A stretch of 64,000 nt of DNA, taken from the NCBI GenBank assembly GCA_963723395.1, contig CAVRQL010000021.1:308206-372205 (forward strand), given 5' to 3'. The notes below the pieces were generated by a model. It was not told where the DNA came from and made no database searches. It saw only the letters and a list, made by a program, of their open reading frames with translations. Source of the DNA: an uncultured Solirubrobacteraceae bacterium (GTDB lineage Bacteria > Actinomycetota > Thermoleophilia > Solirubrobacterales > Solirubrobacteraceae). The position numbers were made by a program, and so were the translations under genes. Positions 1-64,000 of this stretch are shown piece by piece. Every line of letters starts with the position of its first letter. Within the stretch, counting starts at the first letter, position 1.

Positions 1-818
1 GCCCGGCCTCGTCGGCCTCGACACGGTCCAGCGACTCGGTGACGTAGAGCTCGGCGACGCGGGCGCTCGTGACCGTCCCGTCCGCACGGCACCACGCGAT
101 CGGCGCGCCGCGTGCGGATGGTCCCGTTGCGCACGCGGCAGATCGCGAGGCGTCCCAGGTAGGGCGAGGCGTCGAGGTTGGTGACGTGCGCCTGGAGCGG
201 GTGGCCCTCCTCGTAGGCGGGGGAGGGGATGTAGGAGACGAGGAGGTCCAGGAGCGGCTTGAGGTCGGTGCCCTCGACGCCCTCCTCCATCGACGCCCAG
301 CCCGCGCGGGCGTTCGTGTAGACGATGGGGAACTCGATCTGGTCCTCGCGCGCGTCGAGATCGATGAACAGCTCGTAGACCTCGTCGATGACCTCGGCGA
401 TCCGCGCGTCCGGGCGGTCGACCTTGTTGACCACGAGGATCACCGGCAGGTGCGACTCGAGCGCCTTGCGCAGCACGAAGCGCGTCTGGGGGAGCGGGCC
501 CTCGGAGGCGTCGACGAGCAGGAGCACGCCGTCGACCATCGTCAGGCCGCGCTCGACCTCGCCGCCGAAGTCCGCGTGGCCGGGCGTGTCGACGATGTTG
601 AGCTTCACGTCGCCATGACGCACCGCCGTGTTCTTGGCGAGGATCGTGATGCCCTTCTCGCGCTCCAGGTCCATCGAGTCCATGACGCGCTCGTCGACGT
701 CCTGGTTGGCCCGGAACGCGCCGCTCTGCCACAGCATCGCGTCGACCAGCGTCGTCTTGCCGTGGTCGACGTGGGCGATGATCGCGACGTTGCGGAGGTC
801 CTGGCGGAGAGCGGACAT
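1..818 (-). CDS. typA: GTP-binding translational GTPase TypA/BipA, N-terminal ~272 aa; gene continues beyond the window start
   Basis: Reverse-strand translation from the ATG (complement at 816-818) reads [36 protein letters not shown]...[18 protein letters not shown], the G1-G3 motifs typical of TypA/BipA (not the LepA signature). The forward ORF 69..827 is its antisense artefact. Confidence 0.85.
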
Positions 819-891
819 GGCCGCTGAACTCTAGAAGCCCGCCGTTTAGCAGGCCCCGAAACCGGTGATCGTGGTTTCACAGGGATGAATA

Positions 892-907
892 CCGTTCCGT
901 GGAACGG
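892..907. promoter_or_regulatory. Inverted repeat CCGTTCC-GT-GGAACGG, candidate operator upstream of the MFS transporter gene
   Basis: Perfect 7-bp inverted repeat with 2-nt spacer read directly from the sequence, about 25-40 nt upstream of ATG 932. The ATG has a GGAGG Shine-Dalgarno 8 nt upstream, whereas the ORF-track GTG at 899 lies inside the palindrome. Confidence 0.4.
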
Positions 908-931
908 AAAGCGGGCTGGGGAGGCAGACAC

Positions 932-2299
932 ATGAGCGGGACAAACGGCCACAAGCCGGACGACTCGATGCTCAAGCGCGTCGTCGCGGGAGCGACGGTC
1001 GGCACCGCGCTGGAGTGGTACGACTTCTTCATCTACGGCACGGCGGCGGCGCTCGTGTTCGGCGACCTGTTCTTCTCGGACGCCGTGCCGGGGGCCGGGA
1101 CGCTGGTCGCGTTCGCGACGTTCGGCGTCGGCTTCGTCGCCCGGCCGTTCGGCGGGGTCCTGTTCGGCCACCTCGGCGACAGGATCGGGCGTCGCGAGAC
1201 GCTGATCATCACGACGCTCGTCATGGGACTGTCGACGGGCTGCATCGGCCTGCTGCCGACCTATGAGTCGATCGGCATCTGGGCCCCGATCCTGCTCGTG
1301 ACGCTGCGCGTCTTCCAGGGTCTCGGCGCCGGCGCGGAGTTCGGCGGCGCGTCCACGCTGCTCGCCGAGCACGCCCCGAAGGAGCGGCGCGGGTTCTTCT
1401 GCTCGTTCGCCCAGACCGGCGTGCAGATCGGCCTCGTGCTCGGCACCGTCTCGTTCCTGCTCGTCGGCCTGCTGCCCGACGACCAGCTCAACGCGTGGGG
1501 CTGGCGGATCCCGTTCCTGCTCGGCTTCGTGATGATCGCCGTCGCGCTGTGGGTGCGCCTGCGCGTCGAGGAGTCGCCGGTGTTCAAGGAGGTCCAGGCG
1601 AGCCAGAAGGTCGTCAAGCTCCCGATCGTCGAAGCCGTCAAGAACTACCCGCGCAGCGTGCTGGTCGGCATCGGCGCGCACGTGTGCGACACCGCGGCCG
1701 CCTACATGTACGCGACGTTCACCGTCGCCTACGCGACCGACCAGCTCGACATGTCGCGCAGCGTCGTGCTCGGGGCGGTGGTGACCTACGGCCTGCTGGT
1801 GATCGCGCTGCAGCCCTTCTTCGGCAACCTCTCCGATCGCATCGGCCGGCGCCCGATCAACCTGTTCGGCGTCATCTTCACGGCGCTGTGGGCGTTCCCG
1901 TTCTTCGCGCTCGTGCAGACGGGAGAGCCCGTGCTGGTGTGGATCGCGCTGATCGTCGCCGCCACCGTCGGCTGGGCGCCGATGATCGCGGTGCAGCCGG
2001 CCTTCTACGCCGAGCTGTTCGGCGCGCGGGTGCGCTACACGGGCTTCGCGACCTCGCGCGAGCTGGGCGCGGCGATCGCCGGCTTCTCGCCGCTCGTGGC
2101 GGCCGCGCTGCTCTCCGCCAACAACGACGAGCCGTGGCTCGTCGCGGCGTTCTTCGTCGGCCTCTCGCTGGTGTCGCTCGTCGCGTTCCTGTATTCCGTC
2201 GAGACGAAGGACGTGGACATCCACGAGATCGACCCGACCCAGCAGGAGCTGGTCGCCGCGACCCCGACGGAGCAGCCGGTGCTGACCACACAGCGTTGA
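932..2299 (+). CDS. MFS transporter, metabolite:H+ symporter (ProP/MHS-like) family
   Basis: 12-TM-like hydrophobic profile; motifs GTALEWYDFFIYGTAAALVFG and GHLGDRIGRRETLIIT are typical of the MHS family. Start placed at ATG 932 (GGAGG SD) rather than GTG 899. Confidence 0.8.
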   Translation: MSGTNGHKPDDSMLKRVVAGATVGTALEWYDFFIYGTAAALVFGDLFFSDAVPGAGTLVAFATFGVGFVARPFGGVLFGHLGDRIGRRETLIITTLVMGLSTGCIGLLPTYESIGIWAPILLVTLRVFQGLGAGAEFGGASTLLAEHAPKERRGFFCSFAQTGVQIGLVLGTVSFLLVGLLPDDQLNAWGWRIPFLLGFVMIAVALWVRLRVEESPVFKEVQASQKVVKLPIVEAVKNYPRSVLVGIGAHVCDTAAAYMYATFTVAYATDQLDMSRSVVLGAVVTYGLLVIALQPFFGNLSDRIGRRPINLFGVIFTALWAFPFFALVQTGEPVLVWIALIVAATVGWAPMIAVQPAFYAELFGARVRYTGFATSRELGAAIAGFSPLVAAALLSANNDEPWLVAAFFVGLSLVSLVAFLYSVETKDVDIHEIDPTQQELVAATPTEQPVLTTQR

Positions 2300-3369
2300 A
2301 GCGCATCGTCCACCTCGGCCTGGGCGCGTTCCACCGCGCCCACCAGGCGGTCTACACCGAGGACGCCGGCGGCTGGGAGATCACCGGGGTGGCCCAGCAC
2401 AGCCGGACGACGATCGACGCGCTGCGCGCCGACGGCCATCGCTACGCGGTGCTCGAGCGCGGGCCGGAGGAGGACCGCGCGCGCGTGATCTCGACCATCA
2501 CCGACAGCCTGCACGCGCCGAGCGAGGCCGAGCGGCTGACCGAGCTGATCGCCTCGCCGGACACCCACGTCGTCACGCTCACGGTCACCGAGGCCGCCTA
2601 CGAGCCCGGAAGCGGCCCGGTGGAGCAGCTCGCCCGCGGGCTTGCCGAGCGCGACGGCCCTCCGCTGGCGATCGTCTCCTGCGACAACGTGCCGCGCAAC
2701 GGCGAGCGACTGCGCGAGCTGCTCGCCGATCGCTGCGACGTCTCCGGCGCCGACTTCCCGAGCACGATGGTCGACCGGATCGTGCCCGCGACGACCGACG
2801 CCGACCGCGAGGTCGCCCGCCGCCTCACCGGCGTCGGCGGCGCCGCCGTGGTCGGCGAGCCGTTCACGCAGTGGGTGATCGAGGACGCGTTCCGCGGCGA
2901 GCGGCCCGCCTGGGAGGACGCCGGCGCGCTGCTCGTCGCCGACACCGCTCCTTATGAGCTGATGAAGCTGCGGCTGATCAACGCGGCGCACTCCGCGCTC
3001 GCACAGCTCGGGCTGGAGGCCGGCCACGAGACGGTCGCCGAGGCCGTCGCCGACGACGGGCTGCGCGAGTTCGTCGAGGCGCTGATCGAGGAGGAGCTGG
3101 CGCCGACGGTCGGCGAGGTGCCCGGCATCGACTTCGCCGAGTACCGCGCGTCCGTGTTCGAGCGCTGGGCCAACCCGCGCATCGCCCATCGGCTCGAGCA
3201 GATCGCCACCGGCGCCGAGCAGAAGCTCGCACTGCGGCTGCTGCCGCCGAGGCGCGAGCTGCACGAGCAGGGCATCCAGACGCCGCGGATCGAGCGGGTG
3301 ATCGCGGCGTGGGGCCGCGCGAACGGGCTCAGCCCGGAGGAGGCGCTCGCCGCGCTAGGCGGCGCGTGA
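2296..3369 (+). CDS. Mannitol dehydrogenase family oxidoreductase (mannitol 2-dehydrogenase / D-mannonate or fructuronate oxidoreductase-like)
   Basis: N-terminal Rossmann motif HLGLGAFHRAH, and a C-terminal domain with LINAAHSALAQLG and FERWANPRIAHRLEQIATGAEQKLALRL. A TTG at 2296 is the first in-frame start after the MFS stop. Confidence 0.7.
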   Translation: MKRIVHLGLGAFHRAHQAVYTEDAGGWEITGVAQHSRTTIDALRADGHRYAVLERGPEEDRARVISTITDSLHAPSEAERLTELIASPDTHVVTLTVTEAAYEPGSGPVEQLARGLAERDGPPLAIVSCDNVPRNGERLRELLADRCDVSGADFPSTMVDRIVPATTDADREVARRLTGVGGAAVVGEPFTQWVIEDAFRGERPAWEDAGALLVADTAPYELMKLRLINAAHSALAQLGLEAGHETVAEAVADDGLREFVEALIEEELAPTVGEVPGIDFAEYRASVFERWANPRIAHRLEQIATGAEQKLALRLLPPRRELHEQGIQTPRIERVIAAWGRANGLSPEEALAALGGA

Positions 3370-4116
3370 GGCGCCGAGCGTCTCGCTGAGCGCGTCGGCG
3401 GCGGCGACCACGCGCGGGCCGAGCGCGATCGCGTCGTCGTAGGTGAGCTCGACCGTCAGCGCCGACACGCTGACCGCACCGGCCGGGCGGCCGCGATGGT
3501 CGACCACCGCCGCGCCGACGCAGCGGATGTTGCGCTCGTTCTCCTCGTCGTCGATCGCGAAGCGCCGGTCGCGGACGCGGGCCAGCTCGGTGCGGATCGA
3601 CGCCGTGGTGACGAGCGTGTTCGGCGTGCGGCGGACGAGCCGGCGGCGCCCGAGCAGCGCGCGGGCGTCCTCCGCGGACATCGCGGCGAGCATCGCCTTG
3701 CCGATCGCGGTGCAGTGCAGCGGGATCCGCCCGCCGACGCGCGAGGCGGTCTGGTAGGGCAGATCGGGGTCGACGAGCTTCTCGACGTAGACCGCCTCGT
3801 CGCCCGAGAGCATCGCGAAGTGCACCGTGTGGCCGACGTCGCCGTGCAGCGCGCGCAGCACGGTCCGCGCGGCCGGGCCCGCGTCGAGCTGGTCGAGCAT
3901 CCCGCCCGCCATCGCCAGGATGCGCGGGCCGAGCACGTACACGCCGTCGCCCTGGGCGCGCGCGTAGCCGCGCTCGACGAGCCGCTTGAGGATCCGGTGG
4001 ACCGTCGACTTGGGCAGCTCGGCGCGCGCGGCGATGCTGCCGAGCCGGCTGCCGCCGTCGGACTGCGTGGTGCCGAGCGCGTCGAGCACGCTGAGGGTCT
4101 TCTCCGCTGCGTCCAT
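3355..4116 (-). CDS. IclR family transcriptional regulator
   Basis: N-terminal wHTH (LSVLDALG...LPKSTVHRILKRLVERGY) plus an IclR effector-binding C-terminal domain. It is convergent with and overlaps the end of the dehydrogenase gene. Confidence 0.85.
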   Translation of the reverse strand: MDAAEKTLSVLDALGTTQSDGGSRLGSIAARAELPKSTVHRILKRLVERGYARAQGDGVYVLGPRILAMAGGMLDQLDAGPAARTVLRALHGDVGHTVHFAMLSGDEAVYVEKLVDPDLPYQTASRVGGRIPLHCTAIGKAMLAAMSAEDARALLGRRRLVRRTPNTLVTTASIRTELARVRDRRFAIDDEENERNIRCVGAAVVDHRGRPAGAVSVSALTVELTYDDAIALGPRVVAAADALSETLGASRAA

Positions 4117-4158
4117 TCCCGTTCCGCCTGGCGAAACAGGCTAGCTGAACGGCTTCCG

Positions 4159-6432
4159 CTACCCGCGCGCGGTCACCAGCTCAGAGAGCGCCCCGATCAG
4201 CGCCCGCGGCAGGCCCTGGGCGTGCAGCTCCGCGAGGATCGCCGCCGCCGGGCGACCCGAGGTCAGCGCGCTCCAGGCCGCGGCCTTCTCCTCGTGGCCG
4301 TACTGCGCGCCGCTGAGCACCGCGAGCAATGCATCCGCGCGGTCCGGCGTGTGGGGCCGCGGGTCCCGGCCCACCTCGACGCGACCCGACCCGCTGACCG
4401 TCTCCGGGTCGCGCTCGAGCCCGAGGAACCGGACCGTCCACGTGCGCTCGGCCGAAACGATGCCGTGCGGGTCGTCGGGCGCCTCGATGGTCAGCACGCC
4501 GGCCTCCTGGTCCCAGCGGATCGACGTCCGCGCCGCCGGGACGTCCTCGGGCGTGGCGCCGGTGCCGTCGTCCTCGATCAGCGTGAACGCGCCGTCGGCG
4601 CCGGGGGCGACGAGCAGCTCCAGGTGCTCGGGGTTGCGGGTCGCGTCCAGCTCGTCCTCGGCGGCCAGCGGCAGGATGCCGCCGCCGCGCAGCAGCGCCG
4701 GGATCGTGCTCCCGTCGCGGTGCAGCTCGATCTCGCGATCGCCTTCGTAGACGGTCCCGGTGAAGACGTCGATCCACACGCCGGGCGGGAGCCACGCGCG
4801 CACCGAGCCCATCAGCGTGACGGGGTCGCGCGGCGTGGTGATCGGCGCGACGACCATCTCGGAGCCGAAGCCGAACTGGTTCGGCACGTCGTAGGCGCGC
4901 GGGTCGCGCGGCGCGAGGTGGTACATCGGCCGCACGAGCGGCGTACCGGCCGCGGCGCGGTGGTTCATCGTGTGCAGGTAGGGCACGAGCCGGTGCCGGA
5001 ACCGCAGCGCGTCGGTCATCGCCGCGCGTGCCTCCGCCGGGTACATCCACGGCTCCTTGAGCAGGAACTGGTTGCTCGAGGAGTGCAGGCGCAGGATCGG
5101 CGAGAACAGGCCGAGCTGCACCCAGCGCGTGGCCAGCTCGTCGTCGCGCACGCCGAACAGGTGGCCGCCGACGTCGTGGCTCCACCAGCCGTAGCCGACG
5201 TTGGACGCGGTCGCCGTGAACTCCGGCTGGAACTGCAGCGACGCCCACGAGACCACCGTGTCGCCGGAGAAGCCGACCGGGTAGCGATGGCTGCCGGGCC
5301 CGGCGTAGCGGGAGAACGTCAGCGGCCGGCGGCCGTCGCGGCCCGAGTCGAGGAAGTGGAAGTGGTTGAGCATCCACAGCGGGTCGATGCCGGCGATCCG
5401 CGAGTAGGAGCCCTGCTGCCAGTCGAGCCACCAGAAGTCGACGCCCTCGTCCTCGAGCCCGTGGTGGAGGACGTCGAAGTACGCCTCCAGGAACGCGCGG
5501 TCGGTGATGTCGAAGGCGATCGGCTCCCCGGAGGAGGCGTCGCGCCCGAGCGCCTCGGCCATGGCGGGGTAGGCGTCCTCGAAGGCGCGCACGCCGTCGG
5601 CCGGGTGGACGTTGAGCGTCACGCGCAGCCCGCGCCGGTGCAGCTCGGCCAGGAACGCCTCCGGGTCCGGGAACAGCTCCGGCTCCCAGCTGTAGCCGGT
5701 CCAGCCCGAGCCCTGCTCCTCGGGCACCGAGTCGACCCGGTGCCAGTCCATGTCGATCACCGCCACCGAGAACGGCAGCCCCTCGGCCTCGAAGCGGTCC
5801 ATCAGCGCCAGGTAGGACTCGTCGCTGTAGCGGTGGTAGCGGCTCCACCAGTTGCCGAGCGCCCAGCGCGGGAGCACCGGCGGGCGGCCCGAGACCGCGT
5901 AGTAGGCCTCCAGCGCCGCGTCGTAGTCGTGCCCGTAGGCGAACACGTAGATGTCGGCGCCGCCGTCGCCGCGCGTGCTGACCCAGCCGTCCTCGGTGAA
6001 CAGGAACGAGCGCGAGTCGTCGAGCGCGGCGATGCCGACCCGCGAGAGGATCCCCGGCTCGTACTCGGCGCGCCCGTCGACGTTGTCCAGCGTGCGGACG
6101 GTCCCGCCGAGGTCGGGCGCGGGCTCGCCGGGGCGCCAGACGCCGTGGTAGTTGGAGACGTTGCCGCGCACCTGCACGCTCAGGCCCGCGGGCGTGAACG
6201 GTCCGCGGTCGTAGACGAGCCGCAGCCGGTCGGTGACCAGCTCCAGCGCGGCCTCGCCGTCGACGACGTCGAAGTCGGGCACGGGCAGGTCGCGGTTGAG
6301 CGCGAAGGTCGAAGCGCGGTCCTCGAAGACGCCGTCGTCCGCCCATTCGAGGCGGACGAGGCCCTCGGTCAGCACGGTGATGCGCCAGCGGTCGCCACGG
6401 ACGACGGCCTCGGGCCGTGCGACGGGCGACAT
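4159..6432 (-). CDS. Glycoside hydrolase family 31 (alpha-glucosidase / alpha-xylosidase-like)
   Basis: 758-aa intact ORF with GH31 signatures WLDWQQG and GYGWWSHDVGGH and a catalytic-region layout like YicI-type enzymes. Start MSPVARP (complement of 6430-6432) was chosen instead of the long upstream extension to 7020. Confidence 0.8.
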   Translation of the reverse strand: MSPVARPEAVVRGDRWRITVLTEGLVRLEWADDGVFEDRASTFALNRDLPVPDFDVVDGEAALELVTDRLRLVYDRGPFTPAGLSVQVRGNVSNYHGVWRPGEPAPDLGGTVRTLDNVDGRAEYEPGILSRVGIAALDDSRSFLFTEDGWVSTRGDGGADIYVFAYGHDYDAALEAYYAVSGRPPVLPRWALGNWWSRYHRYSDESYLALMDRFEAEGLPFSVAVIDMDWHRVDSVPEEQGSGWTGYSWEPELFPDPEAFLAELHRRGLRVTLNVHPADGVRAFEDAYPAMAEALGRDASSGEPIAFDITDRAFLEAYFDVLHHGLEDEGVDFWWLDWQQGSYSRIAGIDPLWMLNHFHFLDSGRDGRRPLTFSRYAGPGSHRYPVGFSGDTVVSWASLQFQPEFTATASNVGYGWWSHDVGGHLFGVRDDELATRWVQLGLFSPILRLHSSSNQFLLKEPWMYPAEARAAMTDALRFRHRLVPYLHTMNHRAAAGTPLVRPMYHLAPRDPRAYDVPNQFGFGSEMVVAPITTPRDPVTLMGSVRAWLPPGVWIDVFTGTVYEGDREIELHRDGSTIPALLRGGGILPLAAEDELDATRNPEHLELLVAPGADGAFTLIEDDGTGATPEDVPAARTSIRWDQEAGVLTIEAPDDPHGIVSAERTWTVRFLGLERDPETVSGSGRVEVGRDPRPHTPDRADALLAVLSGAQYGHEEKAAAWSALTSGRPAAAILAELHAQGLPRALIGALSELVTARG

Positions 6433-6474
6433 GGGAAGACGAAGATGTGAGTGCAAGCCCGGCATGATGGCGAC

Positions 6475-7170
6475 ATGCCCGAGTTGTCTGTGCAGCTGTA
6501 CTCGATCCGCGACGCCATCGCCGCGGATCTCGAGGGGTCGCTGGAGCGCATCGCCGCCATCGGCCTGACCAACGTGGAGCCGTTCGACCTCAGCGACCCG
6601 AGGCGCCTGCGGGCCGCGCTCGACGCCAACGGACTCGCCGCGCCGAGCGCGCACTCGCGCCTCGACGAGGACCTCGACCGCGTGCTGGAGGCCGCCGCGG
6701 CGGTCGGCGTGCGCACGCTCGTGCACCCGTTCTGCGCGCCGGAGCAGTGGGCGGACGGCGCGGACGCGCTGGCCGACACGCTGGCCGCGGCGGCCAAGCC
6801 GGCCGCGGAGTACGGGATCGAGCTCGCCTACCACAACCACCACTGGGAGTCGGGCGACTCGCTCGAGCGCTTCGCCGACCGCTCGGGCGCGATGCTCGAG
6901 CTCGACACCTACTGGGCGGCCGTCGGCGGCGAGGACGTCCCGGCGCTGCTGGGGCGGCTCGGCGAACGCGTCCGCCTCCTGCACCTCAAGGACGGGCCGG
7001 TCGACACCGAGAACGAGCACCAGCTGCCGCTCGGCCAGGGCGCCATGCGGGTGCCCGAGATCCTGGCGGCCGCCGGCGCGGCGGAGCTCGGCGTGCTCGA
7101 GTTCGACGCCTACGCGGGCGACCTGTTCGAGGGCATCGCCGCCGGCTTCGAGTACGCGCGCGGCCTGTGA
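6475..7170 (+). CDS. Sugar phosphate isomerase/epimerase (xylose-isomerase-like TIM barrel)
   Basis: MPELSVQLYSIRD... and YHNHHWE are typical of the AP endonuclease 2 / xylose isomerase-like fold. It is divergent from the GH31 gene. Confidence 0.7.
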   Translation: MPELSVQLYSIRDAIAADLEGSLERIAAIGLTNVEPFDLSDPRRLRAALDANGLAAPSAHSRLDEDLDRVLEAAAAVGVRTLVHPFCAPEQWADGADALADTLAAAAKPAAEYGIELAYHNHHWESGDSLERFADRSGAMLELDTYWAAVGGEDVPALLGRLGERVRLLHLKDGPVDTENEHQLPLGQGAMRVPEILAAAGAAELGVLEFDAYAGDLFEGIAAGFEYARGL

Positions 7171-8264
7171 GCGGGCCGGTCGGCGTCGGGGTCGTCGGCG
7201 CGGGGAAGATCAGCGACCAGTACCTGGCCAACATCGCGGGGTTCCCGGACCTCGACGTCCGGTTCGTGGGCGACCTGCGCCCGGATGCGGCGCGCGCCCA
7301 GGCCGAGGCGTTCGGCGTCCCCGGGCACGGCACCGCGGAGGAGTGCCTGGCGCGCGACGACGTCGAGCTCGTCCTCAACCTCACCGTGCCGGTCGCGCAT
7401 GCCGAGGTGACCTCGGCGGCGCTCGCCGCGGGCAAGCACGTGTGGACGGAGAAGCCGATCACGCTCGACCTGGCCTCGGCCGAGGCGCTCGTCGCCCAGG
7501 CCGCCGACGCCGGGCTGCTGCTCGGCAGCGCGCCCGACACCATCCTCGGGCCGGGCCTGCAGACCGTCCGCCGCGTGATCTCCTCGGGCGCCATCGGCAC
7601 GCCGCTGACCGCCTCGGTCGTCATGCAGTACGCCGGGCCGCACCTGTGGCATCCGAACCCCGACTTCCTCTTCCAGACGGGCGCCGGGCCGCTGTTCGAC
7701 ATGGGGCCCTACTACCTGACCGCGCTCACCCAGGTGCTCGGGCCGATCACCCGCGTGGCGGCGCGCGGCGGCAGCGCGGGGCCGACGCGCGTCATCGGCT
7801 CCGGCCCGCGGGCCGGCGAGGAGATCCCCGTCGAGGTGCCGACCTACGTCGCCGCCCTCTACGACTTCGCCTCCGAGGGCGTCGCGTCGGCGACGTTCAG
7901 CTTCGACTCGCCGCTCAAGCGCACCGGCGTGGTGGAGATCGCGGGGACCGAGGCGACGATCGCGGCGCCGGACCCGAACAACTTCACCGGCGAGGTCCGC
8001 ATCACCCGCGGCGACGACGAGTGGGAGCCGGTCGCGGTCACGGGCGTCGAGGGCGGCCGCGGCATCGGCGCGGTCGACATGGCGCGGGCGATCCGCGGCG
8101 GCGGGAGCCACCGCGCGACAGGACGGCTCGGGCTGCACGTGCTCGACGCCATGCTCGCCACGCAGGAGTCGATCGAGACCGGCGCGTTCGTGGCGGTGGC
8201 GACGACCTTCGACCCGGTCGCCGCGCTCCCCGAGGGGTGGGATCCGACGGAGGCGACGCTCTGA
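7167..8264 (+). CDS. Gfo/Idh/MocA family NAD(P)-dependent oxidoreductase
   Basis: GTG start overlaps the previous stop (GTGA). N-terminal Rossmann motif VGVGVVGAGKIS and VWTEKP are Gfo/Idh/MocA hallmarks. Confidence 0.8.
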   Translation: MSGPVGVGVVGAGKISDQYLANIAGFPDLDVRFVGDLRPDAARAQAEAFGVPGHGTAEECLARDDVELVLNLTVPVAHAEVTSAALAAGKHVWTEKPITLDLASAEALVAQAADAGLLLGSAPDTILGPGLQTVRRVISSGAIGTPLTASVVMQYAGPHLWHPNPDFLFQTGAGPLFDMGPYYLTALTQVLGPITRVAARGGSAGPTRVIGSGPRAGEEIPVEVPTYVAALYDFASEGVASATFSFDSPLKRTGVVEIAGTEATIAAPDPNNFTGEVRITRGDDEWEPVAVTGVEGGRGIGAVDMARAIRGGGSHRATGRLGLHVLDAMLATQESIETGAFVAVATTFDPVAALPEGWDPTEATL

Positions 8265-8271
8265 GGGAACT

Positions 8272-8288
8272 CCTACCGCGTTGGTAGG
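8272..8288. promoter_or_regulatory. Palindrome CCTACC-GCGTT-GGTAGG, candidate Rrf2 operator
   Basis: Perfect 6-bp inverted repeat 12 nt upstream of the Rrf2 regulator ATG (8300), at the head of the sufCSU operon. Confidence 0.45.
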
Positions 8289-8299
8289 CTTTATCGCCG

Positions 8300-8758
8300 A
8301 TGATCTTCACCACGAAGGCGGAGTACGGGGTCCGGCTGCTGATCCAGCTCGGGCTCCAGGGAACGGGGTCGCCGGTCAGCCTGAAGGCGGTGGCGGCCGC
8401 GGAGAACCTCCCGCTCGCATACCTCGAGCGGATCGCCGCGCTGCTCAAGAAGGCCGGCCTGGTCAGCTCGACGCGCGGCGCCCACGGCGGCTACGTGCTC
8501 GCCCGCCCCGCCGAGGAGATCACGATGGACTCGGTGGTGCTCGCGCTCGAGGGCGCGATCGCCCCGATGGACTGCTTCGTCGACGACCGCGAGGCCCGCG
8601 TGCAGTGCTCGCACACCAGCGACGCACAGCACTGCGCCACCAAGCTGCTGTGGACGCGCGTGCAGATGGGCGTCATCAAGTCCCTGCAGCGCACCACCCT
8701 CGCCGAGCTCGTCGAGTTCGCGAATCCTGCTGAAACCCACTTGGAGATCCATGGCTGA
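8300..8758 (+). CDS. Rrf2 family transcriptional regulator (IscR/NsrR-like) heading the sufCSU genes
   Basis: MIFTTKAEYGVRLLIQLG and the wHTH motif SLKAVAAAENLPLAYLERIAALLKKAGLVSSTRGAHGGYVLAR. Cys residues at MDCFV and VQCSHTSDAQHC could ligate a cluster. Confidence 0.85.
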   Translation: MIFTTKAEYGVRLLIQLGLQGTGSPVSLKAVAAAENLPLAYLERIAALLKKAGLVSSTRGAHGGYVLARPAEEITMDSVVLALEGAIAPMDCFVDDREARVQCSHTSDAQHCATKLLWTRVQMGVIKSLQRTTLAELVEFANPAETHLEIHG

Positions 8759-9518
8759 CCTCGAGATCAAGAACCTTCACGTCAACGCGGGCGACAAGGA
8801 GATCCTCAAGGGGGTGGACCTGAAGGTCCGCTCCGGAGAGATCCACGCGATGATGGGCCCGAACGGCTCCGGCAAGTCGACTCTCGCGAACGCGATCATG
8901 GGTCATCCGGGCCTGGACGTCACCGAGGGCTCGATCCACTTCGACGGCCAGGACATCACCGAGGCCGACCCGGACGAGCGCGCCCGCTCCGGCCTGTTCA
9001 TGGCCTTCCAGTACCCGGTCGCGATCCCGGGCGTGACGACCGCCAAGTACCTGCGCATGGTCATGAACGCGCACCGCGAGGCGCGCGGCGAGCAGCCGAT
9101 CTCGCTGAAGGACTTCCGCAAGACGGTCGAGGCCGCGATGGAGCTCACGCACGTCCCGAAGGAGTTCTCCTCGCGCTACATCAACGACGGCTTCTCGGGC
9201 GGCGAGAAGAAGCGCATGGAGATCCTCCAGCTCGCGCTCCAGCAGCCCAAGCTGGCCGTGCTCGACGAGACCGACTCCGGCCTGGACATCGACGCGCTGA
9301 ACACCGTCTCGCACGGCGTCAACGTCGTCGCGGGCGAGAGCGGAATGGGCGCGCTGATCATCACCCACTACCAGCGCATCCTGCACCTGGTGAAGCCCGA
9401 GTTCGTCCACATCATGTTCGAGGGGCGGATCGTCAAGGAGGGCGGCCCGGAGCTCGTCGGGGAGCTCGAGAAGCGCGGTTACGGCTGGATCCGCGACGAG
9501 GTCGGAGCGGCCGCGTAA
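8751..9518 (+). CDS. sufC: Fe-S cluster assembly ATPase SufC
   Basis: Walker A GPNGSGKST, the ABC signature FSGGEKKR and the SufC-typical C-terminus. Confidence 0.95.
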   Translation: MADLEIKNLHVNAGDKEILKGVDLKVRSGEIHAMMGPNGSGKSTLANAIMGHPGLDVTEGSIHFDGQDITEADPDERARSGLFMAFQYPVAIPGVTTAKYLRMVMNAHREARGEQPISLKDFRKTVEAAMELTHVPKEFSSRYINDGFSGGEKKRMEILQLALQQPKLAVLDETDSGLDIDALNTVSHGVNVVAGESGMGALIITHYQRILHLVKPEFVHIMFEGRIVKEGGPELVGELEKRGYGWIRDEVGAAA

Positions 9519-10723
9519 TGAGCCTGGTCGCTCCTGCACGGTCCGACTTCCCCGTCCTCGCGCAGGAGGGCCTGACCTACCTCGACTCGGCCGCCACGGC
9601 GCAGACCGCGCGCCCGGTCATCGAGGCGATGGACGAGTACTACAACGAGTACCGCGCGTCGATCCACCGCGGCGTGTACCCGCTGGCCGCGCGCGCGACC
9701 GACGCCTACGAGGGCGCGCGCGAGCGCGTCGCCTCGTTCGCCGGCTCCACCGCGGGCGAGACCGTGTTCACGCGCAACGCGACCGAGGCCATCAACCTCG
9801 TCGCCTACGCGTGGGGCCGCGCGAACATCCGCGCCGGCGAGCTGGTGCTCGTCACGCAGATGGAGCACCACTCCAACCTCGTGCCGTGGCAGCTGCTGTG
9901 CTCGGAGGTCGGCGCCGAGCTGGCCTACGTGCCGGTCACCGACGACGGGCTGCTCGACCTCGACGCGCTCGACGAGCTGCTGGCCCGCGGCCCGCGGCTG
10001 CTGGCCGTCGCGCACGTCTCCAACGTGCTCGGCACCATCAACCCGATCGCCGACATCGCCGACCGCGCGCACGCCGCCGGGACGATCCTGATGGTCGACG
10101 GCGCGCAGGCCGTGCCGCACCTGCCGGTCGACGTCGGCGCGCTCGGCGCGGACTTCTACGCCTGGACCGGCCACAAGGCCTACGGTCCGACCGGGGTCGG
10201 CGTCCTCCACGGCCGCCGCGAGCTGCTCGAGAGCATGCCGCCGTTCCTCACCGGCGGGCACATGGTCTCCCGCGTCGGCGACTTCGAGACCACGTGGGCG
10301 GAGCCGCCCGCGCGCTTCGAGGCCGGCACGATGCCGGTGGCCGAGGCGATCGGCCTCGGCGCCGCCGTCGACTACCTCGCCGGGCTCGGGATGGAGAACG
10401 TCCGCGAGCACTCCCGCGACGTCGTCGGCTACGCCGTCGAGCGCCTTCGCGAGGTGCCGGGGCTCACGCTCCACGGGCCGTCGCTCGAGCACCGCGGCTC
10501 GCTGTGCTCGTTCGAGTTCGATGGGGTCCACCCGCACGACGTCGCCGAGATCCTCGGCCGCGAGGGCGTGTGCGTCCGCGCCGGCCACCACTGCGCGCAG
10601 CCGCTGATGCGCCGCCTCGGCGTGCCCGCCTCCTCGCGCGCGTCGTTCGCGGTGCACTCCACACGCGAGGAAGTCGACCGGCTGATCGACGGGCTCGGCA
10701 CCGTTCGTAACGTGTTCGCCTGA
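9518..10723 (+). CDS. sufS: Cysteine desulfurase SufS (class V aminotransferase)
   Basis: PLP-lysine region [16 protein letters not shown] and active-site HHCAQPLM. Translationally coupled to sufC and sufU (ATGA overlaps). Confidence 0.9.
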
Positions 10724-11163
10724 TGGACGACCTGTACCGCGAGCAGATCCTCGAGCACTACAAGCAGCCCCATAACTGGGGCGAGCTCGAGAACCCCGAC
10801 CTCGAGTTCGAGGACTTCAACCCGCTGTGCGGCGACGAGCTCAAGGTCCAGCTGCGCGTCGAGGACGACAAGATCGCCGAGGTGCGCTTCTCCGGCCACG
10901 GCTGCGCGATCTCGCAGGCCTCGGCCTCGATGGCCTCCGACGAGGTGATCGGGATGCCGGTCGCCGACCTGCTCCACCTGGACCGCGACTTCGTGCTCGA
11001 CCTGCTCGGCATCGACATCTCGGCCACGCGCATGAAGTGCGCGCTGCTGACGCTCAAGGTGCTCAAGAGCGCCGGCCTCGGCCACGCCGCCGGCTGGGAG
11101 ACCGAAACGCCCGCGAGCGCCGCCGAGTCCAACGGCGGCGCCCCGAGCGCGACGGACCTCTAG
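10723..11163 (+). CDS. sufU: Fe-S assembly sulfur-transfer / scaffold protein SufU (NifU-like N-terminal domain)
   Basis: [28 protein letters not shown] and [14 protein letters not shown] are SufU/IscU family signatures. Confidence 0.9.
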
Positions 11164-11164
11164 C

Positions 11165-12022
11165 TCAGCGGGAGCGCTTGAAGCGCTCCCACGTCTGGAG
11201 CCCGCCGCGGACCATCGGCCCGGCGGTGGCGGCGCTCAGGCCGTCCTTCTTCTGGGCCCACGCGACGATCTGCTCGCGCATGTCGAAGTTGCCCGGGAAG
11301 GCGATCTCCGTCGCCATGTCGGGGTCCGAGATCGCGACGGCGTGGATGTGCTTGTTGTTCACGTAGGAGCCGGTGTGGCGCCACCAGGCCGCGAAGCCGA
11401 CCCGCTTCATGGCGTTGCGCATCTTCGGCGCCGTGCGGCCGCAGCGGGCGCCGTCGCGGACGCTCAGGTCGAGCGCGCCGCCGCCGGCGTGGGTGGCCGC
11501 GGAGCTGCTGTCCGGCCCGGTGTAGGAGCCCTTGGTCACGTCGAACACGCAGTTCGGCCCGAGGAGCTTCCCGGCCGCCTTGACCATGCGGATCGTCCGC
11601 GTGTCGAGCGTCACGCCGCTGTAGCTGCGGCGCTCACCCGCGCTGACGACGTGGTTCACGCTCAGGCCGAGCCGCTGCAGCGACGTGAGGCCGGGCATCC
11701 CGGACGCGTCGAGGCCGGAGTAGCCGAGGCTGCGCTGCCAGCGCGCGTAGGCGGCCGACGTCTGCCCGCCGAAGTTGCCGTCGACGGCGACCGCGATGTC
11801 GTGGCGGCGCAGCGCGCGCTGGATCCGCTTGACGCTCTTGACGGCGCCCTTCGTGGTCGCGTTGCCGGGCCGGTACTCGTCGAGCTGGGCCGCGATCAGG
11901 ACCCGCTCCATGTTCACCTGCGGCGCCGCGGTGGCCGTACCGGCCCCGACGCCCAGCATCAGGGTCGTCGCCGCGCAGGCGATCAGTGCAGCCGCGGTCC
12001 GCGGCCTCTGGCGAGGGCTCAT
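11165..12022 (-). CDS. Secreted peptidase M15-like (VanY / D,D-carboxypeptidase fold) protein with peptidoglycan-binding domain
   Basis: Signal peptide; PG_binding_1-like segment RIQRALRRHDIAVAVDGNFGGQTSAAYARWQ; M15-type zinc motifs ATHAGGGALDLS (SxHxxGxAxD) and HIHAVAI. Paralogous to 37567..38185. Confidence 0.6.
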   Translation of the reverse strand: MSPRQRPRTAAALIACAATTLMLGVGAGTATAAPQVNMERVLIAAQLDEYRPGNATTKGAVKSVKRIQRALRRHDIAVAVDGNFGGQTSAAYARWQRSLGYSGLDASGMPGLTSLQRLGLSVNHVVSAGERRSYSGVTLDTRTIRMVKAAGKLLGPNCVFDVTKGSYTGPDSSSAATHAGGGALDLSVRDGARCGRTAPKMRNAMKRVGFAAWWRHTGSYVNNKHIHAVAISDPDMATEIAFPGNFDMREQIVAWAQKKDGLSAATAGPMVRGGLQTWERFKRSR

Positions 12023-12156
12023 TCCCCTACCTCCATGTGTGTACGTGGAGGCGGTTGAGTCCCTCTCAACTCCACCGCCGTTGTCGAGGGCTCAGAACAC
12101 GGGGCTCCCGCCGAAAGTCGCGGTGGTCCGCGAGCGGGTGTCCGCGGTCGAACCGG
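12023..12156 (-). promoter_or_regulatory. Structured 5' leader of the M15-like hydrolase gene, with a candidate SD-sequestering hairpin
   Basis: On the coding strand, the hairpin GGUGGAGUUGAGAGGGACUCAACCGCCUCCAC is followed by the Shine-Dalgarno GGAGG and ATG. A CCUCC element can pair either upstream or with the SD. Confidence 0.3.
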
Positions 12157-13305
12157 CTAGCCGGCGGGAACCGGCTCCACGTGCTCGGAGCTCGCGTTCA
12201 CGAAGTCCGAGTGCAGCGCGCGCAGGACGCCGTGCAGGCCCTGCGGCCGCTGGGCGATCGAGCGCTGGCGCGTGGCTCCCGTGCGCGCGGCGAGCGCGAC
12301 GGTGCTGGCCAGCTCATGCGTGCACCCCAGCTCCTCGGCATGCCGCGCGAGGCTCGCGTGGACCGGCGACAGCAGCTCTGCCACCGGCACGCAGCGGTCC
12401 TCGCCGGGCACCACGAACTCCGCGCGCATGCCGTCGCGGGCGGCGAGGAAGCGGTTCTCCTCGAGCACCTCGGGCTGCGAGGGCGGCTGCTCGTCGCCGA
12501 GCGCCTGCTGGCGCACCAGGCACTGCACGAGCGCGGCCAGCGTCGCCGTGTCGCGCACGCGCGTCTGCGCGTCCATGATCCGGATCTCGATCGTGCCGAG
12601 CGCCGGCTGCAGGCGCACGTCCCACCACAGGAACGTCGGCTCGGGGATCGCGTCGCAGCGCAGCAGCACGTCGACGGCCTCGACGTAGTCGTCGTAGGCG
12701 GCGAACCAGCGCGGCGTGCCGGTGCGCGGGAAGACCTGGAAGATCGGGGTGCGCGCGGACGCGAGCCCGCTGTCGCGGCCCTGCCAGAACGGCGAGTTGC
12801 CCGACAGCGCGAGCAGCAGCGGCAGGTGCTCGCGCAGTCCGTTGTAGGCGCGGATCGCGGCGTCCTCGCCGGGCACGGCGACGTGCACGTGCAGCGCGAA
12901 CGTCGGCTCGCGGCGGGCCAGCTCGCGCATCGAGGAGTACAGGAACTGGTAGCGCGCGCCGGGGGAGACCTCCGTGTCCTTCCACGTGGCCAGCGGGTGC
13001 GTGCCCGCGACCGCGCCGGCCAGCCCGAGCTCGCCGAGCGCGTCCGTGAGGCCGTTGCGCAGGCGCGCCAGCTGCGCGACCGCGTCGCCGACCGTGTGGT
13101 GCGGGTCGGTCGCCAGCTCGACGGCGGAGCCGTGCGTCTCGGCGGACGTGTGCGCGACGACCTCCGGCGCAAGCGCGCCGATCGCCTCCTCGGAACGGGA
13201 GGCGGGCATCCAGGTGACGGGGTCGAGGAGCATGACCTCCTCCTCGATGCCGATCGTCCACGGGTCGCTGTCGCGGTTCCAGACCGCCCAGTCGGGCCGC
13301 GTCAT
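12157..13305 (-). CDS. Carboxylate-amine ligase, YbdK / glutamate-cysteine ligase family 2 (GCS2)
   Basis: MTRPDWAVW...TIGIEEEVMLLD...THPLATW...RIMDAQTR are conserved GCS2/YbdK blocks. Confidence 0.85.
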   Translation of the reverse strand: MTRPDWAVWNRDSDPWTIGIEEEVMLLDPVTWMPASRSEEAIGALAPEVVAHTSAETHGSAVELATDPHHTVGDAVAQLARLRNGLTDALGELGLAGAVAGTHPLATWKDTEVSPGARYQFLYSSMRELARREPTFALHVHVAVPGEDAAIRAYNGLREHLPLLLALSGNSPFWQGRDSGLASARTPIFQVFPRTGTPRWFAAYDDYVEAVDVLLRCDAIPEPTFLWWDVRLQPALGTIEIRIMDAQTRVRDTATLAALVQCLVRQQALGDEQPPSQPEVLEENRFLAARDGMRAEFVVPGEDRCVPVAELLSPVHASLARHAEELGCTHELASTVALAARTGATRQRSIAQRPQGLHGVLRALHSDFVNASSEHVEPVPAG

Positions 13306-14684
13306 GGCAGCACCCACGTGTCCTTGGCCCCGCCGTTCTGCGTCGAGTTCACGACCATGGCTCCCTCGTCGAACGCCACGCGGGTCAACCCGCCGGGCAT
13401 AACGGCGGCCTCTCCATCACCGCGCAGGAACACAAAGGGTCGCAGGTCTACGTGGCGTGGCAAGAGCTGATCTCCGATCACCGTCGGGTGCAGGGAGATC
13501 TCGACGCGCGGCTGCGCGACGTACTCGTGCGGGCGCTCCGTGATCGCCCTCCGGACCGCCTCCACGTCCTCCGGCTCGGCGTGCGCGCAGACCACGACGC
13601 CGACCCCGCCGGAGCCGCTGCGCGGCTTGACCACGAGCGTCTCGAGCTCGTCCAGCGCGCGCTCCAGGACGTCCTCGTCGCACAGGTCGAGGGTCTCGAC
13701 GGAGTGCAGCCGCGGCTCCTCGCCGAGGTAGAAGCGGACCATGTCCTCGACGTACGCGTGGGCGAGCTTGTCGTCGGCGACCTTGGTGCCGAACGCGTTC
13801 ACCACCGCCAGCGTCCCCGCGCGCATGGCGGGGAGGAGCAGCGCGCCGATGTCCGTGTCCACGACGTCGGCGTTCGTGCGCCGGTAGACGACGTCGACCG
13901 TGCGCCCGCGGTGCAGCAGGCGGTCGCCGCGCACCTTCAGGTCGCGCGGCTCGGCGAGCGGGACGTCGAGCTCCCTGGCCGCCCACGAGTGCTCGTAGTA
14001 GGCGCTGTTGTCGGGCCCGTCGGTGAGCACGACGACGTACGGGTCGGCGGCGTCGGGGGCGGCCGAGCGCAGCGTGTCGCCGAGCATCCGCGGCATGTCG
14101 TCGAGCGGGCGCGGGCCGACAGCGCCGTCGAGGTCGAGCAGCTCCATCAGCGCGCCGCGCGTGGCCAGCGCGTAGGCGTAGCCGCTCGGGGTGGTGGCGT
14201 TGTCCTCGAGCACCAGCAGCTCCCCGGCGGCGTCGCGCACGAGGTCCAGGCCGGCGACGCCGATCCACAGGTCGCCGGGCGGGCGCACGCCGCGCATGCG
14301 CGTCTCGTAGCCGTCGGAGCCCTCGATCACCCGGGCGGGGACGACGCCCTCGTCGACCGCGCGGCGCGGGCCGTAGACGTCGGCGACGAACGCGTTGAGC
14401 GCCTTGACGCGCTGCACGAGACCCGCCTCGAGCGCCTCCCACTCGGCCGCGCCCAGCACGCGCGCCACCGGGTCGACGTTGAACGAGGTCTCGCCGTTGA
14501 CGGAGCGGAAGCCGACGCCCTGGTCGCCGAGCGCGCTGCAGAGCGTGCTGGTCAGCGTCGCCAGGTCGGCGTTCACGAGCGCGGCGACGCCGGCGCCACC
14601 CTCCGGACGCAGTGTGCCGTCAGGGGCGAACGCTTCGTCGTACGCGTGGCGTACCGGCGAATAGGGGCTGGGGGCCGCCGTCAC
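13302..14684 (-). CDS. Circularly permuted ATP-grasp type 2 protein (putative amide/peptide ligase)
   Basis: 460 aa whose length and conserved blocks (…VVKPRSGSGGVGVVV…, …TPSGYAYALATR…) are typical of the CP-ATP-grasp-2 family. Its start overlaps the stop of the YbdK-like gene (coupled). Confidence 0.7.
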   Translation of the reverse strand: MTAAPSPYSPVRHAYDEAFAPDGTLRPEGGAGVAALVNADLATLTSTLCSALGDQGVGFRSVNGETSFNVDPVARVLGAAEWEALEAGLVQRVKALNAFVADVYGPRRAVDEGVVPARVIEGSDGYETRMRGVRPPGDLWIGVAGLDLVRDAAGELLVLEDNATTPSGYAYALATRGALMELLDLDGAVGPRPLDDMPRMLGDTLRSAAPDAADPYVVVLTDGPDNSAYYEHSWAARELDVPLAEPRDLKVRGDRLLHRGRTVDVVYRRTNADVVDTDIGALLLPAMRAGTLAVVNAFGTKVADDKLAHAYVEDMVRFYLGEEPRLHSVETLDLCDEDVLERALDELETLVVKPRSGSGGVGVVVCAHAEPEDVEAVRRAITERPHEYVAQPRVEISLHPTVIGDQLLPRHVDLRPFVFLRGDGEAAVMPGGLTRVAFDEGAMVVNSTQNGGAKDTWVLP

Positions 14685-14777
14685 GGACCCATACTTCCCG
14701 CGGCACCTAAAAGAAACCTTGGCCTAAAGTCCAAAGCGTTGGCGCGGCTCTACTCCCGCTGGTAGCTTGCGGCTCTC

Positions 14778-15215
14778 ATGAGCACGCCGCCGGAAAGCGG
14801 AGGTTCAGGGGGAGGCTGGGAGCCGCAGGGCTGGCACAGCGAGTGGCAGCAGCCGCAGCAGCCACAGCAGCAGCCGGGGCTCTCCGGCGGCTGGCAGCAG
14901 ACCCCCGACGGGCAGTGGGTGCAGCCCGGGATCGCCGCCACCAACGGCAAGGCGACCGCCGCCCTCGTGCTCGGCATCCTCGGGCTCGTCTTCTGCCCGT
15001 TCATATGCTCGATCGCCGCGCTGGTGCTGGGTTATCAGGCCCGCGGGGAGATCGACTCCTCCGGCGGCAGGCAGGGCGGCCGCAGCAACGCCACGGCGGG
15101 CATCGTGCTCGGCTGGATCGGCATCGGATTGGTGCTCGCCGGCATCGCCCTGCTCGTGCTTCTCGCGGCCGTCTCCACGGGCGGCTCGTCGACCGTCAGC
15201 GGCGCCCCCGCCTAG
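14778..15215 (+). CDS. DUF4190 domain membrane protein with Gln/Pro-rich N-terminus
   Basis: C-terminal TM hairpin ALVLGILGLVFCPFICSIAALVLGY...IVLGWIGIGLVLAGIALLVLL is typical of DUF4190. Confidence 0.7.
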   Translation: MSTPPESGGSGGGWEPQGWHSEWQQPQQPQQQPGLSGGWQQTPDGQWVQPGIAATNGKATAALVLGILGLVFCPFICSIAALVLGYQARGEIDSSGGRQGGRSNATAGIVLGWIGIGLVLAGIALLVLLAAVSTGGSSTVSGAPA

Positions 15216-15557
15216 CCGACGATCGTCGCCCGCTGGGCGAGCGCGTAGACCCACCCGAGCGCCATCGCCACCGCGATCGCGGCGGGTGCCGAAATCCGCA
15301 GCTGAGACGTGTCTCGCCACGTTGACGAGGCCGACCACGACGGCCAGCGCGGCGACCGCCACCCAGACCGCGTTGTAGTCCAGGAAGCCCGCGTCGCCGC
15401 GCACCGCGAGCGCGAACGCGCGGGTCGCGCCGCAGAACGGGCACGGGAGCCCGGTCGCCTCCCGGAACGGGCACGGGAGGCCGGCGCCGTCCTCGCCGAG
15501 CGCCGCCCCCGCCGCGAACGGCAGGCAGCCGGCGGCGAGCAGCCATGCGCCTTGCAT
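15212..15557 (-). CDS. DUF2752 domain membrane protein; apparent frameshift near 15300
   Basis: Motif CPFREATGLPCPFCGATRAF. N- and C-terminal parts lie in different frames. DUF2752 and DUF4190 commonly co-occur. Confidence 0.5.
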
Positions 15558-15567
15558 GCGACGAAGC

Positions 15568-16581
15568 CTAGATCCCCTTGGGGTAGCGGGCGCGCAGCGT
15601 GTCGATCCAGGCCGCGAGCCGCTCGGCGAGCTCCGCGTCGGCGATCTCGAGCACGTTCTCCGCGTTCATCTCGCCCGAGCGCGAGAGGTTGAAGGAGCCG
15701 AGGAACACGACGTCGTCGGCGACGGTGACCTTCGCGTGCATGAAGTCGTGGAGCGAGTCCGGCGTGTACGGGGTGGACGGCTTGCCGCTGAACGCCTCCA
15801 GCGCGTTGACCAGCAGCGGCGCCTTCCACTCCGAGCGCGGGTTGTCCGACCACTGGTGGAAGACCTGGCGCACCTGCGTGGCGTCGCACACGCCCGCGAT
15901 GTCGACCCGGCCCTCCGCGATCACCTCGTTCAACGAGGCGAGGATCGGCCCGGCGGTGACCAGCGGCGTCGCGATCCGCACGCGCCGGCGCGCCGACGCC
16001 GATCCGCTTGGCGATGCGATGGGAGAGCTCGCGTCCGCGCCCGGGCGTGAACCAGACGCCGGGCGCGTCGAAGTTGCCGCTGTGGCCGATCCGGCCCGCG
16101 CTCCCAGATCTGCTCGAAGTTCCGCGCGTAGGCGGCGGCCAGCGCCGCGTCGTCGACCGTGGCCAGGACGTTCTCCTGGCGCGTCCACGAGTCCAGCGTC
16201 CAGTTCGTCGAGCCCGTCCAGACGGCGGCGCCGTCGCGCACGACGTACTTGTGGTGCATGAGATCGCGCCAGCCCGGGCACGGGCTTCAGCTCGGCGCCG
16301 AGGGACTCGAGGACGTGCGGCTCCGTGCTGGGCGGCGGCGGCTCGAACGGGCGCGGATCGGGGCCCGGCGTGTCGTCGTTGAAGGCGAGCCGGACCCGCA
16401 CGCCGCGCGCCATCGCGCCGCGCAGCGCACCGGCCACGGCGTCGCCCACGGGGCCGGGCAGGCGCACGTCGTAGAGTGCGAGGTCGAGGGTCCGGGAAGC
16501 CGCTCCGAGCCAGTCGACGAGCCGCTCGGCGACCGCCTCCGCGGTCTGCGCGCCGTCCTCGAGCGTATGCACCTCGACCAC
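15568..16581 (-). pseudogene. Phospholipase D-like (two HKD motifs) gene with two compensating frameshifts
   Basis: First HKD HHKYVVRDGAAVWTGSTNWT is read only in an alternative frame (15930..16259). Second HKD HAKVTVADDVVFLGSFNLSRSG is in the main frame. N- and C-termini share a frame; the middle is shifted. Confidence 0.6.
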
Positions 16582-16636
16582 GGCGGAGCAGGTACCCGCG
16601 CTCGCTAGACTTCAATACCTACTCAGAAGGTCTGAT

Positions 16637-16955
16637 TTGAGCCCCGTCATCGACATCTGCCGCGCAGAGGAGCTGCCACCGGGCGAGCACAAGCTCGTCG
16701 AGTGGGAGGACCTCGAGATCGGCGTCTTCAACTGCGCAGGCGAGTTCTTCGCGATCGAGGACCGCTGCTCGCACGACGACGGGGAGCTGGTCGACGGCGA
16801 GCTGGACGAGGCGACGCTGCACCGTCGAGTGCCCGCGTCACGGCTCGCGTTTCGACCTGCGCACCGGAAAGCCCCTGACCCTGCCCGCGTACGTGCCCGT
16901 CGACACCTTCCCGGTGTCCGTCGAGGACGGCGTCATCAAGCTGGAGGTCGACTGA
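16637..16955 (+). CDS. Rieske [2Fe-2S] domain protein of the suf operon; +1 frameshift near 16815 (extra C)
   Basis: Box I CSHDDGEL is in frame 1; box II ECPRHGSRFDLRTG is in the next frame after the CACC run. Ends TGA 16953-16955 just before sufB. Confidence 0.7.
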
Positions 16956-16958
16956 CTC

Positions 16959-18395
16959 ATGGCCACTCCCGAGGTGATCGCCGAGCAGCAGGCGCTGGTC
17001 GGCATCAACGCCGACTACAAGGAGAAGTTCGGGTTCAACGACCCGCAGGACAAGTACGCCTTCAAGGCCCCCAAGGGCCTCACGAAGGCGCTCGTCGAGC
17101 AGATCTCCGAGTTCAAGAAGGAGCCGGAGTGGATGCTCGAGTTCCGCCTGAAGGCGCTCGAGCACTTCCTGGCCAAGCCGCAGCCCACCTGGGGCTCGCC
17201 GATGCTGGCCGACGTCGACTACGACGACATCCACTACTTCGTCCGCGCCTCCGAGAAGTCCTCGAAGACCTGGGACGACGTCCCCGAGGACATCAAGAAC
17301 ACCTTCGACAAGCTGGGGATCCCCGAGGCCGAGCGCAAGTTCCTCTCCGGCGTCGGCGCCCAGTACGAGTCCGAGGTCGTCTACCACCAGGTGCGCGAGG
17401 ACCTCGAGAAGCAGGGCGTCGTGTTCATGGACATGGACTCCGGCCTGCGCGAGCACGAGGACATCGTGCGCGAGTACTTCGCGACGATCATCCCGTCCAA
17501 CGACAACAAGCTCGCGGCGCTCAACAGCGCCGTGTGGTCGGGCGGCTCGTTCGTCTACGTGCCGCCGGGCGTGCACGTCGAGATGCCGCTGCAGGCCTAC
17601 TTCCGGATCAACACCGAGAACATGGGCCAGTTCGAGCGGACGCTGATCATCGCCGACGAGGGCTCCTACGTGCACTACGTCGAGGGCTGCACCGCCCCGG
17701 TGTGGACGACGGACTCGCTGCACTCCGCCGTGGTCGAGCTGATCGCCAAGCCGGGCGCGCGGATCCGCTACACGACCGTGCAGAACTGGTCGCAGAACGT
17801 CTACAACCTCGTCACCAAGCGCGCGGTCGCCGAGACCGACGCCACGGTCGAGTGGGTGGACTGCAACCTCGGCTCCAAGCTGACCATGAAGTACCCGTCG
17901 GTCTACCTGACGGGTGAGCGCGCGCACGGCGAGGTGCTCTCGATCGCCTTCGCGGGCGCGGGCCAGCACCAGGACGCCGGCGCGAAGATCTTCCACGTCG
18001 CGCCGAACACGACGTCGAACATCTTCGCCAAGTCGATCTCCAAGGACGGCGGGCGCTCCTCCTACCGCGGGCTGCTCGAGGTCGCCAAGGGCGCCCACGG
18101 CTCACGTTCGAAGGTGGTCTGCGACGCGCTGCTGCTCGACGAGAAGTCGCGCTCGGACACCTACCCGACGATCCGCATCGGCGAGGACGACGTGGACGTC
18201 GGCCACGAGGCCTCCGTCTCCAAGATCGGCGAGGAGCAGCTCTTCTACCTGATGAGCCGCGGCATCCCCGAGGACGAGGCCGGCAAGCTGATCGTCAACG
18301 GCTTCATCGAGCCGATCGTCAAGGAGCTCCCGATGGAGTACGCGGTCGAGATGAACCGCCTCATCGAGCTCCAGATGGAGGGCTCAATTGGCTGA
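16959..18395 (+). CDS. sufB: Fe-S cluster assembly protein SufB
   Basis: Intact 478 aa with the SufB core (…[13 protein letters not shown]…, …[26 protein letters not shown]…). Confidence 0.95.
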
Positions 18396-19664
18396 CATGC
18401 AGACCTCTGTCCGCGAGCCGCAGTGGCTCGCGGAGCGGCGTACGCGTGCCTCGGAGCTGGCGGCGTCGCTCGACCTCCCGCGCCACAAGGGCACCGCGGG
18501 CTGGGAGTTCACCAGCCTCGGCGACTTCTCGCTGGACGCGTTCGCCGCCACCGCGCCGGGCGATGGCGACGCGAGCGCCACCGAGCGCGTGCAGACGCTG
18601 CTCGAGGCGCCCGAGGGCGCCATCACGCTCGGCCAGGTCGACGGCCGCGTGCTGGAGACGCCCGGACGCCGTCGAGGACGGCCCGGTCGTGCTGCCGCTG
18701 ACGCTCGCCGTCGAGCGCCATCCCGAGCTGGTCGAGCCGTACCTCGGCACGATCGTGCCCGGGCGACCGCGACCTGTTCACGGCCGCCAACGACGCGTCG
18801 TGGACCGGCGGCGCCTTCGTCTACGTCCCGCGCGGCGTCAAGGTCGACGCCCCGATCCTGCTGACCGCCATCACCGACGCCGCCGGCACGGCGCTCAACC
18901 GCCGCACGCTGATCGTGCTCGACGAGGGCGCCGAGGCCGAGGTGTGGGAGCAGTTCCTGTCCGGCTCCGAGGACGGCGAGTCGCTGCTCAACACGGTCGT
19001 CGAGCTCGTGGTCGGCCAGAACGCCAAGCTGCGCTACGTCTGCGGCCAGGACATGAACGAGAAGTCGTGGATCTTCGGCACCCAGCGCGCCGAGGTGGCG
19101 CGCGACGGGCAGCTGGACTGGGCCGCGGTCGCGTTCGGCTCCGCCAAGGGCAAGGTCCGCATGGACACGCTGCTGGCCGGCGAGGGCGCGCACGCCAAGG
19201 TCACCGGCGCCTACGCGCCGCACGCGCGCCAGCACCTGGACTTCGACACGACGCAGGAGCACGGCGCCGCCAACACGACGTCGGACCTCGCGTTCCGCGG
19301 CATCCTCTCCGACCGCTCGACGGCGGTCTGGCGGGGCATGATCAAGGTCGACCCGGGCGCCCAGCAGACCGACGCGTTCCAGGAGTGCCGCAACCTGCTG
19401 CTCTCCAAGCGCGCGCACGCCGACGCCATCCCGGGCCTGGAGATCCTCGCCAACGACGTGCGCTGCACGCACGCGGCGGCGATCGCCCAGATCGACCCGG
19501 ACCAGCTCTTCTACCTGCGCTCGCGCGGGCTCTCGGAGGGCGCCGGCAAGCGGCTGGTGATCGAGGGCTTCATGGCCGAGCTGGTGCAGCGCTTCGAGGA
19601 GGGCCCGATCCGGGACGCCCTCGGCGGCGCGATCGAACGTCGTATGACGCAGGTTCTCGGGTAG
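18388..19664 (+). CDS. sufD: Fe-S cluster assembly protein SufD; two apparent frameshifts (about 18665 and about 18780)
   Basis: Three successive frames carry SufD-like sequence: [18 protein letters not shown]..., ...[22 protein letters not shown]..., then ...[14 protein letters not shown]...[40 protein letters not shown]... The start overlaps sufB. Confidence 0.8.
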
Positions 19665-19674
19665 CCCTCTGGGC

Positions 19675-20046
19675 ATGCCCACCGAACCGGAGATCGTCAC
19701 ACTCGCCCAGATCGTGAACCGCGCCGTCGAGATCGTCGATCCCGACGGCGCCGACGAGGACCTCGTCGACTTCCAGCAGCGCTTCGAGGACTTCGACGAG
19801 CCCGCCAGCGCCCTCACGGAGTCGATCGAGGGCCGGATGGCCGAGGCGACCGGCGTGCTACGACCCGCAGGAGGAGTCCGCGCCCGTGCAGGTGACCGGC
19901 GCCGTCGTCGTCTACCTCACGCACCGCCGCGACGAGGTCGAGCACAAGCCCGAGGACATCCTGCGGATGACCGCCCGCGCGGAGTTCGACGGCCATCCGC
20001 CGCCGGTCGTGGCCGACTGGCACGACCAGAACGGCATCGACTACTA
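19675..20046 (+). CDS. Hypothetical protein at the distal end of the suf cluster (frameshift near 19860)
   Basis: Coding-like N-terminus MPTEPEIVTLAQIVNRAVEIVDPDG... continues in the next frame as ...VVVYLTHRRDEVEHKPEDILRMTA...ADWHDQNGIDY*. No family assigned. Confidence 0.4.
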
Positions 20047-20115
20047 GTCCAGGCGCGGTTTGGGCCTGCCCGTTTCCCGGCATACGCGGGGAAACGAAGC
20101 AAGGAGGCTGCAGAA

Positions 20116-20346
20116 ATGGCTGACGTCGGTCCTCCGATCGGCCTGATGGCGATCGGCCTGGTGCTCTGGCTCGCGGTGACCGCCAGCATCGCCGGGATCT
20201 CGATCCAGACGATCGGGCTGATCCTGTTCGTCGTAGGGGTGGCCTGGCTCGTGATCGAGCTCGCCACCAGCGGCCGCCGCCGCACGGTGGCCACGCGCGA
20301 GCGGGTGGTCGAGCGCCCCGTCGTGCGCGAGCGCGAAGTCCTCTAA
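20116..20346 (+). CDS. Small two-TM membrane protein (paralogue of 61020..61283)
   Basis: AAGGAGG Shine-Dalgarno. LAVTASIAGISIQTIGLILFVVGVAWLVIELATSGRRRTVATRERVV resembles the reverse-strand protein LEITTIGLILMVVGVIGLLISLF...RRGTTERTVV. Confidence 0.6.
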   Translation: MADVGPPIGLMAIGLVLWLAVTASIAGISIQTIGLILFVVGVAWLVIELATSGRRRTVATRERVVERPVVREREVL

Positions 20347-20360
20347 CGCGGGGGTCACGA

Positions 20361-20397
20361 GGGCCGTCTGGACACATGTCCAGGCGGCCCTTTCGCG
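20361..20397 (+). terminator. Putative intrinsic terminator (GC-rich hairpin plus UUUCGCGUU)
   Basis: GGGCCGUCUGGACA/UGUCCAGGCGGCCC stem followed by a T-rich tract immediately after the 20346 stop. Confidence 0.4.
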
Positions 20398-20522
20398 TTC
20401 CTGAGCCCCTGGCCGGAAAGTGGACGGATGTCCGTCTCAGCCCCGCCGCCGCGCCGCCGATGCCAGGCGGGAAGGGGAACCGCTGGAAGCGGTGACGGGT
20501 AGTCCACGGAAGGGGTCTTGGC

Positions 20523-23012
20523 GTGACGAGAAGGGCAGTGAGGCAGGCCATGCTGGCCGCGCTCACCGTTGCCATCGCCGTGGCGGCGGTCCTGCTGCTC
20601 TTCCTCGTGGTCGCCGACCTGCCGGCCTACGGCATCGGCCCGCGCATCCCGTGGTGGGCGCTCGCGGTGGCCTTCGGCGTCACCGAGCTGTTCGTCGTCC
20701 ACGCGCACGTGCGCGGGAGCGCGCACTCGCTCTCGCTCTCCGAGCTGCCGCTGATCCTTGGCCTGCTGCTGGCCACGCCGCAGGACCTCGTGATCGCCCA
20801 GTTCGCCGGCCCGGCGCTGGTGCTCGCGTTCTCGCGGCGCAACTCGCCGATCAAGCTCGTCTTCAACCTCGCCCAGTTCGGGCTCACCGCGTGCCTGGCG
20901 GTCGTGACGCTGCACGCTCTGGCGCCGGTGACGGAAGGGCTCGGGCCGCAGCTGTGGTTCGCGACCTTCGCCGCCGTCACGGTGAGCGCGCTGTCCGGCG
21001 CCACGCTCGTGTTCGCGGCCATCACGCTGGCCGAGGGCGTGATCCCGTCGCGCCGGCTGGCGCTGATGATGGGCGTCGACCTGCTGGTGTCGCTGACCAA
21101 CACGAGCGTCGGGCTCGCGGGCGCGACGCTGGTGGCGCAGGACTCGCGCGCCGGCTGGCTGCTGATCGCTCCGGCGTGCATCCTGCTGCTCGCCTACCGC
21201 GCGTATCTCTCCGAGCGCACGCGCCACGAGAGCCTGGACTTCCTCTACGGCGTCGCCCGCTCGCTCTCGCGCGCGCCCGACATCGAGACGGCGCTGGCCG
21301 ACCTGCTGGCGCGCACGCGGGACTCGTTCCGCGTCGAGGTGGCCGAGATCGTGCTGTTCTCGGACGGCGAGACGCCGCTGCGCACCGCGCTGGGCACCGC
21401 CGGCGAGGAGCGCATGCAGCCGATCGAGCCGTCGCTCGCCGCGGCGCTGCGGGCGTGCGTGCCGGGGGAGCAGGCGGCGCTCGTGCGCCGGGCGGATGCG
21501 TCCGGAGAGCTGGCGCGCTACCTGTGGGCGCGCGGGATCTCGGAGGCGCTCGTCGCCCCGGTGCCGGGCGAGACCCGGCTGACGGGCGTGATGGTGCTGG
21601 GCGACCGCGTCGGCGCCGCGTCCTCGTTCAGCGGCGAGGACGTGCGGCTGTTCGAGACGCTCGCCAACCACGCGGGGATGTCTCTGGAGTACGACCGCAT
21701 GCGCGACCTGCAGGCGCGGCTCGAGCACCAGGCGTTCCGCGACTCGCTGTCCGGGCTCGCCAACCGGGCGCTGTTCCTGCGCCGGCTGGAGGAGTCGCTG
21801 CGCCGCGCGGACGGGACGACGACCGTGCTGTTCCTCGACCTGGACGACTTCAAGGCGATCAACGACGAGCACGGGCACGCCGCGGGCGACGCCGTGCTGG
21901 TGGCGGTCGCCGACCGCCTGCGCGCCGCCGTGCGCCCTGGCGACCTCGCCGCCCGGCTGGGCGGCGACGAGTTCGCGGTGCTGCTCGAGGACAACGACGC
22001 CGCGCACGGCGAGGCGGTCGCCGAGCGCGTGCTCGACTCGCTGTCGCAGCCGGTGCTGGAGGCAGAGCGGGTGTGGACGCACGGGTCGGTCGGCATCGCC
22101 TTCGCCCGGTCCGGGTCGGTGGGCGCCGACGAGCTGATCCGGCGCGCCGACGTCGCCATGTACCGCGCGAAGGAGGCCGGCAAGGGCCAGTCGCGCGTGT
22201 GGTCGCCCGAGATGCACCCGGCCTCACTGGGCCGCGCGCCGCAGGCACGACGAGATCGCGGCCGCGCTGGAGGCCGGCGAGCTGGTGGCGCACTTCCAGC
22301 CGATCGTCTCGATCGCCACCGGCGAGGTCGTGGCCGCCGAGGCCCTGGCCCGCTGGGAGCACCCGCGCCACGGGCTGCTCGGCCCGTCCGCGTTCGTCGG
22401 CGCCGCCGAGGCGACCGGCCAGGTCGTGGGCATCGACCGCGCGGTGCTCGAGCACGCATGCTTCGTCGCCGCCTCCTGGGACGGGTGGACGGGCGGCTGC
22501 CGAGCGGCGCCGCCGTGCATTCGAACCTGTCGGGCGTCGGGCTGCGGTCCTTCGAGGTCGTGGGGGCGATCGAGGACGTGCTCGCGCGGACCGGGCTCGA
22601 CCCGGCGCGGCTCGTGCTCGAGATCACCGAGAGCGTGCTGGTGGCCGACCTGCCGATGGCGCGCCGGGCTTTGAGCGCGTTGCGCGACCTCGGCGTGCAG
22701 ATCGCTCTGGACGACTTCGGCACCGGCCACTCGTCACTGCAGTCTCTGCGCGAGCTCCCGGTCGACGTCATCAAGGTCGCCAAGCCGTTCGTCGACGGAG
22801 CCGCCCGCTCCCCGCACGACCGAGCGCTGATGCGCATGATGATCGAGATGGGCGAGCTCTTCGGCGTCGCCGTCGTCGCCGAGGGGATCGAGCGCGAGGA
22901 CCAGCTCCGCGTGCTCCGCGAGCTCGGCTGCGAGATGGGCCAGGGCTACCTCCTCGGCCGCCCGGTCGAGATGCCCGCCGGATTGCCGCATGCGGCAGTC
23001 TTGGGCGGATGA
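20523..23012 (+). CDS. Membrane-anchored diguanylate cyclase/phosphodiesterase (multi-TM sensor, GGDEF-EAL); two compensating frameshifts in the EAL domain (about 22230 and about 22500)
   Basis: N-terminal region of about 230 aa with several TM helices. GGDEF region LARLGGDEFAVLL. EAL blocks QPIVSIATGEVVAAEALARWEHP appear in the alternate frame, then LEITESVL...LDDFGTGHSSL back in the main frame. Confidence 0.8.
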   Translation: MTRRAVRQAMLAALTVAIAVAAVLLLFLVVADLPAYGIGPRIPWWALAVAFGVTELFVVHAHVRGSAHSLSLSELPLILGLLLATPQDLVIAQFAGPALVLAFSRRNSPIKLVFNLAQFGLTACLAVVTLHALAPVTEGLGPQLWFATFAAVTVSALSGATLVFAAITLAEGVIPSRRLALMMGVDLLVSLTNTSVGLAGATLVAQDSRAGWLLIAPACILLLAYRAYLSERTRHESLDFLYGVARSLSRAPDIETALADLLARTRDSFRVEVAEIVLFSDGETPLRTALGTAGEERMQPIEPSLAAALRACVPGEQAALVRRADASGELARYLWARGISEALVAPVPGETRLTGVMVLGDRVGAASSFSGEDVRLFETLANHAGMSLEYDRMRDLQARLEHQAFRDSLSGLANRALFLRRLEESLRRADGTTTVLFLDLDDFKAINDEHGHAAGDAVLVAVADRLRAAVRPGDLAARLGGDEFAVLLEDNDAAHGEAVAERVLDSLSQPVLEAERVWTHGSVGIAFARSGSVGADELIRRADVAMYRAKEAGKGQSRVWSPEMHPASLGRAPQARRDRGRAGGRRAGGALPADRLDRHRRGRGRRGPGPLGAPAPRAARPVRVRRRRRGDRPGRGHRPRGARARMLRRRLLGRVDGRLPSGAAVHSNLSGVGLRSFEVVGAIEDVLARTGLDPARLVLEITESVLVADLPMARRALSALRDLGVQIALDDFGTGHSSLQSLRELPVDVIKVAKPFVDGAARSPHDRALMRMMIEMGELFGVAVVAEGIEREDQLRVLRELGCEMGQGYLLGRPVEMPAGLPHAAVLGG

Positions 23013-23478
23013 AGAAGCTCAACGTCGACGAAGCCACAGTCGAGTACGACTCCGACGACCCGGACGGGTTCAAGTCCGGCCGGATCCCCTTCCGCAAGCT
23101 CCTCGAAGCGAAGAAGACGGGCATCTAGCCTCTACGAGCTCCCACCCGGCCAGGCCATCTGCCCGTACCACTACGAGTACGCCGAGGAGGAGTGGCTCGT
23201 CGTGCTGTCCGGCACGCCGTCTGGTGCGCACGCCAGAAGGAGAGACCCGCTTCCGCGAATGGGACGTCTGCGTCTTCCCCCAGGGCCCCTCAGGAGCCCA
23301 CGGAGTCCGCAACGACACCTCCGAAGTCGTCCGAGTCCTCATGTTCTCCGACGTCATCTGGCCGGCCGCGACGGTCTACCCGGACAGCGACAAGATCGGC
23401 GTCTGGGTCGGCAACGACGACGACACCGCCATGTTCCTCCGCGACTCGAAGGTCGACTACTTCGAAGGCGAGACCTAG
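23009..23478 (+). CDS. Cupin domain protein (two apparent frameshifts)
   Basis: Start ATGA-overlaps the previous gene. Segments ...YELPPGQAICPYHYEYAEEEWLVVLSGTP and ...ETRFREWDVCVFPQGPSGAHGVRNDTSEVVRVLMF lie in different frames. Confidence 0.55.
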
Positions 23479-23730
23479 CCCAGCGTCAGCAGACGACGAT
23501 CAGATGGAACGGCAGGTCCGCAGGCGCGCCGCTCGCGTTCCGCGTGCGGACGACCACGCCACGAGCTCGTCGTCTCGGTCGTGACCTGACCGCCAGTCCG
23601 GGGTCGCGGTCCATCTGCGAACCGCGCGAGAGTCGCGACCGCGAAGCAAGCCGTCATGTCGCGCTCGAAACCGACGTCGTAGCGTCCCGATCCGCTCGGT
23701 CCATGCCCGCTGATCGCGCTCGCCGTCGCG

Positions 23731-26289
23731 CTACGAACGTTCGCCTCGGCTATCTACGGCGGCGGTGAACGGCGACTCCCGGCAGGGCCAGCTGGACCCT
23801 GCGGCCCAGCAGGCCCGGTCTGGCCTCGCAGCGAGCGCCGCGCTCGACAACGAGACAGGTCGTCGAGTCGGATCGCTCGACGCTTGATCTCGGCGGAGCG
23901 CACCGAGCCCGGTCTTCAGCTCGCTCGGCCCGACCGCCTTCGCGCGGATCTGCTTGGCGCCGACGCTGTTCCTCGGGAGCGCTGTCACCGCGTAGGACGT
24001 GCCGCCGAGGGCGATGAACACCGCCGCGGTCGCCATCACGTTCGCGTATGTCAGCTTCTCGCGGAGCCGTCTCATCTGCCGCAAGATACGCCCAGAGCTG
24101 CGAAAAGTTGCGGTCGTCACAGGCCGCGGACCGTGACTCGGACGAGCTCGCGACGATCCGGTCTCGTAGGGGAACGTCGCCTCGCGCGGGATCAGCGCGC
24201 GGAAGCGGTAGTCACGGCTCCCGCGGGTGGCCGTGAAGCGATACGGAACGCTCCACCGCCTGTCCGCCGTTGCGCGCGCGGCGTTGCGAAAGTCGACCAT
24301 CTGCCGCGCGTGTAGACCTGCAGGTGGATGAGCTTCCCGATATGCGCCTCGTCTGGCGGCCCTTGAGACGTCCGTGGAACCGGATCTCCTCGCCGTTGAC
24401 GACGCTTTGGCGCGTGACGTTCAACGTGGTCAGCGGCGCGGACACGGAGATCGACCACAGTCGAGCGAGCCCGGATCGTCGCCGTCCCGGGATAGCGGAA
24501 GCGGAGTGAGCCGACTCGGGCCGCGCAGCGCCTTGAACCGGAAGCGCCCCGGTGCGGACGTGCGCACCTGCGCCGACGCGTCGCCAGGTCGCGGACGGGC
24601 AGCTTGACGCGCTCCCAGACCTCGACGTCGGCGTCCGCTAGCGGATTCGCTCCGGGCGTCGTCAGGCGACCGCGCAGCGGGATCGTGCGTCCGTAGCGCG
24701 GCGCGCGGCCGTACGACGAGCACGGTCCGGTACCGGCGCTTGCCGCTAGTGTCCGCGCGCCCGAACCCGCGTCGGCCTTCCGACGCGCAAGGCGCGTCCC
24801 GAGGCGGATCGGCAGCGTCCGCTCGAGCCGCGGCTTCCGTCGGCGTCTCGGTCGATGGTGCGCTCGTTGCCGGCGAGGTCCCGCGCGCGCGCACGAAGCT
24901 CGTAGACGACCCTTGGGCAGGCGCTCGTCGTCGAGCACGGCGGAGAACGCCTTGCGACTCGAGAGACGGTCGGAAGCGAGCGCCACGCGTTCTCGCCTCG
25001 GCGGCGGGCCTCGATCCATGCCTCGGCGAGCCGCGACGTCGGATCGCTCGCGGCGACGCGTAACCCGAGCGGGATCGGCCGCGCAGGCTCGTCGAAGGCC
25101 AGGCTCGGCGCGTCCGTGGTCGAGCCGCAGACTCGCGAACGATGCCGAGCGCTCAGGGTCCTCGTTCCCGGCTGCGTCCTCGAGCCAGACGCTGAGCTCG
25201 CCACTCGCCTGGTCCAGGCACGCGTAAGCCCGAGATCGAGCTGGATGTCGCGGCCCCTCTGCGACGCCGTCGACGCACACCGCGCGTCGGCGGCGCCGTT
25301 AGGAGCGGGACAGATCCGATACTGCGCCGCTGCGATCGGGGCGGCCGGCTGCGTCGGATTCGCCCAGCGGACCGTGAAGTCGTTCTCGGCCGCCACCGGT
25401 CTCCCCGACGCAGCTCGGCGTCGAGCGGCTGCGCCGGCGGCGTGTTGTCGACCAGCACCTGCCGACTCGCCGCGTGGTTGCAGTTCCCCGCTCGCGTCGA
25501 ACGCGCGAACGGCGACGGTGTGCGCGCCGTCGCCGACGAAGCTCGCCGCGTCGGCAGTGGCACGCTCGAGGCCTCGGTCCGACATGGCGCGGCGAGCCAG
25601 ATGTTGCAGTGGCCGAGTGCACGTCCGCGCAGCTTGGCCGTCGACGCAGGACCTCGACGCTCCGGATGCCGGTCCAGTCCGGCGCCGAGAACCGAACGTC
25701 TGGCTGCCCCGGCGCCAGCCGCCGGCCGTCACGGAGCCTCCCGTGATCCCGACGCCGGGCGGCACGTTGTCTTCGACCGTGACGACGACGTCTTGCATCT
25801 TCACGAAGCCGTAATGAGGTCGGACCGCGGGCAGCCGTTGCCGTCGCCGCACGTCACCTGCGCAAAGAGCTGCGGGCGTGCGAGTCCGATGTCTTGACGC
25901 CCAGTACTGGCCCCAGGTCGTGCCGTTGGCTCCGCCCCAGATCCAGCGCGGAGTGCTGTCGACGAGGCCGGCGTGCCACCCGTGCGCCGAGCCCTGGTTG
26001 ACGCGCGCTCGGAAGCGCGACGATCGTCGTGTGGGCGGGGCGGTGAAGACCTGACGGGCGCCTGCCCCGAACGGTGCCGTGCCCGGAGCCTCCGGACATC
26101 CGGGTCACTATGCCCTCGCCGGGGCACGCTGTGTATGCCGTGACGCCAGCCGTTGGGCGACTTCGGGTGCCCAGGACCCGTTGCCAATGCGCAGCCGAGC
26201 AGGCGACGACGTCGTACGTGCCCGCAGACGCGGTCGTGGGGGCGGCGAGGGCGATCGTTGCGATCGCGAGGCCGAGGAGGCGCTTCATC
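23731..26289 (-). pseudogene. Large secreted repeat (Ig-like / bacterial-Ig-type) protein, heavily frameshifted
   Basis: Signal peptide MKRLLGLAIATIALAAPTTASA at about 26289. Downstream fragments in all three frames (…FVGDGAHTVAVRAFDASGE…, …VVYELRARARDLAGNERTID…, …VVVTVEDNVPPGVGITGGSV…) resemble Ig-like repeat domains. No single long ORF remains. Confidence 0.3.
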
Positions 26290-26302
26290 GGGAACTCCTT
26301 GA

Positions 26303-27763
26303 TCACGGCGTGAACTCCCCGCCGCCGGTGGCGGGTGGCGGATCCGGCTGTCGTGGTGGGGCTGCTGCGGATTGCTCGATCGAGAACTCGGCGACGGATT
26401 GCTGCTCGGGCTCGGCGATCGGGGCGGATTCGTGGGATGTCGGGGTCGTGCCCTGGCTCGGGTCCTTGGACGGTGAGCGGCGGGTGTTCGCGGAGCGGCG
26501 CTTGCGGACCGGGGCGGGCGCGCGCGTCGCGGCGGGCGTCGGGGTCGCGATGACCTCGGTGGTGCGGGCGGAGGCGGCGAGCTTGGCCCGGTCGTGGGAG
26601 GCCTTCGGCGCTGCCGGCTTCGCCACGCGAGGTTTGGCCGGCTCGGCCTGGCCCGGGAGCATCCAGCCCGGCGCGTGGACGACGCCGGTCGCGACGCAGA
26701 GCGCTCCTGCTCCGACGCCGCTGACGCAGAACCCGATCATGGTCGCGACGGCGGCGATGCGGCCTCCGCCGCTCGCGGTCGCGATGTGGATCCCGGCCGC
26801 GACGTCGGAGGAGTTGGAGCGGTGCACCAACGAGAGGGCCTCGTCCTTGATGCGCCCGAGCCCCGGCCGCACGCGGCCGGCGCGCTCCGGTAGCTCGATC
26901 GCGAGCTGGCCTCCGAGGTCCACCGCGTGGGGGACGACGGCATCCGGCGTGGGCGTCGCCGCCGGGACGGCGATGAGGCCGTCCTGCCGGATCAGCTCCT
27001 CCGCGGACTTGATGCCGTCCGGATGGGCGGTGACGCCGACGGCCGCGAGCGGGAAGAGCAGCCGGACGCGGTGGCGGGCGGAGATGTGGAGCTCGCGGAC
27101 GGTGGCCCGGCAGGCCGTGCAGTGGCGCAGGTGGGGGCGGACCTCGACGATCTGGGCGCTCGTCGCGGCGCCCTGCGCGAGGGCGGCGAGGATCGGGGCG
27201 AAGCGCTCGCACTCCTCGCCGGCCTCGATCGCCCGATAGGCCTTGAGGAACCGCTTGCGCCCCTCCGTGATCGCCCTGTTGACTTTCGTATACGTCCAAC
27301 CGAATCGCTCGCCGATCTCCGCATACGACATTCCCTCGGCCTTGAGCATCAGGGCCTTCGCCTCGTCGGGCTTGAGCGCTCGCAGCGCCTCGGCCGAGCG
27401 GCTGACCCGCTCGCCGCCCTCGATCTGGTCCTCGAGGCTGCGCTGGCCGGCCGGGACGTGGGCGTCGAGGTCGGGCTCCTGGTCGGCGACGGCGTCCTGG
27501 CGGGCGCGGCGGATGGCGATCGCTTCGTGCTTGATGACGACCTTCAGCCATGCGACCTCGGTCGCCGGCTCGACCGTGTCGGCGCGCTTGAAGAAGATCT
27601 CCAGCCCGCGCTGGTAGGCGTCCAGCGCGTCGTCGTGGCACAGCGAGAACTGGTAGGCGACGTGCAGGAGCAGCCGACCGTGCGTCGCCATGATCGCGGC
27701 CATGCGGCGCTCCGGGTCGTCATCCCGCAGCGCGAGCCGTCCTTGCACCCCTCCTGCCCTCAC
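26303..27763 (-). CDS. ECF-type RNA polymerase sigma factor fused in one ORF to a zf-HC2 anti-sigma domain with TM segment
   Basis: Sigma region 2 (…LLLHVAYQFSLCHDDALDAYQRGLEIFF…) and region 4 (…EAKALMLKAEGMSYAEIGERFGWTYTKVNRAITEGRKRF…) are followed without a stop by PHLRHCTACRATV (HxxxCxxC), the TM helix AAVATMIGFCVSGVGAGALCVA and a Pro/Ala-rich tail. Confidence 0.7.
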   Translation of the reverse strand: MRAGGVQGRLALRDDDPERRMAAIMATHGRLLLHVAYQFSLCHDDALDAYQRGLEIFFKRADTVEPATEVAWLKVVIKHEAIAIRRARQDAVADQEPDLDAHVPAGQRSLEDQIEGGERVSRSAEALRALKPDEAKALMLKAEGMSYAEIGERFGWTYTKVNRAITEGRKRFLKAYRAIEAGEECERFAPILAALAQGAATSAQIVEVRPHLRHCTACRATVRELHISARHRVRLLFPLAAVGVTAHPDGIKSAEELIRQDGLIAVPAATPTPDAVVPHAVDLGGQLAIELPERAGRVRPGLGRIKDEALSLVHRSNSSDVAAGIHIATASGGGRIAAVATMIGFCVSGVGAGALCVATGVVHAPGWMLPGQAEPAKPRVAKPAAPKASHDRAKLAASARTTEVIATPTPAATRAPAPVRKRRSANTRRSPSKDPSQGTTPTSHESAPIAEPEQQSVAEFSIEQSAAAPPRQPDPPPATGGGEFTP

Positions 27764-27938
27764 TTGACCTCCACCGACGCTTCACGGAACGGAGGCCTGC
27801 CTCCTTGGCGGGCTCCGGAGGGATTAGGCCAGTTCGCGGCAAACTGCGCCCCCTTCGCAGCCCAAATGTGCGCAAATTGCGGAAAGTTCGTGCGTCGGGA
27901 TCGTCGTCGCGCGGACCAGCTGGTGAGAACGACTCACC

Positions 27939-27994
27939 TAAAGGGTCTGACCCCTTATGGCACTGAAATGAAGTAAAGGGTCTGACCCCTTATG
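27939..27994. repeat. Two tandem copies (period 35 bp) of TAAAGGGTCTGACCCCTTATG, each followed by G(A/G)AATGAAG; each core holds the palindrome GGGTC-N-GACCC
   Basis: Exact 21-bp direct repeat at 27939-27959 and 27974-27994, in a locally AT-richer divergent intergenic region between the sigma/anti-sigma gene and the LVIVD protein gene. Confidence 0.8.
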
Positions 27995-28002
27995 TAGGGG
28001 GA

Positions 28003-30090
28003 ATGAAGCAACCGGCGCGTGGGGTTCGTGGGTTCGGCATGGTTCCGGCGATGCTGCGTGCCCTCGCGACGACTCTGCTTGCCCTCGGCGTGCTGGCTGT
28101 CCCGGCCGGCGCCCACCCCGTGAACAACAGCGGCCTGAAGCTGGAGATCGGGAGCGACCGCATCGCGGCGAAGAAGACCTCCAGGGCGAAGGCGATCGCC
28201 GCGCAACAGGCGCCGCCCGCCACGCCGCGCGCCGACTGCGGTCCCGGCGCGAGGCCCGAGGGCGCGATGCAGGGCCGCGTCCCGGCCGGCCACCCGGACG
28301 GCTTCATCTGCAACATGACGCTGGTCGGCCACCAGGGCTCCTCCGGCGGCTACAAGGCGCTGCGCTTCATCGACAAGCAGGGCCACGAGTGCGCGTACTA
28401 CGACACGACGCTGCTGTTCCCGACGAACGCGCAGACGCTCTCGGAGCGGCCCACCGGCACCGCGGTGCTCGACATGAGCGACCCCGCGAACCCGAAGCAG
28501 ACCGCGAGCCTGCCGACGCCCGCGATGCAGTCCCCGCACGAGTCGCTGCTGCTCAACGAGAAGCGCGGCCTGCTCGCCGCGGTGATGGGCAACCCCGCGT
28601 TCGCCCCCGGCTGGGTCGACGTGTACGACCTCAACCAGGACTGCCGCCAGCCCGCGCTGCAGTCCAGCCTCCCCGTCGGCCTGCTCGGCCACGAGTCGGG
28701 CTTCGCGCCCGACGGGAACACGTTCTACGCGACCAGCATCAGCAACGGCACGGTGACCGCCGTCGACCTCACCGACCCCAAGGTGCCGCGCACCCTGACC
28801 GTCGGTCAGTACCCGAGCCACGGGCTGATGATCTCCGACGACGGCAACCGCGCCTACATCGCAGGCCAGGACGGCCTCGTGATCGTCGACGTGTCGGACA
28901 TCCAGCAGCGCCGCGCCAACCCGCAGTTCAAGACGCTCAGCACGCTGACCTGGCCGGAGATGACGATCCCGCAGGTCGCGACCCCGATCACGATCAACGG
29001 CCACCCGTACCTGATGGAGATCGACGAGTTCTCCACCGACGGCGTGACGTTCGTGTCCTCCAACGGCCCGATCGTCGGCGCCGCGCGGATCATCGACATC
29101 GCCGACGAGAAGAACCCGAAGGTCATCTCCAACATCCGCCTGCAGGTCCACCAGCCGGAGAACCGCGCGGCGATCGGCGGCGACCCCGGCGCCCAGAGCC
29201 CGGCGCAGGGCTACGCGGGCCACTACTGCAACGTCCCGCAGCGCCAGGACCCCGGGATCGTGGCCTGCTCGATGATCGTCAGCGGCCTGCGCGTGTTCGA
29301 CATCCGCGACCCGTACAAGCCGAAGGAGATCGCCTACTACGTCGCGCCCAACAAGGCGAGCCAGACCGCGGGGGCGCCCTCGAACTACGCGATGTCGAGC
29401 CCGTCCTTCGCGCCCGAGCGCAAGGAGATCTGGTACACGGACGGCAACAGCGGCTTCTACAACGTCCGCCTCGACAACTGGCCCACGAACAGCCGCCGGC
29501 ACCGCGTCCGGCGACTGCACGGGCGACGGGGGCTTCGCGAGCGTGACCGCCAAGCCACAAGGGCAAGGCCCTGCGCCTGTCCTTCGCCAAGCGCCGCGAC
29601 CTGCCCGTGAAGGTCGAGGTCTTCCAGGTCTCCCAGGGCCGCCGCATCGTCAAGGAGCGCCGCGTCGCGCGCTTCACGAAGCCGCGCACGTTCAAGGCCA
29701 AGGTCGCCGACGGCTACTACTTCGCCCGCTTCACGATGGCCGGCGTCGACCGCCGCCGGATCGTGCTGCGCCGCGCCAACGGCCGCTGGCACACCGCCGC
29801 CCGCCACTACCGCCGCGGGAGCTGCGAGACGCTGCGCACGTACAAGCTCGAGCGCCCCGTGTTCGGCGGCCGCCAGAACACGCCGCTGCGCGTGGCGTAC
29901 CGCGTCACGAAGCCGGCGCGGGTGGCGATCGTGGTGACGCAGGAACGGGCGCACCGTGGCCCGGCGCACGACGAACGCGCAGCCCGGCCGCACCTACCGC
30001 CTCAAGATCAAGGCCAAGCGCCGCGGCGTCTACCGCGTGAAGCTGACCGCGCCCGGCGTGAGCGAGCGGCTCACGGCTCGCCGGCTCTGA
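28003..30090 (+). CDS. Secreted LVIVD-repeat beta-propeller protein with C-terminal extension; at least 3 frameshifts after about 29480
   Basis: Signal peptide. Repeats include DGLVIVDVSD and GNTFYATSISNGTVTAVDL. The C-terminal 200 aa (…KVEVFQVSQGRRIVKERRVARF… and …YRLKIKAKRRGVYRVKLTAPGVSERL*) is spread over three frames. Confidence 0.65.
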
Positions 30091-31324
30091 GCCGCTCGAT
30101 GACGGCGGCGTTGTGCCGGTGCCCGCGCGCCTCGTAGCCGATCACCGACACCCACGGGCTCGCGCTCAGCGCGACCAGGCACCACGCCATCGACGCGCCC
30201 GCCGAGGCCATCACCAGCGGGACGACGAGCAGCACGGCCGTGCCCGCCAGCAGCCAGAGGTGGAACGGGTCGAGCGTCCGGGTCAGGAACGCGTAGAGGA
30301 TGAAGACGCCGAACAGGAACACGGCGACCGGCACCACCACGGTCAGCACGGTCGCGGCGGCGCTCAGCTCGGAGTGGTCCTCCAGGTAGTACGCGGCGGC
30401 GTGCAGCCCGCCGCCGGTGGCCACCACGGCGCCGATCAGCGGGATGTGCCCGTAGCCCCACTTGAACGACCGCTCCCGCCGCACGTCCAGCACCTCGCCG
30501 GAGGGCACGATGAAGTAGATCCACCACATGCCGAAGGTCAGCGCCGTGCCGGCCACCGCGACGGCGACCGCGTCCACCGACCACCCGGGCCCCTCCGGGC
30601 CGACGACCGCGGACAGCGCCACCACGGTGCCGAGCACGCCCTCGCCGAGCGCGATGATCACCAGCAGCCCGTAGCGCTCGGCGATGTGGTGCGGGTGCCA
30701 CGGGGTGCCGCCCTTGCGATTCTCCGCGATCCACGGGCCGGCGAACTCGACCATCACGAGCAGCAGCACGCAGACGAACGTGACGGCCACCGACGTCTCG
30801 GCGACCAGCAGCGCGACCCAGCCGGCCTGCGCGATCAGGATCGCGGTGACGTAGGTCGAGCAGGCTGACCGCCGGTCCGGGTCCTGCCGCGCGGCGCGCG
30901 CCCACTGGAAGACCATCGCGACCCGCATCACGACGTAGCCGGCCACCATCACCCGGTTGTCGACGGTGTCGCCCTCGTCGATCGACTTGAACATCACCGG
31001 CAGGCCCAGGGCGAGGATGAGCACGCCGACCATCTGCACCATCGTGGTGAGCCGGTAGATCCAGTCGTCGGTGTCGTAGGCCGACGCGAACCACGAGAAG
31101 TTCACCCACGCCCACGTGATCGCGAAGGTGCCGAGCGCGAAGCCGAGCAGCGCCGTGGAGATGTGGTCCTCGGCGAGATAGTGGGCGAGCTCGTTCGCCG
31201 CGAGGCCGTATCCGGCGACGAACGTGAGGTCGAACAGCAGCTCCAGCGGCGTCGCGGCGCGATGCGACTCCGAGGGGTCGCGGCCGCCCATGCGCGCTCG
31301 CCGGTGGTGGAGCGCCGTGCTCAC
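30071..31324 (-). CDS. Low-temperature-requirement protein A (LtrA) family membrane protein
   Basis: ELLFDLTFVAGY..., multiple TM helices and ...WWIYFIVPSGE... are typical LtrA blocks. Intact 417 aa. Confidence 0.8.
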   Translation of the reverse strand: MSTALHHRRARMGGRDPSESHRAATPLELLFDLTFVAGYGLAANELAHYLAEDHISTALLGFALGTFAITWAWVNFSWFASAYDTDDWIYRLTTMVQMVGVLILALGLPVMFKSIDEGDTVDNRVMVAGYVVMRVAMVFQWARAARQDPDRRSACSTYVTAILIAQAGWVALLVAETSVAVTFVCVLLLVMVEFAGPWIAENRKGGTPWHPHHIAERYGLLVIIALGEGVLGTVVALSAVVGPEGPGWSVDAVAVAVAGTALTFGMWWIYFIVPSGEVLDVRRERSFKWGYGHIPLIGAVVATGGGLHAAAYYLEDHSELSAAATVLTVVVPVAVFLFGVFILYAFLTRTLDPFHLWLLAGTAVLLVVPLVMASAGASMAWCLVALSASPWVSVIGYEARGHRHNAAVIERLRAGEP

Positions 31325-31403
31325 CGCTCGGATCGTACTTCAGGTCAATCCGACCATAATTCTGGTAGGGTTCTGGTCAAGACGACCAGAACAGGAGCAC
31401 GAG

Positions 31404-32343
31404 ATGGCCGACATCACCCACTTCCCGCTCGTCAGGCACCTGCGCTCGGAGCCGACCTTCCACGTCCTGCGCTACCGCAAGGGCGAGCTCAAGCGCGACG
31501 GCGCCGGCCTCGCGTTCTGGTTCCGGCCCGCCAACACGGCGGTCGCCGAGGTCCCGGTCGACGACCGCGAGCTGCCGTTCCTGTTCCGCGTCCGCTCCGC
31601 CGACTTCCAGGAGCTGACGGTGCAGGGCGTGATCACGTTCCGCGTCGGCGATCCGCAGAGCCTCGCCCGCCGCGTGGACTTCACGCTCGACCTCAAGTCC
31701 GGCCGCTGGGCGCAGGCCCCGCTGGAGCAGGTCGCCGGCCTGCTCTCCCAGCTGGCCCAGCAGTTCGTGGTCGACGAGCTGGTCAAGCTCGACGTGCGCA
31801 CGATCCTGCACGGCGGCGTCGCGCCGATCCGCGACCGGATCGCGCAGGGCCTCGCGCAGGAGCCCGCGCTTCACGAGCTCGGCATCGCGCTCGTGGCGGT
31901 CCGCGTCGCCGACCTCGCGCCGACCGCCGAGCTGGAGAAGGCGCTGCGCCAGCCGACCCGCGAGGCGATCCAGCAGCGCGCCGACGAGGCCACCTTCAGC
32001 CGCCGCGCGATGGCGGTCGACAAGGAGCGCGCCATCGGGGAGAACGAGCTCGCCAACCGCATCGAGCTGACCCGTCGCGAGGAGGAGCTCGTGACCCGCA
32101 GCGCCGCCAACGACCGGCTGCGGGCGCAGGCGCGCGCCGACGAGATCGACGTCGTGGAGTCGGCCAAGCTGCGCACCGAGCGCGAGCGGGCCGAGATCCA
32201 GTCGGCGGTGCCGCCCCAGGTGCTGCTCGCCGTCGCGCTCCAGGAGCTGGCCGGCCAGCTCGGGCAGATCGACCACCTGACGATCACGCCCGACCTGCTG
32301 CAGCCGCTGCTCAGCCGCGCCAACGGGAAGGGCGCGATGAGGT
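31404..32343 (+). CDS. SPFH / band-7 domain protein
   Basis: ATG with ACAGGAGCA SD. An SPFH-like N-terminal domain and a coiled-coil region (…EKALRQPTREAIQQRADEATFSRRAMAVDKERAIGENELANRIEL…). The C-terminal boundary is uncertain because the next gene begins in another frame with no clear stop. Confidence 0.6.
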
Positions 32344-33198
32344 GGTCCCCCGCGCCGTCCTCGTGGAGCGGCCGAGCGAGTACGACGAGCTGCTCGCCCG
32401 CCACGCCACCCACGACCAGGTCCGGTTCTTCCTCGAGCGCCGCGAGCGGTCGCTCGAGGAGGTGCTGGAGCGCCACGCCGCCCACGGGCGCGACCACCGC
32501 ACGGTCCTCGGCGCCGTCCCGCCCGAGTGGCGGACGGCGACCGTGGCGCGCGCGGAGCTGGACCGCTTCCTGTTCGAGCCCGACGACGTCGTGCTGACCC
32601 TCGGCCAGGACGGGCTCGTCGCCAACGTCTCCAAGTACCTCGACGGCCAGCCGGTGATCGGCGTCAACCCGGGCGGCGTGGTCGCCCGGCACGCGGCCGC
32701 CGCGGTGGGCGACCTGATCGCCGACCTCGCCCGCGGGCGCGCGCGAATCGAGGAGCGCACGATGGCCGAGGCGCGGCTCGACGACGGCCAGGTGGTGACC
32801 GCGCTCAACGAGGTCTTCGTCGGCCACGAGTCGCACCAGTCGGCGCGCTACACGATCGAGGTCGCCGGCTGCGCGGAGCACCAGTCCAGCTCGGGGCTGA
32901 TCGTGAGCACCGGCACCGGCGCGACCGGCTGGGCGGCGAGCATCAACCGCACCTACGGGCTCGAGCTCCCCGCGCCCACCGATCCGCGGCTCGCGTTCTT
33001 CGTCCGCGAGGCGTGGCCGAGCGCCGCCACCCGCACCTCGATCACGAGCGGCGTGATCGAGGCGCGTCGCGAGTCACGTGCGAGCTGGGGGAGGGCGGCG
33101 TCGTGTTCGGCGACGGCATCGAGGCCGACCGCGTGAGCGTCGACTGGGGCCAGCGGATCGAGGTCGGCGCCTCGGCGAGGCGCCTGCGTCTGGTCGCA
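32341..33198 (+). CDS. ATP-NAD kinase (NadK/PpnK-like) family protein; frameshift near 33070
   Basis: VVLTLGQDGLV...PVIGVNPGGV matches the GGDGT...GxNxG region of NadK. SSGLIVSTGTGATGWAASINR matches the NadK C-terminal DGxxxSTPTGSTAYSxSAGGP block. Confidence 0.6.
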
Positions 33199-33208
33199 AT
33201 GACCGCAT

Positions 33209-34627
33209 GTGCGCTACGTCCTGTTCCCGGGTCGCCACCACCTGCTGACCCGCTTCCAGGCGGAGTACCTCGAGCACGTGGCCGACGGCGCGAAGATCGT
33301 GTTCGCGGTCACCAGCGCCGACCACGGCAACACGCGGCGCAACCCGGTCCCCGGGCACCGGCGCGAGGCGCAGATCGAGCGCCTCGCCGCCCAGACCGGA
33401 CTCGACTGCCTGGTGTTCCCGATCCCCGACGTGCCCGCCACGGAGCGCTTCGCGGAGTACATGCTGGCCGCGATCGCCGCGCAGGACGGCGGCCCGGAGC
33501 TGACGCCGGAGAACACCGTCCTCGCCTGCTCGACGCCCGCGGTGATCGAGCTGTTCGCCGAGCTCGGCTTCGAGAACCTGCCGGTGGAGCTCGAGACCGG
33601 CGTGCGGCGCCCGTGGGACGTCCTGCAGGCGCTCGTCGCCGGGGAGCCCGCCGAGGACGTGCACCCGGCCTCCAAGCAGGTCTACGACCGCTACGGGCTG
33701 CTCTCCCAGATCCGCCGCGTGCACGCCGACCCGCTGCTCTCCGACGAGGGCGAGCTGACCGAGACGCGCGACTACAACACCTACGCGCGCGCCTTCGACA
33801 CCGGCGCCGCGCGCAAGTGGGAGCAGCTGCGCGACCACGTCCGGCCCGGCCGGATCGTCGACGTCGGCTGCGGCGTCGGCTCGCTGCTGGTCGAGATCGC
33901 CGCCGACCCTGGCTTCGCCGAGTCCGACCTGTACGGGATCGAGGCCGCCCGGCCGCTGCACGACGAGTGCGTGCACCGCCGCTCCCAGGGGGCCTTCCAA
34001 GCGAACCCGAACACGTTCTTCTTCCAGCGCACGATCGGCCAGGGGCCGCTGTTCGAGCCGGCGAGCGTCGACACGACGCTGACCGTGGCGCTGTGCCACG
34101 AGCTGTACTCCTACCTCGGCGTCGACACGCTGCGGCGCTTCATGCGCGACACGCGCGAGCACACCGTGCCCGGCGGCGTGTGGATCGACCTCGACGTGTG
34201 CGGTCCCGCCGACGGCGACCGCGTGGTCTGGATGGAGCTGCACGACGGCCGCGAGAGCTGGGAGCGCTTCGTCGCCGACTGGCGCCCGGAGCGGGTCGAA
34301 TACGAACTCCGCGACGGCCGCTTCGTGGAGACGCGGCTGCGCTGGGCGATGGAGTGGCTGTCCAAGAAGGACTACACGGACAACTGGGAGTCCGAGATGC
34401 ACGAGGCGTTCTGCTTCTGGGGCGCCGAGGACTACGAGCGCGAGGCGCGCGCGGCCGGCTTCGAGCTCGCCCCCGGCTCCGGCGGCTTCACCAACGAGTG
34501 GCTCGTCGAGCACCGCTTCGCCCCCGTGGCGACGCTGCGCCCGGCCGGGGAGCCCGACGGTGTGCTGCCGTGGCCCGACACGCACCTGCGGCTGGTGGCC
34601 CGGCGGCCTGTCACCCTTCCTTCATGA
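33209..34627 (+). CDS. NadM-like (archaeal-type NMN adenylyltransferase fold) nucleotidyltransferase fused to class I SAM-dependent methyltransferase
   Basis: N-terminal IVFAVTSADHGNTRRNPVPGHRRE...LVFPIPDV parallels NadM [23 protein letters not shown]...YPIPI, while the HxGH-region is divergent (FPGRHHLLTRFQ). C-terminal half has MTase motif I IVDVGCGVGSLLVEIA. Confidence 0.55.
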   Translation: MRYVLFPGRHHLLTRFQAEYLEHVADGAKIVFAVTSADHGNTRRNPVPGHRREAQIERLAAQTGLDCLVFPIPDVPATERFAEYMLAAIAAQDGGPELTPENTVLACSTPAVIELFAELGFENLPVELETGVRRPWDVLQALVAGEPAEDVHPASKQVYDRYGLLSQIRRVHADPLLSDEGELTETRDYNTYARAFDTGAARKWEQLRDHVRPGRIVDVGCGVGSLLVEIAADPGFAESDLYGIEAARPLHDECVHRRSQGAFQANPNTFFFQRTIGQGPLFEPASVDTTLTVALCHELYSYLGVDTLRRFMRDTREHTVPGGVWIDLDVCGPADGDRVVWMELHDGRESWERFVADWRPERVEYELRDGRFVETRLRWAMEWLSKKDYTDNWESEMHEAFCFWGAEDYEREARAAGFELAPGSGGFTNEWLVEHRFAPVATLRPAGEPDGVLPWPDTHLRLVARRPVTLPS

Positions 34628-35072
34628 GCTTCCAGCCGGCGCCGATGCGGGCGTCCGATGCGGATCGCGAGCGGGCGGCGGACCTGCTGCGCGAGCACCT
34701 CATGGCGGGCAGGCTGGACAGCACGGAGTTCGACGAGCGCTGCTCGGAGGTGTGGGCGGCGCGCACGGACCAGGAGCTCTCCCTCGCGCTGCGCGAGCTC
34801 CCGGCGCCGCCCGCTGCCGCCGGCGCCCGACACGTCGGCGGCGACGACCTCGCTGATCCTCGGCCTGGTCGGCCTCACGCTGATCGTCTTCAGCGTCGGG
34901 TTCCTGTCGCTGCTCACGCTGCCGATCTCGGCCACCGCGCTGGTGATGGGACGCAGGGCGCACCGGCGAGGGCTCGGCCCGGCCGGCCAAGGCCGGGATG
35001 TGGCTGGGCGTGACGGGCACCGCGCTCAGCGTGCTCGCCCTCAGCGGGTTGGCTGCCCTGTTCTACCTCTAG
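34624..35072 (+). CDS. DUF1707 (N-terminal) plus DUF4190-like TM hairpin protein; two frameshifts (about 34810 and about 34980)
   Basis: SDADRERAADLLREHLMAGRLDSTEFDERCSEVWAARTDQEL is DUF1707. LILGLVGLTLIVFSVGFLSLLTLPISATALVMG follows in the +1 frame, and GMWLGVTGTALSVLALSGLAALFYL* in the next frame. Confidence 0.5.
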
Positions 35073-35083
35073 AGTTGGCGCGG

Positions 35084-36467
35084 ATGGCCACCACCGAGCG
35101 CCAATCCGACATCAAGGACTCGATCCTCGACACCGTCGGGGACACGCCGCTGATCCGCCTCTCGCGGATCGCGCGCGGGGCTGAAGCCGCAGGTCGTGGC
35201 GAAGGTCGAGTACTTCAACCCCGGCGGCTCGATCAAGGACCGCGTCGCGATGCGCCTCGTCGAGGCCGCGGAGCGCGACGGGCGCCTGAAGCCCGGCGGG
35301 ACGATCATCGAGCCGACCTCGGGCAACACCGGCACCGGCCTGGCGATCGCGGCGCGCATCAAGGGCTACCGCGTGATCGCGGTGATGCCGGACAAGATGT
35401 CGCGCGAGAAGATCGACCTGCTGCGCGCCTACGGCGCCGAGGTCGTGGTGACGCCGACCGACGTCGACCCCGACTCGCCGCAGAGCTACTACCGGACGGC
35501 CGACCGCCTCACGCGCGAGATCCCCGGGGCCTTCCAGCCCAACCAGTACGCGAACCCCGCCAACCCGGAGACGCACTACCTCACCACCGGGCCGGAGCTG
35601 TGGAGCCAGAGCGGCGGCAAGGTCACGCACCTGGTCGTCGGCGTCGGCACCGGCGGGACGATCACCGGGATGGCCCGCTACCTGCGCGAGCAGAACCCGA
35701 AGATCGAGGTGATCGGCGCCGATCCCGTCGGCTCGATCTACTCCAACGACGAGGTCCACCCGTACCTCGTCGAGGGCGTGGGCGAGGACTTCTGGCCGAA
35801 GACCTACGACCCGTCGGTGGTCGACCGCTACGTGACGATCTCCGACCGCGACGCGTTCCTGACCACCCGTCGGCTGGCCGAGACCGAGGGGCTGCTCGTC
35901 GGCGGCTCCTGCGGGCTCGCGGTGGCCGCGGCGCTGGAGGTCGCGCGCGGGATCGACGACCCCGAGGCGATGGTCGCGGTCGTGCTCCCCGACGGCGGGC
36001 GCGGCTACCTGAGCAAGATCTTCAACGACGACTGGATGGACCAGTACGGGTTCCTCGAGCGCACGGGCGAGCGCCACGTCGGCGACGTGCTGCGCGCGAA
36101 GACGGCGGCCGGCGAGATCCCGCCGTTCGTGGTCGTCGAGACGCACCAGACGGTCCGCGACGCGATCACGCTGCTGCACGAGCACCGCGTCTCGCAGCTG
36201 CCGGTGGTCGACGGCTCGGGCTCGGTGGTCGGCTCGGTCGGCGAGCGCGGGCTGCTCAAGCGCGCGATCGACAACCCGCACCTGATGGGCACCGCGATCG
36301 CCGACGTGATGGAGGCGCCGTTCCCCAGCGTGGGCAACACGGATCCCGTGCGCGAGGCGGTCGAGCTGCTCTCGGGCGAGGGCAGCCAGGCGGTGACGGT
36401 GTCCGAGGGCGAGCGCCCGGTCGGCATCGTGACCCGCGCCGACCTCCTGGAGTCGCTGATCTCGTGA
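35084..36467 (+). CDS. Cystathionine beta-synthase (PLP domain plus tandem CBS domains); single-base insertion in GGGG run near 35178
   Basis: MATTERQSDIKDSILDTVGDTPLIRLSRIARG lies one frame away from KPQVVAKVEYFNPGGSIKDRVA...TSGNTGTGLA...; C-terminal CBS pair (…VRDAITLLHEHRVSQLPVVD…, …VGIVTRADLLESLIS). Confidence 0.8.
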
Positions 36468-37540
36468 CGCGCTTCGGCACCCGCGTGGTGCACGCCGGGC
36501 TCGACCCCGATCCTTCGTTCGGGGGCGTCGTGCCCGCCATCCACCAGGCCTCCACCTACGTGCAGAAGGCGCCGGGCGACTTCGTCGGCGACTACGACTA
36601 CTCGCGCTCGGCCAACCCGACGCGGACGCAGCTCGAGAAGGCGCTCGGCGAGCTGGAGGGCGGCCGCGGCACGGCGTTCTCCTCCGGCATGGCCGCCACG
36701 CACGCGCTGCTCACCGCGGTGGCGAGCGCGGGCTCGCACGTGATCATCCCCAGCGACCTGTACGGCGGCACCTTCCGCCTGGTCGACAAGGTGCTCTCGC
36801 ACTGGGGGCTGGAGTACACGATGGTCGACCAGTCCGACCTCGACGCCGTCGAGGCCGCCGTGCGGCCCGAGACGAAGCTGATCTGGGTCGAGACGCCGAC
36901 CAACCCGTCGCTGAACGTGGTCGACGTGGAGGGGATCGTCGCCCGCAAGCGCGACGCGTTCGTCGCCGTCGACAACACCTTCGCCACGCCGGTCTACCAG
37001 CGCCCGCTGGAGCTCGGGGCCGACGCCGTCGTGCACTCGACGACCAAGTACCTGGGCGGGCACTCCGACACGGTCGGCGGCGCGGTCGTGGTGCGCGACA
37101 ACCGCGCGCACGAGAGCGTCAAGTTCGTCCAGAACTCGGTCGGCGCCGTGCCGGGGCCCTTCGACTGCTTCCTCGTGCACCGCGGGCTGCGCACGCTGCA
37201 CCTGCGGATGGCCGCGCACACGGAGAACGCCCGCGCGGTCAGCGAGTGGCTGGCCGGCGTGCCCGAGGTCAGCGACGTCCGCTGGCCGGGCTTCGCGGGC
37301 ATGGTGGCCTTCCGCCATCCCGAGGCGGTCCGGATCGTCGGCGCGACCAAGGTGTTCGCGCTCGCCGAGTCGCTCGGCGGCGTCGAGTCGCTGGTCGAGG
37401 TGCCGCAGGCGATGACGCACCAGTCGGTCGAGGACTCCGACGCCGCGGTCCCCGCCGATCTCGTGCGGCTGTCGTGCGGGATCGAGGAGGCGGCCGACCT
37501 GGTCGAGGACCTCGCCCAGGCGATGGCGTCAAGCCGCCGC
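36464..37540 (+). CDS. Cystathionine gamma-lyase/gamma-synthase family PLP enzyme (MetB/MetC/Cgl)
   Basis: GTGA overlap with the CBS stop. VHAGLDPDP...AIHQASTYVQ...HSTTKYLGGHSDTVGGAVVV carries the PLP-lysine block. The stop is unclear (probably a frameshift near 37520; a TAA appears in the +1 frame at about 37538). Confidence 0.8.
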
Positions 37541-37566
37541 GTAACCCGCCGATCCCTCGGGGAGAT

Positions 37567-38185
37567 GTTCCGTCTCCCGCTGCTCGCGTTCGCCCTTGCC
37601 CTGATCGCCGCCGTGCCCGCCGGCGCGATGGTCAAGCTCCCGCCCGTCCTCCCCGCCGTCGCCCACAACCCGGCCGACCGGATGCTCGGCGTCCCGATCG
37701 AGGACTCGGTCTACGACCCGGCCACCAAGTGCACGCCGAAGGCGCCCCGCCCGGGCGTCGCCGCCATGACGCGCTGGCTGCAGGCCAACACCCGCGGCGT
37801 GTTCTGGGGTTCGTACCGGTGCGAGAAGTGGGGCAAGCACGAGGCCTCGCTGCACGCCGAGAACCGCGCCATCGACTGGCACTTGGACGTCTTCGACCGC
37901 GCCGACAAGCGCGCCGCCGAGAAGCTGATCCGGCTGCTGCTCGCGCCCGACGCGGCCGGCAACCCGCAGGCGCTCGCGCGCCGCATGGGCGTCGAGGAGC
38001 TGATCTGGGACTGCGGGTACTGGGGCGCCGGGATGACCGGGTTCAACCCGTACAGCCCTTGTTACAAGCGCGGCAAGCTGCGCAAGAAGGTCAACCCGAC
38101 GATCGGGCACCGCGACCACATCCACATCGGCCTGACCAAGGACGCGGCCAGGGCCCGGACCTCCTTCTGGAGCAGGCACCGGTGA
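37567..38185 (+). CDS. Secreted peptidase M15-like (VanY-fold) protein, paralogue of 11165..12022
   Basis: Signal peptide MFRLPLLAFALALIAAVPAGA. M15 motifs SLHAENRAIDWHLD and HRDHIHIG. Confidence 0.55.
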
Positions 38186-38205
38186 TCTCGGGGCATACTC
38201 GCTGG

Positions 38206-38937
38206 ATGCGCCGCAGCGTGATCCTCGTCTGCATCCTGGGCGCCGTCGCCCTCGGCGCCGGCGTGCTCGCGATCGCGGCGGCCGGCGACGACAAGCCCTC
38301 TCCCAAGGCCGTGAGCCCTTCGGCCGGCGAGTCCAAGCTCCCGCCGCTGCCCTCCAAGCTGCGCCCGCGCGTGGTGCAGCCCGAGGCCGGCGCCGCCGGC
38401 GCGGAGGAGGAGTCCGAGTCCGTCGAGGACTCCGGGCTCGGCGAGGATCCCGGCCCGGCCCCGAAGCGCGCCGCCAGCACCGGCGGGCGCAGGCTCGACG
38501 GCGTCCTCAAGGGCGCCGGCGGGGGCGTGAACAAGGCGACCGCGCTCTCCAACGGCGTCGCGCTTCCGCCCTTCGAGGCGCCCGAGGCGGTCCGCCAGAT
38601 CATCGAGGCCGGCAACTCGATCGCCCGCACGCCGTACAAGTGGGGCGGCGGCCACGGCAAGTGGCAGGACACCGGCTACGACTGCTCCGGCTCGGTCTCC
38701 TTCGCGCTCGCCGCCGCCGGGCTGCTCGAGGGTCCGCTGGCCTCCGGGCCGCTGATGTCCTGGGGCGAGGCGGGGCCCGGCAAGTGGGTCACGATCTACT
38801 CCAACCCCGGGCACGTCTACCTCGTCGTGGCGGGCATCCGCTTCGACACCTCCGGAGCCCGCCAGACGGGCTCCCGCTGGCAGAACGAGCTGCGCACCAA
38901 CGAGGGCTTCGTCGCCCGGCATCCGACCGGGCTGTAA
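38206..38937 (+). CDS. Secreted NlpC/P60 family cell-wall peptidase, paralogue of 60237..61010
   Basis: Signal/TM anchor. Catalytic block TPYKWGGGHGKWQDTGYDCSGSVSFAL and ...NPGHVYLVVAGIRFD supplies the Cys-His-His triad context. Confidence 0.75.
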   Translation: MRRSVILVCILGAVALGAGVLAIAAAGDDKPSPKAVSPSAGESKLPPLPSKLRPRVVQPEAGAAGAEEESESVEDSGLGEDPGPAPKRAASTGGRRLDGVLKGAGGGVNKATALSNGVALPPFEAPEAVRQIIEAGNSIARTPYKWGGGHGKWQDTGYDCSGSVSFALAAAGLLEGPLASGPLMSWGEAGPGKWVTIYSNPGHVYLVVAGIRFDTSGARQTGSRWQNELRTNEGFVARHPTGL

Positions 38938-39033
38938 GCCTCGCTTGGGGTGACGACCCCATGGGTCGGCCCGCGCGGGGCGCCGATGAAGGGAATAGCA
39001 AGAGAGTTCCTTCCTGAATCGACCAGCTTCCTG

Positions 39034-39291
39034 ATGTCCCGCTCCCCGCTCTTCACGCACGATCTACCTGCCGGCCCGCCGCCTGAGGTGCTGGACGAGA
39101 TCGGCGCAGCGTGGGAGCGGGCTCAGGCGCTCGTCGACTTCGACCTGCACTTCGAGATCGACGCGGCGCGGCCGCGACGTGCCTTCGGAGAGCTGCGCCG
39201 CTCGGACGGAACGCTGGAGCGCAGGCTCACGGCCACAGAGGCGCTCGCGATCGCGTGTGGCGACCCCGTGGAGCCGCTGCTCCTCGTGTAG
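39034..39291 (+). CDS. Hypothetical protein
   Basis: Coding-like ORF MSRSPLFTHDLPAGPPPEVLDEIGAAWERAQ... with no recognisable family. Confidence 0.3.
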   Translation: MSRSPLFTHDLPAGPPPEVLDEIGAAWERAQALVDFDLHFEIDAARPRRAFGELRRSDGTLERRLTATEALAIACGDPVEPLLLV

Positions 39292-39320
39292 CTCAGCCGC
39301 CACGTGGTAAACCCAACCAC

Positions 39321-40005
39321 ATGGCTCTTAAACCGAAAGACATCCTCGACACCGTCACGGGTGTTGGAAAAACCGCCGTCAACGAGGTCACGAAGCGCTT
39401 CCGGCGCGACGAGTCCGACACCGAGCTGACCGCTCCCGCCGCGACCCCGGCCACGCCGGCCCCGGCCGCGCGGACGCGGCCGTCCAAGCCGCGCGCGGCT
39501 CGTGCGGGCGGGACGAAGACCGGCCGCTCGACGTCGGGCACCACCAAGACGTCCCGCACGCGTGCCGCGTCGACGGGCACCGCCAAGGCGAAGCCCGCCG
39601 GCCGCGCCGCCGCGCCGAAGGCCGGTGACGCGGGCGCCCCGAAGTCGGCGACCGCCAAGCCGAAGCCCGCCAAGAGCGCGGCGAAGAAGCCGGCTGCTGC
39701 GAAGAAGCCCGCGGCGGCCAAGCCCACGCCGGCGAAGCCCAAGCCGCCCGAGACGGCGAGCGCCTCCACCACCGCGGCGAGCGCGTCGAAGACGCCGTCC
39801 GCGGCCAAGCCGAAGCCCGCTCGCCGCGGCGAAGCCCGCTGCGGCGGCGAAGCCCGCGCCCGCGAAGCCGGCCGCCGCGAAGCCCGCGGCAGCCCCGCCG
39901 GCGCCCGCGAAGCCCTCGCCTGCCAAGCCCGCGGCGGCCGAGAAGCCGACGGCCGAGAAGGCCGACGACGCGGCGAAGACCCCCGCGGCGACGACCAAGA
40001 GCTAG
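39321..40005 (+). CDS. Lys/Ala/Pro-rich (PAKA-repeat) histone-like low-complexity protein; frameshift near 39830
   Basis: N-terminus MALKPKDILDTVTGVGKTAVNEV, then about 190 aa of AKPAAAKKPAAAKPTPAKPKP-type repeats resembling HU/H1-like C-terminal tails of actinobacteria. Confidence 0.55.
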
Positions 40006-40049
40006 CGCGTAGCCGGGCGCGCGGACGCATCGCCCGTTAGATTCGGGCG

Positions 40050-42050
40050 ATGCGTCCCATCCCGGCCCCCCGCATCGGCGAGTCCCACGGGCTACTGCGC
40101 GCGATCAGCCAGCGCGAGCGCATCCGGCTCGACGAGTTCGTGACCGAGTTCTCGGTCGAGGACTTGTTCCCGCCCGGACTCGAGAACGCCTTCGGGCGGA
40201 CACGGCAGTTCGTCTCCTTCGCGCGGGCCGCCGGGCTCGTCAAGGAGGACCGCGGGACGGTCGAGCTGACCGAGATCGGCAAGCGCTACGTGCGCGCCGG
40301 CGACGAGGCGGACGTGTTCGCCGTCTCGGGCGCGCAGGCCGACTGGCTGCGCCGCCAGCTGCTCGAGAAGCACATGACGGACAGCATCTACCACGGCCTG
40401 GCCATCGGGCTGAGCCTGCTGTCCTCGGTGCCTCCGGCCACGCGGATCTCGATCCTGGACTTCGGACGCGCGCTGGGCTACCTCGGCCGGGCGGGCTGGG
40501 ACAACGACAACACGCTCCAGATCCAGGGCGAGCGGTACCTCGACCTGCTGCGCGACGTCGAGTTGATCGACGAGGAGCGCGGCCTGACGCGCACGGGTCA
40601 CGAGACCAAGGCCGAGCTCACGCTGCCGATCCACATGTCGCTGGGCGACCTGGCGGCGCAGCTGAACCCCGGCGGCGCCGAGGCCGTCCGCGCGGAGGGC
40701 GAGGCCGAGTGGGGCCGCGCCGAGGCCGCGCTCGCGCCCGAGGTGGCCTCCGATCCCCCGGTCGCGGGCCGTCGAGGAAGAGGAGGACGAGTGGCAGGAC
40801 GTCGGCCCGGGCGCCGCCGACCGGCCGCCCGTGCAGGCCTCGCCCGCCGAGCCGCCGCCACCGCCGCCCGCGCAGACCGCTCCGCCGGTGGCTCCCGCCC
40901 CCGCCGACGCCCGCCGCGGCGGAGGCCCCGCCGTCCCCGCCCGCCGACGTGTGGGAGACCGCCGAGCCCTACGAGACGACGAGCGCGTACGCGGCGGTCA
41001 AGCCGCCGGAGCCCGCCGCGCCACCGAGCCCGAGCCCGAACCCGAGCCGCCCGCGGGCCCCGGCTTCACCTCCGGCGATCCGCTGGCCGCGGATCCGCGC
41101 GCCCGCAGGACGCCGCGACCGTCATCTCGCAGCACACCGAGACGCCGCCGCCCGCCCCAGGCTCCGCCGCCGCCGCGGCTCCGCCGCCGGTCGCCGCCCC
41201 GCCGCCGGAGCCGCCGCGCCTCGCCGAGGCGCCGCCGCCACCGCCGCGCTCCGCCAGCGGGTTCCTCGACGTCGCCGCGATCCGCAGCGCCGCCGAGTCG
41301 CAGGGCCTGCGCCTCCCGGGGGCCGTCTACGCCAACGTCGCGGCCGCGCTCGCGGCGGGCAAGCACGTCGTGCTGATCGGCGCCGCCGGCTCGGGCAAGA
41401 CGACGCTGGCGCTCGCGATCGCGCAGGCCGCCGCGTCGTCCGGGCCGCTCGTCCGGCGCGATGCTCGTCACGGCCGCCGACGGCTGGACGCTGGGCGACA
41501 CGCTCGGCGAGGACGGCTCGCAGCCCGGCCACGTCGTCGAAGCCGCCGGGCGCGGCAAGTGGATGGTGATCGACGAGCTCGACCGCGCGCCGCTCGACCA
41601 CGCGCTCGGCGGGCTCTCCTCGTTCCTCTCCGGGCTCCCGGTGACGCTGCCGGGCGGGGAGGAGGTCAAGCGCGGCGAAGGACTGGCGGATCGTGGCCAC
41701 GGCGGCGACGTCGCTCGACGCCACCCCCGCGCTGTGGCGCCGGTTCGCGCACGTCGAGCTGCCGGCTCCTGCGGACGCCGACCTCGAGGCGGCGATCGAC
41801 GCCGCCGCCGGCGGCGACCCGGCAGCGGCGGGCGCGGCGCGCAGGCTGCTCGTGCTGCGCGAGCTGCGCACCCTCGGCGCGGGCGTGTTCGCGGACGCCG
41901 CCGCCCACGCGGCGGAGCGCAACGCGATCGAGCCGGCCGACGAGCGGACGCTGGCGCGGGAGGCCTACAACGCGTACTTCGAAGGCCTCCTGCACGGGCT
42001 CGACGACCGCGAGCAGGTCCGCCTGCGGGAGCTGCTCGGCGGGCTTGTAG
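40050..42050 (+). CDS. Winged-helix N-domain / Pro-rich linker / AAA_5 (McrB/MoxR-like) ATPase; 3 or more frameshifts
   Basis: About 230-aa N-terminal domain with two wH-like repeats; a Pro-rich linker spread over three frames; Walker A VVLIGAAGSGKTTLALAIA; Walker B KWMVIDELDRAP; sensor/arginine region RIVATAATSLDATPALWRRFAHVEL. Confidence 0.6.
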   Translation: MRPIPAPRIGESHGLLRAISQRERIRLDEFVTEFSVEDLFPPGLENAFGRTRQFVSFARAAGLVKEDRGTVELTEIGKRYVRAGDEADVFAVSGAQADWLRRQLLEKHMTDSIYHGLAIGLSLLSSVPPATRISILDFGRALGYLGRAGWDNDNTLQIQGERYLDLLRDVELIDEERGLTRTGHETKAELTLPIHMSLGDLAAQLNPGGAEAVRAEGEAEWGRAEAALAPEVASDPPVAGRRGRGGRVAGRRPGRRRPAARAGLARRAAATAARADRSAGGSRPRRRPPRRRPRRPRPPTCGRPPSPTRRRARTRRSSRRSPPRHRARARTRAARGPRLHLRRSAGRGSARPQDAATVISQHTETPPPAPGSAAAAAPPPVAAPPPEPPRLAEAPPPPPRSASGFLDVAAIRSAAESQGLRLPGAVYANVAAALAAGKHVVLIGAAGSGKTTLALAIAQAAASSGPLVRRDARHGRRRLDAGRHARRGRLAARPRRRSRRARQVDGDRRARPRAARPRARRALLVPLRAPGDAAGRGGGQARRRTGGSWPRRRRRSTPPPRCGAGSRTSSCRLLRTPTSRRRSTPPPAATRQRRARRAGCSCCASCAPSARACSRTPPPTRRSATRSSRPTSGRWRGRPTTRTSKASCTGSTTASRSACGSCSAGL

Positions 42051-42922
42051 GTGGCGGCGCGCGGCAGCCCGGCCGAGCGCGCCGCGCTCGCGCGCGCCAA
42101 GGCACGTCTGGACCGCCTCGACTTCCACCCGGCGCCCGTGCGCACCGGGCGCACGCGCATCTTCCACGCGCCGTGGCTGTTCCGGCTGCCCTGGTTCCGG
42201 CGCTTCGACGGCTACGAGTCGTGCGAGCAGATCTTCATCCGCCGCCCGCTCGCCGAGGTCTCCGACGACCTGATCGTCCACGAGCTCTGCCACGTGTGGC
42301 AGGAGCAGCACGGGCGGCTGCGGATGTGGCTGTCCTACCTGCTCGGCTACCGCGAGAACCCGAACGAGGTCGAGGCCCGGCGGGCCGTCGCGGAGACCCG
42401 TCGTGCCACCATGATCCACGTGTCTCCTGCACAGGATCCCGGCGCCCTGAAGGCGCTCGCGCTCCATGCCGAGGCGCTCGCCACGGTGCGCGCGTTCGCC
42501 GAGCGCGCCGACGCGCTGCGCGTCGTGCTGCTCGTCGACAACGGCGACGAGGACCAGCCCGCGATGCTGGACCGCTCGGCCGACGGGACCGTCGAGCTGA
42601 CCCACGAGGGGACGGCGTGGACCGTGCCCGCCGGCGACGCCCGTCCCGGCGCCCCCGCGCGCCCTGCCCGACATCCGCCCCGCGCCGTCCTCGTCCCTGC
42701 GCGCCGACCCGGTGACCGGCGAGCTGGCCGCCCCGATCGGGGCGATCGCGAACCTCGCCGAGGCCGTGCTCGGGACTGGCGCGCGCGTTCGGCGGGCGCA
42801 GCGTCGCCTCCGCCGAGTTCGCGACGCACGACCCCGAGCTGCCGATGACGATCGTCGCCCGCCAGGGCGAGCCGCTCCTGCTCGCGGTCGGCGACGGCCG
42901 CTTCGAGCTGCCGATCGAGTGA
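42051..42922 (+). CDS. DUF45/WLM (YgjP-like) HExxH zinc metallohydrolase-like protein; 2 or more frameshifts in the C-terminal half
   Basis: GTG directly abuts the ATPase stop. IVHELCHVWQEQHGRLRMWLSYL matches the DUF45 signature VHELaHLxexNHSxxFW. C-terminal segments lie in other frames. Confidence 0.5.
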
Positions 42923-43245
42923 CGACCGGCGAGCGCTGCACCTGGTGCGGGGCTCCCGTCGAGGCCGGCGACGGCTTCCGCGCCTACGAGGCGGCCGGCG
43001 GCAGGCGGGCGGTGTTCTGCCGGCTCGAGCACGTCGTGCCGTGGGCGATCCGCGGCGCGCGCTGGGACGCGGGGGAGAGCGAGGCCGCCGACGGACTGGA
43101 GGAGTGCGCGTTCTGCGCCGCGCCGCTCGGCGAGCTCCACGTGGCGCTCGTGCGATCGCGCGGTGACGCGCGGATCCCGGACGGCTTCTGCGGCGTCGAC
43201 CACCTGCTCGAGTGGGCGAAGGCCGGCGGCCGCTACCGGCTTTGA
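42919..43245 (+). CDS. Small Cys-rich zinc-ribbon-like protein
   Basis: CTWCG...FCRLEHVVPW...CAFC...FCGVDH gives four CxxC-like pairs. GTGA overlap with the upstream gene. Confidence 0.5.
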   Translation: MTTGERCTWCGAPVEAGDGFRAYEAAGGRRAVFCRLEHVVPWAIRGARWDAGESEAADGLEECAFCAAPLGELHVALVRSRGDARIPDGFCGVDHLLEWAKAGGRYRL

Positions 43246-43291
43246 CACGCGTGGATGATCGAGGGCGAAGCGGGGTACCAGCGCGGGCACC

Positions 43292-43672
43292 ATGATCCAT
43301 CACCGCCACTACACCGTGGATGAGGCCAACCATCAGCTCGAGGTCGTCGGACGGATCGTGGAGCGGATCCGCGAAGCCCGCGGCCGGCTCACCGACGAGG
43401 GCGTCGACTCGGAGTTCGCCACCCTCGCCGAGCTGTCGGGCGGCGCCTACCCCGGTGCGGCGCACGCAGCCGCGGCGCTCGAGGTGGCCCTCGGGTTCGA
43501 CCAGCTGGAGGAGCTCGACGTGGTGGTGCGCGACCTGGAGCGCGGCCTGATCGACTTCCCGTCGCTGCTGGGCGGCGAGGAGGTCTACCTGTGCTGGCTG
43601 CTCGGCGAGCCTTCGGTCGGCCACTGGCACGCCGTCGAGGGCGGCTTCGCCGGCCGCCGCCCCCTCGACTAG
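43292..43672 (+). CDS. DUF2203-like conserved hypothetical protein
   Basis: MIHHRHYTVDEANHQLEVV...EVYLCWLLGEPSVGHWHAVEGGFAGRRPLD; small conserved actinobacterial protein. Confidence 0.45.
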   Translation: MIHHRHYTVDEANHQLEVVGRIVERIREARGRLTDEGVDSEFATLAELSGGAYPGAAHAAAALEVALGFDQLEELDVVVRDLERGLIDFPSLLGGEEVYLCWLLGEPSVGHWHAVEGGFAGRRPLD

Positions 43673-43680
43673 ACGCGATC

Positions 43681-44916
43681 ATGGGCGGCATGCTGCCGCC
43701 CGGGCCGCGCGAGCCGGCCTCACTGCAGACCGTCGAGTGGATCGCACGCCCGACGGCGTTCCTGAGGCGCTGCCGCGCCCGCCACGGCGAGCCGTTCACG
43801 GTGCGCGTCGCGTGGGCGGACGCGCCGATGGTGCTCGTCTCGGATCCCGAGGAGATCCGGCGCGTCTTCACCGCCGACCCGGACGTCCTGCGCGGCGGGT
43901 CGAGCTCCACGATCCTCGAGCCGTTCGCGGGCCCGACCTCGATCCTCGTGACCCACGGGCCCGAGCACATGCGCCAGCGCCGGCTGCTGCTCCCGCCGTT
44001 CCACGGCGAGGCGCTCGAGCGCTGGCGGGGGACGATCGCCGAGCTGGCCGACCGCGAGCTCGACGGGTGGGAGCCCGGGCGCCCGCTGCGCACCCACGCG
44101 CGCATGCAGTCGCTCACGCTCGACGTGATCCTGCGCGTGGTGTTCGGCGAGCGGGAGCGCCCCGCGCTGCGGGCCGCGATCCGGCGCGCGCTCGACATGA
44201 CGGCCTCGCTGCCGCGGCTGGTCGCGATGTCGCTGGCGCCGCCGACGCGCGCCCCGTTCCTGCGCGCGGTGCGCGAGATCGACGCCCTGCTGCACGCCGA
44301 GATCGCCAGGCCCGCGGAGGCTGGGTCGCTGCTCGCGCTGCTGCAGGAGTCCGGTGCCGACGAGCTGCGCGACCAGGTGGTGACGATCCTCGCCGCAGGC
44401 CACGAGACGACGGCCGGCTCGCTGGCGTGGGCGCTCGAGCGGCTCGCGCACCACCCCGAGGTGCTCGGCAGGATCCGCGACGGCGACGACGCGTACCTCG
44501 ACGCCACGGTCCGGGAGGTGCTGCGCGTGCGGCCCGTGCTCTCGATCGCCGCGCGCAAGGTGACGCGGCCGTACGAGGTCGGCGGCTACACGCTCCCGCC
44601 CGGCGTGCACATCGCACCGTGCATCTACCTGGCCCATCGCCGCCCCGAGGCGTGGCCGGATCCGACGGCCTTCCGGCCGGAGCGCTTCCTCGGCGCCCAG
44701 CCCGCCCCGTACACCTACCTCCCGTTCGGCGGCGGGGTGCGCCGCTGCGCCGGGGCGCCGTTCGCGATGCTCGAGCTGCGCGAGGTCCTGCGGGTCGTCG
44801 CGCGGCGCCTGGAGCTTCGCCCGACGGGCCGTCGCGGGGAGCGCATGCGCCGGGGATCGGTGACGCTGACGCCCGCGGGCGGGGCGGCGCTCATCCCAAG
44901 CCGCTACAACCCTTGA
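43681..44916 (+). CDS. Cytochrome P450
   Basis: AGHETT (I-helix), the EVLR motif and heme loop FGGGVRRCAGAPFA. Intact. Confidence 0.9.
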   Translation: MGGMLPPGPREPASLQTVEWIARPTAFLRRCRARHGEPFTVRVAWADAPMVLVSDPEEIRRVFTADPDVLRGGSSSTILEPFAGPTSILVTHGPEHMRQRRLLLPPFHGEALERWRGTIAELADRELDGWEPGRPLRTHARMQSLTLDVILRVVFGERERPALRAAIRRALDMTASLPRLVAMSLAPPTRAPFLRAVREIDALLHAEIARPAEAGSLLALLQESGADELRDQVVTILAAGHETTAGSLAWALERLAHHPEVLGRIRDGDDAYLDATVREVLRVRPVLSIAARKVTRPYEVGGYTLPPGVHIAPCIYLAHRRPEAWPDPTAFRPERFLGAQPAPYTYLPFGGGVRRCAGAPFAMLELREVLRVVARRLELRPTGRRGERMRRGSVTLTPAGGAALIPSRYNP

Positions 44917-44917
44917 T

Positions 44918-45808
44918 GTGTCGCTCTTCTGCCGCCACAACCGGCTGACCGCCAACTGCCCGATCTGCAGCAAGGAGCTGCAGGCCGAGCTGAAGTCCAA
45001 GGCGCCCCCGGCGCCCGCCCGCCCGCGCTCGAGCGGCACGGCCAAGCGGGCCCGCAGCAGCACCCGCTCCGGCGTCGTGACCCGCCGCGTGGCGCGCGCG
45101 GCCGACGACGGCTACCGCTCCCCGCTCGCCCCCGGGCTGCGGGCGACGGCCGACGCGGAGCGGCTCGCCGCGGCGCTCGCGGACGCCGCCGCGCGGCTCG
45201 ATCCCCCGGGCCCGTACCCGGAGATCGCCGACGTGGGAGACATCGAGGACGCCACCTGGCTGGCGTTCCTGCTCGCGCTCGCGAGCCCCGACGCGCCCGA
45301 CCTCCAGCGCGCGCTGCTCGAGGCGCGCCCGGCGTGGGCCGACGGCGTGCCCGAGGACCTCCCGGAGCCGCGCCGGCGTACTGCCGAGGCCTACCGCGCG
45401 TGGGCGGGGCGGGCCGGCTCGCAGGCTGCCGCCTTCCGCGGGGAGCCCGGCTGGAGCCCGGAGCGCCGCTTCGCCCGCGTGTTCGAGCGGCTCGCGCTGC
45501 CCGGTCTCAACCGCGCCCGCCGCTTCGACCTGCTGAGCGCGCTCTCCGCCGCGGGCCTGTACGAGATGGAGGCGGGCGAATTGCAGCTCGGCCCCGACGA
45601 CGACCCGGCCACGCTCGCCGCCAAGCGGCTGCTCGTGTCCGGCGACCGCGGCTTGCTGGAGCGCCGCGCGCGCGACCTCGCCGACGCCTGCGGGGTGCCG
45701 ATCGCCGCGCTGGACCGCGGCCTCGCGGTGTGGAACACGCCCGGCGCCCACGTCGATCTCGTGGGCGACCCGCCCGCCGCGATCCGCGGCGCGCTCGGGC
45801 TGATTTGA
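44918..45808 (+). CDS. Hypothetical protein with N-terminal CxxC...CxxC zinc-ribbon
   Basis: GTG overlapping the P450 stop. CRHNRLTANCPIC, then an Ala/Arg-rich helical domain. Confidence 0.4.
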   Translation: MSLFCRHNRLTANCPICSKELQAELKSKAPPAPARPRSSGTAKRARSSTRSGVVTRRVARAADDGYRSPLAPGLRATADAERLAAALADAAARLDPPGPYPEIADVGDIEDATWLAFLLALASPDAPDLQRALLEARPAWADGVPEDLPEPRRRTAEAYRAWAGRAGSQAAAFRGEPGWSPERRFARVFERLALPGLNRARRFDLLSALSAAGLYEMEAGELQLGPDDDPATLAAKRLLVSGDRGLLERRARDLADACGVPIAALDRGLAVWNTPGAHVDLVGDPPAAIRGALGLI

Positions 45809-46266
45809 CACTCGAGATCGCGCCGCTCGACCTCGGCGACGACGCCACGCTCGAGCGGGTCGTCGAGCTGCAGCGGGCCAGCTACGCGGTCGAGGCGGAG
45901 CTGATCGGCGCCGAGTCGCTGCCGCCGATGCGCGAGCCTCCGGCGCAGCTGCGCGCCGCGGGCGAGACGTTCCTCGGCGCCCGCCGCGACGGCGACCTCG
46001 TCGGCGCGGTGTCCTACAAGCGCGACGGCGCGTCGGTCGACATCCACCGCCTGGTCGTCGACCCGGAGGCGTTCCGCGGCGGCGTCGCCACCGCGCTGCT
46101 GGACGCCCTCGACGCCCGCGAGCGGGACGCGACGCACTGGATGGTCGGGACGGGAGCCGGCAACGCCCCGGCCCGGCGCCTGTACGAGCGGCGCGGGTTC
46201 ACGCCCGTCGCCGAGCAGGAGCTCCCCGGCGGCATCCGGTACGTCCGCCTGGAGCGAACCGGCTAG
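45805..46266 (+). CDS. GNAT family N-acetyltransferase
   Basis: Acetyl-CoA binding motif RGGVATALLDAL...RRLYERRGF. Confidence 0.75.
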   Translation: MTLEIAPLDLGDDATLERVVELQRASYAVEAELIGAESLPPMREPPAQLRAAGETFLGARRDGDLVGAVSYKRDGASVDIHRLVVDPEAFRGGVATALLDALDARERDATHWMVGTGAGNAPARRLYERRGFTPVAEQELPGGIRYVRLERTG

Positions 46267-46280
46267 ATTCGCCCGTCGTC

Positions 46281-47726
46281 GTGACCGCCCTCTCGACGTC
46301 CTCGTCGCTGCTGGCGCGCCTGCGCGCGGCCGCCGTGCCCGACCAGCCGCCGCTGGTCCCGGCGCGCCCCTGGCGGCTGCTCGTGCTCGTCTGCCTCGCG
46401 GTGGCCGCGCTCTCGCTGCTCGGGCCGACGGTCCCGACCTACGACCCGTGGGCGTGGATCATCTGGGGCCGCGAGATCATGCACCTCGATCTCGTGACGA
46501 CCGACGGGCCGTCGTGGAAGCCGCTGCCCGTCCTGTTCACCGCGCCGTTCTCGCTGTTCGGCGACGAGGCGGCGCCGGAGCTGTGGATCCTCGTCTCGCG
46601 CACGGGCGGCCTGCTCGCCTTCGCGATGACCTACCGGCTGGCGGCGCGGCTCGCCGGGCCGGCGGCGGGCGCGATCGCCACGCTCGCCCTGCTGCTCTCG
46701 GACGAGTTCGTCCGCAACTTCTGGCGCGGCAACTCCGAGGGCCTGCTCGTGGCGGTGTGCCTGTGGGCGCTCGAGCGGCACCTCGACGGCCGCCGGCGGG
46801 ACGCGTTCCTGCTCGGCTTCGCCGCCGGGCTGCTGCGGCCCGAGGTGTGGCCGTTCCTGGCGCTGTACGGGCTGTGGCTGATCCTCGGCGCGTGGCGGGA
46901 CCGGATCCCGTGGCGCGAGGTCGCGCTGGTCGGCGGCGCCGGCGTGCTGACGCTCGTCCTGTGGTTCGTCCCGGAGTACTACGGCTCCGGCTCCGCGCTG
47001 CGGGCCGCCGAGCGCGCGCTGCAGCCGAACCCGGACTCGGCGGCGTTCGCCGCCTCGCCGTTCCTCGAGGTGTTCCGCCGCTCGTACTTCATCCTCACGA
47101 TCCCCGTCTACCTCGGCGGGCTGATGGGGGTCGCGTTCGCGTGGACCCGGCGGCGGGAGTGGCGCGGCCGGGTGATGCTGAGCCTGGCCGCGATCTCGAC
47201 GGTGCTGATGATCGCGGTGGCGGCGATGACCGAGGGCGGCTTCGCCGGGAACCTGCGCTACGTCGCCTTGCCCGCCGCGATGGTCTGCATCCTCGCCGGC
47301 GCCGGCTGGGTGGAGGCGGTGCGGGCGGTGCGCCGACGGTGGGGCCACAGAGCGGGCGTCGGGCTGGCGGTGGCCGGGGCGCTGCTGCTCGTCCCGTTCG
47401 CCGTGTCGGACCTGCGCAAGCTCGACCTCGACCGGCACCTGCTGGTCAGGGAGGCCGACCTGTACGGCCCGAACCTCAGGGCGGTGATCGCCAAGGCCGG
47501 CGGCGAGCGCGCCGTGAAGGCGTGCGGGCAGGTGTACACGGCGGCGTTCCAGACCCAGGCCGTCGCCTGGTACCTGCACCTGCACGAGACGGACGTGAGG
47601 ATCTTCCCGGTGCCGCCGGGCACGATCGTCGCGCCCCACTACACGGCCCACGCGCGCGATCCGCGCTTCCCCGTCGTGACCACCACGACGCGCTGGATGG
47701 TCGGCAGCTCCTGCCGCTCACGCTGA
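46281..47726 (+). CDS. Integral membrane GT-C-type glycosyltransferase-like protein (DUF2029/GT87-like)
   Basis: About 10 TM helices and an N-terminal DPWAWIIWGREI-type loop typical of polyprenyl-phosphate-sugar-dependent transferases. Confidence 0.55.
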   Translation: MTALSTSSSLLARLRAAAVPDQPPLVPARPWRLLVLVCLAVAALSLLGPTVPTYDPWAWIIWGREIMHLDLVTTDGPSWKPLPVLFTAPFSLFGDEAAPELWILVSRTGGLLAFAMTYRLAARLAGPAAGAIATLALLLSDEFVRNFWRGNSEGLLVAVCLWALERHLDGRRRDAFLLGFAAGLLRPEVWPFLALYGLWLILGAWRDRIPWREVALVGGAGVLTLVLWFVPEYYGSGSALRAAERALQPNPDSAAFAASPFLEVFRRSYFILTIPVYLGGLMGVAFAWTRRREWRGRVMLSLAAISTVLMIAVAAMTEGGFAGNLRYVALPAAMVCILAGAGWVEAVRAVRRRWGHRAGVGLAVAGALLLVPFAVSDLRKLDLDRHLLVREADLYGPNLRAVIAKAGGERAVKACGQVYTAAFQTQAVAWYLHLHETDVRIFPVPPGTIVAPHYTAHARDPRFPVVTTTTRWMVGSSCRSR

Positions 47727-47749
47727 GGGCGGCGTCTACTCTCAGCACG

Positions 47750-49333
47750 ATGGCGACGATCGCCCCCCGGCGCGCTGCGTGGACGCTTCCCGCCGCCAGC
47801 GCGCACGTGCTCGACCCCGCTCGCCCTCGGCGGGCTCGTCGCCCTGTCGCTGTACCTGCGCACGCGGGACCTCAACGCGGGGTTCTGGATCGACGAGGGC
47901 CTGTCGGTGGGGATCGCGGACCGGCCGCTGGCCGACATCCCGGCCGCGCTGCGCCTCGACGGATCGCCGCCGCTGTACTACTCGCTCCTGCACGTCTGGA
48001 TGTCGCTGTTCGGGCGCACGGAGGAGGCGACCCACGCGCTCTCGGTGCTGTTCGTGCTGCTCGCGATCCCGGCCGCCTTCTGGGCGGCGCGGGGCGTGTT
48101 CGGGAACGCCGCCGGCTGGGCCGCCGCGGTGCTCGCCGCGCTGAACCCGTTCATGACGCAGTACGCGCAGGAGACGCGGATGTACGCGCTCGTGATGCTC
48201 CTGGGCATGCTCGCCTGCGGGGCGTACGCGCGCGCCTTCCTGCTCGGCGACGAGCTCCCGCCCAAGACGCGCCGGCGCTGGGCGATGGTGTTCGCGCCGC
48301 TGCTCGCGGCGATGCTCTACACGCACAACTGGGCGCTGTTCTTCGGCGTCGGCTGCGGCGTCGCGTGGCTCGGGATGCTGGCCGCCGCGCGCGACGGCAC
48401 GCGGCGGGAGCTGTTCCTCGACGGGCTGATCGGGTTCGGCGGCGCGCTGGTGCTGTTCGCGCCGTGGCTGCCGACGCTCGTCTTCCAGGCGCAGCACACG
48501 GGCGCCCCGTGGTCCAGCCCGCCGGGCGTCGACGACCTGCTCGGCGTGCCGCTGCGGCTGCTCGGCTCGGTCGGGCAGATCGCGCTGCTGCTGGCCGCCG
48601 GCGTCGGCATGGTCGCGCTGCTGGACCGGGCTCGCAGGGCCGGATCAGCCGGCGCGGGCGGGCGATGATCGCGCTGGCCGCCGTGTTCGTCCTCACCGTG
48701 CTGGCCGCGTGGTTCGCCTCGAACGTCTCGCCCGCCTGGGCTTCGCGCTACCTCTCGGTGGCGGTCGCGCCGCTGCTGCTGGTGGCCGCCGCCGGGCTCG
48801 CCCACGCCGGGCGCCTGGGCGTGGTCGGCGCCGTCGTGGTCGCGCTGATCTGGGCCGGCGACGGCGCGCCCTCGATCAAGAGCAACGTGCGCCAGGTCTC
48901 CGAGTCGATCGCGCCCAGCCTGCACAAGGGCGACCTCGTCGTCTCCACGCAGCCCGAGCAGATCCCGGTGCTGCACTACTACCTGCCGGACGGGCTGCGC
49001 TACGCGACGCTGTGGGGCCCGGTCGACGACCTCGGGGTCACCGACTGGCGCGACGGCGTCGCCCACCTGCGGGGCACCAACGCGGAGGAGAACCTCAAGC
49101 CGCTGATCGACGCGATGCCCCGCGGCAGCCGGATCGTCCTCGTGGAGCCGGTGATCGACTCGATCGGGGCCTGGCTGGCGCCGTGGACGGAGCTCGTGCG
49201 CGTGCGCTCGACCGAGTGGCGCCAATGGGTCTCCAACGACCCGCGGCTGACCGCCACGGCCGTGCGCCCGGAGGACCCGCTCGCGCTGTGGGGCAACCAC
49301 ATGGTCAGCGCGACCGTGCTGGTCAAGGACTGA
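47750..49333 (+). CDS. Glycosyltransferase family 39 (PMT/ArnT-like) membrane protein; 2 or more frameshifts
   Basis: ...NAGFWIDEGLSVGIADRPLADIPAAL...PLYYSLLHVW... is the GT39 N-terminal signature. The body is split across frames (47907..48668, then 46448..49333 frame). Confidence 0.6.
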   Translation: MATIAPRRAAWTLPAASAHVLDPARPRRARRPVAVPAHAGPQRGVLDRRGPVGGDRGPAAGRHPGRAAPRRIAAAVLLAPARLDVAVRAHGGGDPRALGAVRAARDPGRLLGGAGRVRERRRLGRRGARRAEPVHDAVRAGDADVRARDAPGHARLRGVRARLPARRRAPAQDAPALGDGVRAAARGDALHAQLGAVLRRRLRRRVARDAGRRARRHAAGAVPRRADRVRRRAGAVRAVAADARLPGAAHGRPVVQPAGRRRPARRAAAAARLGRADRAAAGRRRRHGRAAGPGSQGRISRRGRAMIALAAVFVLTVLAAWFASNVSPAWASRYLSVAVAPLLLVAAAGLAHAGRLGVVGAVVVALIWAGDGAPSIKSNVRQVSESIAPSLHKGDLVVSTQPEQIPVLHYYLPDGLRYATLWGPVDDLGVTDWRDGVAHLRGTNAEENLKPLIDAMPRGSRIVLVEPVIDSIGAWLAPWTELVRVRSTEWRQWVSNDPRLTATAVRPEDPLALWGNHMVSATVLVKD

Positions 49334-50783
49334 CGGCGGCTGGGCTCTGCTCCGGCGCAGGGACCGGCTCCCCGCCGGGATCGCCGGATGGCAGCTCGAG
49401 CCGGAACACGGTGCCGTGCCCCTCCGGGCCTCCGAGCGCCAGCGTGCCGTCCATCCGCTCGGCGAGCTCCCGCCCGATCGCCAGCCCGAGGCCGAAGCCG
49501 CCCTCGGCGCTCGCCGTGCGGCCGCGCTGGAAGCGTTCGAAGATCCGCTCGCGCTCGGCTGGGTGCACCCCGGGGCCGCGGTCGGAGACCTCGACGTAGG
49601 CGCGCTCGGCGGTGCAGCCCGTCTCCAGGCGGATCGGCTCGCCCTCCGGGCCGTAGCGCAGCGCGTTGTCGAGCAGGATCCGGACCACGCGGGCGATCGC
49701 GTCGGGGTCGCCGCGGCCCCAGCACGGGCCCTCCGGCGGCACGATGTCGAGCGGCATGTCGCGCTCGTGGGCGCGCAGGCCGAACTCCGCCGCCACCGCG
49801 CGCGCCAGCTCGCCGAGCTCCACCGCCTCCGAGCGCAGCGGCACCGACGCGTCGAGGCGCGAGAGGTCGAGCAGCTCGCCGGCGAGGCTCGAAAGGCGCC
49901 GCAGCTCGCGCCGGGCGATCGTCACCTGGTGCTGGGCGTCCTCGATGTCGACCCGGCCGTCGCGCAGGTCCTCCTCGAGCAGCTCCATCGTGCCCTGGAG
50001 CATCGTCAGCGGGGTGCGCAGCTCGTGCGACGCCGTCGCCACGAAGGAGCGGCGGGCGTCCTCCTGGCGGGCGAGCGCCTCCTGCATGCGCCCGAAGGCG
50101 CGGGCCAGGTCGCCGACCTCGTCGCGGCCCTCGTCCCGCTGCAGCGGCGTGTCCGTCACGCCCTCCTCGGTGATGCGCAGCACGGCGACGCGCAGACGGC
50201 CGAGCCGGCGCAGGAGCGTGCTGGACAGCGCGACGGCCAGCGCGATCGCGACGAGCAGGCCGACGGCGCCGGCGGCGAGGAGTGCGTTGCGCACCTGTTG
50301 GACGGCGGTGGCGACCTCGGTGAGGCGGCGTTCCGCGACGAGCACGCCGATCGGCTTCCCCTTCGCGCCGAACAGGCGCACGCCGATCCGGACGACGTCA
50401 CCCTCGATCTCCGTGGTGGTGATCTGGGTGCGGCTGGTGCGCAGCGCGGTCACCGCGACGCCGCGCGTCGAGGATCCCGGGTTGGTGTCGTACTCGAACT
50501 CGTAGGCGGGCCCGAGGTCGTCGACGACCACCCGGGCGTCCGTGCGCTGGCGCAGCTCCTCGGACGGGAGGGCGAATTGCCGGTTGCGCATCGCCTCCTC
50601 GAACTGGGGGCGCGAGGCGAGCACGGCGGCCCGCAGGTTGGCCGCGCTCTGGTTGCGCAGGTCCGGCGTGAGCTGGCGGCTGAGCAATACGGTGGTGGCG
50701 ACGCCGAGCGTGGCGAGGCTGGTCAGCAGCAGCGCGAGCAGCAGCTGGATACGGAGACCGCGCCGCAGTCGCCGGCGTTTCAT
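49323..50783 (-). CDS. Sensor histidine kinase (TM plus HAMP, HisKA, HATPase_c)
   Basis: H-box FVATASHELRTPLT and G boxes GGFGLGLAI. Intact. Confidence 0.9.
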   Translation of the reverse strand: MKRRRLRRGLRIQLLLALLLTSLATLGVATTVLLSRQLTPDLRNQSAANLRAAVLASRPQFEEAMRNRQFALPSEELRQRTDARVVVDDLGPAYEFEYDTNPGSSTRGVAVTALRTSRTQITTTEIEGDVVRIGVRLFGAKGKPIGVLVAERRLTEVATAVQQVRNALLAAGAVGLLVAIALAVALSSTLLRRLGRLRVAVLRITEEGVTDTPLQRDEGRDEVGDLARAFGRMQEALARQEDARRSFVATASHELRTPLTMLQGTMELLEEDLRDGRVDIEDAQHQVTIARRELRRLSSLAGELLDLSRLDASVPLRSEAVELGELARAVAAEFGLRAHERDMPLDIVPPEGPCWGRGDPDAIARVVRILLDNALRYGPEGEPIRLETGCTAERAYVEVSDRGPGVHPAERERIFERFQRGRTASAEGGFGLGLAIGRELAERMDGTLALGGPEGHGTVFRLELPSGDPGGEPVPAPEQSPAAVSP

Positions 50784-51481
50784 CGCTCCCGGGCGCGATA
50801 GCCGCGACCGGGCACGGTGAGGATCAGCGTCGGCTGCTCCGGGCGCTCCTCGAGCTTCTCGCGCAGGTGGCGGATGTGAACGTCGATGGCCCGCGGGTCG
50901 CGGTAGGCGGAGTCGCCCCAGATCGCGCGCAGCAGCTCCTGGCGGTTGAAGGCGTGCCCGGGCCGGGCCATCAGCTGGCCGAGCAGCTCGAACTCGCTGA
51001 AGGTGACCTTGATCGCCTCGCCGTCGACGGTCACGCGTCGCAGCTCGCGGTCCAGCGACACGTTCCCGATGGTGAGCGTGCCCTCGACGACGCGGCCGTG
51101 TGCGCGGCGCAGCACCGCGCGGATGCGGCTGCGCAGCTCGGCGAGCCCGAACGGCTTGGTGACGTAGTCGTCGGCGCCCGCCTCCAGGCCCTGGACGGCG
51201 TCGGCCTCGGAGTCCAGCGCGGTGAGCATGATGATCGGCACCACGTCGCGGCGGGAGCGCAGCAGCCGCGCCACGTCGTGGCCGGTCGGCCCCTCGCCCA
51301 GCGCCACGTCGAGCAGCACGACGTCGTAGGTCCGGTCGGCGGCGGCGCGCAGCGCGGCGTGGCCATCGGGGACGGCCGTGACCTGATGGCCCTCGCGCTC
51401 GAAGGATCGGGTCAGCATCTCGCGCAGGGGCTGATCGTCGTCGACGAGCAGGATCTCGAGCGCTGTCGGTGAGGCCGCCAC
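50780..51481 (-). CDS. OmpR-family response regulator
   Basis: Receiver LLVDDD...DVVLLDVALG and winged-helix output ...LTVPGRGYR. Coupled to the kinase. Confidence 0.9.
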   Translation of the reverse strand: MAASPTALEILLVDDDQPLREMLTRSFEREGHQVTAVPDGHAALRAAADRTYDVVLLDVALGEGPTGHDVARLLRSRRDVVPIIMLTALDSEADAVQGLEAGADDYVTKPFGLAELRSRIRAVLRRAHGRVVEGTLTIGNVSLDRELRRVTVDGEAIKVTFSEFELLGQLMARPGHAFNRQELLRAIWGDSAYRDPRAIDVHIRHLREKLEERPEQPTLILTVPGRGYRARER

Positions 51482-51580
51482 CCGCCGGAGGGTATCGCTC
51501 CAGATCCCGAATTAAGGGCTGTTAGCGGCCGTTAGCGGGTGGACTGTATCCGGGAGCCACAGGGGCAGGATGACTCGCAT

Positions 51581-53101
51581 ATGGCTCTCGACTTCCCGAC
51601 TGAACGCTTCTCCCGCGACGGCGGCGGCACGCGCAAGCCGGTCGCCGTGCTCGGCGGAGGGCCCGCGGGCCTGACCGCCGGCTACCTCCTGGCCCAGCAG
51701 GGCCGTCCGGTGATCGTCCTCGAGGCCGAGGACCAGGTCGGCGGCATCGCCAAGACCGAGGTGCGCGACGGCTACCGCTTCGACCTCGGCGGCCATCGCT
51801 TCTTCACGAAGTCCAAGGAGGTCGACGACCTCTGGCACGAGGTGATGAAGGAGGAGTTCCTCAAGCGGCCGCGGATGTCGCGCATCTACTGGAACGGCAA
51901 GTTCCTCGACTACCCGCTCAACGGCGCGGACGTCGTCAAGAAGCTCGGCCCCGTCGAGCTGGTGCGCTCCGGCCTCTCCTACCTGTGGGCGCTCATGAAG
52001 CCCAAGGGCAAGGAGGACAACCTCGAGCAGTGGGTCACCAACCGCTTCGGCTGGCGCCTCTACCAGCACTTCTTCAAGGGCTACACGGAGAAGGTGTGGG
52101 GCGTCCCGACCACCGAGCTGCGCGCCGAGTGGGCCGCCCAGCGGATCAAGGGCCTGTCCTTCTTCTCCGCCGCCAAGGCCGCGTTCTTCGGCAACGGCGA
52201 CAACAAGATCAAGTCGCTGATCAACGAGTTCCACTACCCCCGCTTCGGCCCCGGCCAGATGTGGGAGACGATGTGCGACGAGATCATCGCCCTCGGCGGC
52301 GAGGTCCGCCTCAACGCGCGGGTCGACGACATCGAGGTCGAGGACGGCCGGATCGTCGCCATCACCGCCGGCGGCGAGCGCATCGAGCCGAGCGACGTCA
52401 TCTCCTCGCTCCCGCTGCGCAACACGGTCGGCCTGGCCGGCGAGTCCTCCGGCGCCTCCGCCGAGGTCAAGGACGCCGCGATGGGCCTGCGCTACCGCGA
52501 CTTCCTCACGGTCGCGCTGATCATCGACGGCGAGGACCTGTTCCCCGACAACTGGATCTACATCCACGACGACTCGGTCAACGTGGGCCGGATCCAGAAC
52601 TTCCGCTCGTGGAGCCCGTGGATGGTCCCGGACCCGAACAAGGCCAGCGTCGGCCTCGAGTTCTTCTGCTTCCAGGGCGACGAGCTGTGGGAGATGGACG
52701 ACGACGACCTCGTCGAGCTGGCCAAGCGCGAGATCGGGCAGCTCGGCCTCGGCGACCCCTCCAAGGTCGAGAAGGGCTACGTCACGCGCGTGCCGCTCGC
52801 CTATCCGATGTACGACGCCGACTACGCCGAGCGCGTGGACTCGATCCGCGAGTGGCTGACGGGCATCGAGAACCTGCAGCAGGTCGGGCGCAACGGCCTG
52901 CACCGGTACAACAACTCGGACCACTCGATGCTCACCGCGATGCGCGCGGTGGACAACATCGTCAACGGTGCGGACCACGACATCTGGGCCGTCAACGCCG
53001 AGTCCGTCTACCACGAGGAAGACGTCAAGGACGAGCACCCCTACCGCCGCGCGCCTGAGACGAAGGCCATGCGCGAGCCGCTCGTCGCATCCAAGGGGTA
53101 G
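51581..53101 (+). CDS. NAD(P)/FAD-dependent oxidoreductase (amine-oxidase/UDP-galactopyranose-mutase-like fold)
   Basis: Dinucleotide motif VAVLGGGPAGLTAGYLL...LEAEDQVGG. Intact 506 aa. Confidence 0.7.
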   Translation: MALDFPTERFSRDGGGTRKPVAVLGGGPAGLTAGYLLAQQGRPVIVLEAEDQVGGIAKTEVRDGYRFDLGGHRFFTKSKEVDDLWHEVMKEEFLKRPRMSRIYWNGKFLDYPLNGADVVKKLGPVELVRSGLSYLWALMKPKGKEDNLEQWVTNRFGWRLYQHFFKGYTEKVWGVPTTELRAEWAAQRIKGLSFFSAAKAAFFGNGDNKIKSLINEFHYPRFGPGQMWETMCDEIIALGGEVRLNARVDDIEVEDGRIVAITAGGERIEPSDVISSLPLRNTVGLAGESSGASAEVKDAAMGLRYRDFLTVALIIDGEDLFPDNWIYIHDDSVNVGRIQNFRSWSPWMVPDPNKASVGLEFFCFQGDELWEMDDDDLVELAKREIGQLGLGDPSKVEKGYVTRVPLAYPMYDADYAERVDSIREWLTGIENLQQVGRNGLHRYNNSDHSMLTAMRAVDNIVNGADHDIWAVNAESVYHEEDVKDEHPYRRAPETKAMREPLVASKG

Positions 53102-53248
53102 AGACATAACCCAGCGCCGACGGGCCTTGGACAGATGTCCGATGGTCCGGGTTCGGGAGCGGTGCGAGGCTGGTTGACGTCCTGGAGGGCGTACGGATTG
53201 GGCCTCACAAGCCCGCTCAAGGAGGAGACGCGGAGGGATTCGCTGGAG

Positions 53249-53287
53249 ACGGCCGTGCGGCCTTGACCGCGCGGCCGTTTCTCTTTT
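53249..53287 (+). terminator. Rho-independent terminator (12-bp GC stem, loop CCUUGA, then UUCUCUUUU)
   Basis: ACGGCCGUGCGG / CCGCGCGGCCGU pairs perfectly with one G-U. It lies 24 nt upstream of ATG 53311. Confidence 0.6.
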
Positions 53288-53310
53288 AAACGCTGGGGTA
53301 GGCGCACGGC

Positions 53311-53733
53311 ATGCCCGAGGAAGACGACGCCGCCACCAAGGCCCAGAGCGACGAGGAAGAGGTCGAAGAGGCCAAGAAGGTCATGGAGGAGCTCGAGGAG
53401 GGCGAGCCGCCCGACAAGCTCGAGGACTGGCCGGGTGGCAAGGCCAAGTACCAGACCTACGGCGGCCCGGACTCCGAGGGCGGCTACGAGGACGGCTCGA
53501 CCTCCAAGCTCGGCCCCTCCAACCTCCGCCACCACGACGACGGCTCGGTCACGATCGACGGCGAGGAGGTCGACGATCCCGACGAGTACAAGGGCGAGCC
53601 GATCCCCGGTGGCCCGAGCGACCCGGACGCCCCGCCCGACCCGGCCATGATCGGCCAGGAGGACGACGAGGAGTCAGACGACTCCTCCGAGGAGAAGGAC
53701 TCCTCCGACGAGAAGGGCGACGACGCCGCCTAG
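53311..53733 (+). CDS. Highly acidic (Asp/Glu-rich) hypothetical protein
   Basis: 140 aa, about 40% D+E, with a terminator-like hairpin in its leader. Confidence 0.4.
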
Positions 53734-55246
53734 CGGCGGCGCTTGAGCTTCAGGCTGCGGGTCGCGACGCGCTGGTTGCCGGCGGCGTCGCGCACCCGCA
53801 CCGTGAGCGCGATCCTCACGCGCTTGCGGCGGAGCACCCGGCGCACCTTGCGCGCCGACTTCTTCGAGATCCGCAGCTCGACGACGCGGCGCTTGCCGGA
53901 CTTGAGCTGGCGGCGGAGCGTCTTGAAGCGCGCGACGCCGCGGAGCCGCGCGCTGATCGTCGCGGCCGTCCGCTCGTCGGTCTGCAGCGCGACCCGCAGG
54001 CGGCGCTTGCTCACGAGCGTCTTGAGCCCGCGCACGCGCACGACCAGCTTGGGCTTGCGCGTGTCGGCGGCCGGCTGGGCCGGCCCCCCGCCGCCGCCCG
54101 CGGACGGCACGCACGGGGTCGCCGCGCCGTCCTCGATGCCGCGACACCGCGCCGGAGGTCCGGTCGGCGACGTAGACGCGCCCGCAGGCGTCCTCGCCGA
54201 ACGACGAGGGGTTGCCGCAGGTCGACGCCCAGCGCAGCGTCGCCGGCCGGGTTCGACAGCGCGAGCGAGCGCAGGTGGCCGACGCAGTAGTCCGCCGTAG
54301 ACGTAGCGGCCCGACGAGCGTCGGCAGCCCGGGGTCGCGCACCACGTAGCCGCCCGTGATCGAGCAGAAGCCGTCGCCGGAGTGGGTGAACTCGATCACC
54401 GGCGGCTTGGTGCCGCCCGGCTGCGGGTCGCACACCGGCGGGTCACCGGCCCGTCGGTGTCCGTGCTCTGCGGCGTCGCGAGCGTGCCCTCCCAGCAGCG
54501 CCAGCCGAAGTTCACGCCGCGCCCGGCGCCCGCGGAGCGCCGGCGCGAAGTCGATCTCCTCGCGGCGGCCCTGGCCGACGTCGGCGATCGTCAGGTCGCC
54601 GTTCGCGCGGTCGAACGAGAAGCGCCACGGGTTGCGCAGGCCGTAGGCCCAGACCTCGTTGCCGAACGGGTTCCCCGGGAGCGCGCCGCGCGGGTTGACG
54701 CGCAGGATCTTCCCGAGCAGCGAGCGCGGTGTTGGCGGCGTCGTCGCCGGGGTCGTTCGAGGCCCCGCCGTCGCCCGTGCTCACGTAGAGCATGCCGTCG
54801 GGCCCGAACTGCAGCTGCCCGCCGTTGTGGTTGAGGTTGTTGCCGGAGTCGCGCGGGATGGCGATCACGGGCCGCCGCGACCCGGGGTCGGCGGCGTCGG
54901 GATCGGCGGACCGGCGCAGCTCGTCGACGGCGAGGGCGTTGGCGCTGTTCGTGTAGGCGATGTAGAACAGCCCGGACGCGGCGTAGTCGGGCGCGAACGC
55001 CATCGAGAGGAGGCCCTGCTCGGTGTATCCGTCCTCGGTGGCCGCGGTGTTGTCGAGGAACGTCTTGCCCGAGCCCGCGATCTTGATCGTGCCGCGCTGC
55101 TCGACCACGAACAGGCGGACGTCGTTCGGGGGAGAGGTGACGTAGCTCGGCGACGTGAAGTCGCCGACCTTGACCAGCCGCGGGGCGGCGGACGCCGGCG
55201 CGGCCACGACGAGGAGCGCGAGGGCGGCGAGGAGCGCGATGCGCAT
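53730..55246 (-). CDS. PQQ-dependent sugar dehydrogenase (soluble glucose/sorbosone dehydrogenase family), secreted; 2 or more frameshifts
   Basis: Signal peptide. Propeller blocks [13 protein letters not shown]...[20 protein letters not shown], then continuation in other frames (…[21 protein letters not shown]…). Confidence 0.6.
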
Positions 55247-55249
55247 CTA

Positions 55250-55604
55250 GTGGTCCGCCACCGTGCCGCCGTCGGGCTCCAGCGGGTGCCCGCCCTCGGC
55301 CCAGGCCGTGATCCCGCCGTCGATCGAGTAGGCGTCGTAGCCGGCGCGGCGGAAGCCGTTGGCGACCATGCCCGCGCGGGCGCCGAGGCGGCAGTAGAAG
55401 ACGACCGGCTTGTCGCGGTCGATGGTGGGCGCCTGCGAGGCGATCCGCTCGATCTCGACGTGCCGCGCGCCGGGGATGCGGCCCGGCCTCCCACTCGTAG
55501 CCCTCGCGCACGTCGATCAGCTGGACGCCGCCGTCGCGGATCTGGCCGGCGGCGCCGTCCGGAGACAGGTCGACGTCGTCCGCGTGGAACACGTGGTCCG
55601 CCAT
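55250..55604 (-). CDS. Rhodanese-like domain protein (frameshifted copy)
   Basis: MADHVFHADDVDLSPDGAAGQIRDGGVQLIDVREGYEWEAG parallels the intact neighbour; the active-site half lies in another frame. Confidence 0.5.
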
Positions 55605-55623
55605 GGCGGCGAACAGTAACCGG

Positions 55624-55953
55624 TCAGTGCGCGGCGACGGTGCCGTCTTCGGGCTCGAGCGGCCGCCCGCCGCCAGCCCATTCCTCGAGGCCGCCGTCGA
55701 GCGAGTAGGCGTCGTAGCCCGCCTTGCGGAACGCGTCCGCGGCCATCGCCGACCGGCCGCCGACGCGGCAGTAGAAGACGACGGGACGCTCGCGGTCGAT
55801 CGTCGCGGCCTGGGCGGCGACGTCCTGCAGCCCGACGTGGCGCGCGCCGGCGATCCGGCCCGCGTCCCACTCGTGGTCCTCGCGGACGTCGATCAGCTGG
55901 GCGCCCTCGCCGACGAGCTGCTCGGCCTGCTCGGGGGTGACGTCTCGATCCAT
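55624..55953 (-). CDS. Rhodanese-like domain protein
   Basis: LIDVREDHEWDAGRIAGARH...VVFYCRVGGRSAMA carries the CRxGxR active-site loop. Confidence 0.8.
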   Translation of the reverse strand: MDRDVTPEQAEQLVGEGAQLIDVREDHEWDAGRIAGARHVGLQDVAAQAATIDRERPVVFYCRVGGRSAMAADAFRKAGYDAYSLDGGLEEWAGGGRPLEPEDGTVAAH

Positions 55954-55967
55954 TCCTTACACGGTAG

Positions 55968-57526
55968 TCAGGGCCTGGGCCCGCGCGCCTTGGGGCCGCC
56001 GCCGCGCTCGTGCGCGATCAGCTCGTGCGCCCGGCGGGCCCACGCGCACAGCAGCGGGCGGGTGTCGCGCGGGTCGATGATCTCCTCGACGCCGAAGCGC
56101 TCGGCGGTGCGGAAGGGGGAGCGGACGGCGTTGAGGCGCTCCTCGATCTCCGCTCGCCGCGCGACGGGATCCTCGGCCGCCTCGAGCTCGCGCCGGTACG
56201 CCGCCTCCAGCCCGCCCGCGATCGGCAGCGAGCCCCAGTCGCCCGACGGCCAGGCGTAGCGCGTGTTCAGCCGCGAGTGGTTGGCGTGCGCCGCGCCGGC
56301 GACGCCGTAGACCTTGCGCACGAGCACCGACGCCCACGGCACGGTCGACTGGTAGACGGAGAACAGCGCCCGCGCGCCGCGGCGCATCGTGCCCGCGCGC
56401 TCGGCCTCGGTGCCGATCACGAAGCCCGGCTGGTCGACCAGGTTGACGACCGGCAGCCGGAACTGGTCGCACAGGTCGACGAAGCGCGCGAGCTTGTCCG
56501 AGGCGTCGCCGGTCAGCCCGCCGCCGTAGTGGTTCGGATCGCTCGCCAGCACGCCCACCGGCCGGCCCTCCAGGCGCGCGAGCGCGCAGATCTGCGAGCG
56601 GCCGTGGCGTGCGCCCAGCTCGAACACCGACCCGCGGTCGAACACCGCCTCCAGCACGCGGCGCATCGCGTACGGCTTGCGTGGGTCCTGCGGGACGATC
56701 GAGAGCAGCTCCTCCTCGCGGCGGCCGGCCGGGTCGGTGGAGGCGACGACCGGCGGCGGCTCCCAGACGTTCGCGGGCAGGTAGGAGAGGAAGCGCCGCA
56801 GCTGGGCGAGCGCGTCCTCCTCGTCGGCGGCCTCGTTGTCGACGGCGCCGGCGCGCGTCTGGGCGCGCGCGCCGCCGAGGGTCTCCTTGTCGGGCGACTC
56901 GCCCATCGCGGCGGCCACCACCGGCGGGCCGGCGACGAACAGCTGGCCGGTGCCGCGCACGATCACGCTGAAGTGCGAGGCGACCACGCGCGCGGCGCCC
57001 AGGCCCGCCACCGGCCCGAGCGCCGCGGCCACCACCGGGACGATCGACTGGTTGGCGACCGCGATCTCCATCCCCGGCAGGAACGGGACGTAGGTGAAGC
57101 CCATCTGCTCGAGCGACTTGACGGACCCGCCGCCGCCGGTGCCGTCGACCAGCCGGATCAGCGGGAGCCGGAGGTCGTGCGCCATCCGCTCGGCGTGGAC
57201 CATCTTCTGCCAGATCGCCGCGTCGGCGGCCCCGCCGCGGACGGTGAAGTCGTCGCCCTGCACGACGACGCCGCGGCCCTCGACCTCGCCCTGGCCGATC
57301 ACCATGTTGGCCGGCAGGAAGTCCTCCAGCTCGCCCTCGTCGTCGTAGGCGCCGACGCCGGCCAGCGCGCCGGTCTCGTGGAAGGTGCCCGGGTCGAGGA
57401 GCCGGTCGATCCGCTCGCGGACGGTCAGCTTCCCGGCGGCGCGCTGGCGCTCGACGCGCTCCTCGCCGCCCATCTCGCCGCGCGAGCGCCTCGCGCCGTC
57501 GCAGCTCCTCCAGCTCGGATTCCCAT
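55968..57526 (-). CDS. Acyl-CoA carboxylase carboxyltransferase (beta) subunit, AccD/PccB-like; frameshift near 57470
   Basis: ...LTVRERIDRLLDPGTFHE...DFTVRGGA...PLIRLVDGTGGG..., plus the second CT domain. Confidence 0.75.
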
Positions 57527-57551
57527 GACATCGCGCGGTAGCGTGGCACGG

Positions 57552-58827
57552 ATGTGGACCAACTGGGCCCGCACGCACGCCTGCGACCCGGTGGCGATCG
57601 AGGAGCCGAAGTCGCGGCGCGAGGTCGCGCAGGCGATCGAGCGTGCCGCCGGCGCGGACCGGACCGTGCGGGTGGCGGGCTCCGGGCACTCGTTCAGCCC
57701 GTGCGTGCCGACCGACGGCACGCTGATCCGCCTCTCCCGACTGAACCGGATCCTCGACGTGGACGGCGAGCGGGTGCGGGTCGAGGCCGGCATCACGCTC
57801 GGCGAGCTCAGCAGCGGGCTGCTCGAGCACGGGCTGGCGCTCCCCAACCTCGGCGACATCGACGCCCAGGCGCTGGGCGGCGCGCTGGCCACCGCGACGC
57901 ACGGCACCGGGGTGGGGCTGCCGAACCTCTCCGCGCAGGTCGAGGCGATGGAGCTCGTGCTCGCCGACGGCACCCACCGGGAGATCGACGGCGGCGACGC
58001 GCTGCTCGCCGCGCGCGTCGGCCTCGGGTCGCTGGGGGTCGTCACGGCGGTCACGCTGCGCTGCGTGCCCGCCTTCCGGCTGCGCGGCGTGGACCGCACG
58101 CTCCCGCTGGAGGAGGTGCTCGACACGCTCGACGAGCGCGCCGACGGCCACGACCACTTCGAGTTCTGGACGTTCCCGCACTCGCCGCTCGCGCTCACGC
58201 GCACCAACGACCGCACGGACGCGCCGGTCGACACGCCGGGCCCGCGGGCCGCGTGGGTGCACGACGTGCTGCTCGACAACCACGCGCTGCTGGTGCTCAT
58301 GCGCACCGCCCGCCGGTTCCCGCGCGCGATCCCGTCGATCAACCGCCTCGCGTCGCGCGCCGCCTCGGGGCGTGAGCGGGTCGACTGGTCGCACCGCGTG
58401 TTCGCCAGCCCGCGCCTCGTGCGCTTCGACGAGATGGAGTACGCGATCCCGCGCGAGCACGCGGCCGACGCCGTGCGTGGCGTGCCGCGAGATCCTCGAG
58501 CGCCACCCGGTGTCGTTCCCGATCGAGCTGCGCTTCGTGGCCGCCGACGACGCGCTGCTCTCACCCGCGCATGCGCGCGACACCGCGTACGTCGCCGTGC
58601 ACGTGTTCGAGGGGATGGACGGAGAGCCGCCGTTCCGCGAGGTCGAGAAGCTGATGGCCGGCTGGGGAGGCCGCCCGCACTGGGGCAAGCGCTCGTTCCT
58701 GGCGGCCCGCGAGCTGAGGACGCGCTACCCGCGCTGGGACGACTTCGCCGGCGATCCGCGCCGAGCTGGACCCGGACGGGCGCTTCGAGAACGACTGGGC
58801 GCGCCGGGTGCTGCAAGCCCGGTCTAG
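57552..58827 (+). CDS. FAD-linked sugar 1,4-lactone oxidase (L-gulono/D-arabinono-lactone oxidase family); 2 frameshifts
   Basis: FAD-binding PCMH block RVAGSGHSFSP and the ALO C-terminal domain (…ELRFVAADDALLSPA…, …WGGRPHWGK…) in shifted frames. Confidence 0.65.
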
Positions 58828-60006
58828 AGGAAGGCTTTGCCCTCGCCGCGGTAGGTGGGGACGGTCGCGACGATCTCGCGGCCGCGCACGAGGTGGACCT
58901 CGTTGAAGCGCTCGCACAGCTCGCCGGCCTTGGCGTGGCGGAACCACACGCGGTCGCCGACCCGCAGCGCGCCGCCGCCGTGCAGCGGCGTCTGGACCTC
59001 GCCGCCGCCCTCCTGGCCGTCCAGGCGCAGGCCGGGCGGGAGCACGGGGCGGACGAGCCGGGAGGCGCCGGCCGCGCCCGACGCCGGGTAGCCGCCGCCC
59101 AGCACCGTGGCGACGTCGGCCGAGGGGCGGCGGACGACCGGGAGCGCGAACAGCGCGGCCGGTCGCGGCGCGAACGCGCGGTAGGCGTCGAACAGCGTCG
59201 GCGCGAACAGGCCGGAGCCGGCCGCGACCTCGGTCACCGCGGGCTCGGCCGCGGTGCGCTCGACGGAGCCCGTGCCGCCGCCGTTGACGAAGCGCAGCGC
59301 GGCGACCTCCCGGACGGCGGCCACCACGGCCGCGCGGCGCTCGGCCAGCTCACGGCCCGAGGCGCGCTGCATGGCGGAGATCGCGACGCCCGTCACGCCG
59401 CCGAGCCGGCCCGGCGGGCGGTCGCCGACGCCGGCGATGTGCGCCTCGTAGCTCATCAGCCCGTCGAGTACGAGCCCGGGGCGCGCGACGACCTCGCGCG
59501 CCAGCGCCGCGGCGTCCTGCGGCGTACGCACCGGCGAGCGCTTGGCGCCGAACTTCACCCGGCCCCCCAGCGGCCACCAGCCGGCGTCGACATCCAGGCA
59601 CACGCGCACGGGCGCGTCGGGCGAGGCCGGGATCGCGTCGAGGTGCTCGACGCAGTCGACCATCACGGTGACCGGCGCGCCGCTCGCGGCCAGCTCGCGC
59701 AGGGCGGCGCGATCGGCGGTCGGATACGCCACCACGAGGTCCTCGAAGCCGTGCCCGGCGAGCCACAGCGCCTCCGGCAGCGTGAAGGCGAGGATTCCCT
59801 GCAAGCCGGCGCCCAGCGCGCGCTCGTTGAGCGCCCGCACGCGGACGGACTTGGACGCCAGGCGCACCGCGCGTCCCGCCCGCGCGGCGCAGCAGATCGG
59901 CTGCGTTGGCGTCGAACGCGTCCAGGTCGACGATCGCGAACGGCGGGTCCAGCGCGGCCGTCGCGGCGTCCAGGCGCTCGCCATCTATGGGTGTGAGGGA
60001 CGTCAC
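58824..60006 (-). CDS. Alanine-racemase-fold PLP enzyme, D-serine deaminase/D-threonine aldolase-like; frameshift near 59880
   Basis: N-terminus ...FAIVDLDAFDANAADL then ...KSVRVRALNERALGAGLQGILAFTLPEALWLAGHGFEDLVVAYP... Confidence 0.55.
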
Positions 60007-60039
60007 GACGGGGGAAGCTACCCGCCGGGCGCTTCGCTA

Positions 60040-60236
60040 GAGTGGCGCGCCGTAAACGGGACATAACGCCGAATCCCACCCGGTGGAGGCCGTGGTGGGA
60101 GCGGGGGAACCAAGGCAGGTGGCCCAGGGAAACCGGGGCCGGGGGCGAATCGCCGTAGACATGCGGCGTAGCGCGAATTCTTCAGCGCGAGCCCGACAGC
60201 TAACCCCGTAGGCGGTTGAGGAAAGGGAAAACCGTC
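60040..60236 (+). promoter_or_regulatory. Candidate ydaO-type cyclic-di-AMP riboswitch in the leader of the NlpC/P60 hydrolase gene
   Basis: Elements in ydaO order: CGCCGAAUCCCACC (60067), GGGGGAACCA (60103), GGGGGCGAAUCGCC (60141), ACCCCGUAGGCGGUUGAGGAAAGGG (60203-60227). The 209-nt leader ends just before the GTG start at 60237. Confidence 0.55.
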
Positions 60237-61010
60237 GTGTCGCGCTGTCGTACGTTCGTGGCGACTCTGGCCATAGCCGGGGTTGCTGCTCCATTCGCAT
60301 TGGCCGGGGAGGCCGATGCTGCTGCGCTGGGTAAGCGCACGCTCCGCCAGGGCATGTCCGGCAAGGACGTGAAGAAGCTGCAGAAGTACCTCACCAAGGT
60401 GGGCATCGTCACGAAGGCCGACGGTGAGTACGGCCCGGCGACCGCCCGCCGCGTGAAGTCGTGGGAGCGCCGCTCCGAGCGCAAGGTCAACGGTCGCCTG
60501 GAGCGCCCGGACGCACGCAAGCTCAAGCAGCAGGTCGCGGCCGGCATCACCGTCTACGCGGCGCCGGTGCCCGAGCCGGCCCAGCCGAACACCGGCGAGG
60601 TCGCCGTCCTGAACGCCGACGGCACCGCCACGGCGCCCGAGACCGCTCCCGAGCAGGTCAAGCAGATCATCGAGGCGGGCAACCGCATCATCGACAAGCC
60701 GTACAAGTACGGCGGCGGCCACGGCCAGTGGGAGGACTCGGGCTACGACTGCTCCGGCTCGATGTCCTACGCGCTGCACGGCGCCGGGCTGGTCGACGAG
60801 GCGCTCACCTCAGGCGACTTCTCCTCTTGGGGCGAGGCCGGCAAGGGCGAGTGGGTCACCACCTACGGCAGCGGCGGTCACTCCTACATGGTCGTGGCCG
60901 GGCTGCGCTTCGACACCGGCTACAACGACGGCGACTCCGACGGCCCCGACTGGAGCACGAAGATGCGCCCGGGCGACGGCTACACGGCGCGCCACCCGGC
61001 AGGTCTGTAG
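60237..61010 (+). CDS. Secreted NlpC/P60 family cell-wall peptidase with N-terminal peptidoglycan-binding domain
   Basis: PG_binding_1-like LRQGMSGKDVKKLQKYLTKVGIVTKADGEYGPATARRV. Catalytic block KPYKYGGGHGQWEDSGYDCSGSMSYAL. GTG 60237 preferred over the ORF-track TTG 60216, which lies inside the leader RNA. Confidence 0.8.
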   Translation: MSRCRTFVATLAIAGVAAPFALAGEADAAALGKRTLRQGMSGKDVKKLQKYLTKVGIVTKADGEYGPATARRVKSWERRSERKVNGRLERPDARKLKQQVAAGITVYAAPVPEPAQPNTGEVAVLNADGTATAPETAPEQVKQIIEAGNRIIDKPYKYGGGHGQWEDSGYDCSGSMSYALHGAGLVDEALTSGDFSSWGEAGKGEWVTTYGSGGHSYMVVAGLRFDTGYNDGDSDGPDWSTKMRPGDGYTARHPAGL

Positions 61011-61019
61011 GAGAACCGC

Positions 61020-61283
61020 CTAGTACGGCTCGCGGTCGCGGACCACGGTGCGCTCCGTGGTTCCGCGGCGTGAGCTGGAGAGCAGGAACAGCGAGATCAG
61101 CAGGCCGATCACGCCGACGACCATCAGGATCAGCCCGATGGTCGTGATCTCCAGCCCGGAGATGTCCGCGTCGACGGCGAAGTAGAGGATCGCGCCGACC
61201 GCGATGAGGAAGAGTCCTGTGCCGATGCCCATAGGAGGCATCGTGTCCGGCTGAGAGCGCCGCGAAACCCCTGCGTCTCCCAT
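61020..61283 (-). CDS. Small two-TM membrane protein (paralogue of 20116..20346)
   Basis: See 20116..20346. The shared core is TIGLILxVVGVxxLxI...RRxTxxRxVV. Confidence 0.55.
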   Translation of the reverse strand: MGDAGVSRRSQPDTMPPMGIGTGLFLIAVGAILYFAVDADISGLEITTIGLILMVVGVIGLLISLFLLSSSRRGTTERTVVRDREPY

Positions 61284-61312
61284 CGGAGACGCGGGGCGCG
61301 TACCCTCAAGTC

Positions 61313-61948
61313 ATGTTCGCCACGTGGCCCATCGCGCGCCGCATCGTCGCCTCGACGCTGGTGTGCATCTGCATCTCGGTGCTGATCGCGGTGCTGTTCC
61401 GCGGCCTCTCCACCTCCTATCCGATCCGCCTCGTCGAGGTGCTGGCGTGCGTGGCGGGCGCCATCGTGGTGATCGCGGTCGTGATCAGCGCGATCACGTC
61501 GCGGCTCGCGAGCTACTCCGAGCCCGCTGACGACGAGGAGTTCGAGATGCTCGTCCGCCGGACCGAGCAGCTCGCGCGCGAGAACCTCGCGGTGGAGCCC
61601 GACGAGTCCGAGTTCATGGAGCTCGACCCGCGCAACCCCGACGACTTCGAGGAGCTGGTGCGCCAGGCGCTCGACGACCTGCCCGACCTGCTCCTGCGCG
61701 CGCTCGACCGCGTCCCGGTGGTCATCTCCGACAAGGGCCGCCGCCACCGCGCGTACGGGCTCTACCAGGGCGACACCGTCGCGCGCGACAACTACCCGGA
61801 CCGGATCGTGATCTTCAGGGACACGCTGCTGCGCGACTTCGGGCATGACCCGGACGAGCTGCGCGCGCAGGTCACGCGCACGGTCCGCCACGAGCTGGCG
61901 CACCACCTGGGCGCCGACGAGCTCGGAGTGCGGGAGCTCGGCCTATGA
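61313..61948 (+). CDS. Zincin-like metallopeptidase family protein (HExxH) with N-terminal TM segment
   Basis: VRHELAHHLG near the C-terminus and ...DRIVIFRDTLLRDFGHDPDEL... Membrane-anchored. Confidence 0.55.
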   Translation: MFATWPIARRIVASTLVCICISVLIAVLFRGLSTSYPIRLVEVLACVAGAIVVIAVVISAITSRLASYSEPADDEEFEMLVRRTEQLARENLAVEPDESEFMELDPRNPDDFEELVRQALDDLPDLLLRALDRVPVVISDKGRRHRAYGLYQGDTVARDNYPDRIVIFRDTLLRDFGHDPDELRAQVTRTVRHELAHHLGADELGVRELGL

Positions 61949-62115
61949 CGACCGATCGCACGACCGACACGGCCTCTCGAGGCTGTCTCGCGGCGCCGGA
62001 TCGGCACCGTCCGAAGGGGCCTGTGGCGCTGCCACTATTCCCCTTCGGCCGCCACCGCCCGGCATCCACGATCCAGGCTCGAGAGACCATGCCGGCCGTA
62101 CGATCGATCGTCCGA

Positions 62116-63137
62116 TGATGATCGTGATGACACCGGAGGCGGGCGAGCCGGAGATCGAGGCCGTCAAGGCCAAGCTCGCCACCACCGGCGTCCACGTGCT
62201 CGTCCTGCCGGGCGAGCTGACCACGGCGATCGGCGCGATCGGCGACCCGGAAGGCGTCCGCGAGCTGGGCCTGGAGGGCATGGCCGGCGTGGACCGCGTC
62301 GTGCCGATCTCGCGGCCCTACAAGCTCGCCTCCTCCGAGCTCGCCCACCATGAGCCGACGACGTTCGCGGTCGACGGACGGCGGGTGGGCGGCAACGAGA
62401 CCTTCACGCTGATCGCCGGACCGTGCACCGTCGAGACCCGCGAGCAGACGCTCGAGGTCGCGCGCACGGTGGCCGCGGGCGGCGCTTCGATGCTGCGGGG
62501 CGGGGCGTTCAAGCCGCGCACGTCGCCGTTCGCCTTCAAGGGCCTCGGCGTGACCGCGCTCGAGATCCTCGCCGAGGCGCGCGCCGAGACCGGGCTGCCG
62601 ATCGTCACCGAGTTCCTGGACACCACCCACGCGAGCGCGATCGCCGAGCACGCCGACGTCATCCAGATCGGCGCGCGCAACATGCAGAACTACGCGCTGC
62701 TGGAGGTGGCTGGCAAGCTCGGCAAGCCGGTCCTGCTCAAGCGCGGGCTCTCCTCCTCGCTCGACGAGCTGCTGATGGCCGCCGACTACATCCTCAAGGA
62801 GGGCAACGAGCGCGTGATGCTGTGCGAGCGCGGCATCCGCACGTTCGAGACCGCGACGCGCTTCACGCTCGACCTCAGCGCGGTGCCGTGGCTGAAGCTG
62901 CACACGCACCTGCCCGTGATCGTCGACCCCAGCCACGCCTCCGGCGACCGGCGGCTGGTCGAGCCGCTGGCCCGCGCGGCGGCCGCCGTCGGTGCCGACG
63001 GGATCATCGTCGAGGTCCACCAGGACCCCGACGAGGCCCTCTGCGACGGCCCGCAGGCCCTCTACGGCCGCGACTTCGCGGAGTTCGCCGCCCACGTGGC
63101 GGCGCACGCGCAGCTCGTCGGCCGCACCGTCGCCTAG
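62116..63137 (+). CDS. aroG: 3-deoxy-7-phosphoheptulonate (DAHP) synthase, class I-beta with N-terminal regulatory domain
   Basis: ...[13 protein letters not shown]...[11 protein letters not shown]...KRG...DPSHA are DAHPS/KDO8PS family blocks. A GC hairpin lies in the 167-nt leader. Confidence 0.85.
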
Positions 63138-63152
63138 CCGGCGCGGCTCACT

Positions 63153-63617
63153 TCAGCGCGGGCCGTTGCGGATCGCCGAGTTGGCGAGCTTGACGAGCGG
63201 CTTGCGGCCGCTGACCTTGGCCTGGATCACGTACAGCGAGCGGCGTTCGCGCCACTCGATGCTGGGCGGAGAGCACGAGGCGCCGCAGCTGAGCGGGTGG
63301 TAGTAGCCGGTGCGCCCGCGCGCGAGGCGCACGGTGCGCTTCCCGGCAGGCTTTTCGCCGGCGATCCCGCGGAAGTCTGCGATGAAGCACGCGGTGGCCT
63401 CGTGGCAGCCGCGCACGGCGCCGGTGTCGAAGTGCCAGCCCCCGGCGTTGCTGCGGCCCTCGGGGAAGTGGCGCTTGAACTCCGACCTGAACTTCTGCGG
63501 CAGCAGGATCGGCACCGTCGTGCGCTCCTTCGCGCGGTCGATCTGCTTGGCGAAGAGCTTCGGCACGTCGACAGCCGTCGTCTGCAGCGCGGCGGCGATC
63601 AGGAGGGCGGACAGCAC
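63153..63617 (-). CDS. Secreted hypothetical protein
   Basis: Signal peptide MLSALLIAAALQTTAV. No family assigned. Confidence 0.4.
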   Translation of the reverse strand: MLSALLIAAALQTTAVDVPKLFAKQIDRAKERTTVPILLPQKFRSEFKRHFPEGRSNAGGWHFDTGAVRGCHEATACFIADFRGIAGEKPAGKRTVRLARGRTGYYHPLSCGASCSPPSIEWRERRSLYVIQAKVSGRKPLVKLANSAIRNGPR

Positions 63618-63626
63618 GCGCGCAGC

Positions 63627-64000
63627 CTACGCGGCGGCGGCGCGGCGCGCGTCGCCCCAGAACGCGGCGTCCTGCTCGCCGAGCGGGGTGGACGGCGGCC
63701 CGTCGGCGAAGTACTCCGCGCCCAGCGCGGCCCAGTCGGCGCCGGCGCGCAGCTCGCCGAGCACGGCCAGCACGAGGCCCTCCATGCGGCGGATGAGCAG
63801 CGCCTGCGGCGGGATCGTCTCGCGCCGCATCTCCTCGAAGTACTCCGAGCGCGGCGAGGAGCCGCTCTCGATCAGCTCGGCGATGTAGGCGGGAGACAGG
63901 CGCTTGTAGCCGGGGTTGAAGTACCACGCGCCGGCGGTCAGCAGCTGGCCGAGGACGCGCTCGGGCTCGAACGCCCGCGGATCCGGCAGATAGCCGAGCG
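63627..64000 (-). CDS. Hypothetical protein, C-terminal part; gene starts beyond window end
   Basis: Coding-like minus-strand frame ...YFEEMRRETIPPQALLIRRMEGLVLAVLGELRAG... No family assigned. Confidence 0.3.
   Translation of the reverse strand, partial: LGYLPDPRAFEPERVLGQLLTAGAWYFNPGYKRLSPAYIAELIESGSSPRSEYFEEMRRETIPPQALLIRRMEGLVLAVLGELRAGADWAALGAEYFADGPPSTPLGEQDAAFWGDARRAAAA

What the first reader, a model, noticed from the sequence alone, without database searches (positions are those of the whole stretch)
31404..34627. SPFH protein, NadK-like kinase and NadM-like nucleotidyltransferase::SAM-methyltransferase fusion: a possible NAD-derivative or nucleotide-modifying unit
Three co-directional, abutting genes: an SPFH/band-7 scaffold, an ATP-NAD-kinase-family protein (GQDGL...SSGLIVSTGTGATGW) and a protein whose N-half resembles archaeal-type NMN adenylyltransferase (NadM) but with a degenerate HxGH motif, fused to a class I SAM methyltransferase (VDVGCGVGS). 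An NMNAT-like nucleotidyltransferase fused to a methyltransferase, paired with a NadK-like kinase, is not a canonical NAD biosynthesis arrangement. It suggests synthesis or modification of an unusual adenylylated/phosphorylated/methylated nucleotide, perhaps a signalling molecule or cofactor variant.
Basis: partly seen in the sequence, partly recalled or inferred. Interest (0 to 1): 0.6.

Follow-up and report, generated by a model that had tools for sequence, protein, structure and literature searches.

The report
NrtR-controlled nrtX-nrtY operon plus NadM-like methyltransferase
The three genes are real and do belong to NAD metabolism, but they are not one conserved unit: the first two are the old, still uncharacterised "nrtX-nrtY" pair controlled by the NAD regulator NrtR, and a separate, also uncharacterised enzyme gene has been attached to them in a few lineages.

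Summary
Three co-directional, abutting genes are present at 31404-34627. They are an SPFH/Band-7 protein, a NAD-kinase-family protein, and a protein with an archaeal-NMNAT (NadM) fold fused to a class I SAM methyltransferase.

The same operators precede every SPFH/kinase pair I sampled, from Actinobacteria to Rhizobium and Proteus.

The pair matches the "nrtX-nrtY" genes of unknown function that Rodionov et al. (2008) predicted in NrtR regulons. That equation is my inference from the Proteus locus.

NrtY is not the housekeeping NadK. It is closest to human mitochondrial NADK2.

The fusion gene follows nrtXY in only 7 of 85 sampled fusion loci (Solirubrobacteraceae, some mycobacteria and one MAG). 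Elsewhere it stands alone, without NrtR sites and without a conserved neighbour. Its NadM-like domain has replaced both ATP-binding motifs (HxGH becomes TxxQ), so adenylyltransferase activity is doubtful.

In this window the SPFH stop codon is lost and the kinase reading frame is broken. This is either assembly error or gene decay.

The NAD link is supported, the "three-gene pathway" only partly, and the chemistry remains unknown.

The parts
31339..31359 (.). NrtR-type operator box 1 (TTCAGGTCAATCCGACCATAA). Its right half contains a -10-like CATAAT.
   Evidence: It differs by 1 mismatch from the palindrome consensus derived from nrtR<>nrtX intergenic regions. Only 2 hits occur in 64 kb, with 0.01 expected at <=1 mismatch. 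The PWM score is 27.4 bits.
31371..31391 (.). NrtR-type operator box 2 (TTCTGGTCAAGACGACCAGAA), a perfect palindrome with the GT-N7-AC core. It lies 32 bp from box 1 and just upstream of the ribosome-binding site AGGAG (31393-31397).
   Evidence: It has 0 mismatches and scores 29.2 bits. Tandem boxes 25-34 bp apart occur upstream of nrtX in L002, L052, L035, L087-L090 and L093.
31404..32340 (+). nrtX-like SPFH/Band-7 gene, about 311 codons by homology, with no transmembrane segment. As given, the ORF runs on to 32597, because an extra A at 32337 puts the stop codon TGA 32338-32340 out of frame.
   Evidence: Pfam Band_7 E=8.5e-15. It is 46% identical to the mycobacterial homologue. The maximum 19-residue hydropathy is 1.43. 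The stop-codon lesion is shown.
32342..33202 (+). nrtY-like NAD-kinase-family gene (NADK2-like). The N-terminal roughly 243 codons are in the frame of 32342. The frame breaks after about 33069, and that frame stops early at 33134-33136. The C-terminal 42 conserved codons lie in the -1 frame (about 33070-33195). An extra G at 33196 puts the terminal TGA (33200-33202) back in the first frame.
   Evidence: Searches cover the frames. Searches cover the family assignment. Motifs present: GQDG, ALNE and SSGLIVSTGTGATGW.
33209..33742 (+). Fusion gene, N-terminal NadM-fold domain (about aa 1-175). HxGH is replaced by T14-R-F-Q17, and SxTxxR by RPW. The NadM loop TSADHGNTRRNPVPGHRRE is retained.
33773..34627 (+). 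Fusion gene, C-terminal class I SAM methyltransferase domain (about aa 189-472). It carries motif I VDVGCGVG, the acidic residue E245, and a conserved C-terminal DY.DNW.SE..E.FC lid region.
34624..35013 (+). DUF1707 (SHOCT-like) gene whose ATG overlaps the fusion gene's stop codon (ATGA). It is probably co-transcribed, but the synteny is not conserved in L001 or L006.
   Evidence: Pfam DUF1707 E=5.5e-19. No terminator-like site was found in 31000-35400.

Best explanation
The region is an operon of the NrtR (Nudix-related, ADP-ribose-sensing) regulon.

Control. Two tandem NrtR operators overlap the promoter and 5' leader of the first gene. The NrtR gene lies outside the window. When ADP-ribose, the by-product of NAD consumption, accumulates, NrtR should leave the DNA and the operon should be expressed.

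Genes 1 and 2. These are the widespread, translationally coupled cassette that Rodionov et al. (2008) named nrtX-nrtY, function unknown.
- NrtX is a soluble SPFH/Band-7 protein with a long coiled coil. It most likely forms an oligomeric scaffold for its partner.
- NrtY is a NAD-kinase-family enzyme of the NADK2 (mitochondrial) type, with the catalytic Asp (GQDG), the NE motif and the TGTGxxxW motif all intact. It most likely phosphorylates NAD(H) or a closely related ADP-ribosyl nucleotide.

Gene 3. This belongs to an independent, mainly actinobacterial family with a fixed architecture. A NadM-fold domain that has lost both ATP-binding motifs is fused to an apparently active SAM methyltransferase. 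The NadM-like domain is therefore more likely a pyridine or adenine nucleotide-binding module than an adenylyltransferase. In Solirubrobacteraceae and some mycobacteria this gene has been attached to nrtXY, 6-35 nt downstream, and so comes under NrtR control. There it most likely methylates an NAD-related small molecule.

What is shown: the folds, the motifs, the operators and the gene linkage.
What is inferred: that nrtX/nrtY are SPFH/NadK-like, the effector logic, both substrates, and any NrtX-NrtY complex.
For: Operators:
- Two 21-bp palindromes lie at 31339-31359 and 31371-31391. They are the only matches in 64 kb, with 0.01 expected at <=1 mismatch.
- A PWM built from 12 such sites gives 23 hits of >=18 bits in 1.34 Mb of fetched loci. 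All lie just upstream of the start of an SPFH (nrtX) gene, in or at the edge of the upstream intergenic region. Several were not in the training set.

Regulator:
- An NrtR-like gene (NUDIX plus WHD_NrtR) lies divergent to the SPFH-kinase pair in Mycobacterium sp. djl-10, M. wolinskyi, a 'Chloroflexi' MAG, soil MAGs, Rhizobium etli p42f and Proteus mirabilis.
- PMC2330246 Table 1 lists 'nrtR<#>nrtX-nrtY', function unknown, for Proteus mirabilis, Hahella, Streptomyces, Kineococcus and Frankia. The Proteus locus fetched here has exactly NrtR <> SPFH - NadK-like.

NrtX and NrtY:
- The nrtX-nrtY junctions overlap or are separated by <=5 nt.
- The NrtY profile hits NADK2 at E=3e-16, against 1e-7 or worse for canonical NadKs.
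- The NrtY model has pLDDT 91. Its top 50 Foldseek hits are all NAD kinases, with the best TM-score (0.73-0.75) to NADK2.
- The GQDG, NE and SSG..TGTGATGW motifs are invariant.

Fusion protein:
- The architecture is fixed. Only 186 representatives out of 1.84 billion match the N-domain, nearly all at the N-terminus of 460-560 aa proteins.

Co-transcription:
- The gap between nrtY and the fusion gene is 6 nt here, and no terminator-like site was found.
Against: - No NrtR gene is present in the window, and binding is untested.
- That nrtX/nrtY equal SPFH/NadK-like is inferred from the Proteus locus. The 2008 paper's supplementary gene identifiers were not available.
- NrtY falls far below all curated NadK thresholds, so its substrate could differ from NAD.
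- The fusion gene is linked to nrtXY in only 7 of 85 sampled fusion loci, and in none of the nrtY-sampled loci outside those lineages.
- Solo fusion genes have no NrtR site. In Kribbella the fusion gene follows NeuB and a GT2 glycosyltransferase, which points away from NAD.
- In this window nrtX and nrtY carry frame-disrupting indels, so the cassette may not be functional in this organism.
Confidence: 0.6

Rival explanations
1. The three proteins form one dedicated pathway in which the NadM-like domain adenylylates, the kinase phosphorylates and the methyltransferase methylates. The product would be an unusual NAD-derived cofactor or signal.
For: - The genes are tightly packed and probably co-transcribed.
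- The same order, SPFH - kinase - fusion, recurs in two actinobacterial classes, in mycobacteria under a divergent NrtR.
- All three catalytic-type domains are well conserved.
Against: - The linkage is the exception. The fusion gene stands alone in 78 of 85 loci, and nrtXY occurs without it in Rhizobium, Proteus, Kitasatospora and soil MAGs.
- HxGH and SxTxxR, the motifs that bind and activate ATP in NMNATs, are both replaced throughout the family.
- Trio-linked fusion proteins are no closer to each other than to solo ones, at about 49-52% identity either way.
Confidence: 0.15
2. The adjacency has no functional meaning. The fusion protein would be a small-molecule or glycan methyltransferase unrelated to NAD. 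Its N-domain would be a cytidylyl- or nucleotidyl-transferase relic used for something else, and the gene simply landed downstream of nrtXY in a few lineages.
For: - Neighbours across genera are heterogeneous: alpha/beta hydrolase, amino-acid permease, Dus, a solute-binding protein, a phosphoesterase and GH2.
- In Kribbella the gene abuts NeuB and a GT2 glycosyltransferase.
- The best methyltransferase structural matches are generic and include phosphoethanolamine N-methyltransferases.
- Solo copies have no NrtR box.
Against: - The N-domain's closest solved relative, by both sequence profile and structure, is specifically an NMN adenylyltransferase. The NadM-specific loop (GSAQxSHTxxNPFTxxER, matching TSADHxNTRRNPxxxHRRE) is kept.
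- The attachment to an NAD-regulon operon, with gaps of 6-35 nt, is seen in two different classes.
Confidence: 0.2
3. In this particular genome the nrtX-nrtY part is a decaying pseudogene pair and only the fusion gene is functional.
For: - Three frame-disrupting indels fall within about 900 nt: the extra A at 32337, the 7-nt deletion at about 33069 and the extra G at 33196.
- By contrast, the fusion gene and 2.4 kb of the CBS/CGL region show no window-unique frameshifts.
- The 7-nt deletion is shared with an independent MAG, L007.
Against: - The out-of-frame C-terminal 125 nt is identical between the window and L007, although the two differ at about 4% elsewhere in the operon. It still encodes every invariant residue, which suggests ongoing selection.
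- Related long-read MAGs (L007, L001) are riddled with indels.
- The downstream DUF1707 gene also looks frameshifted, so local assembly error is plausible.
Confidence: 0.35

Closest known systems
nrtX-nrtY, the predicted NrtR-regulon genes of unknown function (Rodionov et al. 2008, NAR 36:2047, PMC2330246)
   Same: - The arrangement is the same: nrtR <operator> two-gene operon.
- The Proteus mirabilis locus listed in that paper consists of NrtR <> SPFH - NadK-like.
- The operators are palindromes with the GT-N7-AC core.
- The paper lists the pair for some Actinobacteria and Gammaproteobacteria. The loci fetched here add Rhizobium and Treponema.
   Different: - Here the regulator gene is not adjacent. 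The paper also lists this situation, for Streptomyces.
- A third gene (NadM-like::methyltransferase) and perhaps a fourth (DUF1707) are appended.
- Both genes carry frame lesions in this window.
- That nrtX/nrtY equal SPFH/NadK-like is my inference, because the paper's supplementary gene identifiers were not available.
Mitochondrial NAD kinase NADK2 / C5orf33 (PDB 7r4j, 7n29) and plant NADK3
   Same: - NADK2 is the best sequence-profile and structural match for NrtY (E=3e-16, TM 0.73-0.75).
- They share the N-terminal strand plus a helical insertion with an ERH motif, PV(I/L)G(V/L)N..P, the NE motif, and SSG....TGTG(S/A)..W with the Ser and Trp that distinguish C5orf33 from classical NadKs (PMC3535332).
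   Different: - NrtY has GQDG instead of GGDG.
- It is about 290 aa, against a 390-aa crystallised NADK2 chain, which suggests that it lacks the metazoan dimerisation insert described in PMC9245612 (not checked directly).
- It has a distinctive invariant C-terminal FGDGIE.D...WGQ motif.
- It is bacterial, paired with an SPFH protein and under NrtR control.
- Its activity is untested.
Archaeal-type NMN adenylyltransferase NadM (M. jannaschii MJ0541, PDB 1f9a)
   Same: - It keeps the conserved G-R after strand 1 and the conserved loop (G/T)SA..(S)H.T..NP....(E)R.
   Different: - HxGH is replaced by TxxQ, and SxTxxR by RPW.
- It scores 13.5 bits against a 127-bit cut-off for NCBIfam PRK01153.
- It is always fused to a methyltransferase.
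- It is probably not an adenylyltransferase.
SPFH scaffolds with a client protein encoded in the same operon (stomatin-NfeD, HflK/C-FtsH)
   Same: NrtX has an SPFH domain followed by a long coiled coil. It is encoded immediately upstream of, and translationally coupled to, a partner enzyme gene.
   Different: - No transmembrane anchor is detected.
- The partner is a kinase rather than a protease.
- No evidence of complex formation exists. This comparison rests on general knowledge of SPFH systems, not on a test made here.

Membership tests
SPFH / Band-7 (PF01145) | Match to the SPFH domain model above the curated threshold | tested here: met
   55.7 bits against a gathering score of 23.6, E=8.5e-15, residues 21-196.
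SPFH / Band-7 (PF01145) | N-terminal membrane anchor, typical of stomatin, HflK/C and prohibitin-type members | tested here: not met
   The maximum 19-residue Kyte-Doolittle hydropathy is 1.2-1.6 in five NrtX homologues, and it falls inside the SPFH domain. There is no N-terminal hydrophobic segment.
NAD kinase (NadK/PpnK; PF01513, NCBIfam equivalogs) | Score above the curated model cut-offs | tested here: not met
   The best NCBIfam NadK model gives 37.8 bits against a cut-off of 260. PF01513 gives 19 bits against 25.5. Intact homologues have no Pfam hit at E<0.01.
NAD kinase (NadK/PpnK; PF01513, NCBIfam equivalogs) | Two-domain NAD kinase fold | tested here: met
   The model of the intact homologue P0121 has pLDDT 91. 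All top 50 Foldseek PDB hits are NAD kinases, at E down to 5e-18.
NAD kinase (NadK/PpnK; PF01513, NCBIfam equivalogs) | GGDG motif with the catalytic Asp, the NE/D motif and the Gly-rich NAD-binding motif | tested here: met
   GQDG is present (G88, D90 and G91 invariant), together with ALNE (N159, E160 invariant) and SSG....TGTGATGW. All are present in the window copy.
NAD kinase (NadK/PpnK; PF01513, NCBIfam equivalogs) | NAD+ 2'-phosphorylating activity | not testable with these tools
   This requires an enzyme assay.
NMN adenylyltransferase, NadM type | Rossmann-like nucleotidyltransferase fold of NadM | tested here: met
   [not shown]
NMN adenylyltransferase, NadM type | (H/T)xGH ATP-binding motif at the N-terminus of helix A | tested here: not met
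   The motif is T14-R-F-Q17. Q17 is invariant and T14 nearly invariant, and neither His is found in any of the 47 aligned family members.
NMN adenylyltransferase, NadM type | C-terminal SxTxxR (ISSTxIR-like) motif | tested here: not met
   The aligned position reads R-P-W-D-V-L, opposite SGTEIR of MJ0541. P135 is invariant.
NMN adenylyltransferase, NadM type | Score above the NCBIfam PRK01153 cut-off | tested here: not met
   13.5 bits against a cut-off of 127.
Class I SAM-dependent methyltransferase | Motif I (xDxGxGxG), an acidic residue after strand 2, and the Rossmann-like methyltransferase fold | tested here: met
   [not shown]
NrtR regulon | Palindromic NrtR operator (GT-N7-AC core) in the promoter region | tested here: met
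   Two boxes have 0 and 1 mismatch to the consensus derived from nrtR<>nrtX divergons. At <=1 mismatch 0.01 are expected by chance. The core is as described in PMC2330246.
NrtR regulon | An NrtR regulator (Nudix plus winged-helix domain) in the genome | tested here: inconclusive
   None is present in the 64-kb window. The rest of the genome is not available. The regulator is adjacent in 7 related loci.
Known anti-phage defence systems (PADLOC) | Match to a defence-system protein model | tested here: not met
   There are no hits for NrtX or NrtY. The fusion protein gives only a generic methyltransferase hit (mad2, 6e-7).

The most novel reading that the evidence does not exclude
NrtX-NrtY and the NadM-like::methyltransferase together define an unrecognised, ADP-ribose-induced branch of pyridine-nucleotide metabolism.
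- An SPFH-scaffolded, NADK2-type kinase would act on NAD(H) or on an ADP-ribosyl or NaAD-type nucleotide.
- An enzyme that uses a catalytically rewired NMNAT fold to hold a pyridine nucleotide while its fused methyltransferase methylates it would yield a methylated NAD-related metabolite not yet described in bacteria.
- A corollary is that NrtY would be the bacterial family closest to eukaryotic mitochondrial NADK2, whose provenance is described as unknown in PMC6675116.
Probability: 0.15. Interest if true: 0.75.

Novelty: new variant of a known kind. Interest (0 to 1): 0.5.

Why it matters
- nrtX-nrtY has been listed as 'function unknown' in NrtR regulons since 2008, and I found no later work on it.
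- This analysis proposes what the two genes are: a soluble SPFH protein and a NADK2-like kinase distinct from the housekeeping NadK. It also shows that their operator is conserved from Thermoleophilia to Proteus.
- It identifies a mainly actinobacterial family, with more than 1,000 protein clusters and more than 555 genome loci, that is annotated only as 'class I SAM-dependent methyltransferase'. These proteins carry an unrecognised NadM-fold domain with replaced catalytic motifs.
- In a few lineages that gene is wired into the NAD regulon. That gives a concrete, testable lead to its substrate.
- For this particular window the value is limited, because the nrtX and nrtY copies are frame-disrupted and the chemistry is entirely inferred.

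Tried and rejected
- **Canonical NadK.** Rejected. NCBIfam NadK equivalog scores are 10-40 bits against cut-offs of 211-630 bits, and intact homologues have no Pfam hit.
- **Functional NMN adenylyltransferase.** Not supported. Both ATP-binding motifs are replaced.
- **Defence system.** PADLOC gave nothing specific.
- **Conserved neighbours of the fusion gene.** Clustering the flanking ORFs of 85 loci gave only genus-level synteny. Pfam scans of abutting neighbours in 10 genera were heterogeneous. Kribbella has NeuB-GT2 upstream.
- **NrtR boxes upstream of solo fusion genes.** None found in 78 loci.
- **NrtR gene or second NadK in the window.** None found.
- **Alternative architectures of the N-domain.** An exhaustive representative search found essentially only the same fusion. 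The shorter hits look like fragments.
- **Literature.** No paper links SPFH with NAD kinase, or NadM with a methyltransferase. nrtX/nrtY appear only in the 2008 paper, whose supplementary tables with gene identifiers were not held.
- **Sequencing error versus pseudogene.** A four-way DNA alignment and a divergence profile did not resolve this.


Full report
**Setting.** The window is about 72% G+C. Its closest relatives in public genomes are uncultured Solirubrobacteraceae MAGs. L006 is 79% identical at protein level in the fusion gene. L007 is 90.6% identical at nucleotide level over 28191-39982. Upstream of the finding lies a divergent LtrA gene (30071-31324, minus strand; Pfam LtrA E=1e-90). 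Downstream lie a small DUF1707 gene and a cystathionine beta-synthase.

**Observation.** Three co-directional genes are present.

- Gene 1 starts at ATG 31404, behind a ribosome-binding site AGGAG. It is an SPFH/Band-7 protein (PF01145, 55.7 bits against a gathering score of 23.6).
- It has a long coiled-coil tail and no hydrophobic anchor.
- Gene 2 starts at GTG 32342 and carries GQDG, ALNE and SSGLIVSTGTGATGW.
- Gene 3 (33209-34627) is intact.

The gene models are not clean. A four-way DNA alignment with L006, L001 and L007 shows the following.

- An extra A at 32337, unique to the window, puts the SPFH stop codon (TGA 32338-32340) out of frame. The ORF therefore runs on to 32597.
- Relative to L006 and L001 there is a 7-nt deletion after about 33069. 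L007 shares it.
- An extra G at 33196 lies just before the terminal TGA.

As a result the invariant C-terminus of the kinase ([30 protein letters not shown]..RLRLV) is encoded in a different frame from the first roughly 243 codons. The first frame stops at 33134-33136. An HMM of the family matches the window in two pieces, profile positions 1-250 and 253-294, in two frames.

The window has no other unique frameshifting indel in the SPFH body, the fusion gene or 2.4 kb of the CBS/CGL region. Over the same two alignment blocks L007 has about 26 and L001 about 14. This argues for real lesions.

Three points argue for local assembly error instead.

- The displaced 125 nt is identical between the window and L007, although the two differ at about 4% elsewhere in the operon.
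- That stretch still encodes every invariant residue.
- The DUF1707 gene next door also seems to change frame.

I could not resolve this.

**The kinase.** Curated NadK models match only weakly. The best NCBIfam score is 37.8 bits against a cut-off of 260. PF01513 falls below its gathering score, and intact homologues have no Pfam hit at E<0.01.

The family is very large: 7887 of the 8000 scored candidates have E<=0.001. It is about 290 aa long and highly conserved.

A profile of the family hits human mitochondrial NADK2 best (7r4j, E=3.3e-16). Canonical bacterial and archaeal NadKs score 1e-7 to 1e-3.

The shared features include the following.

- The N-terminal strand and a helical insertion with an ERH motif.
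- PVIGxN..P.
- SSG....TGTGxxxW, with the Ser and Trp that Ohashi et al. used to distinguish C5orf33 from classical NadKs (PMC3535332).

A model of the intact homologue P0121 has pLDDT 91 and pTM 0.85. Its top 50 Foldseek matches in the PDB are all NAD kinases. The highest TM-scores (0.73-0.75) are to NADK2.

The protein is therefore a NAD-kinase-family enzyme of the NADK2 type with its catalytic motifs intact. It is not the housekeeping NadK.

**The fusion protein.** The AlphaFold model (pLDDT 89, pTM 0.72) has two domains joined by a low-confidence linker at residues 180-186.

A sequence profile also finds 1f9a (E=9e-4). It aligns the NadM loop [18 protein letters not shown] with TSADHxNTRRNPxxxHRRE.

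The two motifs that bind and activate ATP in this superfamily are gone.

- (H/T)xGH at the start of helix A is T14-R-F-Q17.
- SGTEIR is R-P-W-D-V-L.

Across 35 close and 12 distant family members R9, Q17, P46, R52 and P135 are invariant, and G8 and T14 nearly so. Neither His ever appears.

The methyltransferase motifs (D218, G220, C221, G224; E245; H297-E298; a C-terminal DY.DNW.SE..E.F region) are conserved, so that domain is probably active.

An exhaustive search of 1.84 billion representatives with the N-domain found only 186 proteins at E<=0.001. Almost all carry it at the N-terminus of 460-560 aa proteins. The architecture is therefore fixed, and this variant NadM domain is essentially confined to this fusion.

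Public annotation calls these proteins 'class I SAM-dependent methyltransferase'.

**Gene context.** Of 85 loci that encode the fusion protein, SPFH and the kinase lie directly upstream in only 7.

- The window, L001, L006 and L007 (Solirubrobacteraceae).
- L002 and L052 (Mycobacterium sp. djl-10 and Mycolicibacterium wolinskyi).
- L035 (a MAG labelled Chloroflexi).

In the other 78 loci (Micromonosporaceae, Kribbella, Klenkia, other mycobacteria and others) the fusion gene has no SPFH or kinase gene nearby. Nothing is conserved around it beyond genus-level synteny. Abutting neighbours are heterogeneous. In Kribbella they are NeuB and a GT2 glycosyltransferase.

Seen from the kinase side, SPFH-kinase is always a tight pair, overlapping or separated by <=5 nt. 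It usually has no fusion gene downstream. This holds for soil MAGs (L086-L090), Rhizobium etli p42f, Kitasatospora and Proteus mirabilis.

In most of these loci a Nudix plus WHD_NrtR regulator is transcribed divergently.

**The regulator and its sites.** Aligning the nrtR<>SPFH intergenic regions revealed a 21-bp palindrome, TT(A/C)T(C/G)GTC-N5-GAC(C/G)A(T/G)AA, usually present in two copies 25-34 bp apart.

The window has two copies in the 79-bp LtrA<>SPFH spacer.

- 31339-31359, with 1 mismatch. Its right half contains a -10-like CATAAT, as in L087 and L088, where the box sits between TTGACA and CATAAT.
- 31371-31391, a perfect palindrome ending 13 nt before the start codon.

These are the only matches in 64 kb even at 3 mismatches. 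At <=1 mismatch 0.01 are expected by chance.

A PWM built from 12 sites gives 23 hits of >=18 bits in 1.34 Mb of fetched loci. All lie just upstream of the start of an SPFH gene, in or at the edge of the upstream intergenic region. They include sites not used for training (L002, L052, L087-L090, Proteus). None lies upstream of a solo fusion gene.

The core is GT-N7-AC, which Rodionov et al. give as the common NrtR core (PMC2330246).

The window encodes no NrtR.

**Relation to the literature.** Table 1 of Rodionov et al. [quoted passage not shown] The organisms listed are Proteus mirabilis, Hahella chejuensis, Streptomyces, Kineococcus and Frankia.

The Proteus locus I fetched is NrtR <> SPFH (338 aa) - NadK-like (315 aa).

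I therefore equate SPFH with NrtX and the kinase with NrtY. This is an inference, because the paper's supplementary gene identifiers were not available.

No later paper mentions nrtX or nrtY. None links SPFH with NAD kinase, or NadM with a methyltransferase.

**Mechanism.**

Shown:
- Operators that overlap the promoter and leader.
- A tightly coupled SPFH-kinase pair.
- A 6-nt gap to the fusion gene, an ATGA overlap to DUF1707, and no terminator-like site.

Inferred, from the established behaviour of NrtR (ADP-ribose releases it from DNA; PMC2330246):
- The operon is switched on when NAD is being consumed.
- NrtY phosphorylates NAD(H) or a close relative.
- NrtX, like other SPFH proteins encoded next to their clients, scaffolds it.
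- The fusion protein uses its rewired NMNAT fold to bind a pyridine or adenine nucleotide while the methyltransferase acts.

The last point is the weakest. The solo distribution and the Kribbella context allow a substrate unrelated to NAD.

**Verdict.**
- The 'three-enzyme pathway' is at best lineage-specific.
- The first two genes are a known but uncharacterised regulon module.
- The third belongs to an unrecognised NadM-fold::methyltransferase family.

I rate this a new variant of a known kind. It is of moderate interest, mainly as a lead for assigning functions to NrtX/NrtY and to the fusion family.

Noticed in passing
window 34624-35013 and the frame of the ORF starting at 34658: A DUF1707 (SHOCT-like) gene starts with an ATGA overlap on the fusion gene's stop codon. 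After about residue 60 its sequence looks off-frame. A convincing transmembrane hairpin (SLILGLVGLTLIVFSVGFLSLLTLPISATALVMG) is encoded in another frame, which suggests a further indel near 34800.
   Followed up: partly
window 31353-31380 (minus strand): The only sigma-70-like promoter match in 31000-35400 (TTGACC-16-TATGGT) points towards the divergent ltrA gene. It overlaps both NrtR boxes, so ltrA (30071-31324) might be co-regulated by NrtR.
   Followed up: no
L002 9515-17506 (Mycobacterium sp. djl-10, CP016640): Directly downstream of the mycobacterial trio, convergent with it, lies a gene for a 5099-aa protein. It has WXG100-like, NUDIX and Scabin-like (ADP-ribosyltransferase toxin) domains. 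A polymorphic toxin that consumes NAD thus sits beside an NrtR-controlled operon.
   Followed up: no
L027 4369-8488 (Kribbella sp. ALI-6-A) and 8-10 other Kribbella loci: In Kribbella the fusion gene abuts a NeuB-family (nonulosonic acid synthase-like) gene and a GT2 glycosyltransferase on the same strand. This context points to glycan metabolism rather than NAD.
   Followed up: partly
NrtY family (P0121, alignments A2 and A4): This bacterial family scores much better against human mitochondrial NADK2 than against any bacterial NadK (62 against <=34 bits). It shares the NADK2-specific Ser and Trp positions and the N-terminal helical insertion. The origin of the eukaryotic mito-clade NADK is called 'unknown' in PMC6675116, and this family may be relevant.
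   Followed up: partly
L007 and L001 (Solirubrobacteraceae MAG contigs): These related MAG contigs carry many frame-shifting indels. Over the two aligned blocks (about 5.6 kb) L007 has about 26 unique ones, which breaks most genes. They are unreliable for gene models but useful as DNA outgroups.
   Followed up: yes
plasmid records NC_021158.1 (Psychrobacter), NZ_MZ436971.1 (Actinobacillus) and NZ_CP152404.1 (Pasteurella): Small plasmids of 5-15 kb from Psychrobacter and Pasteurellaceae carry a match to only the C-terminal half (about residues 157-292) of NrtY. This may be a truncated or stand-alone C-domain homologue.
   Followed up: no
window 35196-37600: An intact cystathionine beta-synthase (PALP domain plus two CBS domains) is followed by what reads, by eye and unchecked, as a cystathionine gamma-lyase-like ORF. 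This would be an ordinary transsulfuration pair, syntenic with L006, L001 and L007.
   Followed up: partly

What the first reader, a model, noticed from the sequence alone, without database searches (positions are those of the whole stretch)
40050..43245. Uncharacterised three-gene module: winged-helix/Pro-rich/AAA_5 (McrB-like) ATPase, DUF45/WLM-type HExxH metallohydrolase and zinc-ribbon protein
Three tightly coupled genes (start/stop overlaps GTG/TAG and GTGA) share no recognisable pathway context with their neighbours. Gene 1 is a two-repeat winged-helix N-domain joined by an about 150-aa proline-rich linker to an AAA_5 ATPase; gene 2 carries a YgjP/DUF45-type HELCH...W motif; gene 3 is a 108-aa protein with four CxxC-like pairs. 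McrB-family ATPases with DNA-reading N-domains and DUF45 hydrolases are both enriched in restriction/defence loci, and a WLM-type protease with an AAA unfoldase recalls the eukaryotic Wss1-Cdc48 pairing for DNA-protein crosslink repair. I am not aware of a described system with this combination. It could be a nucleic-acid-targeting defence or repair module.
Basis: partly seen in the sequence, partly recalled or inferred. Interest (0 to 1): 0.75.

Follow-up and report, generated by a model that had tools for sequence, protein, structure and literature searches.

The report
Domesticated McrB-like ATPase with small neighbours
The region holds four (not three) tightly packed genes led by a DNA-binding ATPase descended from a restriction-enzyme motor, which soil Solirubrobacteraceae inherit vertically at a fixed chromosomal site without its nuclease partner; the many frameshifts are most likely long-read assembly errors.

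Summary
The genes are real, but the description needs correcting. Intact orthologues show four genes:
- a 600-950 aa protein: tandem winged-helix N-domain, Pro/Ala-rich linker, AAA_5 ATPase
- a ~118 aa HExxH zincin
- a ~110 aa protein with two CxxC...CxxxH zinc motifs

The window copy has about 10 frame disruptions. The gene is broken in 16 of 33 'MFD' MAG loci and in 0 of 15 isolate or other assemblies, so assembly error is the likely cause.

The ATPase belongs to the McrB family by descent. Its N-domain folds like the FokI recognition domain. Distant relatives, such as one in Conexibacter stalactiti, add a PUA-like reader and an overlapping partner gene with a PD..EVK motif.

It sits in one conserved syntenic block in all 50 loci, with no defence neighbours. 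The zincin is closest to DUF4157/VgrG2b, not DUF45/WLM. It is inverted or absent in about 18 loci, and the zinc protein occurs in only one subclade.

Best reading: a co-opted McrB-like DNA-anchored NTPase, with S. aureus PcdA as precedent. Its role is unknown. A defence role is not supported.

The parts
40050..42050 (+). Gene 1: McrB-family AAA+ protein. Intact orthologues are 456-953 aa. The window copy has 7 frame disruptions.
   Evidence: GC3 frame plot; tblastn with P0001/P0002 and motif probes. It is a single ORF in 31 of 48 loci. The public frame-0 call is P0076, 666 aa.
40050..40715 (+). N-domain: tandem winged-helix domain, intact in frame 0. The residues from Met1 onward (MRPIPAPR...) are invariant across the family.
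40716..41250 (+). Pro/Ala/Glu-rich linker with three conserved short motifs: EWQDVGPG (40768-40815, frame 1), PPADVWETAEPYETTSAY (40925-41014, frame 2) and FTSGDPL (41050-41121, frame 1). It returns to frame 0 at RPQDAATVIS (41100).
   Evidence: Motif tblastn. The motifs are conserved in homologues whose linkers range from 100 to 450 aa.
41251..42050 (+). AAA_5 (McrB-type) ATPase plus helical lid. Walker A GAAGSGKT is in frame 0 (~41380), Walker B IDELDRA in frame 1 (41455-41679), and WRIVAT / LWRRF / lid in frame 2 (41681-42046). An extra T at 42045 moves the stop.
   Evidence: Pfam AAA_5 E 5.4e-10, positions 1-139 of 139. Profile against PDB: midasin 6e-29, NorQ 3.6e-6, McrB 9e-5.
42051..42401 (+). 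Gene 2: ~117 aa cytosolic mini-zincin with HELCH (His/Glu/His) plus NPNEVEA. The stop codon is missing here.
42411..42922 (+). It has two +1 frame changes, at ~42663 and ~42773.
   Evidence: tblastn frames. It is a separate gene in L001 and L004. No Pfam or PDB relative. 1390 clusters; the 120 listed are all stand-alone, 155-176 aa.
42919..43245 (+). Gene 4: 108 aa protein with two CxxC-x21-23-CxxxH units (FCS/TRASH-like). The ORF is intact and its GTG start overlaps the p160 stop.
   Evidence: Weak, below-cut-off Pfam hits to DUF7576, zf-FCS and L24e. Present in only 9 of 52 related loci, always directly after p160.
39034..40005 (+). Conserved upstream neighbours: an ~85 aa protein (39034-39291) and an Ala/Lys/Pro-rich protein (39321-40005, one frame change near 39850).
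   Evidence: Synteny. No Pfam match for either: window 38950-39291, and the L004 orthologue of the Ala/Lys/Pro-rich protein.
43292..43672 (+). Conserved downstream neighbour: a DUF2203 protein.
   Evidence: Pfam E 2.3e-29; synteny.

Best explanation
[quoted passage not shown] I think it has been co-opted from a restriction system for a housekeeping job on the chromosome.

Shown:
- It has a FokI-like tandem winged-helix N-domain.
- It has a 100-450 aa disordered linker carrying three conserved short motifs.
- Its AAA_5 module keeps Walker A, Walker B, the sensor-1 Thr, the RRF arginine box and the lid arginines.
- Its nearest relatives outside the family carry the same N-domain plus a PUA-like reader. 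They are followed by an overlapping 403-408 aa partner gene with a PD..EVK motif.
- The gene sits at one syntenic site in every locus.

Inferred:
- The protein binds chromosomal DNA through the winged helices.
- It assembles into a nucleotide-dependent ring.
- The linker motifs recruit partner proteins, as PcdA of S. aureus does with FtsZ and DivIVA. The role would be in nucleoid organisation, segregation or the cell cycle.

The DUF4157-like mini-zincin, p160 and the zinc protein are operon-packed neighbours in the window's clade. They may be accessory partners, but their link to the ATPase is not established. The frameshifts in the window are most likely assembly errors.
For: Homology and loss of restriction features:
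- Chain of homology to McrB, and McrB-like DELDRA..LDRALG motifs.
- The PUA-like domain and the partner gene are present in L053, L054 and L055, with L054 next to cas1.
- No partner homologue was found within the sequence held (up to 10 kb each side) in 52 loci plus the window.

Vertical inheritance:
- All 50 genome hits are Solirubrobacteraceae/Solirubrobacterales, apart from one MAG labelled Chloroflexia. They include S. soli, S. deserti, S. phytolaccae, S. taibaiensis and Ca. S. pratensis.
- Synteny is identical from CBS through the NlpC-like gene to the ATPase.
- The N-domain is about 73% identical (eyeballed median) across species, against about 81% for CBS in the same table.
- The catalytic residues are invariant.

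Precedent: PcdA is a McrB-family protein without McrC that works in cell division (bioRxiv 10.1101/2023.09.03.556088).

Assembly error:
- 16 of 33 MFD MAG copies are broken, against 0 of 15 other assemblies.
- Other window genes are also frameshifted.
- GC3 stays at or above 0.9 in most frame segments, less clearly in the linker.
Against: - There are no functional data of any kind.
- Synteny within one family cannot separate functional linkage from shared descent.
- A conserved chromosomal defence or repair role is not excluded.
- The 4-nt overlaps and 3-nt gap between the ATPase, zincin and p160 genes in the window's clade suggest co-translation with the zincin. That would fit an effector role.
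- I could not count how many Solirubrobacteraceae genomes lack the gene.
- DNA binding and ring formation are inferred only from fold and motifs.
Confidence: 0.5

Rival explanations
1. A non-canonical McrB-derived defence or conflict system. A DUF4157-type zincin (with p160 and sometimes the zinc protein) replaces the McrC nuclease as the effector triggered by the DNA-reading AAA+ motor.
For: - McrB descent.
- Operon-like packing in L001, L004 and the window: a 4-nt overlap or 3-nt gap.
- DUF4157 zincins are toxin or effector domains elsewhere.
- The zincin's catalytic residues are invariant.
Against: - The locus is fixed, syntenic and single-copy, with housekeeping neighbours.
- The zincin is convergent to the ATPase in 10 loci and undetected next to it in about 8.
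- No PADLOC model matches gene 2, 3 or 4.
- The N-domain is strongly conserved, unlike typical specificity domains.
Confidence: 0.15
2. A DNA-protein crosslink or roadblock-clearance pair, analogous to Cdc48-Wss1/SPRTN. The DNA-anchored AAA+ protein would present DNA-bound proteins to the small zincin.
For: - The ATPase has a DNA-binding domain.
- A housekeeping repair role would fit a core, syntenic gene.
Against: - The best zincin matches are DUF4157/VgrG2b. The SprT and WLM Pfam models hit only 2 and 1 of 18 members, at E >= 0.028.
- The AAA+ module is of the McrB/MoxR clade, whose known members do not thread polypeptides (established knowledge).
- The zincin is inverted or missing in about 18 loci.
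Confidence: 0.08
3. An ordinary MoxR/NorQ-type chaperone ATPase acting on a neighbouring protein.
For: - JGI names many members 'MoxR-like ATPase'.
- The profile matches NorQ over the whole module, E 3.6e-6.
Against: - The gene tables read (L001, L002) list no VWA partner gene.
- The full-length homology is to McrB-type proteins with a nuclease-like partner.
- A FokI-like DNA-binding N-domain is not a MoxR feature.
Confidence: 0.07
4. In this particular genome the locus is a decaying pseudogene cluster, so the module is no longer functional here.
For: About 10 frame disruptions lie in 3.2 kb, against about 2 in the other ~11 kb of syntenic coding sequence checked.
Against: - There are no in-frame stops inside the stitched reading.
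- GC3 stays at or above 0.9 in most frame segments.
- Divergence from relatives is no greater than for intact orthologues.
- Breakage tracks the assembly source: 16 of 33 MFD MAGs against 0 of 15 others.
- Several of the inserted bases lie in short homopolymer runs: GGG at 41442, TT at 42045.
Confidence: 0.12

Closest known systems
McrB (GTPase/AAA+ subunit of McrBC type IV restriction; PDB 6hz4, 6ut3)
   Same: - Both have an AAA_5 module with the DExxRA..(D/S)xxFG motif and an RRF box.
- Both have an N-terminal DNA-reading domain.
- Homology is demonstrable through Conexibacter P0192.
   Different: - No McrC-like partner gene was found within the flanks held, up to 10 kb each side.
- The NxxD (MNxxDKS) signature and most of the pre-sensor-1 insert are lost.
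- The reader domain is a FokI-like tandem winged helix rather than a DUF3578/EVE-type modification reader.
- It has a long Pro-rich linker.
- It sits at a core syntenic locus.
PcdA of Staphylococcus aureus (McrB-family protein co-opted for division-plane selection)
   Same: - Both are lineage-restricted McrB-family proteins with no linked McrC.
- Both show altered NTPase motifs.
- A shift away from restriction is shown experimentally for PcdA and is proposed here.
   Different: - PcdA keeps two EVE domains, has lost the lid and has a degraded Walker A.
- This protein keeps all core motifs and the lid, and uses winged helices plus a disordered linker.
- No experimental data exist for this protein.
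FokI / N.BspD6I / BpuJI recognition domains
   Different: - The domain is attached to an AAA+ module rather than a nuclease.
- DNA specificity is unknown.
DUF4157 / eCIS_core zincins (e.g. the VgrG2b C-terminal metallopeptidase, PDB 6h56)
   Same: - Both have the HE(L/M)xHVxQ motif.
   Different: - All Pfam scores are below the gathering cut-off.
- This protein is a stand-alone 118 aa protein with no N-terminal hydrophobic stretch or carrier domain (by eye; no signal-peptide predictor was run), not a toxin domain fused to a secreted carrier.
- It has a likely Glu third ligand, in NP(N/H)ExEA.
MoxR/NorQ/CbbQ AAA+ chaperones
   Same: Both belong to the AAA_5 clade, and NorQ aligns over the full module.
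   Different: There is no VWA partner gene in the gene tables read (L001, L002). This protein has a DNA-binding N-domain, and its closer homology is to McrB-type proteins.

Membership tests
McrB family (AAA+ subunit of McrBC) | AAA_5-type AAA+ module homologous to McrB | tested here: met
   Pfam AAA_5 E 5.4e-10. Profile against McrB 6ut3: 9e-5, partial. P0001 to P0192: 9e-41. P0192 to E. coli McrB 6hz4: 7e-7.
McrB family (AAA+ subunit of McrBC) | GTPase signature NxxD (MNxxD(R/K)S) before the RRF box | tested here: not met
   The distant relatives have ATMNVFDKS. The Solirubrobacteraceae proteins have WRIVATA plus a short variable loop.
McrB family (AAA+ subunit of McrBC) | Adjacent McrC-type partner (McrC-NTD/DUF2357 plus PD-(D/E)xK nuclease) | tested here: not met
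   A partner with a PD..EVK motif follows the distant relatives, with a weak DUF2357 hit at E 0.013. No homologue was found in 52 loci or the window; the best E-value was 0.077.
McrB family (AAA+ subunit of McrBC) | N-terminal DNA reader domain | tested here: met
   Tandem winged helix with a FokI-like fold. DNA binding itself was not tested.
McrB family (AAA+ subunit of McrBC) | Hexamer formation and partner-stimulated GTP hydrolysis | not testable with these tools
   This needs biochemistry. Only the conservation of Walker A, Walker B and the Arg box is seen.
YgjP-like / DUF45 (PF01863) | Score at or above the Pfam gathering cut-off (26 bits) | tested here: not met
   The window protein scores 13.7 bits. 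Among 18 family members, the only bit score shown is 16.1, for the first member; 9 of 18 match at E <= 1, best E 0.0042.
WLM (PF08325) / SprT-like (PF10263) | Score at or above the Pfam gathering cut-off | tested here: not met
   [not shown]
DUF4157 / eCIS_core (PF13699) | Score at or above the Pfam gathering cut-off (22 bits) | tested here: not met
   16 of 18 members match, but the best E-value is 0.0011, and the only bit scores printed are 13.4 and 14.2. The best structural neighbour, VgrG2b C-ter, is a DUF4157-type protein.
Zincin metallopeptidase fold | HExxH helix plus a third ligand on a mixed alpha/beta scaffold | tested here: met
   [not shown]
MoxR-VWA chaperone system | Neighbouring VWA-domain partner gene | tested here: not met
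   No VWA family appears in the gene tables of L001 and L002. The stitched window proteins gave no VWA hit.
Known anti-phage defence systems (PADLOC-DB 2.0) | Specific model hits for the component proteins | tested here: not met
   The ATPase gave only weak matches covering little beyond the nucleotide-binding loop region (best: mad8, 2e-7 over about 50 residues). The N-domain, zincin plus p160, and zinc protein gave none.

The most novel reading that the evidence does not exclude
The operon seen in the window's clade (ATPase, zincin, p160, zinc protein) could be an undescribed McrB-derived machine in which a protease has replaced the McrC nuclease. The sequence-reading AAA+ ring would sit on chromosomal DNA and deliver DNA-bound proteins, or proteins on modified DNA, to a DUF4157-type zincin. 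The system would be fixed in the core genome of Solirubrobacteraceae. A DNA-glycosylase-like aGPT-Pplase3 gene two genes further downstream would then hint at a link to DNA base modification.
Probability: 0.1. Interest if true: 0.75.

Novelty: new variant of a known kind. Interest (0 to 1): 0.45.

Why it matters
If the reading is right, this would be a second bacterial case, after PcdA, of a restriction-system motor kept by a whole lineage for a cellular job. Here the DNA-binding domain and NTPase motifs are intact, and the likely ancestor type survives in the same order (Conexibacter). That pairing would let one study how a defence ATPase is re-used.

It would also give a first functional lead for a conserved gene in Solirubrobacteraceae. 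These bacteria are common in soil (established knowledge) and barely studied.

There is a practical point too. Databases hold the window's gene as a 666 aa frame-0 artefact. Many MFD MAG copies are broken in the same way, which will mislead automated annotation.

Tried and rejected
- Pfam and PADLOC on the stitched proteins gave nothing specific for the N-domain, p160 or the zinc protein.
- The p160 profile against PDB gave only spurious ankyrin-repeat motif matches.
- hhalign of p160 against the McrC-like partner of the distant relatives showed no relation, probability 0.2%.
- The partner profile against PDB found nothing. Its McrC-like nature therefore rests on the PD..EVK motif and one weak DUF2357 hit.
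- The afdb50 fold library was unavailable.
- An exact look-up of the window's own 666 aa product found no contig. The source assembly is therefore inferred, not identified, from 'NCBI, ENA, 681,877-bp contig'.
- I expected an rRNA operon in the window's non-periodic 23.4-26.4 kb stretch. Rfam found none.
- I first thought all frame changes were +1, which would suggest a single error mode. Motif mapping showed two -1 changes in the linker.
- Family sizes (401, 6157 and 1390 hits) cannot be compared, because each search scored only 8000 word-sharing candidates.
Full report
**What is in the sequence**

The window is 69-78% G+C. In such DNA the third-codon-position GC signal marks the reading frame clearly. 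Between 40050 and 43245 that signal changes frame about every 150-700 bases, whereas most of the window shows runs of 1 kb or more.

Translating all three frames and comparing them with an intact relative shows that the window's first gene is one gene read through seven frame disruptions. The relative is P0001, 649 aa, 84% identical over the best local alignment, which covers 46% of the query. The pieces are:
- frame 0: 40050-40742
- frame 1: the EWQDVGPG motif, 40768-40815
- frame 2: PPADVWETAEP...AY, 40925-41014
- frame 1: FTSGDPL, 41050-41121
- frame 0: from RPQDAATVIS at 41100 through Walker A
- frame 1: 41455-41679, with Walker B
- frame 2: 41681-42046
- an extra T in GGGCTTGTAG moves the TAG stop into frame 0

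The public annotation of this contig simply calls the frame-0 ORF (P0076, 666 aa), which is meaningless after about residue 230. The stitched ATPase matches Pfam AAA_5 over the whole model (E 5.4e-10), so the stitching is correct.

**Four genes, not three**

Two Solirubrobacteraceae contigs, L001 (a JGI metagenome contig) and L004 (a MAG), have the same neighbourhood with clean ORFs. In L004 the layout is:
- ATPase: 671 aa
- HExxH protein: 118 aa, starting 3 nt after the ATPase stop
- a separate protein of ~171 aa
- zinc protein: 111 aa, with a GTGA overlap
- then DUF2203 and a P450 gene

The 120 best database hits listed for the HExxH protein are 107-159 aa. Those listed for the next protein ('p160') are 155-176 aa. 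Neither is seen fused.

In the window the HExxH gene (42051-42401) has no stop and reads in frame into p160. The sequence at the junction is 2 nt shorter than in L004. p160 (42411-42922) has two more frame changes. The zinc-protein gene (42919-43245) is intact. It has two CxxC-x21-23-CxxxH units, with weak, below-cut-off matches to DUF7576, zf-FCS and L24e-type zinc ribbons.

**Are the frameshifts biology?**

Most likely not.
- Across 48 loci that hold both ends of the gene, it is a single ORF in 31.
- All 16 broken loci carry the 'MFD' label in their record titles, that is 16 of the 33 MFD loci. I take these to be long-read MAGs from my own knowledge of that catalogue; this was not checked here.
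- None of the 15 other assemblies is broken. These are the cultured or named Solirubrobacter genomes, other MAGs and L001.
- The window has further frame changes in cystathionine beta-synthase (~35175), in a 531 aa gene (~48635) and in the Ala/Lys/Pro-rich gene upstream (~39850).
- The stitched reading has no internal stops.
- GC3 stays at or above 0.9 in most frame segments, though less clearly in the linker.
- Divergence from relatives is like that of intact orthologues.
- Two of the located insertions lie in short runs, GGG and TT.

Why the errors pile up in 39.8-42.9 kb is not shown. This is among the most GC-rich parts of the window, and the linker length varies greatly between strains. 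Both could degrade a metagenomic consensus; that is inference.

**What gene 1 is**

*The family is narrow.* An exhaustive profile search of 1.84 billion representatives found only 117 proteins with this domain.

*The distant members are informative.* P0168, P0178, P0192 and P0194 have the same N-domain, then a middle region (Pfam Pua-like in P0192 and P0194), then the same ATPase subtype. That subtype carries DELNRSNFDRAFGQLF, MNVFDKS and ALMRRF. P0183, P0204 and P0216 carry another McrB-type ATPase.

P0192 is from Conexibacter stalactiti, which is in the same order. It matches P0001 at E 9e-41 over both the N-domain and the ATPase. It matches E. coli and Thermococcus McrB at about 1e-6.

In three separate contigs these relatives are followed by an overlapping gene of 403-408 aa. 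That gene has an RPD...E-V-K motif, and one copy gives a weak DUF2357 hit. One of the contigs has cas1 next door. I read these as McrBC-like two-gene restriction systems. The nuclease assignment is inferred from the motif.

**What has changed in the Solirubrobacteraceae branch**
- The PUA-like region is replaced by a Pro/Ala/Glu-rich linker of 100-450 aa with three conserved short motifs.
- The insert before sensor 1 is much shorter, and the NxxD signature is gone.
- No homologue of the partner gene lies within the flanks held (up to 10 kb each side) in 52 loci or in the window.
- Walker A, Walker B, WRIVAT, the RRF box and the lid arginines stay invariant or nearly so.

The profile also matches midasin AAA modules and NorQ. 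That places the module in the AAA_5 clade generally. There is no VWA gene in the neighbourhood tables read, for L001 and L002, so a MoxR-VWA system is not what this is.

**Context and co-conservation**

A scan of one genome per species found the gene in 50 loci. All are labelled Solirubrobacteraceae or Solirubrobacterales, apart from one MAG labelled Chloroflexia. They include five cultured or named Solirubrobacter species.

Every locus long enough shows the same order:
- cystathionine beta-synthase
- cystathionine gamma-lyase (called in L001 and L002)
- two cell-wall-hydrolase-like genes
- an ~85 aa gene
- an Ala/Lys/Pro-rich gene (seen in the loci read in detail)
- the ATPase

This is a vertically inherited block, not a defence island.

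Within it:
- The zincin follows the ATPase on the same strand in most of the loci long enough to tell. It lies convergent to the ATPase in 10 and is undetected in about 8.
- p160 is adjacent in some loci and displaced by 1-9 kb of inserted genes in others.
- The zinc protein exists in only 9 loci plus the window, always directly after p160.

Because everything here is syntenic, adjacency alone says little about function. The only hint of coupling is the overlap or near-abutment of stops and starts in the window's clade.

**The zincin**

Pfam hits are all below the cut-offs. eCIS_core/DUF4157 matches 16 of 18 members, YgjP-like 9, SprT-like 2 and WLM 1. VgrG2b-like proteins are annotated as DUF4157 (PMC6899460), so sequence and structure agree on the nearest family. 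The protein has invariant H, E and H residues plus an NP(N/H)ExEA motif that could supply a Glu ligand. By eye it has no N-terminal hydrophobic stretch; no signal-peptide predictor was run.

**Most likely mechanism**

I propose a co-opted McrB-family NTPase. It would bind chromosomal DNA through FokI-like winged helices, form a nucleotide-dependent ring, and use its linker motifs to hold partners. The role would be in nucleoid or cell-cycle organisation.

The precedent is PcdA of S. aureus. PcdA is a lineage-restricted McrB-family protein with no McrC. It binds FtsZ and DivIVA (bioRxiv 10.1101/2023.09.03.556088).

What is shown here is domain composition, the chain of homology, loss of the restriction-specific parts, and synteny. 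DNA binding, ring formation and the cellular role are inferred. I put this at about 0.5.

The rivals are:
- a zincin-effector defence system (0.15)
- real pseudogenisation in this genome (0.12)
- a crosslink-repair pair (0.08)
- a MoxR-type chaperone (0.07)

**Verdict**

This is an uncharacterised, lineage-specific variant of a known family. It is moderately interesting, chiefly as a candidate second example of McrB domestication, with the ancestral type still present in a sister family.

Noticed in passing
window 44918-45808 (+): A 296 aa protein that starts with a CxxC zinc motif matches Pfam aGPT-Pplase3, a family named after the phage thymidine-hypermodification enzymes, which have a DNA-glycosylase-like fold. 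The match is above the cut-off (32.2 bits against 25; E 9.4e-8). The gene is syntenic in L001, and tblastn finds it intact in one frame in the window. It lies three genes downstream of the zinc-protein gene.
   Followed up: partly
L002 10507-17115 (and L013, L019, L021, L026, L033, L035, L038, L047): In the loci where the zincin gene is inverted, several kb of inserted sequence separate it from p160. In L002, the only such locus whose genes I read, it is the last gene of a minus-strand cluster holding asparagine synthase, two GCS2 ligases, a Peptidase_C26/GATase and a circularly permuted ATP-grasp. The zincin may belong functionally to that amide-ligase cluster.
   Followed up: no
window 23400-26400: About 3 kb shows no third-position GC periodicity in any frame. 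There is no rRNA or other Rfam family and no tandem repeats. The minus-strand ORF fragments look protein-like, so this may be another heavily frameshifted gene or foreign DNA.
   Followed up: partly
window 60057-60229 (+): A c-di-AMP riboswitch (ydaO/yuaA type; 74.5 bits; E 1.9e-15) lies upstream of the coding run that starts near 60271.
   Followed up: no
window ~35170-35181, ~39850, ~48626-48644: There are single frame changes in three genes outside the finding: cystathionine beta-synthase, the Ala/Lys/Pro-rich gene and a 531 aa membrane-protein gene. Indel errors are therefore not confined to the module.
   Followed up: partly
window 37565-38185 and 38194-38937 (+): Two conserved genes lie upstream of the module. 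The first has an SxHxxGxAxD-like motif (SLHAENRAIDWH), as in VanY/LAS zinc peptidases. The second has a C-terminal part that I read by eye as NlpC/P60-like. Both assignments are by eye only: Pfam gave no hit for the first, and the second was not scanned.
   Followed up: no
L008 (CAVZSO010000009.1): A MAG labelled 'uncultured Chloroflexia bacterium' carries the whole Solirubrobacteraceae syntenic block at 75-91% protein identity for most of its genes. The label is probably a binning or taxonomy error.
   Followed up: no
gene 1 residues 1-8 (window 40050-40073): The N-terminus is nearly invariant from Met1 across the whole family: MRPIPA(P/S/T)R(I/L)G. It is modelled without secondary structure. 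The distant McrB-like relatives keep an IPxL.I.YAHGLL version. Its function is unknown.
   Followed up: no
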